Below, one piece after another: positions 1 to 39,490 of a stretch of DNA of 39,490 nucleotides. The stretch lies in NCBI GenBank assembly GCA_051745165.1, contig JBNJDU010000004.1, positions 1-39,490 of the forward strand, given 5' to 3'. Both the position numbers and the translations under genes were made by a program. Within the stretch, counting starts at the first letter, position 1. Each line of letters opens with the position of its first letter. A model generated the notes under the pieces. It saw only the letters and a program-made list of their open reading frames with translations, had not been told where the DNA came from and did no database searches. The stretch comes from Patescibacteria group bacterium (GTDB lineage: Bacteria; Patescibacteriota; Minisyncoccia; Minisyncoccales; PWPS01).

Positions 1-81
1 GATGGAGAAGAAACTAAAAAAGTGTTAAATATAGAAGAGAAGAAAAAAGTTTCTGAAATAAAATTTAAAGAAGAAAATTAA
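1..81 (+). CDS. 3' end of an upstream CDS (..DGEETKKVLNIEEKKKVSEIKFKEEN*). By operon order it may be V/A-type ATPase subunit A, but 26 aa cannot confirm this.
   Basis: Frame 1 is open from the window edge to TAA at 79-81, directly upstream of the subunit B gene. Confidence 0.3.
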   Translation, partial: DGEETKKVLNIEEKKKVSEIKFKEEN

Positions 82-143
82 TAAATCGAAATTCAAAATT
101 AAAAATTCAAAATTCGTAATTAAAAATTCAAAATTAAAAACGT

Positions 144-1514
144 ATGCCTGTAAAATATAAAGGACTAAAAGAAATTGTCGGTTCTCTAGTTCTGGTTGAC
201 GGAGTCAAAAAGGTCAGCTATGAAGAACTGGTTAAAATAAAAACTGCTAATGGAGAAGAAAGAATGGGAAGAGTTCTGGAAGCGGCAGAAGGAAAGGCGT
301 TAGTACAGATGTTTGAAGAAACTAGAGGGATGGAGCTTGAAGAAGCAGAAGCTGTCTTTTTAGGAGAGACAATGAAGCTTGATGTTAGCATGGATATGAT
401 GGGAAGAGTTTTTGATGGATCGGCGAAGCCTTTGGATGGACATCCCGCACCGATTGCAGATAAGTCACTCGATATTAACGGAAGTCCAATGAATCCCTTC
501 TCAAGAGAATTTCCAGATGACTTTTTACAGACTGGAATTTCTGCAATTGATGGATTAAATACTTTAGTAAGAGGGCAGAAACTCCCAATTTTTTCTGGAG
601 CTGGATTACCGCATTCTAAAATTGCTACTCAAATTGCTAGGCAGGCAAAAATGGAGGGAGATTTCTCAGTTGTCTTCGGAGCGATGGGAATTACCTTTGA
701 AGAGTCACAATACTTTGTAAATGAACTCGAGAAGACAGGAGCGCTCGATAGATCGATTTTATTTTTAAATACGGCCGATGACCCCGTTATTGAGCGTGTA
801 ACTTTGCCGCGAATGGCACTTACAGCTGCTGAATACCTAGCTTTTGAAAAAGGAAGAGATGTTTTGGTAATTCTGACTGACATGACAAATTACTGTGAAG
901 CACTTCGTGAAATTTCTGCGGCTAGAAAAGAGGTGCCGGGGAGAAGAGGATATCCTGGATATCTTTACACTGACTTGGCAAGCATTTACGAAAGAGCAGG
1001 TATGATTAAAGGAAAGCCTGGCTCTGTTACTCAAATTCCTATTTTGACAATGCCGGAAGATGACAAGACTCATCCAATCCCAGATCTTACAGGTTATATT
1101 ACCGAAGGGCAAATTATGGTTGATCGTTCGCTGCACCAATCTGGAATTTATCCACCAATTAATGTTTTGCCTAGTCTTTCTCGACTCAAAGATGAAGGAA
1201 TCGGAGAAGAAAAAACTAGAGATGATCACGACGGACTTTCTAATCAACTTTTTGCTGCCTATGCAAAAGGACAAGAAGTTAAAGAACTTGCTACTATTTT
1301 AGGAGAATCTGCTTTGTCGGACACCGATAAGTCTTATCTTGAATTTAACGATCTTTTTGAAGAAAAGTTTTTATCTCAAGATGAAGATGAAAACAGAGAT
1401 ATTGAAGAAACCTTAGATATCGGATGGGAGGTTTTAAGTGTATTACCTAGAGAAGAACTCAAAAGAGTCAAAGATGATAAAATTGAGAAATATCTAGATG
1501 AAAAAGAAAATTAA
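144..1514 (+). CDS. atpB: V/A-type ATP synthase subunit B
   Basis: 456-aa ORF with a layout typical of V/A-type B subunits: N-terminal barrel, then a nucleotide-binding core with [24 protein letters not shown] and [14 protein letters not shown]. Confidence 0.93.
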
Positions 1515-2115
1515 CCCAACAAGGCAAGAGTTACTTCGCTTAAAAAAGCAATTAAAAGTTGCCCAGTCCGGACACAAGCTTTTAAAGAATAAGCTTGATA
1601 GTTTGATTCAAGAATTTCTTTCTCACGTAAAAGAGTTGCAAGGATTAAGAAAAGATATTGAAGAAAAGACTCCGGAGATGCTTATGGATTACTTAAAAGC
1701 TGAAAATAATTTGGGTAAAAATGAAATTGATGCTTTAACTGCCCACATTCCTGATGCGAGAATCGACAAGGAAGAAAAGAATATAATGGGCGTTAGAGTA
1801 GAGGAGTATAAGTTTTTAAATAAAAAAGAAATTCAAGAAACGCCATTTAGTAAAAAGGCGGGTGATTATAATTTAGAAAAAGCACAAAAGAAGGCTTTTA
1901 AAGTTTTAAAGTCTATTATTGAATATGCTACACTAGAGCAAAAAATTAAGCTTTTAGCAGAAGAAATTGAAAATACTAGAAGAAGAGTTAATTCTTTGGA
2001 ACATGTCTACATTCCAGAGATTGAAGAGTCTCAAAAATATATTACTCAAAAATTAGAAGAAAAAGAACGGTTCGAGCGAACCGTTCTGATGAAGCTTAAA
2101 GATTTTTTAAATTAA
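1498..2115 (+). CDS. atpD: V/A-type ATP synthase subunit D (central stalk)
   Basis: 205-aa ORF overlapping atpB by 17 nt. The N-terminal [28 protein letters not shown] signature and the long helical C-terminus are typical of subunit D. Confidence 0.88.
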
Positions 2116-2136
2116 GAGTTTCAAATACTTGCGCCT

Positions 2137-2162
2137 ACACCTCTGAAAAGAGGTGTTTTTTT
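2137..2162 (+). terminator. Intrinsic terminator after atpD
   Basis: Stem ACACCTCT / AGAGGTGT with a GAAA-type loop, followed by a T7 run. It abuts the stop codon of the convergent gene. Confidence 0.8.
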
Positions 2163-5100
2163 ATTTACCGTAAAGTATTAATCTGCTAATTTGCATTTTT
2201 AAAGCTCTAAGTCTTCCCATATAAACTGTTTGATCTTCAGCTTCTTTCATTCTCTCAATTGAGTTTTCCAATTGTCTAGTTAAAACGTCTTTTGGAGGAT
2301 GTTCGCCGCCAAAGTCTACCGGTTCCTCAAAAGCTCCATCTTCCACCCAGTTCATAAATTCTTCGGGAGTAATTTCTCCACTTTCTAGTAGTTCAGCAAT
2401 ATCGCTTTCAACAAAGATTTCCTCTCCAAATTCTTGTTGGAAAGCCTCAAAAAAGTCCCAGCGGTCATTACGAGTAATAGTTCCCTCTATTTCGTAGGTA
2501 GTTTCTACTGAACCTTCGTTAACTTCAGTTGTTTTTTCAGAAGTAGTTTCAGTTTCAGCAGCTTCGGTTTCTCCTGCAACTTGTTCAGCTAATTCCTCTG
2601 CTTCTTCTCTTGATTCGCCCAAAGGACTGGTTTTTACTTCTCCACTTTCTTCTTGAATTTCTTGAATTCTCTCTCTAATAAGTTCTTCGGTCTCTTCTAC
2701 CGAAGAGCCTCTTTCTTTAGCTATCTCTTCAAGCATTTCTTCGTGCTTTGAATCTAGAAGTGTTTCGTATTGCGACTCTCCAAGACTATCGTTTTCTATT
2801 TTCTCTACCCAATCAGCTACTATTTCTTTTTCTCTTTCAGTTAATCCTTCATTAGCAACTTCTGCAGCTGTTGACTCTACTGCTCCTCCTTCTATATCTG
2901 CAAAAGAATCTTCAATCATAGTTTCCATTTCTTCATAAGAAACACCTTCAACTTTTGCTAGTTGTTTTACCCAAAGCTCTCGTTGACCACCCTCGGAAGT
3001 GTCGGCCATAAAGTCAAAACTAGCTTCACTCAGCTCTCCATTATGCATATCTTCCAGCCAGCTTTCAATATTTTGCAATTGTTCAGTTGAGCTTATTGAT
3101 TCGCTTTTCAGTCCATCAAGAATTAATTCATCAGCAATTTTTTCTTCTGTAAGTTCTCCGATTTCCGCTCCTCCAGTTATTGATTCTATTGTTTCACCAG
3201 TTATTTTAACATTTTTATGTTCGCTTAAGAATTCCCTAATTGCTTCGTTATTTTCTAAGATGTTAGCTACTTCTTCAGTTGAAAGTGATTCAGCTTTTTG
3301 CAGAGCTATTTCTAACTCACCATCAAGTAGGGGGGAGAAATCAACGCTATGCTCGCTACTAGCAAATAGATGATCTATAGTTTCTCCTTCTGCAAAATCA
3401 ATTCCAAAGCTTTGAGGGTTACTCTCTATAGTAGTTGTTATATGATCAATTACGTAGGTTTGCTCTGCTTCACTAAGAGAGGCAAATTCTTCACCAAGAC
3501 TGTCGTTTAGAAACTCTTCAGTAACGGACCAAATATTATCACTTGCTTCTATAGAATAACTAACCTCCTTTTCGGCAATTTGATCAACTGTTTCCAAAGC
3601 ATTTTCTTCAGTAGTTATTTTTAACTTTTCTAGCATTCTTTCAAATTCACTAATTTCTGATGAAGATGGTTCTCCTTTAAGGCTATCAATTTTATTACTA
3701 ATCCAGTCACTTATATTTTCCATCTTTTCTTGAACTGGCTCTAGCTCCATAACGTAATCTGCTACTCCGGCAAAGGCGGCAACCAAACCGGCGGAAAATA
3801 GAATTTCCTTAGCCATACTTCTATTTTCTTGTTCTAGCTTAGCCATTAAACCGGTCTCTGCTTTTTTAACAGTCTTCATCAAGTTAGCTTTTTCTTTAGT
3901 TTCATTACCAGGGATGTTCTCTGATCCTTCCAAACTAATCAGCATAATTTTTAATAAGTTGCTGTGCGGACCTCCGGCTTCCATCTTTTCTTTAAGTTGC
4001 TCTTTTTTATCTTTAATTAATTTTTCTGCCAACTCTTCAACATTAACCCCTTCTTCTCTTTCTTTTAATTCAACTGATAAATATCTAAATTGATCTTCAG
4101 CTCTTTCAAGAGCTTTTCTGTGCTGGGTAATTTCTGCGGATATTTCTCTTCTTTCTTTTTGAAAAAACCAAACACCTTCTTCCTTCATTTCTTCTTTTTC
4201 TCTTTGTAGCTCATTTAATCTTTCTTTAACAATTCCCATATTTGTATTTAAATCAGCCATTCGATTTTCAATCACTTCTTTTGACGATCTTTCTGAAGAT
4301 TCTATCTCTTCATTAATATTTTCTTTGAAGTTTTTATGTTTTTTAGTTTCATCCCATTTTTCAAGGCCGTAAGATCCTAATTTTAACCCAACACCAGCAA
4401 TTGCTCCACCAGTCATTGCTCCGGCAGTACCGGCTGTTTTTATAAATTGCGAAACTCCCGGCACAGTAGTGGCTAGTTTTTTAAGACCTAATGCACCACC
4501 AATTGCTCCCATTAAATTACGAGACTTCTTCCATCCCTTTTGAAGTATGCTTTTATTTGTTTCTTCAAAAGTATGTTTGTTTAAGTGTTCAACCAAATCT
4601 TCTGGGAGTCCTTCTTCGTTAACTATTTTTTCTTCTTTTTCTTCGTCACTATCCTTTTCTTCTTCTTGGTCGTTAGTTTCCTTCTTTTCTGATTTTTCTT
4701 CCTTTTTACTTTCAGCCTCTTCTTTATATAGTTCACTAACTCTTTTTCTTACTTCCTCTCTGTTTTCTTGCTGAATTTTCATTTCATCATTATTCAGCAT
4801 TTCATTATCAACAATCTTCTTAGCAACTTTGTCTATTTCTTCCTCCACATTTTTATCTGTTTTTTTCTCCTCTTTTCCCCCTTCTTTCTCTTTGCCATTT
4901 TCTTCTTCCTTATTATTATCCTCTTCTTCTAATTTTTTATCAATATTTTCTAAGTCTTCTAGTGCTATTTCTCTAGCTGTTTTTAATTTACCCTTTTTAC
5001 TATTTTTACTCTTTGGTTTTTCTTCAAATTGCTCTTCTAGTTCATTAAGTAGTTTTTCCTTTTCTTTTTCCATTTCTTTAATTTCCTTTTCTTTTTCTAC

Positions 5101-5550
5101 AAACTCTTCCTCAATTTCTTCATCACTACGCGTCTTAATTCCTTTTGGATCAACCTCTTTTTCTAAGTCTTCTAAGTCACTCATTAGTTTCTTTCTTTTG
5201 TCACTTATTTCCTTCAATCTACCTCTTTTTTCTTCATCTTTGATTTTTTCTTCCAATTTCAAAATGCGCTCCTCAATTTCATCAGGATATCCTTTTTCAA
5301 TGTATTCTTTCTCCAGTTCTTCTATTTTTCTTTTATTTTCTTCCATTTTAGACTCTAAAGTTTTGAAAGACTCCTCCATCTCTTTTTTTGCCTTTTCAAT
5401 TTGCTCTGGAGTTACTTCTAATCTATAACCTTCTGCAAACCTTCCTTTTTCATCTCTATTACTAATTTGCTTAGCACCATCTTCTTTTAGTTCCTTTTCT
5501 GTTTTTTTACGCTCCTTTTCTATTTTATTTTTATTAGTTTCTTCTTCCAT
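2161..5550 (-). CDS. Hypothetical giant (1129 aa) Glu/Lys-rich coiled-coil membrane protein
   Basis: Uninterrupted 3.4-kb ORF. It has a charged N-terminal third, Gly/Ala-rich hydrophobic segments (LMGAIGGALGL..., AGTAGAMTGGAIAGVGL..., ILFSAGLVAAFAGVADYV) and a very acidic C-terminal half. I recognise no family. Confidence 0.7.
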   Translation of the reverse strand: MEEETNKNKIEKERKKTEKELKEDGAKQISNRDEKGRFAEGYRLEVTPEQIEKAKKEMEESFKTLESKMEENKRKIEELEKEYIEKGYPDEIEERILKLEEKIKDEEKRGRLKEISDKRKKLMSDLEDLEKEVDPKGIKTRSDEEIEEEFVEKEKEIKEMEKEKEKLLNELEEQFEEKPKSKNSKKGKLKTAREIALEDLENIDKKLEEEDNNKEEENGKEKEGGKEEKKTDKNVEEEIDKVAKKIVDNEMLNNDEMKIQQENREEVRKRVSELYKEEAESKKEEKSEKKETNDQEEEKDSDEEKEEKIVNEEGLPEDLVEHLNKHTFEETNKSILQKGWKKSRNLMGAIGGALGLKKLATTVPGVSQFIKTAGTAGAMTGGAIAGVGLKLGSYGLEKWDETKKHKNFKENINEEIESSERSSKEVIENRMADLNTNMGIVKERLNELQREKEEMKEEGVWFFQKERREISAEITQHRKALERAEDQFRYLSVELKEREEGVNVEELAEKLIKDKKEQLKEKMEAGGPHSNLLKIMLISLEGSENIPGNETKEKANLMKTVKKAETGLMAKLEQENRSMAKEILFSAGLVAAFAGVADYVMELEPVQEKMENISDWISNKIDSLKGEPSSSEISEFERMLEKLKITTEENALETVDQIAEKEVSYSIEASDNIWSVTEEFLNDSLGEEFASLSEAEQTYVIDHITTTIESNPQSFGIDFAEGETIDHLFASSEHSVDFSPLLDGELEIALQKAESLSTEEVANILENNEAIREFLSEHKNVKITGETIESITGGAEIGELTEEKIADELILDGLKSESISSTEQLQNIESWLEDMHNGELSEASFDFMADTSEGGQRELWVKQLAKVEGVSYEEMETMIEDSFADIEGGAVESTAAEVANEGLTEREKEIVADWVEKIENDSLGESQYETLLDSKHEEMLEEIAKERGSSVEETEELIRERIQEIQEESGEVKTSPLGESREEAEELAEQVAGETEAAETETTSEKTTEVNEGSVETTYEIEGTITRNDRWDFFEAFQQEFGEEIFVESDIAELLESGEITPEEFMNWVEDGAFEEPVDFGGEHPPKDVLTRQLENSIERMKEAEDQTVYMGRLRALKMQISRLILYGK

Positions 5551-5870
5551 TATGATTTAAGTGATTTAAACTTTTCAACTTCTCTGTTGATTCTTTGCTC
5601 TAAGTCATTAGCTAATTCAGGAGTTGAAAAGGCGAGCTCTTTTAATTTTTTGTGAGCTCGAGAACCGTCTTTTTGCATTAATTTATTTAAATCTTCCGCT
5701 TCTTCTTCTGATAGGCGATTAACAAAGGTTTCAATTACCATCCGTTCTAGATGATCTTGAATTTCTTTTTTTAAGCTCTTCCTTTTGTCTTCTTCAATAT
5801 TTTTGTAAGAAGGAGAGGCTAAAATTTCTTCTACCTTTTTATCAATGAAATTTTCTAAATTTTCTTCCAT
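5550..5870 (-). CDS. Hypothetical small helical protein (106 aa)
   Basis: The ORF's TAA stop overlaps the ATG of the giant gene (TAATG, 1-nt overlap), suggesting translational coupling. No family recognised. Confidence 0.55.
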   Translation of the reverse strand: MEENLENFIDKKVEEILASPSYKNIEEDKRKSLKKEIQDHLERMVIETFVNRLSEEEAEDLNKLMQKDGSRAHKKLKELAFSTPELANDLEQRINREVEKFKSLKS

Positions 5871-5986
5871 ATAATTATAATGGTTTATTAAATAATTATA
5901 TAGGTTTTTAAAAGATAAGCAAGAAATTAGCCACTAATGGTTTTATTTGGTATTATACAATAAGTTACAAAATAAATTTTAAGTAA

Positions 5987-6979
5987 ATGAATTTACGTCT
6001 TGTTAAAATATTTTTACCTTTAGAAGACAAAACGAGAGCAGATGAAATATTAAGAGAATCTTCAATAGATGAGTTTTGGCATGACCGTATTTCTGATAGG
6101 AAAGTGTTAATAAGAGCCCTTGTATTAGCTGAAGAAATAGAAGAATTTTTGGATAAACTAGAAGAAGAATTTTCAGAAACAGAGGGATTTAGAACAGTGA
6201 TTCTTCCTGTAGAGGCATCAATTCCAAGGTTGCAGGAAGAAAAAGAGAAGAAAGCAAAAGAAGAAGGGACTTCAAACAACCGGGAAAGAGTGAGTAGGGA
6301 AGAACTTTATTCTGATATTTCTGCAAATTCAAAATTAAACTGGACTTATGTTACACTTATTATTTTAGCTTCTATAGTAGGATCAATTGGTTTGGCTAAT
6401 GGAAATGTACCGATGGTAGTGGGAGCTATGATTATTGCCCCTCTTCTTGGTCCGGCAGTAGGGCTTTCTTTAGGAACAGTTTTGGGAGATTTTAAATTAA
6501 CTTTTGAATCAGTAAAAACTTTAGTAATTGGAATTTTAGCAAGTTTAATATTTTCTATTTTGGTCGGATTTATGTTTGACATTAGTCCCGGAGCTCCAGA
6601 AATAGCAATGAGGACTACAGCTAATTTCGGAGACGTAATAGTTTCTTTATCAGCAGGAGCGGTTGGTGCTCTTTCTTTCACTACAGGCACTTTAACCTCT
6701 TTAGCTGGAGTGATGGTAGCGGTTTCCTTATTACCTCCTTTAGTAGCTGTAGGTATGCTTTTAGGGGCTGGGTTTAAAACTCTTGCTTTTGGAGCTTTAC
6801 TTCTCTTTGTAATTAATCTTATCTCAGTAAATTTAGCGGCAGTAGTTACATTTTCAATTCAAAAAATATCTCCACGTAGCAGTTGGCAGTCGTTAAAAGC
6901 TAAGTTTTTAACCGGCTTAGCTATATTTATTTGGTTTACTTTACTCTTAATCGCTGCTGGACTAATAGTTTATATTTGA
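5987..6979 (+). CDS. DUF389/TIGR00341-like integral membrane protein
   Basis: 330 aa with a soluble N-terminal domain followed by multiple TM helices. The GAMIIAPLLGPAVGLSLG motif is, as I recall, typical of DUF389; this is from memory, not a search. Confidence 0.6.
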   Translation: MNLRLVKIFLPLEDKTRADEILRESSIDEFWHDRISDRKVLIRALVLAEEIEEFLDKLEEEFSETEGFRTVILPVEASIPRLQEEKEKKAKEEGTSNNRERVSREELYSDISANSKLNWTYVTLIILASIVGSIGLANGNVPMVVGAMIIAPLLGPAVGLSLGTVLGDFKLTFESVKTLVIGILASLIFSILVGFMFDISPGAPEIAMRTTANFGDVIVSLSAGAVGALSFTTGTLTSLAGVMVAVSLLPPLVAVGMLLGAGFKTLAFGALLLFVINLISVNLAAVVTFSIQKISPRSSWQSLKAKFLTGLAIFIWFTLLLIAAGLIVYI

Positions 6980-7004
6980 CAACTAATATATAATATTGTA
7001 TAGT
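6976..7004 (+). promoter_or_regulatory. Sigma70-like promoter (TTGACA-17-TATAGT)
   Basis: TTGACA at 6976-6981, a 17-nt spacer, and TATAGT at 6999-7004, upstream of the SD-bearing small ORF at 7030. Confidence 0.5.
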
Positions 7005-7029
7005 AATGACATATTAAGGAGGGGTATTA

Positions 7030-7233
7030 ATGAGAAAACTTATTGGTCTTTCTATTATCGTATTTTTTGCTATATTGGCTACCGTCCCTGGATGGAGTAT
7101 TATCGGCTTTAGTCAGTCATTGGCTAAAAACGAAGCAGTTGCTACGTATATTTTCTATTTTCTAGCAACTGTTGTTGTTGCTCTATTAGTAATGGTAGCT
7201 TATAAATTTTTATTAAGCGATCAGGGCGAATAA
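7030..7233 (+). CDS. Small two-TM membrane protein (67 aa)
   Basis: Strong SD (AAGGAGGGG) 7 nt upstream of the ATG, two hydrophobic helices, and its own promoter and terminator. Confidence 0.6.
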   Translation: MRKLIGLSIIVFFAILATVPGWSIIGFSQSLAKNEAVATYIFYFLATVVVALLVMVAYKFLLSDQGE

Positions 7234-7241
7234 GTGAACTT

Positions 7242-7267
7242 GAGCCGCAAAAGCGGCTCTTTTTTTT
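7242..7267 (+). terminator. Intrinsic terminator
   Basis: Stem GAGCCGC / GCGGCTC with an AAAA loop and a T8 run. Confidence 0.85.
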
Positions 7268-7294
7268 GACAAACCTAACTTTTATCTATATTGT
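7266..7294 (+). promoter_or_regulatory. Sigma70-like promoter (TTGACA-17-TATTGT)
   Basis: TTGACA at 7266-7271, a 17-nt spacer, and TATTGT at 7289-7294, upstream of the 34-codon ORF. Confidence 0.45.
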
Positions 7295-7318
7295 AAGAGC
7301 AGAAAGGAGGCAGAGTTA

Positions 7319-7423
7319 ATGAAAGAAATTATCTTTAACATATTAAATCCTCTTTTAATAGGTATTTTTCTGATGGGAGCTACTGTAGTTATTGTTGTGT
7401 TGAGTGATAAAATGACCAAATAA
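7319..7423 (+). CDS. Small single-TM peptide (34 aa, MKEIIFNILNPLLIGIFLMGATVVIVVLSDKMTK); not in the supplied ORF track
   Basis: SD AAAGGAGG lies 8 nt upstream of the ATG, the core is hydrophobic, and a strong terminator follows directly. Confidence 0.5.
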   Translation: MKEIIFNILNPLLIGIFLMGATVVIVVLSDKMTK

Positions 7424-7428
7424 AAAAA

Positions 7429-7454
7429 GAGAGCCAAAAGGCTCTCTTTTTTTT
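7429..7454 (+). terminator. Intrinsic terminator
   Basis: Stem GAGAGCC / GGCTCTC with an AAAA loop and a T8 run. Confidence 0.85.
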
Positions 7455-7575
7455 CTTTTTAAATCATAATAAAAAAATGAAAATAGGCTAAGCCTATCAA
7501 AGTCAATTGTTTACCTACAATCGAAATATACTATCTGTAAAGGATTCTCACAGATAACTACCCGCGACTAAAGGA

Positions 7576-7701
7576 TTGTTGTTTTAAGAACTCCGCGGAG
7601 CTGATTTAGCATGGTTTTTGGCTTTGCCAAAATAAATCAGCGAGCGAAGAAAACCTAAATTATCGCTGGTAATTCTTAAGGTTTGATTCTTAAAACAACA
7701 A
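7576..7701 (+). ncRNA. Candidate structured RNA element, copy A (family shared with 27175-27393 and 31660-31718)
   Basis: A 15-bp perfect closing helix (7576-7590 / 7687-7701) encloses nested helices and a TCGCTGG-loop hairpin. The architecture is conserved with copy B while the helix sequences differ. Strand is tentative. Confidence 0.4.
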
Positions 7702-7712
7702 ACCGAAGGAGA

Positions 7713-9866
7713 TTATTTTTTGTAATCACAATCCTTATCTAAACATACCTCCTTACCCTTCTTTTCAACTACAATAGAGTCGCACTCAGGACAAGTCTCT
7801 CCAGTTGGGCGATAGTTAGTTCCAAATTTACATTTAGGATAATTGTCACAACCCCAAAATATCTTTCCTTTTCTGTTTACCCTTTTAATAATAGTTCCTT
7901 CGTCACATTTAGGACAGGCAATGCCAGTATCTTTAATTAGTTTTTCTGTGTTTTTACAGTCCGGATAATTTGTACACCCCCAAAACATACCGTATCTACC
8001 TTGTTTTAGTTTCATTTCTGATCCGCACTCACTACACTTCTTAGGTCCAAACTCTTCTTTCATTTTTTTAATCTCTTCTTTTTCATCATCCATTGGTTCA
8101 GTATATTCACACTCAGGGAAGTTGCTACAAGCTTTAAATTTTCCGTTTTTACCTAACTTTATTACTATTTTCCCGTCTTTACATTCAGGACAATCTTGGT
8201 CGGTTTCTTTTAAAATGTTTTGCTTGTCTAGAGATTCTTCCTTTTCTTTTACATTCTTAATAAAAGGTTCGTAAAAGTCCTTAATCATCTTTTTCCAGTC
8301 TTCTTTACCGTCAGCCACTTTATCTAATTTTTCTTCCATCTTGGCAGTAAATTCAAGATCTACAATATCGGGAAAATGATTTACTAGTAGGTTGCTAACT
8401 ACAATCCCAACATCAGTAGCATGAAGCTTCTTCTTTATCTTCTTTACATAGTTTCTGCTTTGTATGGTTGCTAAAGTTGGCGCGTATGTAGAAGGTCTAC
8501 CGATATCATTCTTTTCTAATTCTTTAATTAATGAAGCTTCACTGTAACGGGCGGGAGGTTTAGTCTCCTTTTCTTGAGTTTCTAGCTTTTCTAAATCTAA
8601 AATGTCTCCTTTAGATAGTTCCGGTAAGGTTTGCTCTTTCATTTTTATTGGGTAAACCTTCATGAAGCCATTGAAGAGAACTTGTTGACCAGAAGCTCTA
8701 AATAAATATTGCTTAGCTTCTACATCAATCTTTTTTCTTTCGATTACTGCGGAAGTCATTTGAGATGCTAAAAATCTCTTTCTAATAAGGTCGTAAAGCT
8801 TTTTCTCTTGAGCCTTGCCTTTAATAGTTTTCTTTTTTGGATTCGTTGGTCGAATTGCTTCGTGCGCTTCTTGCGTTCTTCCTTTTGATTTGAAGTTTCT
8901 CGATTTATAATATTTTTTACCGTACTTATCAATAATTATATCCTTTGCCGCTTTTTTCGATGATTTAGATAAATTAAAAGAGTCAGTTCTGTGGTAGGTA
9001 ATTAAACCTTTTTCGTAAAGAGTTTGGGCTAATCTCATTGTATACTTTGAAGAGTAGTTCAATCTTATTGAGGCATCTTGCTGCAATGTGCTGGTTGTAT
9101 ATGGAGGATAAGGACTTCTTTTCTTTTCTGATTTTCTAACATCAGCTACTTTATAATCTACTCCTTCTTCTTTTAATTCTTTTTTATATTTTTCAAATTC
9201 TCCCTTTTTAGTAATTCCCGGTTTGGAAATTTTATCACCATCTATCTTTATTAATCTAGATCTAAAAGAACTTCCATTTTTTAGATGGGCATAAATTAAC
9301 CAGTAAGTAACTGGATCAAAGTCTCTAATCTCCTTTTCTTTTTCTGCCACTAATCTAAGAGCAACTGATTGCACTCTTCCGGCAGATAGAGAAAAGTCTC
9401 TATATATCTTTTTCCATAAAAGAGGGGAGAGCTTGTATCCTACAAGTCTATCCAAAACTCTTCTTGCTTGTTGAGCGTTAACCAAGTCTTCATCAATATC
9501 TCTAGGATCTTCCAAGGCGTTTAGTATTGCTTCTTTGGTAATCTCGTGAAAAGATACTCGTTGATAATCTTTTAAATCTAATGCTTCTTTCAGGTGCCAA
9601 GAAATAGCTTCTCCCTCTCGATCTGGGTCAGTACTTAAGATTATCTGCTCTGCATCAGAAAGCTCCTTTTTTAGCTTCTTAATTGTCTTTTTTTGCCTTT
9701 TAGGAATAACATAATTTGGTTCAAAATCATTTTCTGTATCTACTCCTAATTTTTTCTGCGGCAAATCTCTTATATGTCCCTTAGTAGAGAGGATCTTATA
9801 TTCATCTCCTAAAAATTTACTAAGAGTTTTCGATTTAGTGGGCGACTCAACTAAAATTAATTTCAT
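7713..9866 (-). CDS. topA: DNA topoisomerase I
   Basis: 717 aa with an N-terminal TOPRIM (LVESPTKSKT...DPDREGEAISWH), the catalytic-Tyr region, and several C-terminal Cys4 zinc-ribbon repeats (CPECK..C..FPEC, CSECG..C..YPDC, CPKC..C..YPKC). Confidence 0.95.
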   Translation of the reverse strand: MKLILVESPTKSKTLSKFLGDEYKILSTKGHIRDLPQKKLGVDTENDFEPNYVIPKRQKKTIKKLKKELSDAEQIILSTDPDREGEAISWHLKEALDLKDYQRVSFHEITKEAILNALEDPRDIDEDLVNAQQARRVLDRLVGYKLSPLLWKKIYRDFSLSAGRVQSVALRLVAEKEKEIRDFDPVTYWLIYAHLKNGSSFRSRLIKIDGDKISKPGITKKGEFEKYKKELKEEGVDYKVADVRKSEKKRSPYPPYTTSTLQQDASIRLNYSSKYTMRLAQTLYEKGLITYHRTDSFNLSKSSKKAAKDIIIDKYGKKYYKSRNFKSKGRTQEAHEAIRPTNPKKKTIKGKAQEKKLYDLIRKRFLASQMTSAVIERKKIDVEAKQYLFRASGQQVLFNGFMKVYPIKMKEQTLPELSKGDILDLEKLETQEKETKPPARYSEASLIKELEKNDIGRPSTYAPTLATIQSRNYVKKIKKKLHATDVGIVVSNLLVNHFPDIVDLEFTAKMEEKLDKVADGKEDWKKMIKDFYEPFIKNVKEKEESLDKQNILKETDQDCPECKDGKIVIKLGKNGKFKACSNFPECEYTEPMDDEKEEIKKMKEEFGPKKCSECGSEMKLKQGRYGMFWGCTNYPDCKNTEKLIKDTGIACPKCDEGTIIKRVNRKGKIFWGCDNYPKCKFGTNYRPTGETCPECDSIVVEKKGKEVCLDKDCDYKK

Positions 9867-9966
9867 AGTTTCAAGTGTTAAAAATCAAACTAGCTTAAAA
9901 ATGCTACCATTAAATTCAACTATTGTAAATAAATAAACGTTTAAATCTTAAAGAACTAGTAAAAAC

Positions 9967-9994
9967 TTGACAAATAAAAAATATGTAATATAAT
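9967..9994 (+). promoter_or_regulatory. Sigma70-like promoter (TTGACA-16-TATAAT)
   Basis: TTGACA at 9967-9972 and TATAAT at 9989-9994. This would start a transcript just 5' of the structured leader at 10008. Confidence 0.5.
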
Positions 9995-10007
9995 ACAGTT
10001 ACCTTGA

Positions 10008-10203
10008 TCTTTAAGTTTATCTACGAAGGGTTCATTTCACTGGATCTTCTTTGAAGAACTGGTGAAACAAAAAAGGAACAAAAATCCTCCTTATATCCCT
10101 CCTTTCACATATTTTTGTTCTGGAACCTGCTCGTCTTTGACGAGTATTCCGTTTGGGATTCGTTTTCGAATTTCGGACGGAAATTCGTAGATAAACTTAA
10201 GGA
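10008..10203 (+). promoter_or_regulatory. Structured 5' leader or ncRNA of about 196 nt (four hairpins closed by a 17-20 bp helix) with an anti-SD loop
   Basis: The long-range stem 10011-10027 / 10184-10200 is perfect and extends by T-G, C-G and T-A pairs. Internal helices contain G-T wobbles on the + strand only. The loop at 10094-10105 is the exact complement of the SD region at 10205-10216. Confidence 0.5.
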
Positions 10204-10219
10204 AAAAGGAGGGATAGTA

Positions 10220-10297
10220 GTGAAGATATTAAAAATAATAGTTGAAGCCTTTGAGGAGTATTTCACTTACGGCGGAGATACTACTCATTGGATCTAA
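10220..10297 (+). CDS. Small ORF (25 aa, GTG start: MKILKIIVEAFEEYFTYGGDTTHWI)
   Basis: GGAGGG SD lies 7 nt upstream of the GTG and an intrinsic terminator follows. The longer track ORF 10115..10297 runs through the structured leader and is unlikely to be real. Confidence 0.35.
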   Translation: MKILKIIVEAFEEYFTYGGDTTHWI

Positions 10298-10324
10298 AAC
10301 TGAGTTAAAAAACTCAGTTTTTTT
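10298..10324. terminator. Bidirectional intrinsic terminator shared by the small ORF and pth
   Basis: Stem AACTGAGTT / AACTCAGTT with an AAAA loop and flanking A and T runs. The pth stop codon lies inside the hairpin. Confidence 0.8.
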
Positions 10325-10862
10325 CTTGGAATGATTTCTTTTCAAAACCCTCTTTTAATCCTTTTTTTATTTCTTTAATAGTTCTCTCTACAAGTTTATT
10401 AACTAACTTTTCTTCTTCTTTACTAAATTTCTTTAAAGCAATTTCACCAGCTTTCTTATTTTCTTTTCCAATTCCAAATCTGATTCTCCAAAAATTTTTA
10501 GTTGATAGGTGGTTAATTATTGATTGAACACCGTTGTGTCCTCCGGAACTTCTGTTTTTATCTATTTTTATCTTCCCTAAATTAATATCAGAGTCATCAT
10601 GAATGATTACTATATCTTTTGAATTAACATTGTAGTAACGAGCAAAATTGGAAACGGAAACACCGGATTTATTCATAAAAGTTTGTGGCTTTAAAAGAAC
10701 TACATCTCCTTCTTTAGTTAGAAGGCCATTAAACTTATTATCAAGACTAAAGTCGGGAAAATTTTCTTCCCTTTTTAATTTATCTATTATTCTAAAACCA
10801 ATATTATGACGAGTTTCTTCGTATTTTTGTCCTGGATTTCCTAATCCAACTATTAAAGTCAT
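10314..10862 (-). CDS. pth: Peptidyl-tRNA hydrolase
   Basis: MTLIVGLGNPGQKYEETRHNIGF signature. I start it at the ATG at 10862 rather than the TTG at 10898 used by the ORF track. Confidence 0.9.
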   Translation of the reverse strand: MTLIVGLGNPGQKYEETRHNIGFRIIDKLKREENFPDFSLDNKFNGLLTKEGDVVLLKPQTFMNKSGVSVSNFARYYNVNSKDIVIIHDDSDINLGKIKIDKNRSSGGHNGVQSIINHLSTKNFWRIRFGIGKENKKAGEIALKKFSKEEEKLVNKLVERTIKEIKKGLKEGFEKKSFQEKN

Positions 10863-10869
10863 TGCTTTT

Positions 10870-10898
10870 ATAATAGTATAGATTCTTAAAGGTGACAA
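10870..10898 (-). promoter_or_regulatory. Sigma70-like promoter for pth (TTGTCA-17-TATTAT); near-leaderless
   Basis: On the minus strand, TTGTCA is at 10898-10893 and TATTAT at 10875-10870. Only 7 nt separate the -10 box from the ATG. Confidence 0.45.
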
Positions 10899-10910
10899 AT
10901 AATTATTTTC

Positions 10911-10919
10911 TGGTATAAT
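10911..10919 (+). promoter_or_regulatory. Extended -10 promoter element (TGGTATAAT)
   Basis: Matches TGnTATAAT, 17 nt upstream of the AGGAGG SD of the GGDEF gene. Confidence 0.4.
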
Positions 10920-10936
10920 ACATTCAGTTTTAGGAG

Positions 10937-11596
10937 GTGGCTAAAATGTTCATTAACAAAGTAAGAGGTTTAATCGACCGGTTCTTGGTGTTTGTTCTAA
11001 GAAGAAGAGACCCTTTGACTGGACTCTTGGATAGATCCGCATTGAAGCAAATAAATAAGAAACGATTCAAAAACGAGGAGGTATCTTTAGTTTTTTTAGA
11101 TTTAGATAATTTTAAAGAAGTAAATGACTGTTTAGGCCATCAATTAGGAGATATCTTTTTAAAAGAATTTTCTAACCTACTTAAACGTGAAGTTAGAAAC
11201 AGAGATTTAGCAATTAGATGGGGTGGCGATGAGTTTATTGTTTGTCTTTTTGGAGCAAGTAAAAAAGAGGCAAAAGGGTTTTTGAAAAGAATAAGATTAA
11301 AACTTAGGGATATAGATATAACTAGAAGAGATGATTTTTTAAAATTACAACAAAGCATAGCAAAAGAAAATTTTTGCGATCCAAAATCATTAAAGGAAAT
11401 AACTAGAGAATTTAATGTTAGTGGGGGAATAGCTAAGGTAAAGGAGAGCGTTTTTAAAGCAATATCGATTGCCGATCAAAGAATGTATAGGGATAAGGAT
11501 CGAAAAGGAGAGAAGTTGCCCTCTAAAGAAGTAATAAATCCGTTTTCTCATAAGAAAGAAAGAAAAAAATTAAAGAAATTGTTGGCTCGAAAATAA
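10937..11596 (+). CDS. Stand-alone GGDEF-domain protein (putative diguanylate cyclase)
   Basis: Contains LTGLLDR...FLDLDNFKEVND...RWGGDEF with an RNRD I-site-like motif 5 residues upstream of GGDEF. The true start is probably the ATG at 10946, 9 nt after AGGAGG. Confidence 0.85.
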   Translation: MAKMFINKVRGLIDRFLVFVLRRRDPLTGLLDRSALKQINKKRFKNEEVSLVFLDLDNFKEVNDCLGHQLGDIFLKEFSNLLKREVRNRDLAIRWGGDEFIVCLFGASKKEAKGFLKRIRLKLRDIDITRRDDFLKLQQSIAKENFCDPKSLKEITREFNVSGGIAKVKESVFKAISIADQRMYRDKDRKGEKLPSKEVINPFSHKKERKKLKKLLARK

Positions 11597-11673
11597 GTAA
11601 TGAAAAAGTGGAAAAAATTATTGAAAAACTAAAAGAAAGCGGATATATTTTAGGAAAAAGGATTTAACTTAAA

Positions 11674-11701
11674 AGCTAGCTAAAAAAGCTGGCTTTTTTT
11701 C
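11674..11701 (+). terminator. Intrinsic terminator
   Basis: Stem AGCTAGC / GCTGGCT (one T-G wobble) with a 7-nt loop and a T7-8 run. Confidence 0.7.
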
Positions 11702-11730
11702 TTGCCAAACCCCCTTAAATCTGCTAAAAT
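11702..11730 (+). promoter_or_regulatory. Sigma70-like promoter for lepB (TTGCCA-17-TAAAAT); near-leaderless
   Basis: TTGCCA at 11702-11707 and TAAAAT at 11725-11730. The ATG at 11739 is only 8 nt downstream of the -10 box. Confidence 0.5.
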
Positions 11731-11738
11731 ATAAGAGT

Positions 11739-12257
11739 ATGAAATGGTTAGATTTTACATCAGAAATAATAAAAACTATTCTCCTAGCAGCTCTAATTGT
11801 TATTCCAATTAGAACTTTTATTTTCCAGCCATTCTTGGTTAGAGGAGCTTCTATGGAGCCAAATTATCATCAAGGTGATTATCTTATAGTAGATCAACTT
11901 TCTTATAGATTAAGAGAGCCGGAACGTGGAGAAGTTATTGTTTTTGACTCTCCAACTCCGCCTAAGAGAAGATTTATAAAAAGAATTATTGGATTACCTG
12001 GAGAGACAGTTTCTCTTGAAGATGGAACTATATATATAGAAAACGGCGAAAAGAGACCTTTAGAAGAAGATAATTATCTACAAGAGAAGACAGAAGGAGA
12101 TTTTGAGGTGACCTTAGATGATGATGAGTATTTTACCATGGGTGATAATAGAGAAGCTTCTTTAGATTCCAGAAGCTGGGGTCCTCTCCCTGAGGAAAAT
12201 ATAATTGGTCGCGTATCTGTTCAATTAACACCTTTTTCAACTTTAGCATTCAAATAA
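11739..12257 (+). CDS. lepB: Signal peptidase I
   Basis: N-terminal TM segment, catalytic GASMEP, KRIIGLPGE, and the GDNREASLDSR box. Confidence 0.9.
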   Translation: MKWLDFTSEIIKTILLAALIVIPIRTFIFQPFLVRGASMEPNYHQGDYLIVDQLSYRLREPERGEVIVFDSPTPPKRRFIKRIIGLPGETVSLEDGTIYIENGEKRPLEEDNYLQEKTEGDFEVTLDDDEYFTMGDNREASLDSRSWGPLPEENIIGRVSVQLTPFSTLAFK

Positions 12258-12270
12258 CTTCAAATAAATT

Positions 12271-13530
12271 ATGGCCAACAACGAATACAAAAAGCCGACC
12301 GGTACGCAAGACATATATGGTAAAAAGCAAAGATATTTTGAGAGGATAAGAGAGGTGGCAAAAGAAGTTTCTTATGAATATAATTTTGAAGAGATTCAGA
12401 CACCAATTATAGAAGAGGAAGATCTCTTTATTCGATCAGTAGGAGACAATACTGACATAGTCCAAAAAGAGATGTATACCTTTAAAACTAAAGGAGATGA
12501 TAAATTGGCCCTGCGACCAGAAGGAACAGCCTCTATAGCTAGAAGTTACATTGAAAATGACTTTTATAAAAAATCGCAACCGGTAAAGTTCTTTTACTTT
12601 GGTCCTTTCTTTAGATATGAGCGACCCCAAAAGGGAAGATACAGGCAATTTCATCAGTTTGGATTGGAGGTATTAGGTAAAGATTCTCCGGCATTGGATA
12701 GCCAGTTAATTAAAGTTTTTTATAATATATTTGAAAGGCTGGGATTAGATGTAGTAGTTAAGGTAAATAGTATTGGTGATGATAATTGTCGACCTGAATA
12801 TATAAAAACATTAAAGAAAGCTCTCAAAAAAGACAAAGATGATTTGTGTGATAACTGCCAGAGAAGATATGATGAAAACCCACTTCGAATATTAGATTGT
12901 AAAAATGAAAAGTGCCAAGAAATTACAGAAAATGCTCCCCAAATTGTAGATCATTTATGCAAGGCCTGTAAGAAAAAGTTTAAAGCTGTCCTTGAATATT
13001 TAGACGGAATGGATATTCCTTATGAATTAGATCCATTCTTAGTAAGGGGACTTGATTATTACACTAATACTGTATTTGAATTTTTTGAAAAAGATGGTGA
13101 TTTAGCTTTAGGCGGAGGAGGAAGATATGACAAGCTAATAGAATTAATGGGTGGTAGAGAAACTCCTGCTTTGGGAGGAGCGATGGGAGTAGAAAGAATT
13201 GCTGAACTCATGGAAGAAGAAGGGGTTGAATTAGAAGATAAAAGCAAAAAAGTATTTTTAGCACAATTAGGAAACTCAGCCAAAAAACGAGCCTTTGAAC
13301 TTTTTGAAGAATTCAGAGAAGAAGAAATTCCGGTTTATGAATCAATGGGTAGGGATTCTTTAAAATCTCAAATGTCTAGAGCTGATAAACTGGGAGCTAA
13401 ATACACCCTTATATTAGGAAGACAGGAGTGTATTAAAAATCAGATTATAATTAGAGAGATGAAAACCGGAAAACAAGAGACAGTTCCTTTAGATGGAGTT
13501 GTTAAAGAAATAAAAAAACGAATCAAATGA
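12271..13530 (+). CDS. hisS: Histidine--tRNA ligase
   Basis: 419 aa with the class II motifs LRPEGTA, FRYERPQKGRYRQFHQ and GGGGRYD, plus a C-terminal anticodon-binding domain. Confidence 0.95.
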   Translation: MANNEYKKPTGTQDIYGKKQRYFERIREVAKEVSYEYNFEEIQTPIIEEEDLFIRSVGDNTDIVQKEMYTFKTKGDDKLALRPEGTASIARSYIENDFYKKSQPVKFFYFGPFFRYERPQKGRYRQFHQFGLEVLGKDSPALDSQLIKVFYNIFERLGLDVVVKVNSIGDDNCRPEYIKTLKKALKKDKDDLCDNCQRRYDENPLRILDCKNEKCQEITENAPQIVDHLCKACKKKFKAVLEYLDGMDIPYELDPFLVRGLDYYTNTVFEFFEKDGDLALGGGGRYDKLIELMGGRETPALGGAMGVERIAELMEEEGVELEDKSKKVFLAQLGNSAKKRAFELFEEFREEEIPVYESMGRDSLKSQMSRADKLGAKYTLILGRQECIKNQIIIREMKTGKQETVPLDGVVKEIKKRIK

Positions 13531-13886
13531 AAGACTGTTTATTTTGTAAAATAGCTCAAAAAAAAGAGGATGCTGATATCGTCTATGAAGATGATAAAGT
13601 GATTGCTTTTGAAAATATAAGACCACTTGCGCCTGTTCATGTGTTAGTTGTTCCCAAACGACATATCGCTACTGTAAATGATATAAGTGAAAAAGATACT
13701 GAACTTATCGGTCATATTTGGAAGGTAATGAGCAAGGTCGCTGAAGAGAAACAAGTAAAAAACAGTGGTTACAAGGTGGCGGTAAATGTAGGTGAAGGAG
13801 GTGGACAAGAAATTTTTCACCTTCACTATCATTTATTAGGTGGATGGAAGTCAGCTGAAGAGAGAGACCTGCCTAATATGCCCTGA
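13527..13886 (+). CDS. HIT-family (histidine triad) nucleotide hydrolase
   Basis: CLFCKI N-terminus and the HLHYHLLGG histidine triad. Its start overlaps the hisS stop (ATGA). Confidence 0.9.
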   Translation: MKDCLFCKIAQKKEDADIVYEDDKVIAFENIRPLAPVHVLVVPKRHIATVNDISEKDTELIGHIWKVMSKVAEEKQVKNSGYKVAVNVGEGGGQEIFHLHYHLLGGWKSAEERDLPNMP

Positions 13887-13935
13887 ACCACATAGAGTTC
13901 AGGATCGTAAACCCTACGTGGTTTACGGCCTTAAT

Positions 13936-13964
13936 TTGACAGTTTTAGTAAATTACCTCATAAT
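13936..13964 (+). promoter_or_regulatory. Sigma70-like promoter (TTGACA-17-CATAAT) upstream of rpsU
   Basis: TTGACA at 13936-13941 and CATAAT at 13959-13964. This predicts a leader of about 80 nt. Confidence 0.45.
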
Positions 13965-14052
13965 TCTCCCTACAGCAACGCTCATATACACCACTAAAAT
14001 TTGTTAAAAGTAAATAGTAAAGAGTTAATAGTAAATAATTAATAGTTAAAAT

Positions 14053-14268
14053 ATGCCATTAGTAGTAAAAAGAAGATCAAAAGAAAATAACTCAAGATTA
14101 GTACACAGATTTAACAGAGAAGTTAGAAAATCTGGTATTATTAATGAAGCTAGAAGCAGAAGATTTTATGAAAAACCTCTAAATGAAACTGCTAAAAAGA
14201 AAAGTGCTTTAAGAAAGAAAGAACTTACAGAAGAATACAAAAGAAAAAGAAAATTAGGTGAATTGTAA
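14053..14268 (+). CDS. rpsU: 30S ribosomal protein S21
   Basis: 71-aa highly basic ORF with an S21-like pattern (MPLVVKRR..., RFNREVRKSGI..E.R.RRFYEKP). Confidence 0.85.
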   Translation: MPLVVKRRSKENNSRLVHRFNREVRKSGIINEARSRRFYEKPLNETAKKKSALRKKELTEEYKRKRKLGEL

Positions 14269-14271
14269 TTA

Positions 14272-14655
14272 ATGGTTGAAATAAACAATCGTACTGATTA
14301 CAATCTAGATTTAGAAGATTTAAAAATCTTTGTCCAGAGAGCTTTGTCTGAAGAGATGAAGCTCTCTATTGCTTTTTTAGAACCCTCAGAAATTAAAAAA
14401 TTTAATAAAAAGTATAGAGACTCCGAAGGTCCTACCGATGTTTTGTCTTTTGAAGGGGATAAAGAATTTTTAGGAGAAGTTTTAGTTTCTCCAAAAGTAG
14501 TTGAAGAACAAGCTAAGCGACACGGATTAAAATTTGACAGAGAAATAAGACGGGTTTTAATCCACGGAGTACTGCATTTACTAGGCTATGATCATAAAAA
14601 AAAGGACGATAAAAAAGAGATGAGAGAAAAAGAAGAAGAGTTTCTCTCTGGTTGA
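14272..14655 (+). CDS. ybeY: rRNA maturation RNase YbeY
   Basis: HGVLHLLGYDH zinc-binding motif; 127 aa. Confidence 0.9.
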   Translation: MVEINNRTDYNLDLEDLKIFVQRALSEEMKLSIAFLEPSEIKKFNKKYRDSEGPTDVLSFEGDKEFLGEVLVSPKVVEEQAKRHGLKFDREIRRVLIHGVLHLLGYDHKKKDDKKEMREKEEEFLSG

Positions 14656-14728
14656 AAAGTTTCCATAAAAAAGTTAGAATAAGTGCAGTGAGACGCTTTT
14701 TTTTAAAAAATAAAACAGTTAGACTAAA

Positions 14729-15946
14729 ATGAGCAAAAACCCCATAATTGCCGGTTTGGATATAGGATCATACGCCACCAAAATTTTAGTTGCTAAAGAA
14801 AGACCCGATGGTAGGGGTTTTGAAGTATTAGGTAGAGGAATCAGTATTTCCGAAGGAATTCGCAAAGGTGTTATAAATAATAGAAAAAAGGCTACCCAAA
14901 CAATCTCCAAAGCTTTAAATCAAGCAGAAAAAGAAGCAGGTAGGGAGATTAACAAGGCTTACGTCAACATTAACGGTAGTCATATTTTTTGCCTTTCTTC
15001 GGAAGGACTGGTTTCCGTTTCTAGGGCGGACCAAAAAATCTCTAAACAAGACTTAGAAAGAGTAATAGATGCTGCTAAAACATTTTCAATTCCTTCTAAT
15101 AAGGAGATAATTGAGGTTATCCCTCAAGAGTATATTGTAGATGACCAAGGAGGCATTAAAGAACCTTTAGGACTTACTGGTGTCAGATTAGAAGCAAAGA
15201 TTCTTGCTGTTGGAGGCTTTACCCCTTATATAGATAATACTTCTGAGGTAGTCGTTGAATCCGGTCTGGAAGTTAAAGATATGTTTTTAGGGTCAGCGGC
15301 TAGCGCTAGATCAGTTTTAGATTCTCAAGAGAGAGAATTAGGGGTTGCTGTTGTTGATTTAGGAGCAGCTACCACCTCCATTTCTGTGTTTGAAGAAGGA
15401 GAAATGATTCACACTGCGGTTATTCCTATCGGCATGCAAAACGTTAGAAATGATATTGCAATTGGACTTAGAGTTTCTATTGAAGCGGCAGAAAAAATAT
15501 TAGAAGAATTAGGCTCTCATATTCTAGGTGAAGCCAGCACCAGGAGAAAAGCAGTTGACATACCGGGAGGAGAAGAAGTTACTTTTAAAGAAAAAGATTT
15601 AAAAGAGATTGCTAAAGCAAGAGTTGAAGAGATTTTTGAATTAGTAGATAAGGAGCTGGACGAAATTGAAAGGTCAGGACTACTTCCAGGAGGAATTGTT
15701 CTTACCGGTGGTGGAGCCAAGATGGAGCATTTAGTAAAGTTTGTTAAGAAAAAATCCGAACTTCCGGTTAGAGTTGGGGCTCCAACCGATTTTTATCCTT
15801 CGCAAGAAGACCCTTCACTTTCCACTGTTTGTGGGCTTGTAAAGTTAGGGGTAGATAATGCTAAAGGAAAAGGATTTATGGATTTTGACTTTAATAGCGG
15901 ATTAAGTAAGAAACTTAAAAAAATATTTAGAATATTTATACCATAA
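14729..15946 (+). CDS. ftsA: Cell division protein FtsA
   Basis: Actin-fold motifs (GLDIGSYATKILVA, VVDLGAATTSISVF, GIVLTGGGAK) and a C-terminal amphipathic helix (LSKKLKKIFRIF). Confidence 0.92.
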   Translation: MSKNPIIAGLDIGSYATKILVAKERPDGRGFEVLGRGISISEGIRKGVINNRKKATQTISKALNQAEKEAGREINKAYVNINGSHIFCLSSEGLVSVSRADQKISKQDLERVIDAAKTFSIPSNKEIIEVIPQEYIVDDQGGIKEPLGLTGVRLEAKILAVGGFTPYIDNTSEVVVESGLEVKDMFLGSAASARSVLDSQERELGVAVVDLGAATTSISVFEEGEMIHTAVIPIGMQNVRNDIAIGLRVSIEAAEKILEELGSHILGEASTRRKAVDIPGGEEVTFKEKDLKEIAKARVEEIFELVDKELDEIERSGLLPGGIVLTGGGAKMEHLVKFVKKKSELPVRVGAPTDFYPSQEDPSLSTVCGLVKLGVDNAKGKGFMDFDFNSGLSKKLKKIFRIFIP

Positions 15947-15959
15947 ACCACAACATATT

Positions 15960-16892
15960 ATGAAAAAACAATTACCAAAAATTAAAGTGGTTGGTATAGG
16001 AGGATCAGGAGGGAATGCCATCACAAGAATGATGAGTTGCGATATTAAGGGAATCGAACTCATTGCTATGAACGCCGACTTCCAAGACTTGGAAGAAACT
16101 AAAGCGGATAAAAAGATTAGAATCGGTAAAGAACTAACCGAAGGATTAGGAACGGGAATGAATCCGGAAATAGGAAAAAAGGCAGCAGAAGAAAATAGGG
16201 AAGAAATAAAAGAAGCTCTTGAAGGGTCAGAAATGATCTTCCTAACTTGCGGACTCGGAGGCGGAACAGGAACCGGAGCACTTCCGGTAATCTCTGAAAT
16301 TGCCAAAGAAACGGGAGCACTAACCATTGCCGTGGTTACTATGCCTTTTTCATTTGAAGGTAAAGAAAGACAAAAAGTAGCCGAAGAAGGTTTAGAGGCA
16401 GTAAAAGGAAAGGTGGATACGCTTATTCCTATTGCTAATGATAAGTTGTTAACCAGCATGGATTCCAATGTTACTTTATCTGATGCTTTCTGGCACTGTG
16501 ATGAAATTTTACGTCAAGCAGTGCAAGGAATTTCCGATCTTATTGTTTTGCCGGGAATTATCAGTATTGACTTTGCCGATGTAAAAGCAATTATGAAAAA
16601 TTCCGGATCTGCACTTTTCGGAAAAGGAATTGCTAAAGGTAAACGCCGTGGTGAAGAAGCAGCCAACAAAGCACTTGATTTACCGTTAGTAGATCTTTCT
16701 TGTGAAAATGCACAAGGAGTTTTATTTAATGTTGGAGGAGGAGACGATCTTTCTTTAGCGGAGGTAAACGATATTGCAAAAGTTATAAAAGAAAGAGTTT
16801 CTCCCGACGCCCAAGTGATCTTCGGAGCAGTAGAAGATGACAGTCTAGAAGAGGGAGAAATTAAGGTTACAGTCATTGCGACAGGCTTCTAA
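15960..16892 (+). CDS. ftsZ: Cell division protein FtsZ (core only, 310 aa)
   Basis: GIGGSGGNA and the tubulin signature GGGTGTGA. The ORF ends right after the globular core (..VTVIATGF*). Confidence 0.95.
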   Translation: MKKQLPKIKVVGIGGSGGNAITRMMSCDIKGIELIAMNADFQDLEETKADKKIRIGKELTEGLGTGMNPEIGKKAAEENREEIKEALEGSEMIFLTCGLGGGTGTGALPVISEIAKETGALTIAVVTMPFSFEGKERQKVAEEGLEAVKGKVDTLIPIANDKLLTSMDSNVTLSDAFWHCDEILRQAVQGISDLIVLPGIISIDFADVKAIMKNSGSALFGKGIAKGKRRGEEAANKALDLPLVDLSCENAQGVLFNVGGGDDLSLAEVNDIAKVIKERVSPDAQVIFGAVEDDSLEEGEIKVTVIATGF

Positions 16893-16896
16893 ATCG

Positions 16897-16925
16897 TTGA
16901 CATCGGAGCCAAAAAATAATAGACT
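16897..16925 (+). promoter_or_regulatory. Sigma70-like promoter (TTGACA-17-TAGACT) upstream of nrdD
   Basis: TTGACA at 16897-16902 and TAGACT at 16920-16925. Confidence 0.45.
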
Positions 16926-16969
16926 ATTAATAGTAATAGTTATTAATAACTAAGTTAAAACAAGTTAAA

Positions 16970-16989
16970 AACAACCCTTCGGGGTTGTT
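16970..16989 (+). other. 8-bp hairpin with a C(UUCG)G tetraloop in the nrdD leader
   Basis: AACAACCC-TTCG-GGGTTGTT followed by AAAATTTT. The U tract is weak, so it is not a clear terminator. Confidence 0.5.
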
Positions 16990-17022
16990 AAAATTTTCAA
17001 AATTTAATTCTTCAGTTAAGAC

Positions 17023-19035
17023 ATGATCTCTAAAGTTGAAAAAAGAAATGGAGAAAAGGTAGACTTCGATAAATCAAAAATCGAAACCGCAGTTTACAAA
17101 GCTTTGACGTCTTCCGAGGAAGGAGGGGAGGCGGAAGCGAAAGAGGTATCTGACCGAGTCTTCGACTTACTTTTAAGAAGATTCAGTAGAGACGAAGTTC
17201 CTCAGGTGGAGCAAATCCAAGATATCGTTGAAGAAGTTCTCATCATGGAAGAGTTTCATGATGCAGCTAAAAATTACATACTGTACAGAGAAAAGCGGCG
17301 TGAAATTAGAGAAATGAAGGGTGAGCTGGATGAATCCTCTAATTTAGTGGAAGATTATATTGATGAAATGGACTGGGAGGTTAAAGAAAACGCCAACATG
17401 ACATATTCCCTTCAGGGTCTTAATCAGTATGTTACTTCTCACGTTTCTAAAGAGTATTGGCTTAACAAAATATATCCAGAAAATATAAGAAAAGCGGCTA
17501 AAAACGAAGATATTCATATTCATGATTTAAATCTACTTGCCACTTATTGCTGTGGATGGGATCTGCAAGATTTATTGATGAAAGGTTTCGGAGGTGTTCC
17601 TTCAAAAATTGAATCCGCACCGCCAAAGCACTTAAGACCTGCCTTGGGTCAAATTGTGAATTTCTTCTTTACTCTGCAAGGAGAATCAGCAGGAGCTCAA
17701 GCGATGAGTAATTTTGATACTTTTCTAGCTCCTTTTATTGCTTATGATAATTTAAGCTACAAACAGGTAAAGCAAGCGATGCAAGAATTCTTATTTAATT
17801 GCATGGTGCCGACTAGAGTAGGATTTCAAACTCCGTTTATTAATGTATCTTTAGATATTAAAGTTCCGAAACACTTAGAAGATCAAGCAGTTATAATAGG
17901 AGGTGAACCGCAAGACGCAACTTACGGAGAGTTCCAAAAAGAGATGGACATGTTTAACAGAGCCTTTTATGAAGTTATTATGGAAGGTGATTCTAAAGGA
18001 CGTGTCTTTACTTTCCCAATTCCAACAATTTCAATAACTGATGACTTTGATTGGGATAACGAAACTCTTGATCCGATGTGGGAGGCAACTACTAAGTATG
18101 GAATTAATTACTTTTCCAATTACATGAATTCAGATATGGATCCGGAGGATTTCCGTTCAATGTGCTGCAGGTTAAGACTAGATAATAAAGAACTTATTAA
18201 AAGAGGAGGAGGGCTTTTTGGAAGTCAGCCTTTAACTGGATCAATCGGTGTAGTTACTGTTAATATGCCTCGAATCGGTTACCTCTCCAAAACCAGAGAA
18301 GAGTTTTACAACCGCTTAGAAAAGATGATGGATTTGGCTAAAGATTCACTAGAAATCAAAAGGAAGGTAATTAATGACTTTATGGAAAAGGGTCTTTATC
18401 CTTATAGCAAACATTACTTGCAGGGAGTAAAGCAGATGAGAGGAACTTATTATGGAAACCACTTCTCAACTATTGGCCTTATCGGAATGAATGAGGCTTG
18501 TCTTAACTTTTTAGATAAAGGAATTGGATCTAAAGAAGGAAAGGAATTTGCCGAAGATGTCTTAGACTTTATGAATGATAAACTTCTTGAGTATCAAGAA
18601 GAAACTGATAATTTATATAATTTAGAAGCAACTCCAGGTGAGGGCACTGCCTACAAACAGGCAAAAAGAGATAAAGAAAAGTTCCCGGATATAATTACTG
18701 CCGGTACTGAGGAAGTCCCTTATTACACTAATTCAGTTCATCTCCCAGTTAACTACAGTGATGACCCAATAGAGATTATTGATCACCAAGATAGTCTTCA
18801 AACAAAGTTCACTGGTGGTACAGTAATTCACTTATTCCTAGGTGAAAAGATTTCCAGCCCTGATGCTGCTAAAAAACTAATTAAAAATGTATTCCAGAAT
18901 TATGAACTGCCTTATGTTTCTTTAACTCCTAGCTTTTCAATCTGCCCTAATTGTGGATACATTCACGGAGAAAAATATACTTGTCCAAATTGTAAAATCA
19001 AAAAACCAAAAAAGGTCATAAAAAACTTAAACTAA
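17023..19035 (+). CDS. nrdD: Anaerobic ribonucleoside-triphosphate reductase (class III) large body, lacking the glycyl-radical segment
   Basis: N-terminal ATP-cone (KRNGEKVDFDKSKIETAVYKAL), catalytic Cys region (FRSMCCRLRLD), and a C-terminal zinc ribbon (CPNCGY...CPNC). It stops before any RxxGY motif. Confidence 0.92.
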   Translation: MISKVEKRNGEKVDFDKSKIETAVYKALTSSEEGGEAEAKEVSDRVFDLLLRRFSRDEVPQVEQIQDIVEEVLIMEEFHDAAKNYILYREKRREIREMKGELDESSNLVEDYIDEMDWEVKENANMTYSLQGLNQYVTSHVSKEYWLNKIYPENIRKAAKNEDIHIHDLNLLATYCCGWDLQDLLMKGFGGVPSKIESAPPKHLRPALGQIVNFFFTLQGESAGAQAMSNFDTFLAPFIAYDNLSYKQVKQAMQEFLFNCMVPTRVGFQTPFINVSLDIKVPKHLEDQAVIIGGEPQDATYGEFQKEMDMFNRAFYEVIMEGDSKGRVFTFPIPTISITDDFDWDNETLDPMWEATTKYGINYFSNYMNSDMDPEDFRSMCCRLRLDNKELIKRGGGLFGSQPLTGSIGVVTVNMPRIGYLSKTREEFYNRLEKMMDLAKDSLEIKRKVINDFMEKGLYPYSKHYLQGVKQMRGTYYGNHFSTIGLIGMNEACLNFLDKGIGSKEGKEFAEDVLDFMNDKLLEYQEETDNLYNLEATPGEGTAYKQAKRDKEKFPDIITAGTEEVPYYTNSVHLPVNYSDDPIEIIDHQDSLQTKFTGGTVIHLFLGEKISSPDAAKKLIKNVFQNYELPYVSLTPSFSICPNCGYIHGEKYTCPNCKIKKPKKVIKNLN

Positions 19036-19040
19036 TTCTT

Positions 19041-19352
19041 ATGGGTAACACTAAAAAGAAGATATTTAAAAAAGAAAAGGAGGCGCTAAAATACTCCACA
19101 TGTTACGATTGTGGAAAAGAACTCGACATTGAAGAAGGGGAAATCAAAAACGGGGCGCTTCTAATCTACGAAGATGGAGAAGAAAAAGCTTCTATCTTAA
19201 AGTGCGATGAGTGTTATGAAAAAGATCCAGCTCTCAAAAACTATAAAAAATGTGAAGTTTACTCTCGAATAGTAGGTTATCTGCGCCCGGTCCAAGACTG
19301 GAATAAAGGTAAAAGTCAAGAGTTTAAAGAAAGAAAGACTTTTGTCCGATGA
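19041..19352 (+). CDS. Separate 103-aa ORF carrying an extra Cys4 ribbon and the NrdD glycyl-radical motif
   Basis: The C-terminus EVYSRIVGYLRPVQDWNKGKSQEFKERKTF matches the conserved NrdD glycyl-radical tail. Upstream are CYDCG...CDEC. It starts 5 nt after the nrdD stop, in the -1 frame. Confidence 0.8.
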   Translation: MGNTKKKIFKKEKEALKYSTCYDCGKELDIEEGEIKNGALLIYEDGEEKASILKCDECYEKDPALKNYKKCEVYSRIVGYLRPVQDWNKGKSQEFKERKTFVR

Positions 19353-20041
19353 AAATCGGGGGACTGCAGAAGTTAACTTTAATAGATTACCCAGGGAAAC
19401 CAGCGTGTACTATCTTTTTAGCTGGTTGCAACCTTAATTGTCCTTGGTGTCATAGCCCGGATTTAGTAGTGGAAGAAAAAATAAAAAAAGCTCCGGAAAT
19501 TAAAAAACAGGAGTTCTTTGACTTTTTAAAGAAAAGAGAAAATGTTTTGGAGGGGGTTGTAATTTGCGGAGGAGAACCGACTGTTAATTCAGACTTACCT
19601 GAACTTATAGAAGAAATTGTTGATCGGGGTTATGCTGTAAAATTAGATACAAATGGAACTAATCCGCAAATGATAGAAAGGTTAGTTAAGGAAGGGTTAG
19701 TTGATTATATCGCAATGGATATAAAGGCTCCTTTTGAAAGGTATAAAGAGGCTACGGGAGTAAGTGTTGATCCTAAACTGTTAAGGAAGAGCATTTCTAT
19801 AATTCAAAGATTGGATGATTATGAATTTAGAACTACTTTTATTCCCGGATTATTAACTAAAGAGGATTTACCTCTAATGCTTAAGGAAATTGAGGGGGCT
19901 GAAAATTATTTCTTACAAAATTTTAGAGGAAAAAGAACTGTTAATGACGACTATCAAGGAAAAGATAGCTTTACTAAAGAGGAGATGAAAGAGCTTAGAA
20001 AAATAGCTGAAGAATACGTAAAAAATTGTGAAATAAGATGA
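19349..20041 (+). CDS. nrdG: Anaerobic RNR activating protein (radical SAM)
   Basis: CNLNCPWC (CX3CX2C) cluster motif and GGEPT. ATGA overlaps at both ends. Confidence 0.9.
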   Translation: MKIGGLQKLTLIDYPGKPACTIFLAGCNLNCPWCHSPDLVVEEKIKKAPEIKKQEFFDFLKKRENVLEGVVICGGEPTVNSDLPELIEEIVDRGYAVKLDTNGTNPQMIERLVKEGLVDYIAMDIKAPFERYKEATGVSVDPKLLRKSISIIQRLDDYEFRTTFIPGLLTKEDLPLMLKEIEGAENYFLQNFRGKRTVNDDYQGKDSFTKEEMKELRKIAEEYVKNCEIR

Positions 20042-20535
20042 ATATACCAGTCATACTATCAACAGCTAGAAAGGGAAGGCAATCTGAGAAGGTTGCCGCT
20101 TTTGTTTATGAAAAGACTAGCTTTGATAGTGAGATTATTGATGTAAGGGACTGGATGAAACCGGCTACCAAGAGATATCCTGAAAATCAAAAAAAGTTGC
20201 AAGAAAAGTTCCAAAAGGCGGATGGTTTTATAATTGTTTCCCCTGAATATAACAGTGGTTACCCGGGAGAATTAAAAATACTTTTAGATACTTACCTAGA
20301 TGAGTATAAAGATAAACCAGTCGGGATTATTGGTGTTTCTGCTGGTAGCTTCGGTGGAATACGGATGATTGAGAAGTTAAGGCCAGTTTTGGTTAACTTG
20401 GGAATGGTTCCAATTAGAAAAACGGTTACTTTCAAAAACGTAAATGATGTTTTTGATGATGAAGGTAATTTACGAGATGATAGTTATAATAAACGGGTAG
20501 AAGATTTTATAAAAGCATTGAAAAGGAGAGTGTAA
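20038..20535 (+). CDS. NAD(P)H-dependent FMN reductase / flavodoxin-like fold protein
   Basis: 165 aa with ADGFIIVSPEYNSGYPGELKILLD, typical of the FMN_red family. Translationally coupled to nrdG. Confidence 0.8.
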   Translation: MNIPVILSTARKGRQSEKVAAFVYEKTSFDSEIIDVRDWMKPATKRYPENQKKLQEKFQKADGFIIVSPEYNSGYPGELKILLDTYLDEYKDKPVGIIGVSAGSFGGIRMIEKLRPVLVNLGMVPIRKTVTFKNVNDVFDDEGNLRDDSYNKRVEDFIKALKRRV

Positions 20536-20561
20536 TATTTAATAAATGTTTGGCCTCATAT

Positions 20562-21263
20562 ATGAAGAAGTTATTAAAAGAAAATAATGAATTGATAAAT
20601 CATAATTATTTTCGCTTTCTCCTGCAAATAATAACTGTTCAAGAGGAAATAAGAAAGTTAGGACGACTTGAAACTAATTTATATAGATGGAAGAAAGTTT
20701 TAAAAAAAATGGATTTGGTTGTTTTTGAAAAAGACAACTTTCTCTATTTTGCTAAAGAAAAAGAAATAATTAAAAAAGTAAAAAGCATATTAAATGGAAA
20801 GCAATTTCTAAAGCAAAATAAAGAATTAGGTTATCTTTTTGGTTATCCTAATTGCTGCATAAACCATTTTATTAAAAATATTGATTTAATGATTGAAGAG
20901 AAAAATTTTACATTGAAGAGAAAGACAATAAGTAAGCACTCCCAAAATAACTTTCCTTGGCAGATGAATAATTTTACTAAATTTTCACTTACACTTCATC
21001 ATAATTGTTCTTATAATTGCCAAAAATCACTAGATTTAGCAAAAAAATATAGCCACTTAATGAAGAGCTTTAATCAAGAAATTTTTGAAAAAGCCAAAAG
21101 TGAAAGCATTGGTGTTGTAATAATTAGTAAAGAAAATAAAAGACACGGGTTTCTTAAAAAAGCTAAATTAAATAACCATAAAGTAGTAGTTGAAAACGAT
21201 AACAGCAAAAAAGAACTCTTAAATCTTATAGATGCTGACTTAAAAGCATATCAATTTAACTAG
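20562..21263 (+). CDS. Hypothetical Cys-motif protein
   Basis: The ORF is visibly more A/T-rich than its neighbours and contains GYLFGYPNCCINHF ... HHNCSYNCQ. I start it at the in-frame ATG at 20562 rather than the TTG at 20550. No family assigned. Confidence 0.5.
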   Translation: MKKLLKENNELINHNYFRFLLQIITVQEEIRKLGRLETNLYRWKKVLKKMDLVVFEKDNFLYFAKEKEIIKKVKSILNGKQFLKQNKELGYLFGYPNCCINHFIKNIDLMIEEKNFTLKRKTISKHSQNNFPWQMNNFTKFSLTLHHNCSYNCQKSLDLAKKYSHLMKSFNQEIFEKAKSESIGVVIISKENKRHGFLKKAKLNNHKVVVENDNSKKELLNLIDADLKAYQFN

Positions 21264-21306
21264 TAAAAAGTAATTAAATTTTAAAGCAAAGGCAAAGCTG
21301 GCAATT

Positions 21307-22653
21307 ATGGGTAATTTACCTTTGTCAAAAATTGTTTTTTATTTAACACTTTCTTTTTTATTAGGCGTAGTTGTTTCCCCTTTTTTTGAAGGATTTTTCT
21401 TCTTCCTTCTTCTTTTACTACCTATCTTTATCAAAGATAAAAAACTAGCTTTTTTAATTGGTTTAGTTTTTACCTCTGGTATTTTTTATTACCAACTTCA
21501 GACTCAAGATCAATATATAATACCTCTGTTCGAAGAAGAGGAGGTTGAAATAGAAGGGAGAGTTGTGGAAGAAGATAGAAATGTTATCCAGGTTACTGAC
21601 TTTAAAAGTGCAAAAGTAGATGAAAAGGTAATAATCTATGATTCTGGAAGTTTAAAGCATGGTCAAATAGTTAAAATAATTGGTGAACCTGTTACTCCAG
21701 GTGAAAAATTTGAAAATTATTTGGATAAAGACCAGATAAGTGTTAGCTTTTTTCGACCCCAGGTTGAAATTTTAGGTAGAAAGAAGAATTTCTATTCTTA
21801 TATTTATGATTTCAGAAGAACCTTACAAGAGAAGCTATCAGCTGTTCAATATCCTGCCTCTTCAGTCCTAAAAGCAATACTTTTAGGTGATAAATCAAAC
21901 GTTCCCGATATACTCCAAGAAAAATTTTCTCAAATTGGAGTAGCTCATTTACTTGCTGTTTCTGGTACCCATATAGTAATAATTTCGGGAATTATTGTTA
22001 GCTTTTTATCTTTTTTATCTATTAAGTGGAAACTCTTTTTTGCCCTCCTGCTTCTTTTTAGTTTCGTGCTGCTTGTCGGAGCACCGCCTTCAGCAATAAG
22101 GGCTGGTTTTATGGGTGCGTTTCTGATTATAGGGAAAAAGTTAGGTAGAAAGGGTGATTCTTTACGTGGCTTGGTTTTTATAGCTCTTTTTATGACTCTT
22201 TTAAATCCAAAGCTTATTTTGAAAAGCGTTAGTTTTCAGCTTTCCTTTTTAGCTGCTTTGGGAATTATTCTTTTTTCTAATAAGTTATACCGGTTTTTAA
22301 CTGAAAGAGTAGTGGACTATAAAGATACTTTAATAGTAACTATTAGACAAGCTTTTGCGACTATATTTAACAAATTACCAAGTTTTGTAGTTGAAACTAT
22401 ATCTATTACTCTCTCGGCTCAAGTTTTTACCTTACCGTTAGTTTATTATTACTTTGGAAGCTTGCCTTTATTAGCTCCGATTTCAAATCTTGTTTTATCT
22501 CCTCTGCTTCCCATTTTGATGATATCAGGAATTATTTCTCTATGTTTTTCTTTTTTAATTCCTCCGGTTTTTGCTTTTTCTTTAACTTATGGTTTAGTTA
22601 AAATAGTCCTGGTTTTTGTAAATTTATTTTATGAGTTCTGGCTTTTATGGTAG
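21307..22653 (+). CDS. comEC: ComEC/Rec2-family DNA internalisation channel (competence domain only)
   Basis: Polytopic membrane protein with an N-terminal OB-like insert and the GVAHLLAVSGTHI motif. At 448 aa it has no room for a C-terminal metallo-beta-lactamase domain. Confidence 0.85.
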   Translation: MGNLPLSKIVFYLTLSFLLGVVVSPFFEGFFFFLLLLLPIFIKDKKLAFLIGLVFTSGIFYYQLQTQDQYIIPLFEEEEVEIEGRVVEEDRNVIQVTDFKSAKVDEKVIIYDSGSLKHGQIVKIIGEPVTPGEKFENYLDKDQISVSFFRPQVEILGRKKNFYSYIYDFRRTLQEKLSAVQYPASSVLKAILLGDKSNVPDILQEKFSQIGVAHLLAVSGTHIVIISGIIVSFLSFLSIKWKLFFALLLLFSFVLLVGAPPSAIRAGFMGAFLIIGKKLGRKGDSLRGLVFIALFMTLLNPKLILKSVSFQLSFLAALGIILFSNKLYRFLTERVVDYKDTLIVTIRQAFATIFNKLPSFVVETISITLSAQVFTLPLVYYYFGSLPLLAPISNLVLSPLLPILMISGIISLCFSFLIPPVFAFSLTYGLVKIVLVFVNLFYEFWLLW

Positions 22654-22665
22654 AATTAAGTTGAA

Positions 22666-23040
22666 ATGAAACAAATATTCAGTTTTAAAAAATTAATTCA
22701 CAGTTTTAAAAACGGTTCTCGAGGAATAAAAGAAGGGTTTGTAGAGAATAATTTTAGATTAATGACTTTCCTCGGAGTTTTAGCCGTTTTGGGAATTGCC
22801 TATCTTCCTCTTGAAAGATGGGAAATGGTTATTATTATAATGCTTATAGGGATAGTTGTATCTATAGAACTTATAAATTCTCAATTTGAAAGAGTTTTAG
22901 ATATTGTAAAACCAACCTATGATGATCGAGTTAAAAATATTAAAGATATTGCCGCGGGGGCCGTTTTAGTTATATCCGCCACCGCTTTAATAGTTGGGTT
23001 AATAATTTTTCTTCCTTACATTATTGAATTATTAAACTAA
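22666..23040 (+). CDS. dgkA: Diacylglycerol/undecaprenol kinase family protein
   Basis: 124 aa with three TM helices, ELINSQFERVLD and KDIAAGAVL motifs typical of the DgkA family. Confidence 0.8.
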   Translation: MKQIFSFKKLIHSFKNGSRGIKEGFVENNFRLMTFLGVLAVLGIAYLPLERWEMVIIIMLIGIVVSIELINSQFERVLDIVKPTYDDRVKNIKDIAAGAVLVISATALIVGLIIFLPYIIELLN

Positions 23041-23052
23041 CTTTAAATTGCT

Positions 23053-24159
23053 ATGACAAAAGAGACTTACATTAATAGAAAAACAACAATAGTACTTTTT
23101 GTACTAGCTATTTTTGTTGGTCTTTCTATCGGAATTATTCTAGATTTAGATTTGGAAGATAGAGAGTTGATAGAAAATGAAGAGAACAATGTAGAGAATC
23201 AAGAGGAAGTTGATAATTATGAGCCGGAAATAACTCATGAGCAGGAAGTTATTAATACTGTAGAAGAGGCGATAAAATCAGTGGTTTCCATTGAGCTGAA
23301 GGAGAGTGTTAGTGGTTCAGGATTTTTGGTTTCTTCTGAAGGGTATATAATAACTAATCGACACGTAGCTGAAGCGGAAGGAGATTATAAAGTAATTACT
23401 AATGAAGGTGAAGAATATGATGCAGAGGTGGTTTCTAGAGACTCAGTTCGAGATTTAGCCTTTTTAAAAATTGAAGGAGATGATTTTGAAGCTTTAAAAT
23501 TAGGAGATTCGGATGGATTAAGACTTGGTCAAACAGCAATTGCCATCGGTTATAGCTTAGGTGAACTTAAAAATTCAGTGTCAGTAGGAGTAGTTTCTGG
23601 TTTAGTTAGAGATATATGGGCTAGAGAAGGATGGTCTTTGGAAAAACTGGAAGGAGTAATTCAAACCGATGCGGCAATTAACTTGGGAAATTCGGGAGGC
23701 CCACTATTAAACTTAAAAGGAGAAGTGATTGGAATTAATACTGCCAAAGATGTTGATGCTGATAATGTAGGATTTGCTATTCCAATTAATCAAGCTAAAA
23801 AGGCGATTGAATCTGTTTTAGAACATGGCGAAATAATAAAACCGTATCTTGGAGTTCGTTACGTAATGATTGATGAGTACGAGATGGAAATGAGAGGACT
23901 TCCGATTGATTACGGGGCTTTAATTGTTCGTGGCGGTCCAGATGAAGCGGCTATTGATCCTGAATCTCCAGCAAACGTAGCTGGACTTAGAGAAGGAGAT
24001 ATAATTACCGCTTTAAATGGAGAAGAGATTAATTCTGAAAACCCTCTTTATGAAGCTATTTTAGAATACAAACCGGGTGAAACCGTAGAAGTTGAATACA
24101 TGAGAGGAGAAAGAAAAGAGAAAACAGAGATAGAGTTAGCAGAGAGACCCTCCGATTGA
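23053..24159 (+). CDS. htrA: HtrA/DegP-family serine protease with a PDZ domain
   Basis: N-terminal TM anchor, trypsin-like triad context (ITNRHV, RDLAFLKI, GNSGGPLLN), and a C-terminal PDZ (GLREGDIITALNGEEI). Confidence 0.9.
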   Translation: MTKETYINRKTTIVLFVLAIFVGLSIGIILDLDLEDRELIENEENNVENQEEVDNYEPEITHEQEVINTVEEAIKSVVSIELKESVSGSGFLVSSEGYIITNRHVAEAEGDYKVITNEGEEYDAEVVSRDSVRDLAFLKIEGDDFEALKLGDSDGLRLGQTAIAIGYSLGELKNSVSVGVVSGLVRDIWAREGWSLEKLEGVIQTDAAINLGNSGGPLLNLKGEVIGINTAKDVDADNVGFAIPINQAKKAIESVLEHGEIIKPYLGVRYVMIDEYEMEMRGLPIDYGALIVRGGPDEAAIDPESPANVAGLREGDIITALNGEEINSENPLYEAILEYKPGETVEVEYMRGERKEKTEIELAERPSD

Positions 24160-24264
24160 TAATTTCTGATTAATATGATATTATAAGCCACAGAAATTAA
24201 AGAATTATAGTACAAGAAATTAACAGTTGGTTGATGTAAAGATAAGCATTAACCTTTTAAAAAC

Positions 24265-27003
24265 ATGAATATGCCTCAAATGCCTGGTGCCAACTTTACG
24301 CACAAGGCACAGCAAGCAATACTTTTTTCGCAAAAGATTGCTGGAAAACAAAATAAGAAAAAAATATCGCCATTGCATTTACTTTACTCACTTCTTGCTC
24401 AAGAAGATTCTACTGTTAGCACTTTACTTGAAAAGAAAGGAGTTGATACTGACCAATTAAAAGTAAGAGTAGAAAACGCAATGGATAAAGGAGAAGATAT
24501 TATTTCTCCTAGCGAACAGTCAAGCCCTGGAAGAGGACAGTTTTTCCTTTCTCAGTCAATGGCTGCTGTTTTGAAAAAAGCTTCTGCGGAAGCTAAGGAG
24601 ATGGGTGATAAATATATGTCTGTTGAACATCTCTTTTTATCTCTCTTGCAAGTAGATTCTAATGCTAGAAATTTGATTGAATCGGCTGACTTTCTTCCTG
24701 CTCCAAAAGGAGGTCCGGAAGAACCAGATGAAGTTGATTTGAGCTATGATGGATTAAAAGAATCTTTAACTGAAATTAGAGGAGGAGAGAAGATTACCGA
24801 TCCGCAACCGGAATCAAAAATTCAAACAATTGAAAAGTATACTATCAACTTAACGGATTTAGCAAAAGAAGGAGAAACAGATCCGGTTATCGGAAGAGAT
24901 GAGGAAACTAGAAGATTAATGCAAGTACTTTCAAGAAGGACTAAAAATAATCCAGTATTAGTTGGTGAAGCGGGAGTAGGTAAGACAGCTATAGTAGAAG
25001 GGTTAGCTCAACGAATTGCTAAGAAACAAGTTCCTGAATCATTGAAAAATAAAGAAGTTATTTCTCTTGACTTAGGTTCTTTAGTTGCTGGAACTCGCTA
25101 CAGAGGTGAATTTGAAAATCGAATGAAGGCTTTAATGAAGGAAATTAAGAAGAATAAGGATAAGTATGTTCTTTTCATTGATGAGCTTCACACCTTAGTA
25201 GGAGCTGGAGCAGCAGAAGGATCAATCGATGCATCCAACTTACTCAAGCCAGATTTAGCTCGTGGAAAACTACGTGCGATTGGTGCTACTACTCAAAAAG
25301 AATATCAGAAGTATATTGAAAAAGATTCTGCACTAGAAAGAAGATTTCAACCAATTCAAGTTGATGAACCTACTGAAGAAGAGACAGTATTGATTTTAAG
25401 AGGAATTAAAGAAAAGTATGAGTTGCATCACGGAGTAAAGATTGATGACTCAGCACTTCAAGCGGCAGCTAAATTGTCTAACAAACATATTAATGATAGA
25501 CAGCTCCCCGACAAGGCAATCGACCTTATGGACGAAGCGATGAGTTCGCTTCGACTTGAAGTTGAATCGCAACCTAAAGAATTAGAAGATTTACGTAAAG
25601 AAATTCAAACTTTAGAAATTGAAAAACAAGCCCTAAAAGAAGGTGATGATGAGAAACGAAAAAAAGCAGTGGAGAGAGAATTAGCAGATCTTAAGGAAAA
25701 GGCCAATGATTTATCTGCTCGATGGAAAACGGAAAGAGAAACTATTGATCAAATTAAAGAACTCAAAGAGCAGATTGATCGATTAGAATACAAGGCAGAA
25801 AAAGCGGGTCAAGAAGCAGAATTAGAAAAAGTAGCAAAAATTAAATACGGAGAAATTCCAACTCTTAAGAAAAAACTACAAAAAGAAGAGAAAAAGCTAG
25901 CTAACATTCAAAAAGAAAGACCTATCTTGAAAGAAACTGTTTCTGAAGAAGATATTGCTGATGTTATTTCTAGATGGACTGGAATTCCTTCCAATAAACT
26001 TTTAGAAGAAGAAGCGAAGAAATTAAAGAGAATGGAAAAGATTATCTCTAAAAGAGTTATTGGTCAAGATAAAGCAATATCAGCAATCTCTAATGCAATT
26101 AGAAGATCAAGAGCTGGTGTTGCTGAAGAAGGAAAACCACTTGGATCATTCCTATTTTTAGGTCCAACGGGAGTAGGTAAAACAGAAACTGCTCGCGCTT
26201 TAGCTGAATTCTTATTTGATGATGAAGATGCAATGATTAGATTGGATATGTCTGAATATATGGAAAAACACTCTGTATCTAAAATGATTGGTGCTCCTCC
26301 TGGATATGTAGGCCATGATGATTCTGGACAACTAACCGAGCAAATTAGAAGAAAACCTTACAGTGTGGTACTTATTGATGAAATTGAAAAAGCTCACAAG
26401 GAAGTCTTCAATATGCTTCTTCAAGTGTTCGAAGACGGAAGACTTACCGACAATAAAGGAAGAGAAGTTTCTTTCAAAAATGCAATTATTGTTATGACTT
26501 CTAATGCTGGTTCAGAATATATTTCTGAATCCGGAAGTTTAGGATTTTCTGCAAAGGAAAGAAAAGAACAAAAAAGAGAAATGGTTGAAGAAAGTGTAAT
26601 GGACGAACTTAAAAAACAATTCCGACCAGAATTCTTAAATCGTATTGATGAGATTGTTGTCTTTAATCATCTTGAAATGGATCAGGTTAAAGAAATTGTC
26701 GGCCTTGAACTGGATAAAGTAAAAGAAAGAGTTATGTCTAATAGTGGAGTAAAGCTAGAGTTTAAAAACTCAGTAAAGAGACATTTAGCCGAAAAAGGAT
26801 TTGATCGAGATATGGGAGCAAGACCTTTAAAACGAAGAATTCAAAAAGATATTCTCAATCCACTTGCTGTTAAGCTTATTTCTGGAAATGTATTATCTGG
26901 AGAAAAGATAACAGTAAGAATTAGAGATGGTGAGATTGATTTTGAAACGCCTCAAGAAGTAAGAGAGGGTAAGCCAGCCCAAAAGGAAGCATTGGTAAAG
27001 TAA
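24265..27003 (+). CDS. clpB: ATP-dependent chaperone ClpB
   Basis: 912 aa with a Clp N-domain, two AAA+ modules ([18 protein letters not shown]) and a long middle coiled-coil. Confidence 0.95.
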
Positions 27004-27023
27004 ATCTTTAAAAGAAAGCAAAA

Positions 27024-27046
27024 GCCCGCCACTCGGCGGGCTTTTT
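27024..27046 (+). terminator. Intrinsic terminator after clpB
   Basis: Stem GCCCGCC / GGCGGGC with an ACTC loop and a T5 run. Confidence 0.9.
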
Positions 27047-27055
27047 ATATATACT

Positions 27056-27130
27056 GTCATTCTAAGCTTATATTTCTAGTCATTCTGAGGGTATATAAAC
27101 TGTCATTCTGAGGCCGCAGGCCGAAGAATC
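27056..27130 (+). repeat. Three direct GTCATTCT(A/G)AG repeats at 23-nt spacing; the last forms a hairpin with CCGAAGAAT
   Basis: GTCATTCT starts at 27056, 27079 and 27102. ATTCTGAGGCC-GCA-GGCCGAAGAAT (27105-27129) is an imperfect palindrome with a central tandem G/A mismatch. Confidence 0.7.
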
Positions 27131-27174
27131 CCTATCAAAAAAACACAGACCTTATTTTATAACCTTTAGTGAAA

Positions 27175-27393
27175 AACACCTCTTACAAGAAACTCTCGCA
27201 GAAAAATTGGCATGGTTTTCAGTTTACTGAAACAATTTTCCGAGAGCGTAAGATCCAAATCATCGCTGGATGATTTGAGATGTGGTTCTTGTAAAGAGGT
27301 GTTCAAACTTACCGCACAATCTCCGAATCGTCGCTGGCGATTCTTGAGAATTGGTTTTCAAGAAGTAATACCCGAGCATACTTGGTAGAGATT
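27175..27393 (+). ncRNA. Candidate structured RNA element, copy B (long form with two modules)
   Basis: A 17-bp closing helix (27175-27191 / 27286-27303, one bulge) encloses nested helices. There are two TCGCTGG-loop hairpins, and the unpaired motifs are shared with copy A. Strand is tentative. Confidence 0.4.
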
Positions 27394-27483
27394 CCACAAA
27401 ACCAAAATAAAACACCCCCTAAAAAGCCTAAGTCGCAGTTTCTATAAAATAGTAGGTGAATGAATTGAAATTAGTTATTTTTT

Positions 27484-28092
27484 ATGCAACAATTAACCAA
27501 AGAGAAACAAAAATTTATGAAAGAAATAAAACAAAATTTAAAGGACTTATTAGAAAAAGAGGGTGTTATGCGGGGAGAGGTTATCCTTAATCATATTAAC
27601 TTTATTAGAGATAAAGAAGGAGATGATGGAGTGCAAAGATTAAAAAGCTCTTTCCAAGAATTAGATTATTCTCTAGATTTAGATATAGATCCAATGGATT
27701 GGGAAAAGGTTTCTATAGGTTCAGCAATTACTGTCTTAGCTAATGATATATTTGAATGGGAAAAGGAAGATGTTAAAGATATGGGAAGATTTGCTGCAAA
27801 AACATTAACTACAAACAAGTTAATGCTTAGAGAAATTCCTGATTTGGACGCATTACTTAACAGAGTAAATGATTATTGGAAAGCAGTTATTGATGTTGGA
27901 GAGCTTTCTGTTGAAAGTTCAAAAAAAGGAGAGGCTAAGTTAACGCTAAAAGGGTTTAACTATCATCCTCTGGACTTTATATTTATTTCTGGCTATATTG
28001 AAGTAATTTTTGATTTATTTACTAAAGAAAAAGCCTCTATAGAATATAATTTAGAAGGTAAAAATTGTAATTTTTTAATAACTTGGAACTAA
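27484..28092 (+). CDS. Hypothetical cytoplasmic protein (202 aa), first gene of the efflux operon
   Basis: The ORF ends 1 nt before the adaptor gene. No family recognised with confidence; any ligand-binding (V4R/H-NOX-like) assignment would be speculation. Confidence 0.5.
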   Translation: MQQLTKEKQKFMKEIKQNLKDLLEKEGVMRGEVILNHINFIRDKEGDDGVQRLKSSFQELDYSLDLDIDPMDWEKVSIGSAITVLANDIFEWEKEDVKDMGRFAAKTLTTNKLMLREIPDLDALLNRVNDYWKAVIDVGELSVESSKKGEAKLTLKGFNYHPLDFIFISGYIEVIFDLFTKEKASIEYNLEGKNCNFLITWN

Positions 28093-28093
28093 A

Positions 28094-29689
28094 ATGAAAA
28101 AGAAAATAATAATTGGATTAATAATATTAGCAGTAATTACTGGACTTTTCTTTCTGCTTAGAAATGGCGATCCAGAACGAGAAAGTACAGTTGTAGAAGA
28201 AAGAGAATTAATTGAAGAAGTTTTTGAAACCGGAACGGTAAAGTCTGGAGATAATATAAATCTCTCTTTTCAATCTGGAGGAACTATTGAACGGATTCCT
28301 GTTTCTGAAGGGCAAGATATTTCTAAAGGCGATTTAGTTGCCTCTTTAGACAAACAAGATCTTGTAAATCAAAGAAATAAAGCAGCTCAACAATTAATTG
28401 CTGCCGAAGCAGAATTAGAATCAGTACAACAAGGAGGAAGAGAGGAAGAGATTGACTCTTTAGAGAATAGATTAGAAGAAGCCGAGGAGTCTGTGAAACT
28501 TGCAGAAAAATCTCTACAAGAAGCAGAAGACTCTCAAGAAACTAATTTGCAAAACACTTATTCCGGAACACCTTCTTTAGTAAATAGAGCTTATCTTTTA
28601 TCCAAAAGCGTTAAGGATGAATATAAAGATATAAGAGATCAGTATTTTGTTGGGTTTTATCTTTCTGATACTTATGTAGCTAGGAGAGCAATAGGTGATA
28701 TAGAAGATAGTTATGAAGATTTAAGAGATATTTCTAGGAGTTTGGAAACTTCTTCTAGCTTTAATCAAATGGCTAAAGGTCTAAACCAGGCAGAAGAAAC
28801 ATTTACTGTTATTGAAAATTCTATAGAAACTGTTATTGAAGTTTCAGAAATTGATTTTTACGAAAGAAGATTTACCGAAGAAACTAATCAGTATTTATGG
28901 GATTCAAAAGAAAAAGTTTCTGAAATGAAATCTAATATTGTAGGTAAAAAAGGAGAAATTGAATCTACTGAAGACTCGACTGAATCTGCTATTACAACTG
29001 CTGAAAGCAACTTAGCTTCTGCAAAATCAAAAAGAAATGAACTTAAAGACAACTTGGATCAAATGAAGCTTGGCGGTAGAGATTCACAAGTCAGAGCAGC
29101 TGAAGCAAATGTAGAAGTGGCAAAAGAAGACCTTGAATTAGCAAATAGAAACCTGCAAAGAGGGGATCTTTACTCTCCAGCAAGCGGAAAGGTTTCAAAG
29201 ATTCATTACACTGAAGGTGAAAAAGCTCAAGCTCAGAGTCCCGTTGTTACTGTTTTAGGTGAAGAACAATACCATTTAGAAGTAAATATTTATGAAGGAG
29301 ACATAGTGGGAGTAGAAGTAGGTGATCCGGTTACAATTGAATTAGTTCCTTTCTCTAACCAAGAATTTTCAGGTGAGGTTACTTCAATCCAAGAAACAGG
29401 AGAACTAATTGAAGGAGTTGTTTATTACGAAACTAAAATTAGCATTGACAATCCTCCGGAAAAGATAATGCCCGAAATGACTGCCGATACCACTATTCAA
29501 ACTAATAAAATTGAAGCTCTCTCTTTACCTAGAGAAGCAATAAGAAGAGATGGGTCCAAAAGATTTGTAAGGGTTTTAGAAGATGGTGAGGAGGTAGAAA
29601 AAGATATAGAAGTTGGAATAACTGATGCTTATGGATATGTAGAAATAAAATCAGGACTCTCCGCAGGAGACGAAGTATTGATTGATTAA
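28094..29689 (+). CDS. HlyD/MacA-family periplasmic adaptor (membrane fusion) protein
   Basis: N-terminal TM anchor, biotinyl-lipoyl-like half motifs (GTIERIPVSEGQDISKGDLVASLD ... LYSPASGKVSKIHYTEGE), and a long coiled-coil insert. Confidence 0.85.
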   Translation: MKKKIIIGLIILAVITGLFFLLRNGDPERESTVVEERELIEEVFETGTVKSGDNINLSFQSGGTIERIPVSEGQDISKGDLVASLDKQDLVNQRNKAAQQLIAAEAELESVQQGGREEEIDSLENRLEEAEESVKLAEKSLQEAEDSQETNLQNTYSGTPSLVNRAYLLSKSVKDEYKDIRDQYFVGFYLSDTYVARRAIGDIEDSYEDLRDISRSLETSSSFNQMAKGLNQAEETFTVIENSIETVIEVSEIDFYERRFTEETNQYLWDSKEKVSEMKSNIVGKKGEIESTEDSTESAITTAESNLASAKSKRNELKDNLDQMKLGGRDSQVRAAEANVEVAKEDLELANRNLQRGDLYSPASGKVSKIHYTEGEKAQAQSPVVTVLGEEQYHLEVNIYEGDIVGVEVGDPVTIELVPFSNQEFSGEVTSIQETGELIEGVVYYETKISIDNPPEKIMPEMTADTTIQTNKIEALSLPREAIRRDGSKRFVRVLEDGEEVEKDIEVGITDAYGYVEIKSGLSAGDEVLID

Positions 29690-30389
29690 AAATATGGCAA
29701 AACCACAGATACAATTAAAAAAAGTTTGGAAGACTTATCAAGTAGGCAAGATTAATTTAGAGGTTTTGAAAGGTGTTGATTTAGAAATAGAAAAAGGTGA
29801 GTTTATAGTTCTTCTAGGTCCTAGTGGATCAGGTAAATCTACTCTTTTAAATATAATGAGTTGTCTTGATGTGCCCAGCAAGGGGCATGTTTACTTAGAT
29901 GGTCAAGATGTATCACTTTTAAGTGAAGATGAGCTTGCCGAGGTTAGAGGTAGAAAAATTGGTTTTGTGTTTCAACAATTTAATTTATTGCATCACCTTT
30001 CTGCTCTGGAAAACGTAACTATGCCTGCCGTCTTTCAAAAAATGGATGAAAAGGAAAGAAAAAGAAGAGCTAATGATTTATTAGACTCAATGGGTTTGAA
30101 AGATAGAGTTGATCACACCCCCAACGAACTTTCTGGAGGAGAAAAGCAAAGAGTAGCTATTGCTCGTAGTTTGATTAATGATCCTGAAATTGTAGTTGCT
30201 GATGAGCCTACCGGAGAAGTGGATACTAAAACCGGTGAAAAAATTATGAAAATATTCACCGATCTTCATGATGAAGGAAGAACCATAATTATTGTTACTC
30301 ATGATGTGGAGCTAGTTAATTACGCAACAAGAGTAATTAGAATTAGAGATGGAGAATTAGAACCGGAAAAACAACAAAAAAATGATTGA
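29682..30389 (+). CDS. ABC transporter ATP-binding protein (MacB/LolD-like)
   Basis: Walker A GPSGSGKST, signature LSGGEKQRVAIARSL, Walker B IVVADEPTG. An alternative start is the ATG at 29694. Confidence 0.92.
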   Translation: MIKNMAKPQIQLKKVWKTYQVGKINLEVLKGVDLEIEKGEFIVLLGPSGSGKSTLLNIMSCLDVPSKGHVYLDGQDVSLLSEDELAEVRGRKIGFVFQQFNLLHHLSALENVTMPAVFQKMDEKERKRRANDLLDSMGLKDRVDHTPNELSGGEKQRVAIARSLINDPEIVVADEPTGEVDTKTGEKIMKIFTDLHDEGRTIIIVTHDVELVNYATRVIRIRDGELEPEKQQKND

Positions 30390-31593
30390 GTATTTTAAAT
30401 TAGCTTATAGAAATATTAAAAAAAGAGCCCTTCGCAGTTGGCTGACTATTTTAGGTATTATAATTGGTGTATTTTTAGTAGTATCACTTCTTTCTTTATC
30501 CGAAGGATTGAATAATGCAGTAATGGGTCAGCTTCAAGCTGTAGGAACTGATATTGTAATGATAATGCCTGGTAGTGGTGGCTTAGACGCTACTTCTTTT
30601 GTTGGTGGAGCAGAACTTAAAGACAGACACATCCAGGCCATAGAAAGGACTAGAGGAGTGGAGGTTGTTCTTGAAATGCCTTACACCGCACAAACTCTTC
30701 GCTTTCGAGATAGAACAGAAACTAATTTAGTTACGGGACTGGATATGCAAGATGGATTAGATATGGCAATAAATGATATGGGGTTTGAGATAAGAGAAGG
30801 AGAGTTTCCTAGACCGGGAAGAAGAGAAGTTCTCTTGGGTCACTTAGTGCCTAGAGATACTTTTCCGGATATTGAACCGGGAGATCAAATAACCGCTAGT
30901 GGAAGAAAGTTTACCGTTGCTGGAATTCTGAAGTCTTTAGGAAATAACCAAGATGATAATTCAATAATTTTTGATCTTGAAGATTATAGGGATGTAACCG
31001 ACACTACTGAAGGAACACCCGTAGCTGTTGCTCGCGTGGAAGAAGGGCAAGATGTTAATCGAGTAGTAGCTAATATTGAAAGGTCACTGGATGAAGTAGG
31101 GAAGAGAAAAAGAGGCGAAGATTCCCCCAGCTTTTCAGTTATGAGTAGTGAGGCAATGATTGAAATGGTAGAGTCTATTTTAGGGTTAATTCAAGCCGGA
31201 ATTATTGCTTTTGCCAGTATTGCTATTATTGTTGGGGCAATTGGTATTATGAACACAATGTTTACTTCCGTTAGAGAAAGAACTAAAGAAATCGGAGTTC
31301 TAAAAGCAGTCGGAGCGAAGAAAAAACACATTCACTCTATATTTTTAGTTGAATCGGGAATGATCGGATTAGTCGGAGGAACATTAGGAATTATTTTAGG
31401 GATAGGTTTCGCTAAATTAGGAGAGATAGCGATTGCCCAAGCAGGAATTGGACTTACTCTGGAAGCTCATTTCTCTGTAAATATGATACTTATCACTTTG
31501 TTTTTCAGTTTTCTTTTAGGTTGCGGTAGTGGATATTTTCCAGCTAAAAAAGCAGCCAAACTTAATCCGGTAGATGCTTTAATGTATGAATAA
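30382..31593 (+). CDS. ABC transporter permease, FtsX/MacB type
   Basis: TM1, a large extracytoplasmic domain, and three C-terminal TM helices with the RTKEIGVLKAVGA motif. Confidence 0.88.
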   Translation: MIEYFKLAYRNIKKRALRSWLTILGIIIGVFLVVSLLSLSEGLNNAVMGQLQAVGTDIVMIMPGSGGLDATSFVGGAELKDRHIQAIERTRGVEVVLEMPYTAQTLRFRDRTETNLVTGLDMQDGLDMAINDMGFEIREGEFPRPGRREVLLGHLVPRDTFPDIEPGDQITASGRKFTVAGILKSLGNNQDDNSIIFDLEDYRDVTDTTEGTPVAVARVEEGQDVNRVVANIERSLDEVGKRKRGEDSPSFSVMSSEAMIEMVESILGLIQAGIIAFASIAIIVGAIGIMNTMFTSVRERTKEIGVLKAVGAKKKHIHSIFLVESGMIGLVGGTLGIILGIGFAKLGEIAIAQAGIGLTLEAHFSVNMILITLFFSFLLGCGSGYFPAKKAAKLNPVDALMYE

Positions 31594-31659
31594 ATGCGAA
31601 GAATATTACTTCTGAAAAGTTCTCGGAAAGGATTTAGCACAGTTTATTTTGAGGGATAT

Positions 31660-31718
31660 CTCTTGCAAGAAACTCTCGCAGGTGATTTAGCAATTTTAAC
31701 TATGCGCGAGCATACTTG
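31660..31718 (+). ncRNA. Short (internally deleted?) member of the structured element family, copy C
   Basis: 21/22 nt identity to 27180-27201; 10/10 (TGATTTAGCA) to 7602-7611; 12/12 (CGAGCATACTTG) to 27373-27384. The ends can pair (CAAG/CTTG, CTCGC/GCGAG). Confidence 0.3.
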
Positions 31719-31730
31719 ATAAATATATAT

Positions 31731-31757
31731 AAAAAAAGCCCGGTTTTCCGGGCTTTT
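31731..31757. terminator. Bidirectional intrinsic terminator
   Basis: An A7 run, stem AGCCCGG / CCGGGCT with a TTTT loop, and a T4 run. It serves the ABC operon (+) and the small ORF (-). Confidence 0.85.
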
Positions 31758-31771
31758 GCTTTTGAGTGACA

Positions 31772-31858
31772 CTAATTTCTAACCTTTTTCTTAGGTAATT
31801 GCTTCTTTTTAATACTAATCAACTTCTCTGTTAGCTTACCTACATCTTTTTTGGTCAT
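31772..31858 (-). CDS. Small basic peptide (28 aa, MTKKDVGKLTEKLISIKKKQLPKKKVRN); not in the ORF track
   Basis: Strong SD AAAAGGAGG lies 7 nt upstream of the ATG. It has its own promoter, a 5' hairpin and a terminator. Confidence 0.45.
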   Translation of the reverse strand: MTKKDVGKLTEKLISIKKKQLPKKKVRN

Positions 31859-31931
31859 TCAATAACCTCCTTTTAGTGTAATTGGTCGGGATGCGAAGAA
31901 TTGAACTCCCCATCCCGATAATGTAATGATT

Positions 31932-31960
31932 ATTTTACATTAAAATTAATTAATTGTCAA
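31932..31960 (-). promoter_or_regulatory. Sigma70-like promoter (TTGACA-17-TAAAAT) on the minus strand
   Basis: On the minus strand, TTGACA is at 31960-31955 and TAAAAT at 31937-31932. An 8-bp hairpin (31886-31918) follows, then the SD. Confidence 0.5.
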
Positions 31961-31974
31961 AAAATTTATGTTAT

Positions 31975-32610
31975 TTATTTTGCTTTTCTTTTGAGTGTGT
32001 TGTAAATTATTTGGATAAACATCTTAACGTGAGCATAAAAGCCCTTTATGGGGCTAATTTTTTCTGTTTTTTTATATTGATCTAGATTAGGCAGGGTTAT
32101 TGTTTTTACTCGCCCCATCTTTTTAGCTTTTTCATAAATTAAGTAATCTATTTCATAACCGTCTTTTAACTTTTCTTTTTCTACCTTTTCCCATATCTTT
32201 TTATCCATTAATCTAACTCCAGCGATTAAACCCTCTAGATTTTTAGTTATTCCACTTATATCTCCACGATCCAAGACACCACTTACTAAAATATTATTTT
32301 TATACTTACTAACCAATTGATTTATATGGTCAGTGGTGAAGTTTTTTAAATCAGCATCAACAATTAAAAAGGGATTTGATTCGACGTGCTTTACTCCCGT
32401 AGTCAAAGCAGCTCCCTTTCCTTTGTTTTCAGGGTGAGAAATTAATTTATCTACCTTTAATCGTTTTGCTTCTAAGTAGGTATTATCTGTTGAACCATCA
32501 TCAACAACTATAATAGAGCTTATTTTTTTACAACTTTGTAAGGTTTTTATTATATTTGAGATTCTTCCTTCTTCGTTATAAGCAGGAATTATTACATCTA
32601 TATTTTCCAT
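31975..32610 (-). CDS. Family 2 glycosyltransferase
   Basis: GT-A motifs: VIIPAYNEE, VVDDGSTDNT, NKGKGAAL, and VDADL (DxD). Confidence 0.85.
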   Translation of the reverse strand: MENIDVIIPAYNEEGRISNIIKTLQSCKKISSIIVVDDGSTDNTYLEAKRLKVDKLISHPENKGKGAALTTGVKHVESNPFLIVDADLKNFTTDHINQLVSKYKNNILVSGVLDRGDISGITKNLEGLIAGVRLMDKKIWEKVEKEKLKDGYEIDYLIYEKAKKMGRVKTITLPNLDQYKKTEKISPIKGFYAHVKMFIQIIYNTLKRKAK

Positions 32611-32615
32611 TTGTT

Positions 32616-35105
32616 TTAATCTATTACTTTTAAACTAACAGAATCTACCTCTATATCTATTTCTTTTAAGTCCTCCTCTTTATTTGCTAGATCATCATCA
32701 CTGGTGTGTCTAATGATAAATTCTCCGTCTGGATCAAAGTCGTCTCTAGAGTTTTTAGTAACTTCATATTCAACATTAGTCCAATCGTCACTATTTACTA
32801 ATCGCCAATCGCTGTAGCTTGCGTTGGTATATCCGGGACGGACTAACCCTAATTGGATGTAACCAGTGCCTTTCACTTTTGCCTTTAATTTGTAGGTGAT
32901 TGTTTTTCCTTCAGAGCCTGGATCACTGAAAGTTGTTACTTCTTCATATGGTCCTTTGTATTCATGCGGTCCAAGATGAAGATTGCTTCTCTCTGATTTA
33001 CTAGACTGATTATCTAATTCCCACCTGTCAGGCACTTCGTCAGTCCAGCTTTCAAAATTATTATTTTCTATAAATTCTTTCTTCACTAATTCTATATCAA
33101 TTTGGGGCTTTTTTTCAACCTCAAATTCTTTTTCTTTTGTTTTGTAACCGATTCGACTAGCTTTTAATTTATAGCTACCTTCCTCAAACTCTTCCTCTAC
33201 TAGCCCGTCTTCATTTGTTTCATCTTCAAAGATTAGATCTTCATCTTTAAATACTTCAATTTTAACATTTTCAAGTTTATTTGTTTCTTCAAAAGTTGTT
33301 AAGTGCTTGCTTTCTGGAGTCTCAACCTCTGCAAAACTATCTATTTCTTTTTTTGATAACGTTTCTTCTTTGTTTTTCACTTTTATTTCCAAGTCTAGTT
33401 TCTTATCTATTTCTTCTTCAATCTTAAAAGTGAAAGACTCTGAATTTTCTTCACCTAGATTTATATCTTTAGTTTTTTCAATTAAGTCGTCTTCGGCCAT
33501 TATTCTAAGCGTTACTTTATAATCTGATTCTTTGAAGTCTAAAAATTTTACGTCTATAGAAGATTCTTCATTTAAAGTAATTTCTTTTGGATAATTAGTT
33601 ATATTTATTTCTTTATCAAAGCATTCAGTAGGTGGGTCAACTGTTGCTAAATTCTCTTCTTTAATTTCTTTCAAAGTGGTTTCTCCAATACCACTTATTT
33701 CTTCAAGATCAGAAAAGTTGCAGAAGCAATTATCTTTTCGGTAGTCTAAGATATTATTTGCCGTAGCTTCTCCTATACCGTGAATGTTTGTAAGCTTATC
33801 TTTTTCTGCTGTATTTATTTCTATATTTTTATTTTCTTTATTTTCTTCTTCTTTATCTTTATTTTCCTCTTCATCTTTATCCTCTTCTACATCTCCCCAA
33901 GTGCAAGCAAACCCTTCTTTTATCCAGTCTTTAATAGTTTCTTTACCAATTCCATCTATATCTTTTACATCTTCAAGCGTGTTTATATCTTTAGCTTCGT
34001 AAATTTTCTTTGCTTTTGCTTCTCCTACATTACTTAATTTTTTTAATTGATCTATGTCTGCTTTGTTTATGTTTATTTGATTAGGATATCTACACTTATC
34101 TCTTTGCTCTTGGATTGTTTTTATTTCTTTTTTGTAAGTCTCTACTTCTTTTTCTTCGTCACGTAAAAGACCTCTAACTTCTCGATAGTCATCTTCAAGA
34201 AGAGATATTTCTTCTTCCAGATCCTCAACCTCTTCTTTTAGCTTTTCAGTTTCTTCATTATTGTCATTGCTTTCCTTTTCATCATCTTTTTGATTATCTT
34301 CTGAGCTTTCACTTCCACAATCAATCTCAATAGTAGCTATATTTTGATCTTTTATATCTTTTATAGTTTTTTCTCCAATTCCTTTAACCTCACTCAACTC
34401 TTCTAAATTACAAAAGGGTCTTTTTTCAATTATTCTTTGAGAGTAGGTAGGGCCAATTCCATTTATCTTTTCCAGATCTTTTTGGGAAGCATTATTTATC
34501 TCTACACTTTCTTCTGTTGCTTTATCCTTTTCTTTTTCCTTATCTGTTTCTTTTTGCTTTATCTTTTTCTCTTCATATTTATCTATTAATTCAATTAGCT
34601 CTACAATATCTTCTTCTTTTATTTCTTTATCATCATTTTTACTATCTTCTTCTAATTCTTTATCTATTTCATTTAGTTTTTCTTCTAAGTCTTGGCAAAC
34701 AAATTCTTCAATATTTTGGGCGGTAATTTCTCCAATTCCATTTATCTTTTCAAGATCATCAACAGTTTTTATATCTTTTGCCTCTACTATTCGCTTAGAA
34801 TAAGCTTCACCAATTCCGTCAATAAGTTGAAGCTCTTCTTTGGTTAGCTCGTTTACTTTTTGTAGGCATTTGTTAGTTTCTTTTTCTTCTTCACTTTTCT
34901 CATTATCGTTGTCTATGTTTTCAATTTTATCTTTATTAGTAGTAGCTAAACTGTTTTTATTATCGGCCCCTTGCTCACTTAAAACATGAGTTTCGGTATC
35001 ATTTTTAGGGCTTTTTAAGGTAGCTTCTAGAGGAGCGTCTTCAAAAATAAAAACCGCCCCAGTTACAAGTAGGATTATTGCAAAAAAGCTTATCTTTTTT
35101 AGCAT
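32616..35105 (-). CDS. Membrane-anchored surface protein with four ComEA-type (HhH)2 DNA-binding modules and C-terminal beta-rich domains
   Basis: N-terminal signal/anchor (ISFFAIILLVTGAVFIF). There are four repeats of L..I.GIG...(S/A).(R/K)I......(F/I)...(E/D)(D/E)L..(I/V).GIG separated by acidic coiled-coil linkers. The C-terminal roughly 330 aa is beta-strand-like. Confidence 0.8.
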   Translation of the reverse strand: MLKKISFFAIILLVTGAVFIFEDAPLEATLKSPKNDTETHVLSEQGADNKNSLATTNKDKIENIDNDNEKSEEEKETNKCLQKVNELTKEELQLIDGIGEAYSKRIVEAKDIKTVDDLEKINGIGEITAQNIEEFVCQDLEEKLNEIDKELEEDSKNDDKEIKEEDIVELIELIDKYEEKKIKQKETDKEKEKDKATEESVEINNASQKDLEKINGIGPTYSQRIIEKRPFCNLEELSEVKGIGEKTIKDIKDQNIATIEIDCGSESSEDNQKDDEKESNDNNEETEKLKEEVEDLEEEISLLEDDYREVRGLLRDEEKEVETYKKEIKTIQEQRDKCRYPNQININKADIDQLKKLSNVGEAKAKKIYEAKDINTLEDVKDIDGIGKETIKDWIKEGFACTWGDVEEDKDEEENKDKEEENKENKNIEINTAEKDKLTNIHGIGEATANNILDYRKDNCFCNFSDLEEISGIGETTLKEIKEENLATVDPPTECFDKEINITNYPKEITLNEESSIDVKFLDFKESDYKVTLRIMAEDDLIEKTKDINLGEENSESFTFKIEEEIDKKLDLEIKVKNKEETLSKKEIDSFAEVETPESKHLTTFEETNKLENVKIEVFKDEDLIFEDETNEDGLVEEEFEEGSYKLKASRIGYKTKEKEFEVEKKPQIDIELVKKEFIENNNFESWTDEVPDRWELDNQSSKSERSNLHLGPHEYKGPYEEVTTFSDPGSEGKTITYKLKAKVKGTGYIQLGLVRPGYTNASYSDWRLVNSDDWTNVEYEVTKNSRDDFDPDGEFIIRHTSDDDLANKEEDLKEIDIEVDSVSLKVID

Positions 35106-35135
35106 ATTAAGAGTAATTTGGCTTACACTTATTTA

Positions 35136-35163
35136 ATTATATAAATATTAAAACAGTCTTCAA
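35136..35163 (-). promoter_or_regulatory. Sigma70-like promoter (TTGAAG-16-TATAAT) for the ComEA-like gene
   Basis: On the minus strand, TTGAAG is at 35163-35158 and TATAAT at 35141-35136. Confidence 0.45.
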
Positions 35164-35227
35164 ATTTTTATTTACTTGAAAAAGATGGCTTTTTAAGTTA
35201 AAGTGTAATTGGAAGGGGGATAAACAT

Positions 35228-35335
35228 ATGAGTAAAAAGAAAAAAATTAGAAAGGTTAATTGGGAAGTTTTAAAAGCAAGCTTGAAATCAAAGAACGGAT
35301 TTATTATAAGAAAGCTTCCCAGGAAAAACTTTTAA
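35228..35335 (+). CDS. Small basic peptide (35 aa, MSKKKKIRKVNWEVLKASLKSKNGFIIRKLPRKNF); not in the ORF track
   Basis: GGAAGGGGG SD-like element about 8 nt upstream of the ATG. A strong terminator follows 8 nt after the stop. Confidence 0.4.
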   Translation: MSKKKKIRKVNWEVLKASLKSKNGFIIRKLPRKNF

Positions 35336-35343
35336 TATTTGAC

Positions 35344-35371
35344 GGGCTCCCCAAACGGGAGCCCTTTTTTT
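35344..35371 (+). terminator. Intrinsic terminator
   Basis: Stem GGGCTCCC / GGGAGCCC with a CAAAC loop and a T7 run. Confidence 0.85.
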
Positions 35372-35610
35372 GATTGCTTTTTTATCTTTTTTTTGCTACT
35401 ATAATAGCGGTTAAGAAATTTCTTACTAGCACGCGGATTACTAATTAACTTAAGAAGAACAGCCGGTTGGCACCGGATTTTATTTTTTAAAGGGTCTATT
35501 ATTTTAATATTTTTACAGATAAGTCTTTTTTAAGACGGTTGTTTTTTGTTCGCTAAATTATAATTTGATTGTTAAAAAAAGGTCGTTAATTTTAAAATAA
35601 AGAAACAAAA

Positions 35611-36162
35611 ATGAAAAAGGGTCTAATATTTGTAGCAGTAGCCATTGTTGGTGTTTTAGTTATCGGACAAACCGTTGCTTTTTACACTGATACGGCTGTA
35701 AGTGGAATTAGTTCGTTTACTGCTGGAACGCTAAATCTTGATATGTCCAGCGGAACTGAGACTGACTTTTTAGTTGAGCTTGATAATATGGCTCCTTCTG
35801 ATTCAACAGGAAAGAAAGAACTCGTCTTTACCAACACAGGAACCTTGGATTTAGAAGTGAATAAGATTTCTGTAGAGGATTTTGCTGTTGATGATTCTCA
35901 TCAGGCTTGTACTGGTGGAAGTGAATTCCCAAGTCAATTGCAAGTGCATCTCTATAAAGAAGGTGATGATAGCTCTACTGTTTTAGCTTCTAATTTAGAA
36001 GAATTACAGAACGGAAAGGAAATTAATTCTCCACTATCTTTATCTGAAGGAGAGTCAGGAACTTATCTTTTTGAGGTAATTTTTAATCCTGATGCCGGTA
36101 GTGAATTTCAAGGATGTGGCTTAACTGACGTAATTTTCCAAGTCCAAGCAACACAATCTTAA
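35611..36162 (+). CDS. TasA/camelysin-like secreted protein with a SipW-type signal peptide
   Basis: N-terminus MKKGLIFVAVAIVGVLVIGQTVAFYTDTAVSGISSFTAGTLNLD matches the A-F-(F/Y)-(S/T)-D ... F-(T/A)-(A/S)-G-T-L-(D/N)-L pattern of TasA/camelysin proteins. The remainder looks beta-rich. Confidence 0.8.
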   Translation: MKKGLIFVAVAIVGVLVIGQTVAFYTDTAVSGISSFTAGTLNLDMSSGTETDFLVELDNMAPSDSTGKKELVFTNTGTLDLEVNKISVEDFAVDDSHQACTGGSEFPSQLQVHLYKEGDDSSTVLASNLEELQNGKEINSPLSLSEGESGTYLFEVIFNPDAGSEFQGCGLTDVIFQVQATQS

Positions 36163-36220
36163 ATTTACAAAGTTTTTTGACTCCGCTTTAGTAGCGGAGT
36201 TGAAAAGTTTTGTAAAAAAT

Positions 36221-36673
36221 ATGACAAAAATTTTAAACAAACTTTCAATTGTTTTTCTTTTAATATTGTTTTGCTTTTTTGGGTTTAGTGCTTTTTTAGA
36301 CTATGACTTAAAAGCAGTAGTTTCTGGTTCAATGGAACCGGAAATTTCGGTAGGTTCTTTAGTTGTAATTGTTCCCGAAGATAATTTAGAAGTGGGGGAT
36401 ATAATTACTTTTAGAAAAGGTAAAAATTTAGTAACTCACCGAGTTGTTTCTCGGCAAAACGATACTTATATAACTGCTGGGGATGCTAATGATACTACTG
36501 ATCCCAAGCCAGTAGACAAAGAATCTGTTGTTGGGGAAGTGGCTTTTTCTATACCCTTTCTAGGATTTTTTATCCAGGGAGTTCAAACCCCGCTTGGATT
36601 TACTATTTTTATATTTATTGGTCTTTTAATTATTTTGATTGAAGAAATACTGAAAACAGATGAAAAAGATTAA
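36221..36673 (+). CDS. sipW: Signal peptidase I, SipW (ER/archaeal) type
   Basis: Contains VVSGSMEPEISVGSLVVIVP, ITFRKG..LVTHRVV, TAGDANDTTDPKPV and a C-terminal TM. I start it at the ATG at 36221 rather than the TTG at 36200. Confidence 0.85.
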   Translation: MTKILNKLSIVFLLILFCFFGFSAFLDYDLKAVVSGSMEPEISVGSLVVIVPEDNLEVGDIITFRKGKNLVTHRVVSRQNDTYITAGDANDTTDPKPVDKESVVGEVAFSIPFLGFFIQGVQTPLGFTIFIFIGLLIILIEEILKTDEKD

Positions 36674-37097
36674 ATTACTAGTTTTTCTTGGTCTGGTTTT
36701 AGGTTATCCTGCTTTTTCTTACTTCTCGGTAACTACTAGCTTTACCCGTTCTTTTCAGGCGGGAGTAATTGATCTAGAGCTAGAAGAAACTTTATCCCGG
36801 AGAAGTAAAAAAAGAGTGGTTGTGGAAAACACTGGTACTCTTGATTTTTTATATCAAATCCAAGTCCTCTCCAGCGGGGAGTGTAATTTTGATTTACGAA
36901 TAGATAGGGGAAAGAATCTTTTTTATTACGGTAAAGTAGATGATTTTATAGATTGGCGTAAAAATATTTTACTCTCTGATGAAAGTCAGGAGTGGACTTT
37001 TCGTGGTTTTTCTCCAAATGAAGACTGTAGCGTAACTATTTTATTTAGAGCCGAGAATGGATTCACTAATTTTACTGGCTTCTCTTATTTTAATTAG
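36660..37097 (+). CDS. Second, divergent TasA-like protein with a SipW-type signal peptide
   Basis: Signal peptide followed by FSYFSVTTSFTRSFQAGVIDLELEE, a degenerate version of the same N-terminal motif. It overlaps the sipW end by 14 nt. Confidence 0.55.
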   Translation: MKKIKLLVFLGLVLGYPAFSYFSVTTSFTRSFQAGVIDLELEETLSRRSKKRVVVENTGTLDFLYQIQVLSSGECNFDLRIDRGKNLFYYGKVDDFIDWRKNILLSDESQEWTFRGFSPNEDCSVTILFRAENGFTNFTGFSYFN

Positions 37098-37110
37098 AAG
37101 TCCAAAATAA

Positions 37111-37143
37111 AAACACCTGGTTACAAAACTCAGGTGTTTTTTT
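37111..37143. terminator. Intrinsic terminator between the convergent fibre operon and capA
   Basis: Stem AAACACCTG / CAGGTGTTT and a T7 run. Confidence 0.85.
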
Positions 37144-37150
37144 AATTTAA

Positions 37151-37981
37151 CTATTTAATTGTAGGTTGGAATTGATCGTTAATTACAGTATTTATTTCTC
37201 TGTGATCAATTATTTCTCCGTCTTTTATTTTTACCTCCAAAAGTAATCCTTCACTTGTTTCTTTTGAAAAGTCTTGATCAAATACAAAGTTGCCTAAAGA
37301 ATAGGCGATTAATCCATCTTTATATTCTTCAGTTGGCTGAGTTACGTGCGGGTGATGCCCGATTACCAAGTCGGCACCCATGTCGATTGCTTCTCTAGCA
37401 ATTTGCTTTTGATTTTCATTGGGTGTAGTTTCGTACTCCGTACCGAAGTGGATAGAAAATATTATTATATCTGACTTTTCTTTTGCTTTTTCTATAGCTG
37501 CTTTAAGTTTTTCGGATTCGTACCAAGCAACTCCGGGGCTAGTTTCGGTTGCTGCCCAACCGGGTGCTCCCACGGCAGTGTGTCCAATAAAGGCAAAGCT
37601 TGTTTCATCTTCTTTAATAATAACAGGAGAGTACGGGTTTTTACCGGCACCTAAAGCTTTGATATTTTCTTTTTCTAATCTATCTTTAGTATCTAGTAGA
37701 GCATTGATGGTCCAGTCAAAGGAGTGATTGTTAGCTATTGATAGAATATCAAAATCAGCTAAAACAAGACCCTCCATCATTTTGGGAGGGGCTCGAAAAG
37801 AATAAGCACTTCCCTGATTATGTCCTTGATCAGAGATCATGCTTTCCAAGTTTCCAAATAAAATATCAGCCTGGTTTAGTCTGTCTTTAATTTTTCTAAA
37901 AGGAAGAGCTGGGTCGTTTTTTATATCTGCTTGATACAGAACGCCTCTATCAAGCATCACATCACCGACAAAAGCAAGCAC
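37151..37981 (-). CDS. CapA-family (poly-gamma-glutamate synthesis / metallophosphatase-fold) protein, domain only
   Basis: Motifs FVGDVMLDR, GNLE, ANNHSFD and IGHHPH. It has a GTG start, no SD and no membrane anchor of its own. Confidence 0.85.
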   Translation of the reverse strand: MLAFVGDVMLDRGVLYQADIKNDPALPFRKIKDRLNQADILFGNLESMISDQGHNQGSAYSFRAPPKMMEGLVLADFDILSIANNHSFDWTINALLDTKDRLEKENIKALGAGKNPYSPVIIKEDETSFAFIGHTAVGAPGWAATETSPGVAWYESEKLKAAIEKAKEKSDIIIFSIHFGTEYETTPNENQKQIAREAIDMGADLVIGHHPHVTQPTEEYKDGLIAYSLGNFVFDQDFSKETSEGLLLEVKIKDGEIIDHREINTVINDQFQPTIK

Positions 37982-37999
37982 AGTTTCTTCCTCTCCATT

Positions 38000-38341
38000 T
38001 CAATTCTCCTGTTCTGCTTCTTCTTCATTATTTTCATTTTCTTCCTCGCTATCTTCTTCACTCTCTTCTTCTACTTCTTCAGCAAAAGATCTAATTGTTT
38101 CTTTTTCTTCTTCGGTAAACTCTTCAAGATTTAAAAAGTCTTCAAGCATGTCTTCGTTTTTCATGGTAGTTATAAATCTTTCTTGCATGTGGTGATTTCT
38201 TTCTAGTCGTAGCTCTAATTCATTAACTTTCTGAGTTTGTTGATAGTAAAAGAAACCTAAAAGCAACACTACACCAGTGGAAATAACGATGATGGTATTA
38301 GCTAGTCTATCGGATACTTTTTGGTTTAATATATTTTTCAT
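38000..38341 (-). CDS. Hypothetical membrane-anchored protein with a coiled coil and a poly-acidic tail (113 aa)
   Basis: One TM (IIVISTGVVLLLGFFYY) followed by an E-rich tail. Its TGA stop is in frame with the CapA ORF 18 nt downstream. Confidence 0.55.
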   Translation of the reverse strand: MKNILNQKVSDRLANTIIVISTGVVLLLGFFYYQQTQKVNELELRLERNHHMQERFITTMKNEDMLEDFLNLEEFTEEEKETIRSFAEEVEEESEEDSEEENENNEEEAEQEN

Positions 38342-38358
38342 AAGGTTTAGTTTTTTAT

Positions 38359-38643
38359 TTATTCTTCTTCTTCACCCTCTTCCTCCTCTTCTTCTTTATT
38401 AGCTTCTTCTTCTAATTCTTCTGCATTTTCTCTCATTTCCTCTAATTCTTCCTCGCTATATTCTTGTTCTAGTAGGCGAACGTTTAATTCCTGGTTAGTT
38501 TTCATCTCTTTAACTTTTTCTTCCATAACTTCTAATTCCTGAACGTGAGTTTGATAGTTATATGCAGTGTAAAGAGCAATAATGGCGAGAACTAGAAGAA
38601 TGATTAAAGTTTTCGGTCCGCTAAAGGCTTTTTTAAGTTCCAT
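38359..38643 (-). CDS. Hypothetical membrane-anchored protein with a poly-acidic tail (94 aa); paralog-like to 38000..38341
   Basis: Same layout: TM (LIILLVLAIIALYTAY), then Y.QT..V.ELE, then a Glu-rich tail. Confidence 0.55.
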   Translation of the reverse strand: MELKKAFSGPKTLIILLVLAIIALYTAYNYQTHVQELEVMEEKVKEMKTNQELNVRLLEQEYSEEELEEMRENAEELEEEANKEEEEEEGEEEE

Positions 38644-38745
38644 ATTCTTGATATTTATTAACTTTTAATTTATAATATACCCAACGTACTGCTAAGCATT
38701 GCAGTGACTTAAACTAAGTTAAAATTAATAATTAAAAAGACTTTT

Positions 38746-39378
38746 ATGAGAAACGATATTATTGATCCGGATTCATCTCACGGATTCAAAAATGAAAAGT
38801 TCTTTTCGGTTGCTATCCTCATACTTATTATAGTAGCTATAGGAGGATTTGCAATTTTAAGGAGCGATGCAGAGATCAACCTCGACTTTATACGTGGAGA
38901 AGCAGACCCAAGCACAGAAGAGAGCGAAGAAAGTGAAGAAGGCATTGAGTTAGAAGAAGAAAGTGAGGATACAGAAGAGAGCGATTCAGAAGATTCAGAA
39001 GAAAATGATGTTGGATTAGCTCAGTATGAAGAAGGAGACAATGAGGGAATTGCTTACGAAGAAGTAGAGAGGAATGATGAATATAGCGGTCAAAGCTATA
39101 AAGTAGAAGCAGAGAGCGGTGACGGCCTTACGCACGTTGCTAGAAAGGCTACCGAAGCTCATATTGAGACCAAAGGAGGAGGGGAAGATTTAACTGCCGA
39201 ACATAAAGTATATATTGAAGACTACATTCAGAAGAACTTGGATCACGAAACTGGTTGGCTGCAAACAGGAGAGACTGTTGAAGTTCCGGAGAGTTTAATC
39301 GATGAAGCTATAGAAGAAGCTAACCAATTGACTGAAGATCAACTTCAGAATTTAAGTCAATATACAGTATCGACCTAA
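38746..39378 (+). CDS. Hypothetical membrane-anchored protein with an acidic linker and a C-terminal globular region (210 aa)
   Basis: TM (FFSVAILILIIVAIGGFAIL), an SEE/SED-rich linker, and a C-terminal domain of about 90 aa. No family recognised. Confidence 0.55.
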   Translation: MRNDIIDPDSSHGFKNEKFFSVAILILIIVAIGGFAILRSDAEINLDFIRGEADPSTEESEESEEGIELEEESEDTEESDSEDSEENDVGLAQYEEGDNEGIAYEEVERNDEYSGQSYKVEAESGDGLTHVARKATEAHIETKGGGEDLTAEHKVYIEDYIQKNLDHETGWLQTGETVEVPESLIDEAIEEANQLTEDQLQNLSQYTVST

Positions 39379-39490
39379 GTAGCTCTAAAGTTAATTGAAT
39401 TTAAAGGCATCTGATTAAGGTTGCTTTGTGGCTAATTGCTTTAAGTTTTTAATCTTGTAAGTAAAATATGCTAGTATTATTTTAGACTGA

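Follow-up and report, generated by a model that had tools for sequence, protein, structure and literature searches.

The Patescibacteria (CPR), a group with tiny genomes, account for much of bacterial diversity. To our knowledge they have no validated small RNAs, as stated explicitly in a preprint on the TM7x transcriptome (10.1101/2022.03.25.485537), and our literature search returned no described CPR RNA of a kind similar to the one reported here. The closest described systems are the anti-Shine-Dalgarno (anti-SD) small RNAs of alphaproteobacteria, including 'cuckoo'/alpha-r14, NfeR1 and CcsR1-4 (Rhodobacter), in which a CCUCCUCCC-type anti-SD motif in hairpin loops pairs with the ribosome-binding site of the target (PMC4615179, PMC10746234, PMC3927594). 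The CcsR RNAs are also physically linked to a small ORF, DUF1127 (PMC8034643). The RNA described here was found in the window, by which we mean the whole 39,490-nucleotide stretch of DNA that was analysed. Like the alphaproteobacterial RNAs, it exposes a conserved anti-SD motif in a hairpin loop and belongs to a family that is independently transcribed or co-transcribed. The alphaproteobacterial RNAs nevertheless share no sequence or structure homology with it, and no Rfam match connects them. They consist of simple stem-loops in tandem, often present in several copies and dependent on Hfq, whereas the window RNA is single-copy (in the window), forms a closed junction behind a helix of 20-26 bp, comes from a different superphylum and occupies a fixed site. 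Its small ORF lies downstream, not upstream as in CcsR.

Two further groups of RNAs share individual features with this locus. The C/U-rich loops of RsaE/RoxS in Firmicutes aim at SD regions, and RNAIII-hld, SR1-SR1P and SgrS-SgrT combine a regulatory RNA with a micro-ORF on one transcript, both as seen here (PMC9266662, PMC5521070), although neither RsaE/RoxS nor the dual-function sRNAs are homologous to the window RNA. Unlike in the dual-function sRNAs, the ORF of the Patescibacteria family is optional and differs by lineage, and its SD is complementary to the RNA's own seed loop. In preQ1-II/III, SAM-II/V and the hok/tisB/aapA1 fold-backs, a loop or 5' segment pairs with a 3' SD, an arrangement that recurs in the window. 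SD-sequestering riboswitches differ from the window RNA, which has no ligand-linked gene family, has relatives that lack an ORF, carries a closing helix too stable for such a device and has no Rfam match.

Transcription unit and fold of the window RNA

Positions 10001-10325 of the + strand form a single predicted transcription unit composed of a promoter, a structured RNA of ~210 nt, a 25-codon ORF and a terminator. The sigma-70-type promoter, TTGACA-16-TATAAT at 9967-9994 (+), is perfect, with 12/12 consensus matches, and hardly varies across its -35 box, spacer and -10 box in any of the five relatives. Transcription is predicted to start at ~10001, 1 nt 5' of the closing helix of the RNA. 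The ORF begins with GTG and occupies 10220-10297 (+), and an intrinsic terminator follows at 10296-10328 (+), with an 11-bp stem, a 4-nt loop (stem-loop 10296-10321) and a T-run. This terminator is kept in four relatives (L001, L002, L088 and L091). An A-run lies on its 5' side, so the terminator is probably bidirectional and would also end the convergent gene pth, whose stop is at 10314. The other neighbours, dprA and topA, are divergent, and none of the genes around the element is a candidate partner. A scan for tRNA and tmRNA found none. Assemblies of sequencing runs, metatranscriptomes among them, provide some coverage of the locus. In run X14, contigs from relatives span 10004-10128 and 10172-10205, one of them containing the -10 box, and in run X19 a 155-nt contig covers the RNA of a Doudnabacteria relative (L018), starting ~39 nt upstream of its closing helix; both are uninformative about ends. 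An identical contig in run X8 covers 10262-10420 only and is likewise uninformative about the ends of the element.

The RNA at 10002-10209 (+) folds into a closed multi-helix structure with a minimum free energy (MFE) of -114.4 kcal/mol, compared with -71.5 +/- 4.6 for shuffles (z = -9.4), and the fold of the + strand RNA is thus far beyond chance; the fold of the - strand gives z = -6.1. The closing helix, P1, is formed by arms of 26 nt each (10002-10027 and 10184-10209, +) that are 88% complementary. Its MFE core consists of 20 bp joining 10008-10027 with 10184-10203, and an outer extension of 4 bp pairs CCUU (10002-10005) with AAGG (10206-10209). The AAGG is shared between this outer helix and the SD of the ORF, the first GG of which is covered by the extension. 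Within P1, a 6-bp helix, P2, joins GGGUUC (10028-10033, +) to GAACCU (10123-10128, +), shows one compensatory change among relatives and encloses the hairpins H1 and H2. H1 (10035-10067, +) has 14 pairs, an A.A mismatch at 10044/10058 and a UUU loop, while H2 (10075-10121, +) has a stem of 10-11 bp (GAACAAAAAT / ATTTTTGTTC) capped by a loop of 25 nt. H3 (10129-10145, +) has 7 bp, 10129-10135 with 10139-10145, and H4 (10147-10182, +) has 16 bp, 10147-10162 with 10167-10182, including 4 G.U pairs and a UUUU loop inside CGUUUUCG. Neither an alternative pairing to the very stable P1 nor a terminator/antiterminator switch was seen in the fold of the element.

Much of this architecture had been proposed from the sequence in the original prediction. 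The promoter, the closing helix with its extension to 20 bp, H2 with CCTCC twice in a 25-nt loop, the 16-bp H4 with four G-T wobbles, and the GTG-initiated 25-aa ORF followed by a strong terminator are all present as proposed, and H3 agrees to within a base. H1 had been drawn as a hairpin of 15 pairs; its coordinates are right, but its pairing is interrupted by the mismatch. P2 and the outer extension of P1 had been missed.

Covariation and a family of Patescibacteria RNAs

The promoter, the loop and every helix are retained in five distinct relatives, which are Nealsonbacteria-like MAGs and metagenome contigs. Across the Nealsonbacteria type (n=6 sequences), compensatory changes occur in 21 of 77-78 pairs and 95.6% of cells are paired, values reached by 0/500 shuffles; slid controls yield 3-6 compensatory pairs. 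Compensatory pairs are frequent in H1 (10/15) and H3 (4/6). Within each subgroup the sequence of P1 varies unusually little; in the Nealsonbacteria type, 18 of its 24 pairs never change, and in one relative (L091) it carries the compensatory changes A-U>G-C and U-A>A-U. An alignment of a shorter form of the RNA (n=8 sequences), introduced below, has compensatory changes in 27/48 pairs, again reached by 0/500 shuffles. The structure is under selection. RNA identity among relatives is 80-84%, well above the conservation of the ORF. A covariance model of the element scores 235 bits on the + strand and 44 bits on the - strand and the G.U pairs are kept invariant, both of which place the RNA on the + strand, as the wobbles had originally been taken to indicate. 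Six of 11 metagenome pattern matches (L081-L083, L085, L086 and L089) were discarded as chance CT-rich stretches in unrelated sequence.

Judged by sequence and predicted structure, the window RNA appears to be an enlarged, Nealsonbacteria-type member of a small-RNA family without an Rfam entry. The family core consists of a closing helix of 20-26 bp, a hairpin with a CCCUCCU loop, a conserved junction and a second hairpin with a UUUU loop. The short form, found in Doudnabacteria, Buchananbacteria and other Patescibacteria, is ~137 nt long and forms a three-way junction with conserved junction nucleotides, the long closing helix, the CCCUCCU loop and the UUUU-loop hairpin. The window has the defining long closing helix, the CCCUCCU loop and the UUUU hairpin beside the 3' strand of P1, and it lies at the syntenic position with its own TTGACA promoter. 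Nearly all loci have the gene order pth(+), RNA(-), dprA(+), topA(+), with the RNA antisense between pth and dprA/topA, and every member has a TTGACA promoter upstream. H4 is the counterpart of the short-form hairpin P3. H1, missing from the short form, is an insertion found only in RNAs of the Nealsonbacteria type, and H3 is likewise a lineage-specific insertion. The Nealsonbacteria-type lineage would thus have inserted H1 and H3, and its anti-SD loop would have grown to 25 nt with two copies of CCUCC.

Three calibrated covariance models (R1-R3) and about 17-20 loci make the family searchable and testable. The Nealsonbacteria-type model, R1, matches the Doudnabacteria loci L018 and L015 with 33 and 28 bits (E ~1e-6 to 4e-5), aligning P1 to both and H4 to the same hairpin in each. 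A motif scan together with R2 and R3 adds ten further loci (L009, L010, L032, L037, L042, L060, L064, L073, L065 and L026). Conversely, the short-form model, R2, run against the window with filters off, matches H4 locally (E = 0.23) and does not recover the RNA globally. Since the models do not match mutually, the two forms are linked by the one-way R1 matches, shared motifs and synteny. Rfam 15 (4227 models) gives 0 matches at the gathering threshold in the window, L018, L015, L001 and L088. At E<=10, the window yields only noise (best 19 bits, against a threshold of 102 bits) and L018 nothing. The search of Rfam suggested with the original prediction therefore brings up no known family. 6S RNA was considered and rejected, as the window RNA branches at a multi-helix junction where 6S RNA would form a long irregular hairpin with a large central bubble, and has no Rfam 6S match.

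Members differ in what follows the closing helix. In at least five (L087, L064, L073, L065 and L026), a terminator or U-run comes directly after P1 without any ORF, and the core is for this reason probably an independent small RNA and not merely a leader. In about half the family (11 of ~17 firm members), the terminator is preceded on the same strand by a small ORF with a strong SD. The window follows the latter arrangement, its terminator coming only after the ORF, in contrast to the ORF-less relatives.

The anti-SD loop and the 25-codon ORF

The loop of H2, CCUCCUUAUAUCCCUCCUUUCACAU (10086-10110, +), is CU-rich, unpaired in the MFE and centroid structures alike, and contains two anti-SD motifs, CCUCC at 10086-10090 (motif A) and CCCUCCU at 10097-10103 (motif B). 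It is nearly invariant in six Nealsonbacteria-type sequences, and CCCUCCU is the only loop sequence common to all family members. The loop is a conserved, unpaired C/U-rich seed complementary to SDs, as in the trans-acting anti-SD sRNA class. Its segment 10094-10105 is the exact 12-nt complement of the SD region AAAGGAGGGAUA (10205-10216, +), in which GGAGG (10208-10212) lies 7 nt 5' of the GTG. This complementarity, a central claim of the original prediction, is indeed exact; it is unique in the window, and the number expected in shuffles is 0.00. The predicted energy of the loop:SD duplex is -19.5 kcal/mol, compared with -14.7 for a canonical 16S tail, which may not be that of the host. Among ~43 start regions of the window, the ORF's own SD is the strongest partner of the loop, and extended complementarity to the loop is confined, within the window, to this SD. 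The genes topA and dprA were considered as trans targets, and their start regions have no SD complementary to the loop. In the relative L002, an 11-bp complement between loop and SD also reaches beyond the generic SD. The SD is overlapped by the outer helix (CCYU/RRGG) in the Nealsonbacteria-type alignment and can pair with three CU-rich segments of its own transcript. Most ORF-bearing members have a generic AAGGAGG as their SD, which fits the canonical 16S tail and the loop equally well, and a specific pairing of loop and SD is consequently not supported across the family.

The ORF encodes MKILKIIVEAFEEYFTYGGDTTHWI. L088 and L001 have 25-aa homologues (56% and 52% identity, respectively) that share the motif EY[FI]xYGG(D)TxxW. 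Differences between the window and L088 ORFs fall 8/5/14 across the three codon positions. Peptide conservation in the closest relatives marks the 25-aa ORF as real, and it adds a conserved micro-protein overlooked by standard gene callers. For comparison, hld has 26 aa. The peptide is predicted to be amphipathic, with an acidic/polar C-terminal half and too little hydrophobicity for a membrane helix. Downstream ORFs are unrelated between lineages; those in Doudnabacteria encode short hydrophobic peptides of 32-60+ aa with 1-2 transmembrane (TM) segments and charged tails. The alternative raised in the original prediction, a stand-alone ncRNA with no more than a mimic of a ribosome-binding site at its 3' end, is therefore half right. 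The RNA core does seem independent, given the members without an ORF, but the ribosome-binding site is not a mimic, as the peptide is conserved.

Proposed function and competing explanations

The best explanation, to which we assign a probability of about one half, is a syntenic CPR small-RNA family whose exposed anti-SD loop pairs with SDs, in cis and probably also in trans. We infer pairing of the anti-SD loop with SD sequences to be the most likely mechanism. In cis, translation of the co-transcribed micro-ORF would be held down, its SD being clamped by both the loop (12 nt) and the 5'-terminal CCUU (4 bp). The existence of ORF-less members suggests that the RNA probably acts in trans too, pairing with SD-bearing mRNAs in a genome in which many genes have a weak SD or none. 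With its single syntenic locus in several CPR lineages, its textbook covariation, its consensus promoter and its invariant loop, it is a strong candidate for a riboregulator that controls translation throughout the lineage. A more far-reaching version is rather improbable. In that version, the RNA would be a Patescibacteria-wide housekeeping riboregulator displaying a mimic of the 16S anti-SD tail and setting the balance between SD-led and leaderless or SD-less translation. It would compete with ribosomes for SD-bearing mRNAs or titrate a factor that binds the anti-SD tail, and the captured downstream micro-ORFs would serve as built-in cis targets or sensors. If true, the CPR would gain their first described conserved regulatory RNA, one exerting a global control of translation initiation unlike any known from other organisms.

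Two alternatives account for parts of the same evidence. It is doubtful, if least so among the alternatives, that the RNA is a protein-binding or decoy RNA in which the CCCUCCU loop, the junction and the long helix form a predicted protein-binding site. Such an RNA could titrate or scaffold a factor for the anti-SD tail or for C-rich single strands, for example the KH-domain protein Era, bS21 or bS1, and RNase III might cut the long P1 and so free the core from the ORF mRNA. The loop sequence AUCCCUCCUUUC resembles the 16S rRNA 3' tail AUCACCUCCUUUC, a canonical E. coli-type tail that may not be that of the host. Loop and junction nucleotides are invariant while stems covary, and the sequence conservation of P1 within subgroups, the persistence of the family without any downstream ORF and the generic rather than loop-specific SDs that follow the short form all fit a bound or decoy RNA. 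Set against these are the absence of a linked partner gene beside pth, dprA and topA, and a loop that is unconserved between lineages outside CCCUCCU, which limits any mimicry of the 16S tail to the anti-SD core. Further segments resembling 16S (UUGAUC, GGAACCUGC and CGUAG) are not collinear with it, and this resemblance is probably a coincidence. The original prediction favoured an SD-sequestering cis riboregulator, and the loop can indeed pair with the SD, yet the ORF-less members indicate that the RNA is not simply the leader of this ORF. Nothing found points to the ligand or temperature sensing of the riboswitch or thermosensor it had suggested, and a closing helix of 20-26 bp makes a poor switch. 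It is accordingly unlikely that the element is a purely cis-acting, riboswitch-like or signal-responsive leader that masks and unmasks the SD of a small ORF. That idea would explain the strong SD and small ORF of the 11 members, the three-way junction with its conserved nucleotides, and the combination of 12-nt loop-SD complementarity with CCUU:AAGG pairing at the 5' end in the window. However, it is at odds with the members that end after P1, with downstream ORFs that are neither consistently homologous nor functionally related between lineages, with a P1 whose opening and closing is implausible, with the lack of an alternative terminator/antiterminator pairing, and with an RNA much better conserved than the ORF.

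The remaining explanations are less probable still. A type I toxin-antitoxin-like module, in which a potentially harmful small peptide would be silenced by an SD-sequestering 5'-3' fold-back and internal anti-SDs on the pattern of the hok, tisB or aapA1 mRNAs, is very improbable. The hydrophobic peptides with 1-2 TM segments in Doudnabacteria and the three CU-rich segments that can pair with the SD are what such a module would offer, but the window peptide is insufficiently hydrophobic for a membrane helix, no promoter-like site for an antisense antitoxin was seen on the - strand within 10000-10330, and the RNA persists where the ORF is absent. It also occupies a single syntenic locus across distant lineages and is not multi-copy and patchy. 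That there is no RNA gene here, and only a miniature inverted-repeat mobile element or a DNA palindrome between convergent and divergent genes, is barely credible. Its long terminal inverted arms (26 nt) are of the expected kind, but the element occurs once in the 39-kb window, has no match in phage or plasmid collections, and is fixed and syntenic in 17-20 relatives, with the same position and orientation in each. Its compensatory changes speak for an RNA, the conserved G.U pairs, read from the other strand, would become A.C mismatches, and a conserved consensus promoter abuts the 5' arm.

A conserved structured RNA between pth and topA

The source organism belongs to the CPR/Patescibacteria and is close to Candidatus Nealsonbacteria (top Pth matches 68% and 62% identical). 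The spacer of interest (9867-10313, 447 bp) is flanked by two - strand genes: topA (7713-9866), with Topoisom_bac, Toprim and zinc-ribbon domains, and pth (10314-10898), the latter convergent with the RNA/micro-ORF unit and ending in a stop at 10314. A perfect TTGACA-16-TATAAT promoter lies on the + strand (9967-9994), its -10 box ending 7 nt upstream of A10001, and a closed multi-branched fold is predicted to begin at 10002. The closing helix P1 comprises a 20-bp core (10008-10027/10184-10203) and an outer extension (CCUU 10002-10005/AAGG 10206-10209). Inside, P2 (10028-10033/10123-10128) encloses hairpins H1 (10035-10067; 14 pairs, one A.A mismatch) and H2 (10075-10121; 25-nt loop), followed by H3 (10129-10145) and H4 (10147-10182; 16 bp, four G.U pairs). 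The minimum free energy (MFE) of 10000-10325 is -114.4 kcal/mol, versus -71.5 +/- 4.6 in dinucleotide shuffles (z = -9.4), and the fold is weaker on the reverse strand (z = -6.1). Both the MFE and the centroid structure leave the H2 loop CCUCCUUAUAUCCCUCCUUUCACAU open, and a T-tailed terminator with an 11-bp stem (10296-10321, +) follows the micro-ORF. The original prediction described a multi-helix leader with a loop complementary to a Shine-Dalgarno (SD) sequence; its sequence observations all hold with minor corrections when fold, promoter and loop-SD complement are rechecked.

The element occurs at the same site, in the pth-topA spacer and on the strand opposite to the two genes, in the two metagenome-assembled genomes with the best Pth matches (loci L001 and L002, duplicated as L090 and L084, respectively) and in three metagenome contigs (L087, L088 and L091). 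Nucleotide identity among these Nealsonbacteria-type relatives is 80-84%, with the promoter, including its spacer, and the 25-nt H2 loop near-invariant. Across the six sequences, RNAalifold returns 78 pairs and detects double changes in 21. The structure named here keeps 95.6% of cells paired and shows 21 compensatory pairs, compared with 9.2 +/- 2.2 in shuffles (0/500 reach the observed value) and 3-6 when partners are slid by 1-3 columns. Ten of 15 H1 pairs covary, and the closing helix of L091 carries A-U>G-C and U-A>A-U swaps. The RNA is assigned to the + strand because the G.U pairs are invariant and R1, a covariance model of this RNA type, scores 235 bits on + versus 44 bits on -. The window element is therefore a conserved RNA rather than a palindrome that arose by chance. 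Phage and plasmid collections gave no match; that the element is mobile, or a palindrome at the DNA level, is highly improbable.

Several features adjoin the RNA gene. At 10296-10328, an A-run on one flank of the hairpin and a T-run on the other form a bidirectional terminator, at which the predicted RNA/micro-ORF transcript (+) ends and so does pth (-), which converges on it. At 9901-9994, the RNA promoter (-35 at 9967-9972, +) overlaps back-to-back with - strand promoter-like sites (TTGTCA 9973-9968 with TAAGAT, plus two more) that would drive topA, whose ATG at 9866 has no recognisable SD ahead of it. Just 3' of topA lies a second structured intergenic element, unrelated to the RNA (7576-7701; z = -5.6 on +, -7.4 on -), with a 15-bp closing helix enclosing two hairpins, no CCUCC loop and no Rfam match.

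A wider family across Patescibacteria

Built from the six Nealsonbacteria-type sequences and run over 0.72 Mb, R1 matches two Doudnabacteria loci, L018 (33 bits, E about 1e-6) and L015 (28 bits, 4e-5). The Doudnabacteria RNA is a three-way junction of about 137 nt, with a 26-bp P1, an 8-bp hairpin whose 11-nt loop reads CAUCCCUCCUA, a single-stranded joiner of conserved sequence (AGUAACCnnAAGUU) and a second, 13-bp hairpin with a UUUU loop that adjoins the 3' strand of P1. A motif scan with ATCCCTCCT finds the same RNA in L009, L010, L032, L037, L042 and L060, and a shorter version in L064. Eight short-form sequences share 48 pairs, 27 of them compensatory, a number reached in 0/500 shuffles and compared with 5-10 in slid controls. 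Models R2 and R3, built from short-form sequences, add L073 and L065 (Buchananbacteria), L026 and L064 (E 1e-9 to 1e-24), whereupon the common loop core shrinks to CCCUCCU. L067, a weaker candidate, is counted as tentative, as are L025 and L057, where the same site has a simple long hairpin capped by a CCCUCC loop. The RNA was absent from non-CPR loci among the 80 pth loci fetched. In every case it lies opposite pth, between pth and dprA-topA, and a TTGACA promoter precedes it in family members.

The short-form model fails to recover the window element globally; the R1 matches, three shared features and identical synteny link the two forms, which on this comparative evidence very probably constitute one family (probability about 0.85). 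The window RNA is the enlarged version, with H1 and H3 inserted and P2 lengthened, and its anti-SD loop has grown from 11 nt to 25 and gained another CCUCC.

Neither form matches Rfam 15 at gathering or permissive thresholds, and the family is new relative to Rfam. A tRNA/tmRNA scan found none, full-text literature searches turned up no account of an RNA of this kind in Patescibacteria, and according to a TM7x transcriptome preprint the group has no validated small RNAs (10.1101/2022.03.25.485537). Cuckoo/NfeR1/CcsR RNAs, RsaE and dual-function sRNAs offer precedents for the likely mode, an anti-SD loop seed with an optional micro-ORF (PMC4615179, PMC10746234, PMC8034643, PMC9266662); the scaffold, host superphylum and fixed synteny are new.

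Individual members show further features. In two Doudnabacteria loci (L009 about 5290-5305; L037 about 5470-5485, -), a conserved palindrome CTATAAAATATAG between the -10 box and P1 is a possible operator, at which a repressor would control the RNA gene. In the Buchananbacteria-type members (L073 3120-3132; L065 4535-4547, -), the P1 3' strand leads directly into a U-tract (..CGGCAGCGGUUUUUG..), so the closing helix itself may be the terminator stem. L032 (DATJFX010000056.1), labelled Candidatus Methylomirabilota, carries a Doudnabacteria-type RNA and the Patescibacteria-typical pth-RNA-dprA-topA synteny, and is probably mis-binned or mislabelled. In L018, a 23S rRNA-intervening-sequence protein gene (PF05635; 3611-3976) lies directly upstream of pth.

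The micro-ORF and the anti-SD loop

In the window, GGAGG (10208-10212) stands 7 nt ahead of GTG 10220, the start of a 25-codon frame that runs to 10297. The 25-aa peptides of the window (MKILKIIVEAFEEYFTYGGDTTHWI), L088 (MKVFKKIIEIFKEYILYGGDTKYWT) and L001 (MKKIISFLKNIVIEYFLYGGTKSWR) are 52-56% identical, and window-L088 nucleotide differences by codon position 1/2/3 number 8/5/14; the peptides of L091 (29 aa) and L002 (63 aa) are less similar but retain a ..LYG.G.. or ..G(S/T)K.W. tail. This pattern suggests that the micro-ORF is probably translated. It lies outside the family core, since L087 has lost the ORF and has its terminator directly after P1, L064, L073, L065, L026 and L057 end right after P1, and Doudnabacteria-type loci encode very different 1-2-TM peptides (32-60+ aa) behind AAGGAGG. 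A type I toxin-antitoxin-like module is improbable.

Within the H2 loop, 10094-10105 complements AAAGGAGGGAUA (10205-10216) without a mismatch; the 12-mer has no other occurrence in the window, and the expected count in shuffles is 0.00. The loop:SD duplex reaches -19.5 kcal/mol (20 nt before the start), or -25.3 with two-part pairing, and the micro-ORF SD is the strongest loop partner among about 43 window start regions, many of which have a poor SD or none. This SD pairs less strongly (-14.7 kcal/mol) with a 16S tail of canonical sequence, not the organism's own, and its first half would also pair with the 5'-terminal CCUU; together these suggest that a loop-SD pseudoknot with fold-back would repress the micro-ORF in cis. 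The original prediction's interpretation, either an SD-sequestering riboregulator or a stand-alone ncRNA mimicking a ribosome-binding site, is partly right: the loop can pair with the SD, but the conserved ORF speaks against mimicry and the ORF-less members against a simple leader. Because such members exist, the primary role would be independent of the ORF, and a purely cis leader or riboswitch is unlikely.

It is established that the RNA has its own promoter signal, strong structure and vertical conservation, and that CCCUCCU always sits in an open loop on a long helical scaffold. The SD element is the only ubiquitous partner for CCCUCCU, and the primary role would most simply be trans pairing with SDs. 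Two findings weaken this anti-SD reading: beyond the window and L002, the SDs that follow the RNA are of a generic type and match the 16S tail no worse than the loop, and a protein partner would explain the invariance of the loop and the conservation of the junctions just as well. A protein-binding or decoy RNA is unlikely, though slightly more probable than the cis leader.

Many window genes, pth and topA for example, have a weak SD or none within 20 nt upstream of plausible starts, yet GGAGG is over-represented across the window (73 observed versus 43 expected), which suggests a mixed regime of leaderless and SD-led translation.

What the first reader, a model, noticed from the sequence alone, without database searches (positions are those of the whole stretch)
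18996..19352. Split class III RNR: glycyl-radical motif on a separate ORF, with an in-frame A_AAA_AAG slippery heptamer in the frame overlap
Seen in the sequence: nrdD (17023..19035) ends just after its zinc ribbon (CPNCGYIHGEKYTCPNCKIKKPKKVIKNLN*) and has no glycyl-radical segment. The conserved tail EVYSRIVGYLRPVQDWNKGKSQEFKERKTF lies at the end of a 103-aa ORF (19041..19352) in the -1 frame. That tail is preceded by about 70 aa containing a second Cys4 ribbon (CYDCG...CDEC). The -1 frame is already open from 18996, so the two frames overlap for 40 nt. Within that overlap, A AAA AAG (19008-19014) sits in the zero frame as X XXY YYZ. This is the same heptamer that drives -1 programmed frameshifting in E. 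coli dnaX and in many IS elements (established knowledge). A -1 slip there would read ..KIKKPKK-GHKKLKLILMGNTKK.. and give a single full-length NrdD. The alternatives are a genuinely two-polypeptide RNR, with a glycyl-radical 'spare part' analogous to GrcA/YfiD for PFL and reinitiation at the ATG 5 nt after the stop, or a homopolymer (A6) assembly error. I see no obvious stimulatory hairpin or upstream SD-like element.
Basis: partly seen in the sequence, partly recalled or inferred. Interest (0 to 1): 0.65.

Follow-up and report, generated by a model that had tools for sequence, protein, structure and literature searches.

The report
Anaerobic RNR with detachable radical subunit
In this small groundwater-type (Patescibacteria) bacterium, the oxygen-sensitive enzyme that makes DNA building blocks is most likely built from two separately translated proteins: a large catalytic body, and a 103-residue piece that carries the radical and belongs to a family which relatives keep in oxidative-stress operons, so it is probably a cheap replaceable part, and a ribosomal frameshift or sequencing error is unlikely.

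Summary
nrdD (17023-19035) stops after its zinc ribbon. The glycyl-radical motif (Gly79, EVYSRIVGYLRP) lies on a 103-aa ORF (19041-19352) in the -1 frame. A_AAA_AAG sits in frame at 19008-19014.

The frameshift reading fails against relatives:
- In 15 loci with the same tail-less nrdD, the small ORF always follows and always starts at its own ATG. The junction runs from a 4-nt overlap to a 38-nt spacer.
- The frame relation is -1 in 9 loci, +1 in 4 and in-frame in 2.
- The heptamer occurs in 4 of the 11 junctions I read.
- The zero-frame tail after the heptamer is conserved as protein.
- No fused form appears among 59 tail-less NrdD clusters, or among the best 150 hits of an exhaustive profile search.

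The small protein belongs to a family of at least 778 stand-alone proteins with a zinc ribbon and a glycyl-radical domain. In genomes that keep an intact NrdD elsewhere, 15 of 18 copies sit with oxidative-stress genes (Fur/PerR-like regulator, rubrerythrin, superoxide reductase, SOD and others). Phages carry it too.

Best reading: an obligate two-subunit class III RNR whose radical subunit derives from a GrcA-like spare part. A 2026 review says no spare part is known outside formate lyases. Biochemistry is untested.

The parts
17023..19035 (+). nrdD, the catalytic subunit of class III RNR without a glycyl-radical domain (670 aa). It has an ATP-cone, the NRDD barrel and an MCCR finger loop at residue 380.
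   Evidence: Pfam PF03477 and PF13597 (603.7 bits). NF006126 scores 1013 bits against a cutoff of 548, covering profile positions 2-649 of 684. MCCR was located. 59 database clusters share the same truncated end.
18943..18993 (+). Zinc ribbon retained on the large subunit (CPNC-x10-CPNC, residues 641-657)
   Evidence: Read directly from the sequence. All four Cys are present in nearly all of the 59 tail-less NrdD clusters, whereas the full-length relatives listed have C-x2-H..C-x2-C.
18994..19035 (+). Conserved basic C-terminal tail KIKKPKKVIKNLN plus the TAA stop. It stands where the glycyl-radical loop begins in full-length NrdD.
   Evidence: The codon alignment of 11 loci shows the peptide conserved with synonymous changes right up to the stop. 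The same tail occurs in all 59 clusters.
19008..19014 (+). A_AAA_AAG heptamer (Pro-Lys-Lys codons). Most likely incidental.
   Evidence: Present in the window, L002, L003 and L014 only. L003 has it but there the small ORF lies in the +1 frame. It occurs 12 times in frame in the window's ORFs. There is no downstream structure (z = -0.8).
19036..19040 (+). 5-nt spacer (TTCTT) between the nrdD stop and the ORF2 ATG. Likely site of translational coupling.
   Evidence: Among 15 loci the junction ranges from a 4-nt overlap to a 38-nt spacer and is not conserved in sequence. Only 3 of 35 ORFs in the window have a Shine-Dalgarno-like motif, so its absence here is normal.
19041..19352 (+). Small radical-bearing subunit (103 aa): an N-terminal basic segment, its own long zinc ribbon and a glycyl-radical domain.
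   Evidence: 778 stand-alone homologues of about 90-120 aa. Between close relatives pN is 0.07-0.17 against pS 0.76-0.94, and this holds for the first 20 codons too. The best 150 of 4049 library hits are all 42-159 aa. RNA contigs cover it.
19101..19214 (+). Second zinc ribbon (C21-x2-C24 ... C55-x2-C58) with a roughly 30-residue acidic beta-hairpin insert
   Evidence: D23, C24, K54, C55 and C58 are invariant in 121 sequences; C21, G38, L41 and Y43 are conserved in at least 90%. The AF2 model has strands at 38-45 and 48-55. Pfam aligns ORF2 residues 17-101 to NRDD profile positions 507-562.
19251..19349 (+). Glycyl-radical loop and C-terminal tail (CEVYSRIVG79YLRPVQDWNKGKSQEFKERKTF). The Gly79 codon is 19275-19277.
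   Evidence: The family profile aligns it to T. maritima NrdD residues 612-644 (4coi, 4u3e). V73, Y74, R76, V78, G79, Y80 and P83 are invariant.
19349..20041 (+). nrdG, the radical-SAM activase. Its start overlaps the ORF2 stop (ATGA).
   Evidence: TIGR02495 NrdG2 scores 199.5 bits against a cutoff of 131. It follows the small ORF in all 15 tail-less loci.
20038..20535 (+). FMN-reductase-fold protein coupled to nrdG (ATGA overlap). Possible electron donor for the activase.
   Evidence: PF03358 FMN_red, E = 8e-30. Found just downstream of nrdG on the same strand in L001-L005. The role is inferred.

Best explanation
The locus encodes a class III ribonucleotide reductase made of two separately translated polypeptides.

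The two subunits. The 670-aa NrdD has the ATP-cone, the catalytic barrel with an MCCR finger loop, and a zinc ribbon. It ends in a conserved basic tail where the glycyl-radical domain (GRD) normally begins. The 103-aa ORF2 is translated from its own ATG 5 nt after the nrdD stop, probably by termination-reinitiation coupling in an organism that hardly uses Shine-Dalgarno sites. ORF2 is a complete GRD: its own zinc ribbon, the Gly79 loop and the C-terminal tail.

Inferred mechanism. NrdG, the next gene, puts the radical on Gly79 of the small protein. The small protein inserts its loop into the NrdD barrel next to the finger-loop cysteines and so supplies the radical in trans. When oxygen destroys the radical and cuts the chain at the glycine, only the 12-kDa subunit is lost and can be replaced.

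Inferred origin. ORF2 is not simply the cut-off end of this nrdD. It belongs to a family of stand-alone ribbon-plus-GRD proteins. In relatives with an intact NrdD, members sit either next to nrdD or in Fur/PerR-type oxidative-stress operons, as expected of a spare part. In the window's clade the large subunit later lost its own GRD, which made the former spare part obligatory.

What is shown and what is inferred. Shown: gene structure, conservation, independent start, family membership, genomic contexts, absence of fused forms. Inferred: activation by NrdG, docking in trans, the replaceable-part rationale.
For: 1. Separate ORFs are the conserved state. In 15 of 15 loci with tail-less nrdD, a 92-123-aa PF13597 ORF follows, and nrdG follows that.
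2. Every small ORF starts with ATG. The junction ranges from a 4-nt overlap to a 38-nt spacer. The frame relation is -1 in 9 loci, +1 in 4 and 0 in 2.
3. The ORF1 tail K-I-K-x-P-K-K-x-I-K-K-I-N is conserved in the zero frame with synonymous changes and occurs in 59 independent 90%-identity clusters from NCBI, ENA, JGI and Logan. None is fused.
4. ORF2 is under purifying selection over its whole length: pN 0.07-0.17 against pS about 0.76-0.94.
5. An exhaustive profile search of 1.84 billion representatives gave 4049 hits. The best 150 are all 42-159 aa, so the ribbon-2-plus-GRD module was seen only as a small protein.
6. Tail-less NrdDs form one clade with support 100 in the NrdD tree. Chloroflexota have a second, independent split clade whose small ORFs mostly have clear Shine-Dalgarno sites.
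7. Family contexts. Stand-alone copies far from nrdD lie beside or overlap a Fur-family gene and are followed by rubrerythrin, desulfoferrodoxin, Fe/Mn or Ni SOD, AhpC or hemerythrin in 15 of 18 loci, against 0 of 66 other loci. Four of those genomes hold a full-length nrdD elsewhere whose GRD is nearly identical to the small protein's. L025 and L026 have full-length nrdD, the small ORF and nrdG in a row.
8. RNA contigs cover nrdD and ORF2-nrdG in metatranscriptomes.
9. In P. copri NrdD, 'GRD' is defined as the zinc site plus the Gly loop plus the tail, and it is mobile (PMC11226230). This matches the content of ORF2.
Against: - No biochemical or proteomic evidence exists that the two proteins associate, or that Gly79 is activated.
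- I could not search the rest of this genome, because the genome search was shut. A second, intact nrdD that ORF2 might serve cannot be excluded.
- The window's copy is in the nrd operon and not in a stress operon, so the spare-part context is borrowed from relatives.
- The large subunit keeps its own ribbon, so the complex would hold two ribbons whose arrangement is unknown.
- The ORF2 model is only moderately confident (pLDDT 73.6) and found no structural neighbour.
- A_AAA_AAG is intrinsically slippery in E. coli (established knowledge), so a minor fused by-product in this particular strain cannot be excluded.
Confidence: 0.8

Rival explanations
1. Programmed -1 ribosomal frameshifting at A_AAA_AAG (19008-19014) joins ORF1 and ORF2 into one long NrdD. 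That fused protein is the functional enzyme, or a required second isoform as in dnaX.
For: The heptamer is in the correct zero-frame phase and lies inside the 40-nt overlap, and the -1 frame is open from 18996. The same motif drives dnaX frameshifting (established knowledge). 9 of 15 related loci happen to have the -1 relation.
Against: - The frame relation is +1 in 4 loci and in-frame with a stop in 2.
- L003, the window's nearest relative, has the same heptamer but a 4-nt spacer, so a -1 slip there cannot reach the small ORF.
- The heptamer is absent in L001, L004, L005, L006, L011, L012 and L016.
- The zero-frame codons after the heptamer are conserved as protein.
- No upstream SD-like element (direct reading) and no downstream structure (z = -0.8).
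- The heptamer is common in this A+T-rich genome.
- No fused homologue among 59 tail-less clusters or the best 150 library hits.
- A fused product would carry two ribbons and about 85 residues between the first ribbon and the Gly loop, where full-length relatives have about 6.
Confidence: 0.04
2. The split is an assembly or sequencing artefact (a homopolymer miscount in the A-runs), or a recent inactivating mutation, that is, a pseudogene.
For: Two A6 runs lie at 19000-19013, and contigs of public runs break in this A-rich stretch.
Against: - 59 independent clusters from different assemblers and archives end at the same place.
- 15 of 15 loci have the same two-ORF layout, with different spacers.
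- An independent RNA contig reproduces 18817-19021 exactly.
- Both ORFs are under strong purifying selection.
- Restoring one frame would not give a normal NrdD, because ORF2 brings a second ribbon.
Confidence: 0.01
3. ORF2 is only a spare part or regulator, and it serves a different, intact NrdD encoded elsewhere in this genome. The tail-less ORF1 would then have another role, for example a regulatory or nucleotide-binding paralogue, or would be a decaying copy.
For: Relatives of ORF2 do coexist with intact NrdD elsewhere in the genome (L007/L030, L010/L048, L015/L059, L019/L072). The rest of the window's genome could not be searched.
Against: - ORF1 keeps the ATP-cone, the MCCR loop and the ribbon. 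It is 85-93% identical between relatives whose FtsZ is 90-94% identical.
- ORF1 occupies the ancestral ftsZ-nrdD-nrdG position.
- Tail-less nrdD and the small ORF co-occur 15 times out of 15.
Confidence: 0.08
4. ORF2 is a decoy or sensor and not a catalytic partner. For example it might titrate NrdG, or report oxygen through its own cleavage.
For: Stress-operon contexts of relatives would also fit a sensor.
Against: ORF1 has no glycine-radical site of its own, so a decoy would leave the operon without any radical carrier. In genomes that have both, the GRD residues match those of the resident NrdD nearly residue for residue, as expected for a part that must fit the same barrel.
Confidence: 0.04

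Closest known systems
GrcA/YfiD of E. coli and Y06I of phage T4 (autonomous glycyl radical cofactors, 'spare parts' for pyruvate formate-lyase)
   Same: All are small stand-alone proteins that consist essentially of the glycyl-radical domain of a large glycyl radical enzyme. The cognate activase is presumed to activate them, and they are thought to insert into the enzyme in trans. Relatives of ORF2 sit in oxidative-stress operons, and phages carry copies too.
   Different: - ORF2 is homologous to NrdD and not to PFL. It hits only NRDD models, and no GrcA-type family appeared in the Pfam or NCBIfam scans.
- It carries its own zinc ribbon.
- In the window's clade the partner enzyme has no GRD at all, so the small protein is obligatory and not a repair part.
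- Reviews state that spare parts are known only for formate lyases (PMC13450708; PMC8683613).
Split class II RNR NrdJa/NrdJb of Pseudomonas aeruginosa (Crona et al. 2015, PMC4520616)
   Same: This RNR has its C-terminal functional module on a second polypeptide encoded by the next gene of the operon. Both parts are conserved across a clade.
   Different: NrdJb carries the redox-shuttling cysteines and not the radical. It arose by simple fission. Here the small subunit appears to have been recruited from a pre-existing paralogue family with an extra ribbon. [quoted passage not shown]
Canonical single-chain NrdD/NrdG (phage T4, Thermotoga maritima, Prevotella copri)
   Same: ATP-cone, barrel, MCCR finger loop as in the T. 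maritima type, zinc ribbon, RIVGY loop, adjacent NrdG.
   Different: The GRD is on a separate chain. The large chain ends in a basic tail. The assembled enzyme would hold two ribbons.
dnaX-type -1 programmed frameshift (A_AAA_AAG)
   Same: Same heptamer, in the correct phase, inside a frame overlap.
   Different: There is no SD-like or hairpin stimulator. Neither the heptamer nor the frame relation is conserved, and no fused homologues were found.
Class I RNR alpha/beta architecture (radical stored on a separate subunit)
   Same: By analogy only: the catalytic subunit and the radical-storing subunit are different polypeptides.
   Different: The small subunits are unrelated (ferritin-like NrdB against a glycyl-radical domain). 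The radical would be delivered by direct insertion and not by long-range transfer.

Membership tests
Class III RNR catalytic subunit NrdD (PF13597, TIGR02487, NF006126) | Profile match above the curated cutoff | tested here: met
   ORF1 scores 1013 bits on NF006126 (cutoff 548), 528 bits on TIGR02487 (cutoff 326) and 603.7 bits on PF13597.
Class III RNR catalytic subunit NrdD (PF13597, TIGR02487, NF006126) | Finger-loop cysteine motif (MGCR or MCCR) | tested here: met
   MCCR at residue 380. This is the double-cysteine class of PMC9669993.
Class III RNR catalytic subunit NrdD (PF13597, TIGR02487, NF006126) | C-terminal glycyl-radical domain (RVxGY loop) on the same polypeptide | tested here: not met
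   ORF1 ends 13 residues after its ribbon. The loop is on ORF2.
Class III RNR catalytic subunit NrdD (PF13597, TIGR02487, NF006126) | Cognate radical-SAM activase NrdG | tested here: met
   TIGR02495 scores 199.5 bits (cutoff 131) for 19349-20041.
Class III RNR catalytic subunit NrdD (PF13597, TIGR02487, NF006126) | NTP reduction dependent on a glycyl radical | not testable with these tools
   Needs anaerobic reconstitution and EPR.
GrcA/YfiD autonomous glycyl radical cofactor family | Sequence membership (a GrcA-type or PFL-type glycyl-radical profile) | tested here: not met
   ORF2 hits only NrdD-type models in Pfam and NCBIfam. No GrcA or PFL model appears.
GrcA/YfiD autonomous glycyl radical cofactor family | Small stand-alone protein made of the GRD of a larger glycyl radical enzyme | tested here: met
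   103 aa. The GRD aligns to T. maritima NrdD 612-644. 778 stand-alone homologues.
GrcA/YfiD autonomous glycyl radical cofactor family | Coexists with an intact cognate enzyme that it can repair after oxygen cleavage | tested here: inconclusive
   True by gene content for relatives (L007/L030, L010/L048, L015/L059, L019/L072, L025, L026). Not true at this locus, where NrdD has no GRD. The repair activity itself is untested.
GrcA/YfiD autonomous glycyl radical cofactor family | Link to oxygen or stress response | tested here: inconclusive
   15 of 18 stand-alone relatives are adjacent to Fur-family, rubrerythrin, SOR, SOD, AhpC or hemerythrin genes. The window's copy is in the nrd operon.
Programmed -1 ribosomal frameshift site | Slippery X_XXY_YYZ heptamer in the zero frame within the overlap | tested here: met
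   A_AAA_AAG at 19008-19014.
Programmed -1 ribosomal frameshift site | Heptamer and -1 frame relation conserved among relatives | tested here: not met
   The heptamer occurs in 4 of the 11 junctions read. The frame relation is -1 in 9 loci, +1 in 4 and 0 in 2.
Programmed -1 ribosomal frameshift site | Stimulatory element (upstream SD-like site or downstream structure) | tested here: not met
   No SD-like motif upstream (direct reading). Folding 19015-19110 gives -9.8 kcal/mol, z = -0.8.
Programmed -1 ribosomal frameshift site | Trans-frame product exists, or has contiguous homologues | tested here: not met
   No fused form among 59 tail-less NrdD clusters or the best 150 hits of the exhaustive search. 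Direct detection of the protein was not possible.
Split RNR (as NrdJa/NrdJb) | Two adjacent co-oriented genes that encode the body and the C-terminal module, both conserved across a clade | tested here: met
   15 of 15 loci. The tail-less NrdDs form a clade with support 100.

The most novel reading that the evidence does not exclude
Class III ribonucleotide reductase has a so far undescribed, separately encoded and exchangeable radical subunit. In Patescibacteria it takes three forms: a peroxide- or oxygen-regulated spare part (Fur/PerR operons with rubrerythrin, SOR or SOD), a second copy beside an intact nrdD, and, in the window's clade, the only radical carrier of a tail-less NrdD. Chloroflexota reached a two-chain enzyme independently by simple fission, and phages carry the module, presumably to keep host dNTP synthesis running. 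If so, this would be the first spare-part system for a glycyl radical enzyme other than pyruvate formate-lyase. It would also be a class III enzyme with a class-I-like division between catalytic and radical subunits.
Probability: 0.6. Interest if true: 0.82.

Novelty: new variant of a known kind. Interest (0 to 1): 0.7.

Why it matters
Glycyl radical enzymes are destroyed irreversibly by oxygen, which cuts the chain at the radical glycine. The only known countermeasure is the GrcA/YfiD spare part for pyruvate formate-lyase. [quoted passage not shown]

This locus and its relatives make that question directly testable for the essential anaerobic RNR. They provide a natural series:
- intact enzyme plus a stress-regulated spare;
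- intact enzyme plus an adjacent spare;
- tail-less enzyme plus an obligate small subunit.

The locus would also be a split RNR outside class II, which a 2015 paper called the only cellular case (PMC4520616). It bears on how minimal-genome, oxygen-exposed groundwater bacteria keep making DNA precursors.

For annotation, these small ORFs are mostly unnamed or called 'hypothetical', and the tail-less nrdD could be mistaken for a truncated or frameshifted gene.

Tried and rejected
1. Frameshift reading: rejected on frame relation, spacer length, heptamer conservation, zero-frame tail conservation and lack of structure.
2. Assembly error: rejected.
3. Foldseek of the ORF2 AlphaFold model against the PDB found nothing significant (best E = 0.6). 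The model is a small two-lobed protein of moderate confidence, so only the sequence-profile match to the T. maritima NrdD GRD is used.
4. I tried to model the two chains as one, using L011, where the ORFs are in frame and separated by one TAA. MAFFT scattered the small-ORF rows along the long query. The tool returns no coordinates for measuring a Gly-Cys distance. A docked GRD would largely follow from homology and would not discriminate. I did not submit the job.
5. The genome search and the fetch from genomes were shut. I therefore did not check the rest of this genome for a second nrdD, another RNR class or a stress-linked extra copy.
6. The read pile-up across the junction could not be completed. 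Only Logan contigs were available, and none spans 19022-19067.
7. Post-translational joining by a split intein: considered and rejected. The ORF1 tail and the ORF2 N-terminus show no intein blocks, and the inteins seen in relatives sit inside the barrel.
8. Literature searches found no description of a split or spare-part class III RNR. Subscription-only papers were not searched.


Full report
OBSERVATION. nrdD runs 17023-19035 (670 aa) and ends ...CPNCGYIHGEKYTCPNCKIKKPKKVIKNLN*. A 103-aa ORF runs 19041-19352 in the -1 frame. It has a second Cys4 ribbon (C21, C24, C55, C58) followed by CEVYSRIVG79YLRPVQDWNKGKSQEFKERKTF. That frame is open from 18996, and A_AAA_AAG lies at 19008-19014 as cca aaa aag in the zero frame. 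Pfam NRDD covers profile positions 1-532 of 562 on ORF1 and 507-562 on ORF2. NF006126 covers 2-649 and 643-681 of 684. nrdG (TIGR02495, 199.5 bits) overlaps the ORF2 stop by ATGA, and an FMN-reductase-fold gene overlaps the nrdG stop in the same way.

IS THE HEPTAMER MEANINGFUL? In this 34% G+C window, in-frame A_AAA_AAG occurs 12 times in 11,695 codons, and any X_XXY_YYZ with Y = A or T occurs 102 times. Here it encodes Pro-Lys-Lys of a Lys-rich tail. The 96 nt downstream fold no better than shuffles (-9.8 kcal/mol, z = -0.8), and there is no SD-like element upstream.

COMPARISON OF JUNCTIONS. A search with ORF2 found 778 stand-alone proteins of about 90-120 aa at 50-97% identity, mostly from Patescibacteria metagenome bins. 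Eighty genomic loci were fetched. Ten of them, plus the window and four more loci reached through the large subunit, have the same layout: nrdD without a radical domain, the small ORF, then nrdG, usually after ftsZ.
- The small ORF always begins with ATG.
- The spacers are 5, 8, 8, 4, 11, 5, 2, 12, 28, 9, 22, 4, 26, -4 and 38 nt.
- The small ORF lies in the -1 frame 9 times, the +1 frame 4 times and in frame behind the stop twice.
- L003 is the window's nearest relative (93% identical NrdD). It has the same heptamer but a 4-nt spacer, so a -1 slip there cannot reach the small ORF.
- The heptamer is missing in 7 of the 11 junctions I read.
- The zero-frame codons after it (V-I-K-N-L-N) are conserved as protein with synonymous changes.
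- Among the best 120 database relatives of the ORF1 C-terminal half, 59 clusters (665-680 aa, or longer with inteins) end with the same ribbon and the basic tail KIKxPKKxIKKIN. None is a fused protein of about 780 aa. The other 61 are ordinary full-length NrdDs with ...C-x2-H..C-x2-C-x3-QPCEVYSR[IV]VGY.
- An exhaustive profile search of 1.84 billion representatives gave 4049 hits, and the best 150 are all 42-159 aa. The ribbon-2-plus-radical-loop module was therefore seen only as a small protein.

These results rule out an assembly error and leave no comparative support for programmed frameshifting.

IS ORF2 A REAL, SEPARATELY TRANSLATED GENE? Between the window and L002-L005, ORF2 shows pN 0.07-0.17 against pS 0.76-0.94. 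The first 20 codons behave the same way. Only 3 of 35 ORFs in the window have a Shine-Dalgarno-like motif, so its absence before ORF2 is normal. Stops and starts 5 nt apart or overlapping (ATGA) along nrdD, ORF2, nrdG and the FMN-reductase gene suggest translational coupling. Metatranscriptome contigs cover nrdD and ORF2-nrdG. One RNA contig reproduces 18817-19021, including both A-runs, without change, but no contig spans 19022-19067.

WHAT IS ORF2? It is more than the severed end of this nrdD. A simple fission would leave one ribbon, but here both chains have one. The ORF2 ribbon has a roughly 30-residue acidic hairpin insert with D23, C24, K54, C55 and C58 invariant and C21, G38, L41 and Y43 conserved in at least 90% of 121 sequences. 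All family members share this insert, and it is absent from the ribbon of full-length NrdDs. The radical loop aligns to T. maritima NrdD 612-644. In P. copri NrdD the 'glycyl radical domain' is defined as the zinc site plus the Gly loop plus the tail, and it is mobile (PMC11226230). ORF2 is exactly such a domain. The AF2 model is moderate (pLDDT 73.6), and Foldseek found no neighbour.

THE FAMILY'S OTHER CONTEXTS.
- Beside an intact nrdD. In L025 and L026 a full-length nrdD with its own radical loop is followed directly by the small ORF and nrdG. The two radical loops are identical over 32-34 residues, including a lineage-specific Ser.
- Alone, far from nrdD. In 18 loci the small ORF has no nrdD or nrdG within 3.5 kb. 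In 15 of them it overlaps or abuts a Fur-family regulator gene upstream, or is followed (in one case 2.6 kb away) by rubrerythrin, desulfoferrodoxin (superoxide reductase), Fe/Mn or Ni superoxide dismutase, peroxiredoxin, hemerythrin or a cupin, or both. None of the other 66 loci has such genes within 3.5 kb. Four of these genomes hold a full-length ftsZ-nrdD-nrdG locus on another contig, and its radical loop is nearly identical to that of the small protein.
- In phages. About 40 viral contigs carry stand-alone homologues. One lies between head-morphogenesis and tail-tube genes and the tape measure, and another between a helicase and an endolysin.

This is the pattern expected of a spare part for an oxygen-damaged enzyme, as GrcA/YfiD and T4 Y06I are for pyruvate formate-lyase.

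EVOLUTION. In a tree built from the barrel only, with ribbon and tail columns excluded, the 11 tail-less Patescibacteria NrdDs form one clade (support 100). Fourteen Chloroflexota NrdDs, whose radical loop lies on a separate ORF of about 55-60 aa that has no ribbon and usually a clear GGAGG-type Shine-Dalgarno site, form a second clade nested among full-length enzymes. The radical domain has therefore been separated at least twice. The likely path in the window's clade is spare part, then spare part next to nrdD, then loss of the enzyme's own radical domain. That path is an inference from the shared ribbon insert. The small-protein tree was not resolved.

MECHANISM (inferred). NrdG activates Gly79 on the free small subunit. 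The subunit inserts its loop into the NrdD barrel beside the MCCR finger loop, which is the double-cysteine, thioredoxin-type class of PMC9669993. Oxygen then cleaves only the 12-kDa chain, and that chain is replaced. The conserved basic tail of ORF1 and the acidic hairpin of ORF2 may form part of the interface, but this is speculation.

WHAT IS KNOWN. A 2026 review says spare parts are known only for formate lyases and that it is undetermined whether they exist for other glycyl radical enzymes (PMC13450708; likewise PMC8683613). The split class II NrdJa/NrdJb was described as the only split RNR of a cellular organism (PMC4520616). My searches found no paper on a split or spare-part class III RNR. 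Earlier AI notes of this scan reached similar readings in other genomes. They are leads, not evidence, and my reading was formed before I saw them.

LIMITS. There is no biochemistry. The rest of this genome could not be searched. The junction is not covered by reads. A low level of incidental slippage at the heptamer in this strain cannot be excluded.

VERDICT. The frameshift is not supported, and the two-polypeptide reading is supported at about 0.8. This is a new variant of known kinds (spare-part glycyl radical protein, split RNR). Interest 0.7.

Noticed in passing
L034, L037, L039, L041, L042, L051, L055, L062, L064, L069, L075, L077 (Chloroflexota loci): A second, independent split of class III RNR. 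NrdD ends after CPVHGY..CPYEH...; a separate ORF of about 55-60 aa holds only PCEVYSRIVGYLRPVQNWNKGKQQEF, with no ribbon. It usually has a GGAGG-like Shine-Dalgarno site and lies in varying frames.
   Followed up: partly
L104:2833-3273, L106:2932-3279 and about 40 other viral contigs (L081-L121): Phage contigs carry stand-alone ribbon-plus-glycyl-radical ORFs of the same family with no nrdD or nrdG nearby. In L104 the ORF lies between head-morphogenesis and tail-tube genes and the tape measure. It matches no PHROG family.
   Followed up: partly
L011:483-3482 (also L006, L014, L016 and many database NrdDs of 877-1101 aa): Inteins interrupt nrdD in close relatives. In L011 the insert sits exactly inside the finger-loop motif (M-C | intein | C-R-L). 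In L006 and L014 the NrdD alignment also breaks after residue 269, which suggests a second insertion site.
   Followed up: no
L007, L009, L010, L018, L022; P0034, P0044, P0046, P0055, P0080, P0091: Many stand-alone (stress-operon) members of the small-protein family end in a cysteine pair (..KECC, ..KDCC, ..SCDC, ..NCC), which the window's ORF2 lacks. This recalls the redox-shuttling C-terminal cysteines of class I and II RNRs.
   Followed up: no
window 18943-18993 compared with full-length relatives (P0180-P0241): Tail-less NrdDs have a C-x2-C..C-x2-C ribbon, whereas the full-length Patescibacteria NrdDs listed have C-x2-H..C-x2-C. The second ligand switches together with the loss of the radical domain.
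   Followed up: partly
window 20038-20535: An FMN-reductase-fold gene (PF03358) is coupled to nrdG by an ATGA overlap and is conserved in L001-L005. It may be a dedicated electron donor for the activase in place of flavodoxin.
   Followed up: no
whole window (35 ORFs): Only 3 of 35 ORFs have a Shine-Dalgarno-like motif within 18 nt of the start. Starts are preceded by A/T-rich sequence, so this organism seems to initiate largely without SD pairing.
   Followed up: partly
window 20550-21263: A 237-aa A/T-rich ORF after the nrd operon matches DUF483 (PF04467, 28 bits against a cutoff of 25). Function unknown.
   Followed up: no

Follow-up and report, generated by a model that had tools for sequence, protein, structure and literature searches.

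Enterobacterial repetitive intergenic consensus elements (ERIC, also IRU) are imperfect palindromes of about 127 bp. They are non-coding and multi-copy, lie in intergenic and often transcribed spacers in either orientation, and vary in position between related species. Furthermore, they have the potential to form a long hairpin, occur as fragments and carry internal insertions at fixed internal sites. Patescibacteria, the group considered here, have genomes of roughly 1 Mb with little non-coding DNA.

In a stretch of 39,490 nucleotides from a Patescibacteria group bacterium (the window), we have analyzed an element that invites comparison with these repeats. One of its copies, copy B, is complete and belongs to a non-coding family that is present many times over in intergenic spacers of Patescibacteria and of at least some Acidobacteriota-like genomes. 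Like ERIC and the REP/BIME, Correia and RUP repeats, the members of this family are non-coding, multi-copy and intergenic, about 100-200 nt in size and oriented either way; likewise, their positions vary among relatives, and they display a long hairpin, fragments and internal insertions at fixed sites. They bear no sequence relation to those repeats, however, and differ from them in that the hairpin is capped by a three-way junction, the loops are conserved across phyla, the helices covary instead of being conserved in sequence, and copies nest at one internal region. With MITEs, the element shares its small size, the lack of ORFs, multiple copies, nesting and a patchy distribution among relatives, and its P1 arms may be likened to terminal inverted repeats. 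By contrast, the sequence of these arms is not kept from one subfamily to the next, and it is the internal sequence, not the ends, that is conserved; no target-site duplication was seen, with the spacers of the relatives having diverged, and no parent insertion sequence with matching ends was found on the contigs searched. A further likeness is to twintrons and group II introns, where a structured element inserts at a defined position in its own kind, in the manner of a Russian doll, but the present element measures ~125-190 nt as opposed to 600 nt or more and has no domain V/VI, ORF, exon context or Rfam intron match. Finally, it is defined only by covariation and conserved loops, as are Rfam 'motif' families such as HEARO and Acido-Lenti-1, most of which have a conserved gene context, whereas this element has none. 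In its behavior, the family resembles ERIC, REP/BIME and MITEs; it is set apart by the branched, covarying core, the loops conserved across phyla and the nesting in its own copies.

The window is a bacterial chromosome segment of 34% GC with a Patescibacteria-type gene set, comprising genes for V-type ATPase subunits, topA, pth, lepB, hisS, S21, ybeY, ftsA/Z, nrdD/G, clpB and a macAB-like exporter. At ~50% identity, the homologues of its topA product carry names including Nealsonbacteria, Pacebacteria, Moranbacteria and 'Patescibacteria group'. Within 39 kb, there are two full copies of the element, A and B, and three fragments. Copy B is flanked by the clpB terminator (27020-27045) on one side and a 202-aa ORF (p202) on the other, upstream of the p202-macAB-like operon and on the same strand; p202 is without a Pfam match and has a single homologue besides the window's own protein. 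A tRNA/tmRNA scan returned none, promoter scans gave no consistent site, and the sole match that could suggest a guide role for P1 is 13 nt long, at chance level (2147-2160).

In the core of copy B (27175-27303), a long closing helix leads to a three-way junction; GCAUGG is left unpaired, and UCGCUGG(A) forms a hairpin loop (Table 1). All pairings that an earlier note on this DNA had proposed for this part, its first module, are present, and free-energy folding recovers them: on the + strand, 27170-27310 folds with -48.2 kcal/mol (z = -5.9, 0/200 shuffles as good), and the - strand gives z = -7.0. The note had also ascribed the same architecture, with other helix sequences, to copy A, and on this point folding, motif spacing and the covariance model introduced below agree. 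The region of copy A (7570-7710) has z = -5.6 on the + strand and -7.4 on the - strand, GCATGGTTTT and TCGCTGG are equally spaced in both copies, and the covariance model scores just two full copies in the window, A with 114 bits and B with 124 bits, each on the + strand. Copy A has a P2 of CGC/GCG, accompanied by a GGA/GA internal loop, and a 7-nt P5 loop, UCGCUGG; it ends 12 nt from the convergent topA stop codon. Its leader looks like a 5' fragment from an older copy, and ahead of it stands a promoter-like TTGTTT-16-TACTAT (7507-7534), which was noticed by manual reading and not flagged by the promoter scan; the 110 nt upstream of copy A are ~90% conserved in locus L146.

Table 1. Positions of the element's copies, fragments and structural parts in the window.
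Feature	Position	Strand	Basis
Leader of copy A (CUGUAAAGGAUUCUCACAGAUAAC...)	7535-7575	+	direct reading
Copy A, full A-type member	7576-7701	+	folding; covariance model 114 bits
Mini hairpin CAUUCU-GA-GGCC-GCA-GGCC-GA-AGAAUC	27104-27130	+	direct reading
5' flank motif of copy B, UUUAGUGAAAA (family consensus AAGCGAAG)	27164-27174	+	alignment of type-1 upstream flanks
Copy B, P1 5' strand (closing helix, 17 bp with one bulge)	27175-27191	+	folding, homologue covariation
Copy B, P2 5' strand CUCUC	27193-27197	+	folding, mostly conserved sequence
Copy B, bulge GCA (3 nt)	27198-27200	+	
Copy B, P3 5' strand GAAAAAUUG	27201-27209	+	folding, covariation
Copy B, J3/4, unpaired asymmetric loop GCAUGG	27210-27215	+	
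Copy B, P4 apical hairpin UUUUCAG-UUUA-CUGAAA	27216-27232	+	folding, covariation
Copy B, P3 3' strand	27233-27241	+	folding, covariation
Copy B, P2 3' strand GAGAG	27242-27246	+	folding, mostly conserved sequence
Copy B, junction CGUAAG	27247-27252	+	
Copy B, P5 two-part hairpin, conserved loop UCGCUGGA at 27263-27270	27253-27281	+	folding, covariation
Copy B, P1 3' strand	27286-27303	+	folding, covariation
X3' (the former 'module 2'), 3' half of a second, 5'-truncated copy	27304-27385	+	partial covariance model match, nhmmer, co-fold
X3', junction	27311-27320	+	
X3', P5 hairpin, loop UCGCUGG	27321-27349	+	
X3', P1 3' strand UUUUCAAGAAGUAAUAC	27355-27371	+	
X3', 3' tail CCGAGCAUACUUGG	27372-27385	+	
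X5', 5' half matching X3'	31594-31650	+	duplex energy, co-fold
Copy C, B-type 5' fragment (31660-31692) joined to 3' tail CGAGCAUACUUG (31707-31718)	31660-31718	+	

None of the known RNA families in Rfam 15 (4227 models) matches the element; in this respect, the interpretation given in the earlier note stands. At the gathering score, the window gave 0 matches, and 18 member loci gave only a tRNA elsewhere in L070; in E-value mode (26950-27550 and 7400-7800), the best match over the element reached 17.5 bits (E 2.4), and there were two chance-level matches at E < 10. A BLAST search of 27150-27400 against phage and plasmid collections yielded no match, a pattern scan of viral contigs yielded 0 matches, and a literature search, which included the string GTCATTCTGAG, found no description of the element.

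Homologues were found by their conserved motifs. With a strict pattern (AAGAA..GCATGGTT..TCGCTGG), a genome collection holding one genome per species gave 41 matches, 40 of them due to chance (~29 expected) and one real, L035, in a MAG labelled Candidatus Saccharibacteria. Metagenome contigs, scanned with GCATGGTTT-N21-29-GAGCG-N12-20-TCGCTGG, gave 101 loci, of which ~45 carry the element (on metagenome and MAG contigs). In these loci, a covariance model derived from the hand-made structure (R1) had 33 matches at E < 1e-3, and a model derived from 33 sequences (R2) had 49 at the same threshold; R2 found 0 matches in the 40 chance loci (~280 kb) and 0 in three close relatives.

The core of the element spans ~125 nt, or ~150-190 nt with its basal flanks, and the GC content of the family ranges from 35 to 66%. 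Directly 5' of P1 lies a motif with the consensus AAGCGAAG and directly 3' of it a tail with the consensus CGAGCGC(AC)UU; in well-preserved members, the two form a P0 helix of 2-4 bp and a tandem G-A beside P1 (for instance GGC-GA-AG[P1]...[P1]C-GA-GCC), which is weak in copy B. The P1 arms are inverted repeats that are ~70% alike among B-type members (window B, L121 and L137) and unrelated between subtypes. In type 1, to which the window copies belong, P3 is Watson-Crick paired up to GCAUGG; in the GC-richer type 2, GAGCG/GAGCGA takes the place of the inner half of P3 and is able to pair G-A, A-G, G-C, C-G and G-A. Type 1 comprises an A-type (window A, L035 and the second copy of L137) and a B-type (window B, L121, the first copy of L137, L144, L088, L070 and L146). 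Both coexist in one genome, and in L137 they stand in tandem; in a sampling of 2-3 copies per contig, contigs with at least two copies are common, arranged in tandem or head to head. At J3/4, the family also has GCAGGG, GCUUGG, GCUCGG and GCACAG, and copies found only by the model carry the loop variants GCAGGG, GCUUGG, GCUCGG, CCGCUGG and CCGUUGGA. A GC-rich member, L094, adjoins a MacB-type transporter operon with a permease that shares 76-79% identity with proteins bearing the names Aminicenantes, Acidobacteria or Terriglobales; given this Acidobacteria-like neighbor, the family is not confined to Patescibacteria.

The fold is real and under constraint. When the hand-made P1-P5 structure was laid over eight type-1 members, 89.8% of the cells were paired, against at most 53% in a slid control with shifted 3' partners, and 28 of 43 pairs showed compensatory changes. 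Across 33 homologues, in an alignment (A4) that was fitted to the model, the values were 86.8% against at most 53%, with compensatory changes in 42 of the 43 pairs, and none of 500 shuffles reached the observed pairing values. The support extends over the helices: P1 is 90% paired with 13/13 compensatory pairs, P4 97% with 6/6 and P5 92% with 10/10, and in P3 all nine pairs covary, while P2 is mostly conserved in sequence, with an ambiguous register in other subtypes including type 2. The invariance of GCATGGTTT, GAGCG and TCGCTGG is no evidence in itself, because the search pattern fixed these three motifs. RNAalifold, applied to plain MAFFT alignments, recovered only P4 and P5, since P1-P3 were misaligned, a problem solved by the hand-made structure and the covariance model. 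In the orthologous pair L048/L087, the outer P1 differs by two double compensatory changes between cores that are ~95% identical. The earlier note had emphasized that the fold persists while the helix sequences are unrelated and the unpaired motifs stay the same; strong covariation with 33 homologues upholds this view.

Members of the family share a single-stranded fold in the polarity of the window's + strand. Its long rod consists of P0, the tandem G-A and a P1 of 13-25 bp, whose sequence is free to vary as long as it is paired. The rod is capped by a three-way junction, from which one arm runs through P2, P3 and GCAUGG to P4, and the other is P5 with its loop YCGCUGG(A). That the relevant form is the single strand of window + polarity has modest support: in the modelled orientation, 56 G-U pairs stand against 34 A-C pairs, and 7 against 0 in P4 alone. 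The overall excess of G-U over A-C is modest.

Downstream of copy B, the sequence calls for another reading than the one it first received. The earlier note had described copy B as a long form with a second module, closed by AATCTC/GAGATT and holding two hairpins; in fact, it is a full copy followed by the 3' half (X3') of a second, 5'-truncated copy, X. The region 27310-27400 folds no better than shuffles (z = -1.7, 11/200 as good). The first of the two hairpins is retained, as the P5 arm of the family, but neither the closing helix nor the hairpin TTGAGAA-TTGG-TTTTCAA has a counterpart in homologues. X3' matches the covariance model in part, at model positions 70-104 (P5) only (14.4 bits, E 0.055), and an nhmmer profile of the 3' half with E 0.0036; over a stretch of 26 nt, its P5 is the same as in L035. 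A matching 5' half, X5', starts one base past the macB-like stop codon, 4.2 kb from X3', and presents in order the 5' motif AUGCGAAG, the P1 5' strand AAUAUUACUUCUGAAAAG, P2 5' UUCUCGGAA, P3 5' AGGAUUUA, GCACAG and UUUAUUUU. Its P1 strand is complementary to that of X3', the duplex of X5' with 27305-27390 reaches -34.3 kcal/mol against -18.0 +/- 3.5 for shuffles (0/500 as good), and co-folding of 31594-31645 with X3' reproduces P0, P1, P2 and P5.

Copy C, which had been taken for a short form, is an internally deleted remnant, with 33 nt from the 5' part of a B-type copy fused to the 3' tail of the family, CGAGCATACTTG. The first 22 of these nucleotides (31660-31681) agree with 27180-27201 at 21 of 22 positions. 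With 7.9 bits (E = 5), it falls below the threshold of the full model; the 5'-half profile gives E 0.012, and a bidirectional terminator follows at 31734-31757. Upstream of copy B, an alignment shows a degenerate relic of the 5' half of X, CCGAAGAAU...CACAGACCUUAUUUU. The segment 27050-27390 is thus a composite of a degenerate X5' remnant, full copy B and X3', and 31594-31718 is a second, differently decayed copy of this X5'-B-X3' composite; the matching halves, the relic and the near-identical parts of B and C lead us to derive both loci from one composite, in which B was nested in an older copy X. On this reading, the composite was duplicated to both sides of the operon and afterwards decayed in a different way at each site. 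These results also bear on the proposed alternative pairing of CAAG..CTCG with CGAGCATACTTG. The complementarity exists; other members, however, show no more of it than CGAG/CUCG, which recurs because each half is a motif conserved in the family. The idea of two mutually exclusive conformations, at which the note had hinted, loses its basis, as the tail belongs to the truncated copy X, copy C is a deletion remnant and the pairing is not conserved.

Comparison with relatives shows that the family turns over quickly, with copies gained, lost, swapped between close relatives and decayed to fragments. In the nearest relative of the clpB/p202 junction (L001/L002; p202 69% identical), a 155-nt spacer lacks the element. 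L035, syntenic with 13.5-22.6 kb of the window at 46-90% amino-acid identity, has an A-type copy in the HIT/S21 spacer, where the window has none. The topA site was compared in four relatives with topA 77-88% identical (L145, L146/L147, L148 and L149/L150), on stretches of ~14-22 kb each and two short contigs, scanned without filters. Exactly at the site of copy A, 12 nt after the topA stop codon and convergent with it, L146/L147 carries a B-type copy with another P1, between a leader and a tail ~90% identical to those of the window; L145, L148 and L149 (~20 kb each, same synteny) have no copy and a plain GC-rich terminator after topA. No exact pair of empty and filled sites was found among the relatives, whose spacers have otherwise diverged, and near-identical full copies within one genome were not seen; only the 5' parts of B and C (21/22 nt) and the tails are near-identical.

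Nesting of the kind seen around copy B recurs elsewhere. The 5' and 3' fragments on either side of a full copy pair with -38.3 in L119 (shuffles -21.9 +/- 3.7) and with -33.0 in L059 (-18.0 +/- 3.5), in both cases with 0/500 shuffles as good; for the outermost shell (Z) of these two nests, the complementarity is not significant (92 and 87 of 500 shuffles as good). In L088, L137 (three), L059 and L119, full copies have solitary 5' fragments a short distance upstream; these stop a few bases past GCAY(N)G plus UUUU, which places the recurrent break point in the P4 region. Copies insert into the P4 region of resident copies, leaving the 5' half upstream and the 3' half downstream. The family shows no association with particular genes either: the 130 neighboring ORFs are of housekeeping type, with no Pfam family in more than two of them, and all four orientations relative to the flanking genes occur (8 opposite/opposite, 7 same/same, 5 opposite/same and 3 same/opposite). 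The earlier note had held that covariation excludes a MITE-like element; presence and absence in close relatives, nesting, fragments and random orientation speak otherwise.

We consider it about an even bet (a probability of roughly 0.5) that the family is a non-autonomous mobile or self-copying, self-nesting element, whose folded single strand is recognized by the copying machinery. A distribution in which copies are gained, lost, swapped, nested and degraded favors such a mobile element over a gene leader or a syntenic small-RNA gene. Copying would proceed via a single-stranded intermediate, either ssDNA or RNA, and the fold and its loops would be recognition or cleavage features of a trans-acting enzyme and would not serve to regulate the neighboring genes. 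Neither the neighboring ORFs nor those of the window revealed a mobilizing enzyme: transposases, integrases and reverse transcriptases are not among the commonest families of the 130 neighboring ORFs, and none was seen in the window ORFs examined.

Some observations run against mobility. Compensatory changes in orthologues and unpaired motifs conserved across phyla are what one would expect of an RNA useful to its host, and the conserved, promoter-like leader of copy A would fit an independent small-RNA gene. The main rival explanation, though a less likely one, is a family of independently transcribed small-RNA genes of ~150-190 nt with P0-paired ends, which act in trans and whose A- and B-type paralogues are kept together; such an RNA could, for instance, serve as the RNA component of a ribonucleoprotein or act as a sponge, titrating a protein that reads the GCAUGG/UCGCUGG loops. 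Besides the leader and the orthologous changes, this would account for the strong covariation and the conserved unpaired motifs, the tandem G-A motifs typical of RNA, the excess of G-U over A-C on one strand, the defined 5' motif and 3' tail able to pair, the joint presence of A- and B-type in the window and in the L137 tandem, and the intrinsic terminators that follow copy C and L064 on the same strand. Yet several copies fill operon spacers antisense to the genes, 9-45 nt from the neighboring start or stop codons (e.g. mraZ/rsmH in L085 and RNase H/ComEC in L086), where a separate promoter and terminator would not fit. Among 33 copies, terminator-like sites downstream on the same strand (4/33) are rarer than those upstream on the opposite strand (8/33), a comparison that by itself says little. 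Positions that are not conserved among close relatives and the frequency of nested and fragmentary copies are likewise at odds with such genes.

An unlikely alternative is a cis-acting repeat of benefit to the host, similar to REP/BIME or ERIC, in which the hairpin acts in the mRNA as a 3' stabilizer, a processing site (for instance for RNase III) or a substitute for a terminator. The location of many copies 9-19 nt after a stop codon would suit this role, as would the topA site, where the GC-rich terminator of L145, L148 and L149 gives way to the element in both the window and L146. Random orientation and the almost equal folding of both strands would agree with it as well. A plain hairpin, however, needs neither a three-way junction nor loop motifs shared across phyla nor a G-U strand bias, and most copies lack a U-tract after P1 on either strand. 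Finally, a two-conformation cis-regulatory leader or riboswitch for the p202-macAB-like operon, as the same-strand position of copy B upstream of it and the MacB-type operon abutting L094 might suggest, is essentially excluded, as the element is missing from the clpB-p202 junction of the closest relative, orientation and neighbors are unrelated across 33 members, and the alternative pairing, which is not conserved, uses the tail of a truncated neighbor.

Several described systems were considered for the element and rejected. REP/RAYT palindromes measure 20-40 nt and carry a 5' GTAG-type tetranucleotide, whereas the element has at least 125 nt, a branched core and no such motif. Integron attC sites are bounded by R''/L''...L'/R' boxes (RYYYAAC ... 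GTTRRRY), while the ends of the element read AAGCGAAG ... CGAGCGC; nor is there a gene-cassette array, the neighbors being housekeeping genes in mixed orientation. A closing repeat like that of retron msr-msd is present, but no reverse transcriptase lies beside any copy. At P0/P1, a tandem GA/GA is present as in a kink-turn, but the bulge is only 0-1 nt instead of the required 3 nt. For 5S rRNA, the SRP Alu domain, Y RNA, 6S RNA and tRNA-like structures, and likewise for hammerhead and other ribozymes, group II domain V, T-box, IS200/IS605 ends and bridge RNA, the defining motif, the partner gene or an Rfam match is missing.

A more specific proposal, which we put forward tentatively, is that the family forms an undescribed class, present in more than one phylum, that uses its folded single strand to home to P4/J3-4 within copies of itself and also to intergenic sites elsewhere, with a widely conserved and possibly host-encoded enzyme reading GCAUGG and YCGCUGG; or else that it is a multi-copy RNA, abundant in bacteria with reduced genomes and of use to the cell. 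If mobile, its conserved loops would give direct access to the copying machinery, through pull-down or the profiling of co-occurrence; if it instead serves the cell as an RNA, it would rank among the most abundant non-coding RNAs of Patescibacteria, a poorly understood group. For annotation, the element is worth masking, as a source of spurious ORFs, assembly breakpoints and apparent 'riboswitch-like' leaders.

Concerning the origin of the P1 arms, perfect long arms could arise without selection, by template-switch correction of quasi-palindromes, a process that could also explain the compensatory changes between L048 and L087. Insertion into pre-existing palindromes, another conceivable source of the arms, was rejected, as the orthologous copies show compensatory change instead. 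Features of the element's base appear in miniature upstream of copy B. There, three TGTCATTCT(A/G)AG repeats (27055-27112) precede a mini hairpin, which has a stem, a tandem G-A and a GGCC-helix as found at the base of full elements (compare the type-2 bases, GGC-GA-AG[P1]...[P1]C-GA-GCC) and is closed by a triloop.

Upstream of copy B, the copy at 27175-27303, the window carries three direct repeats (see table), two of which have TATATA-like boxes immediately 5' of them. The third continues into a hairpin, CAUUCU-GA-GGCC-GCA-GGCC-GA-AGAAUC. This hairpin resembles the module of basal stem, tandem G-A and helix found in the structured element family, here capped by a triloop, and may be a mini-element related to that family. 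A comparable string, GTCATCCTGAG...GAAGATC, lies on the upstream side of the element copy in the homologous locus L121. Another variation is seen in the subtype with an extra hairpin, formed by the members in L048/L092 and L087, where CCAGCGA, standing just 5' of P5, is the complement of P5's loop, UCGCUGG. Pairing of the two would give an alternative hairpin, which is limited to these members.

Two contigs from Hainich groundwater, L089 (410-712) and L095 (1340-1488), have a copy and its 3' flank in common and diverge outward starting at the P1 5' arm. In L089, a further copy lies 33 nt away, head to head, which places a rearrangement break point at the element.

In the window, composite element copies lie on either side of the p202-HlyD-ABC-MacB operon (28094-31593), and on the Acidobacteria-like contig L094 (1260-3182) a member follows, 28 nt downstream, the gene for the ABC ATPase in an operon of the MacB type. 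The shared neighborhood may be coincidence.

Copy A, which is convergent with topA, is separated from the nearby ORF p67 by two terminator-like hairpins (7482-7498 and 7422-7453), one on the minus strand (GATAGGCTTAGCCTATT followed by a T-run) and the other bidirectional, so that read-through from topA would traverse copy A in antisense and then terminate.

Features of the window and of homologous loci
Feature	Position	Strand or scope
Direct repeats TGTCATTCT(A/G)AG, n=3	within 27055-27130	
Extra perfect hairpin CCCCGUUAGAGGCAGUGCCUCUAACGGGG in P2/P3 region	L048/L092 617-750; L087 5335-5450	one subtype
Strong promoter-like site TTGACA-17-TAAAAT	31960-31932	-
Leader hairpin AUCGGGAUGGGGAG...CAUCCCGAC	downstream of promoter-like site	-
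Ribosome-binding site AAAGGAGG	between leader hairpin and 28-codon ORF	-
28-codon ORF MTKKDVGKLTEKLISIKKKQLPKKKVRN	about 31861-31775	-
ORF, 1129 aa	2161-5550	-

The small minus-strand unit at 31775-31960 runs to a bidirectional terminator (31734-31757); its 28-codon ORF is absent from the ORF scan, which was set at 60 aa. As for the large ORF, its counterparts in the topA-syntenic relatives L145, L148 and L149, which do not carry the element, span 983-1184 aa, with no Pfam match recorded for them. In the window and in all three relatives, it keeps its position between the V-ATPase genes and DUF389, adjoining a 106-aa ORF.
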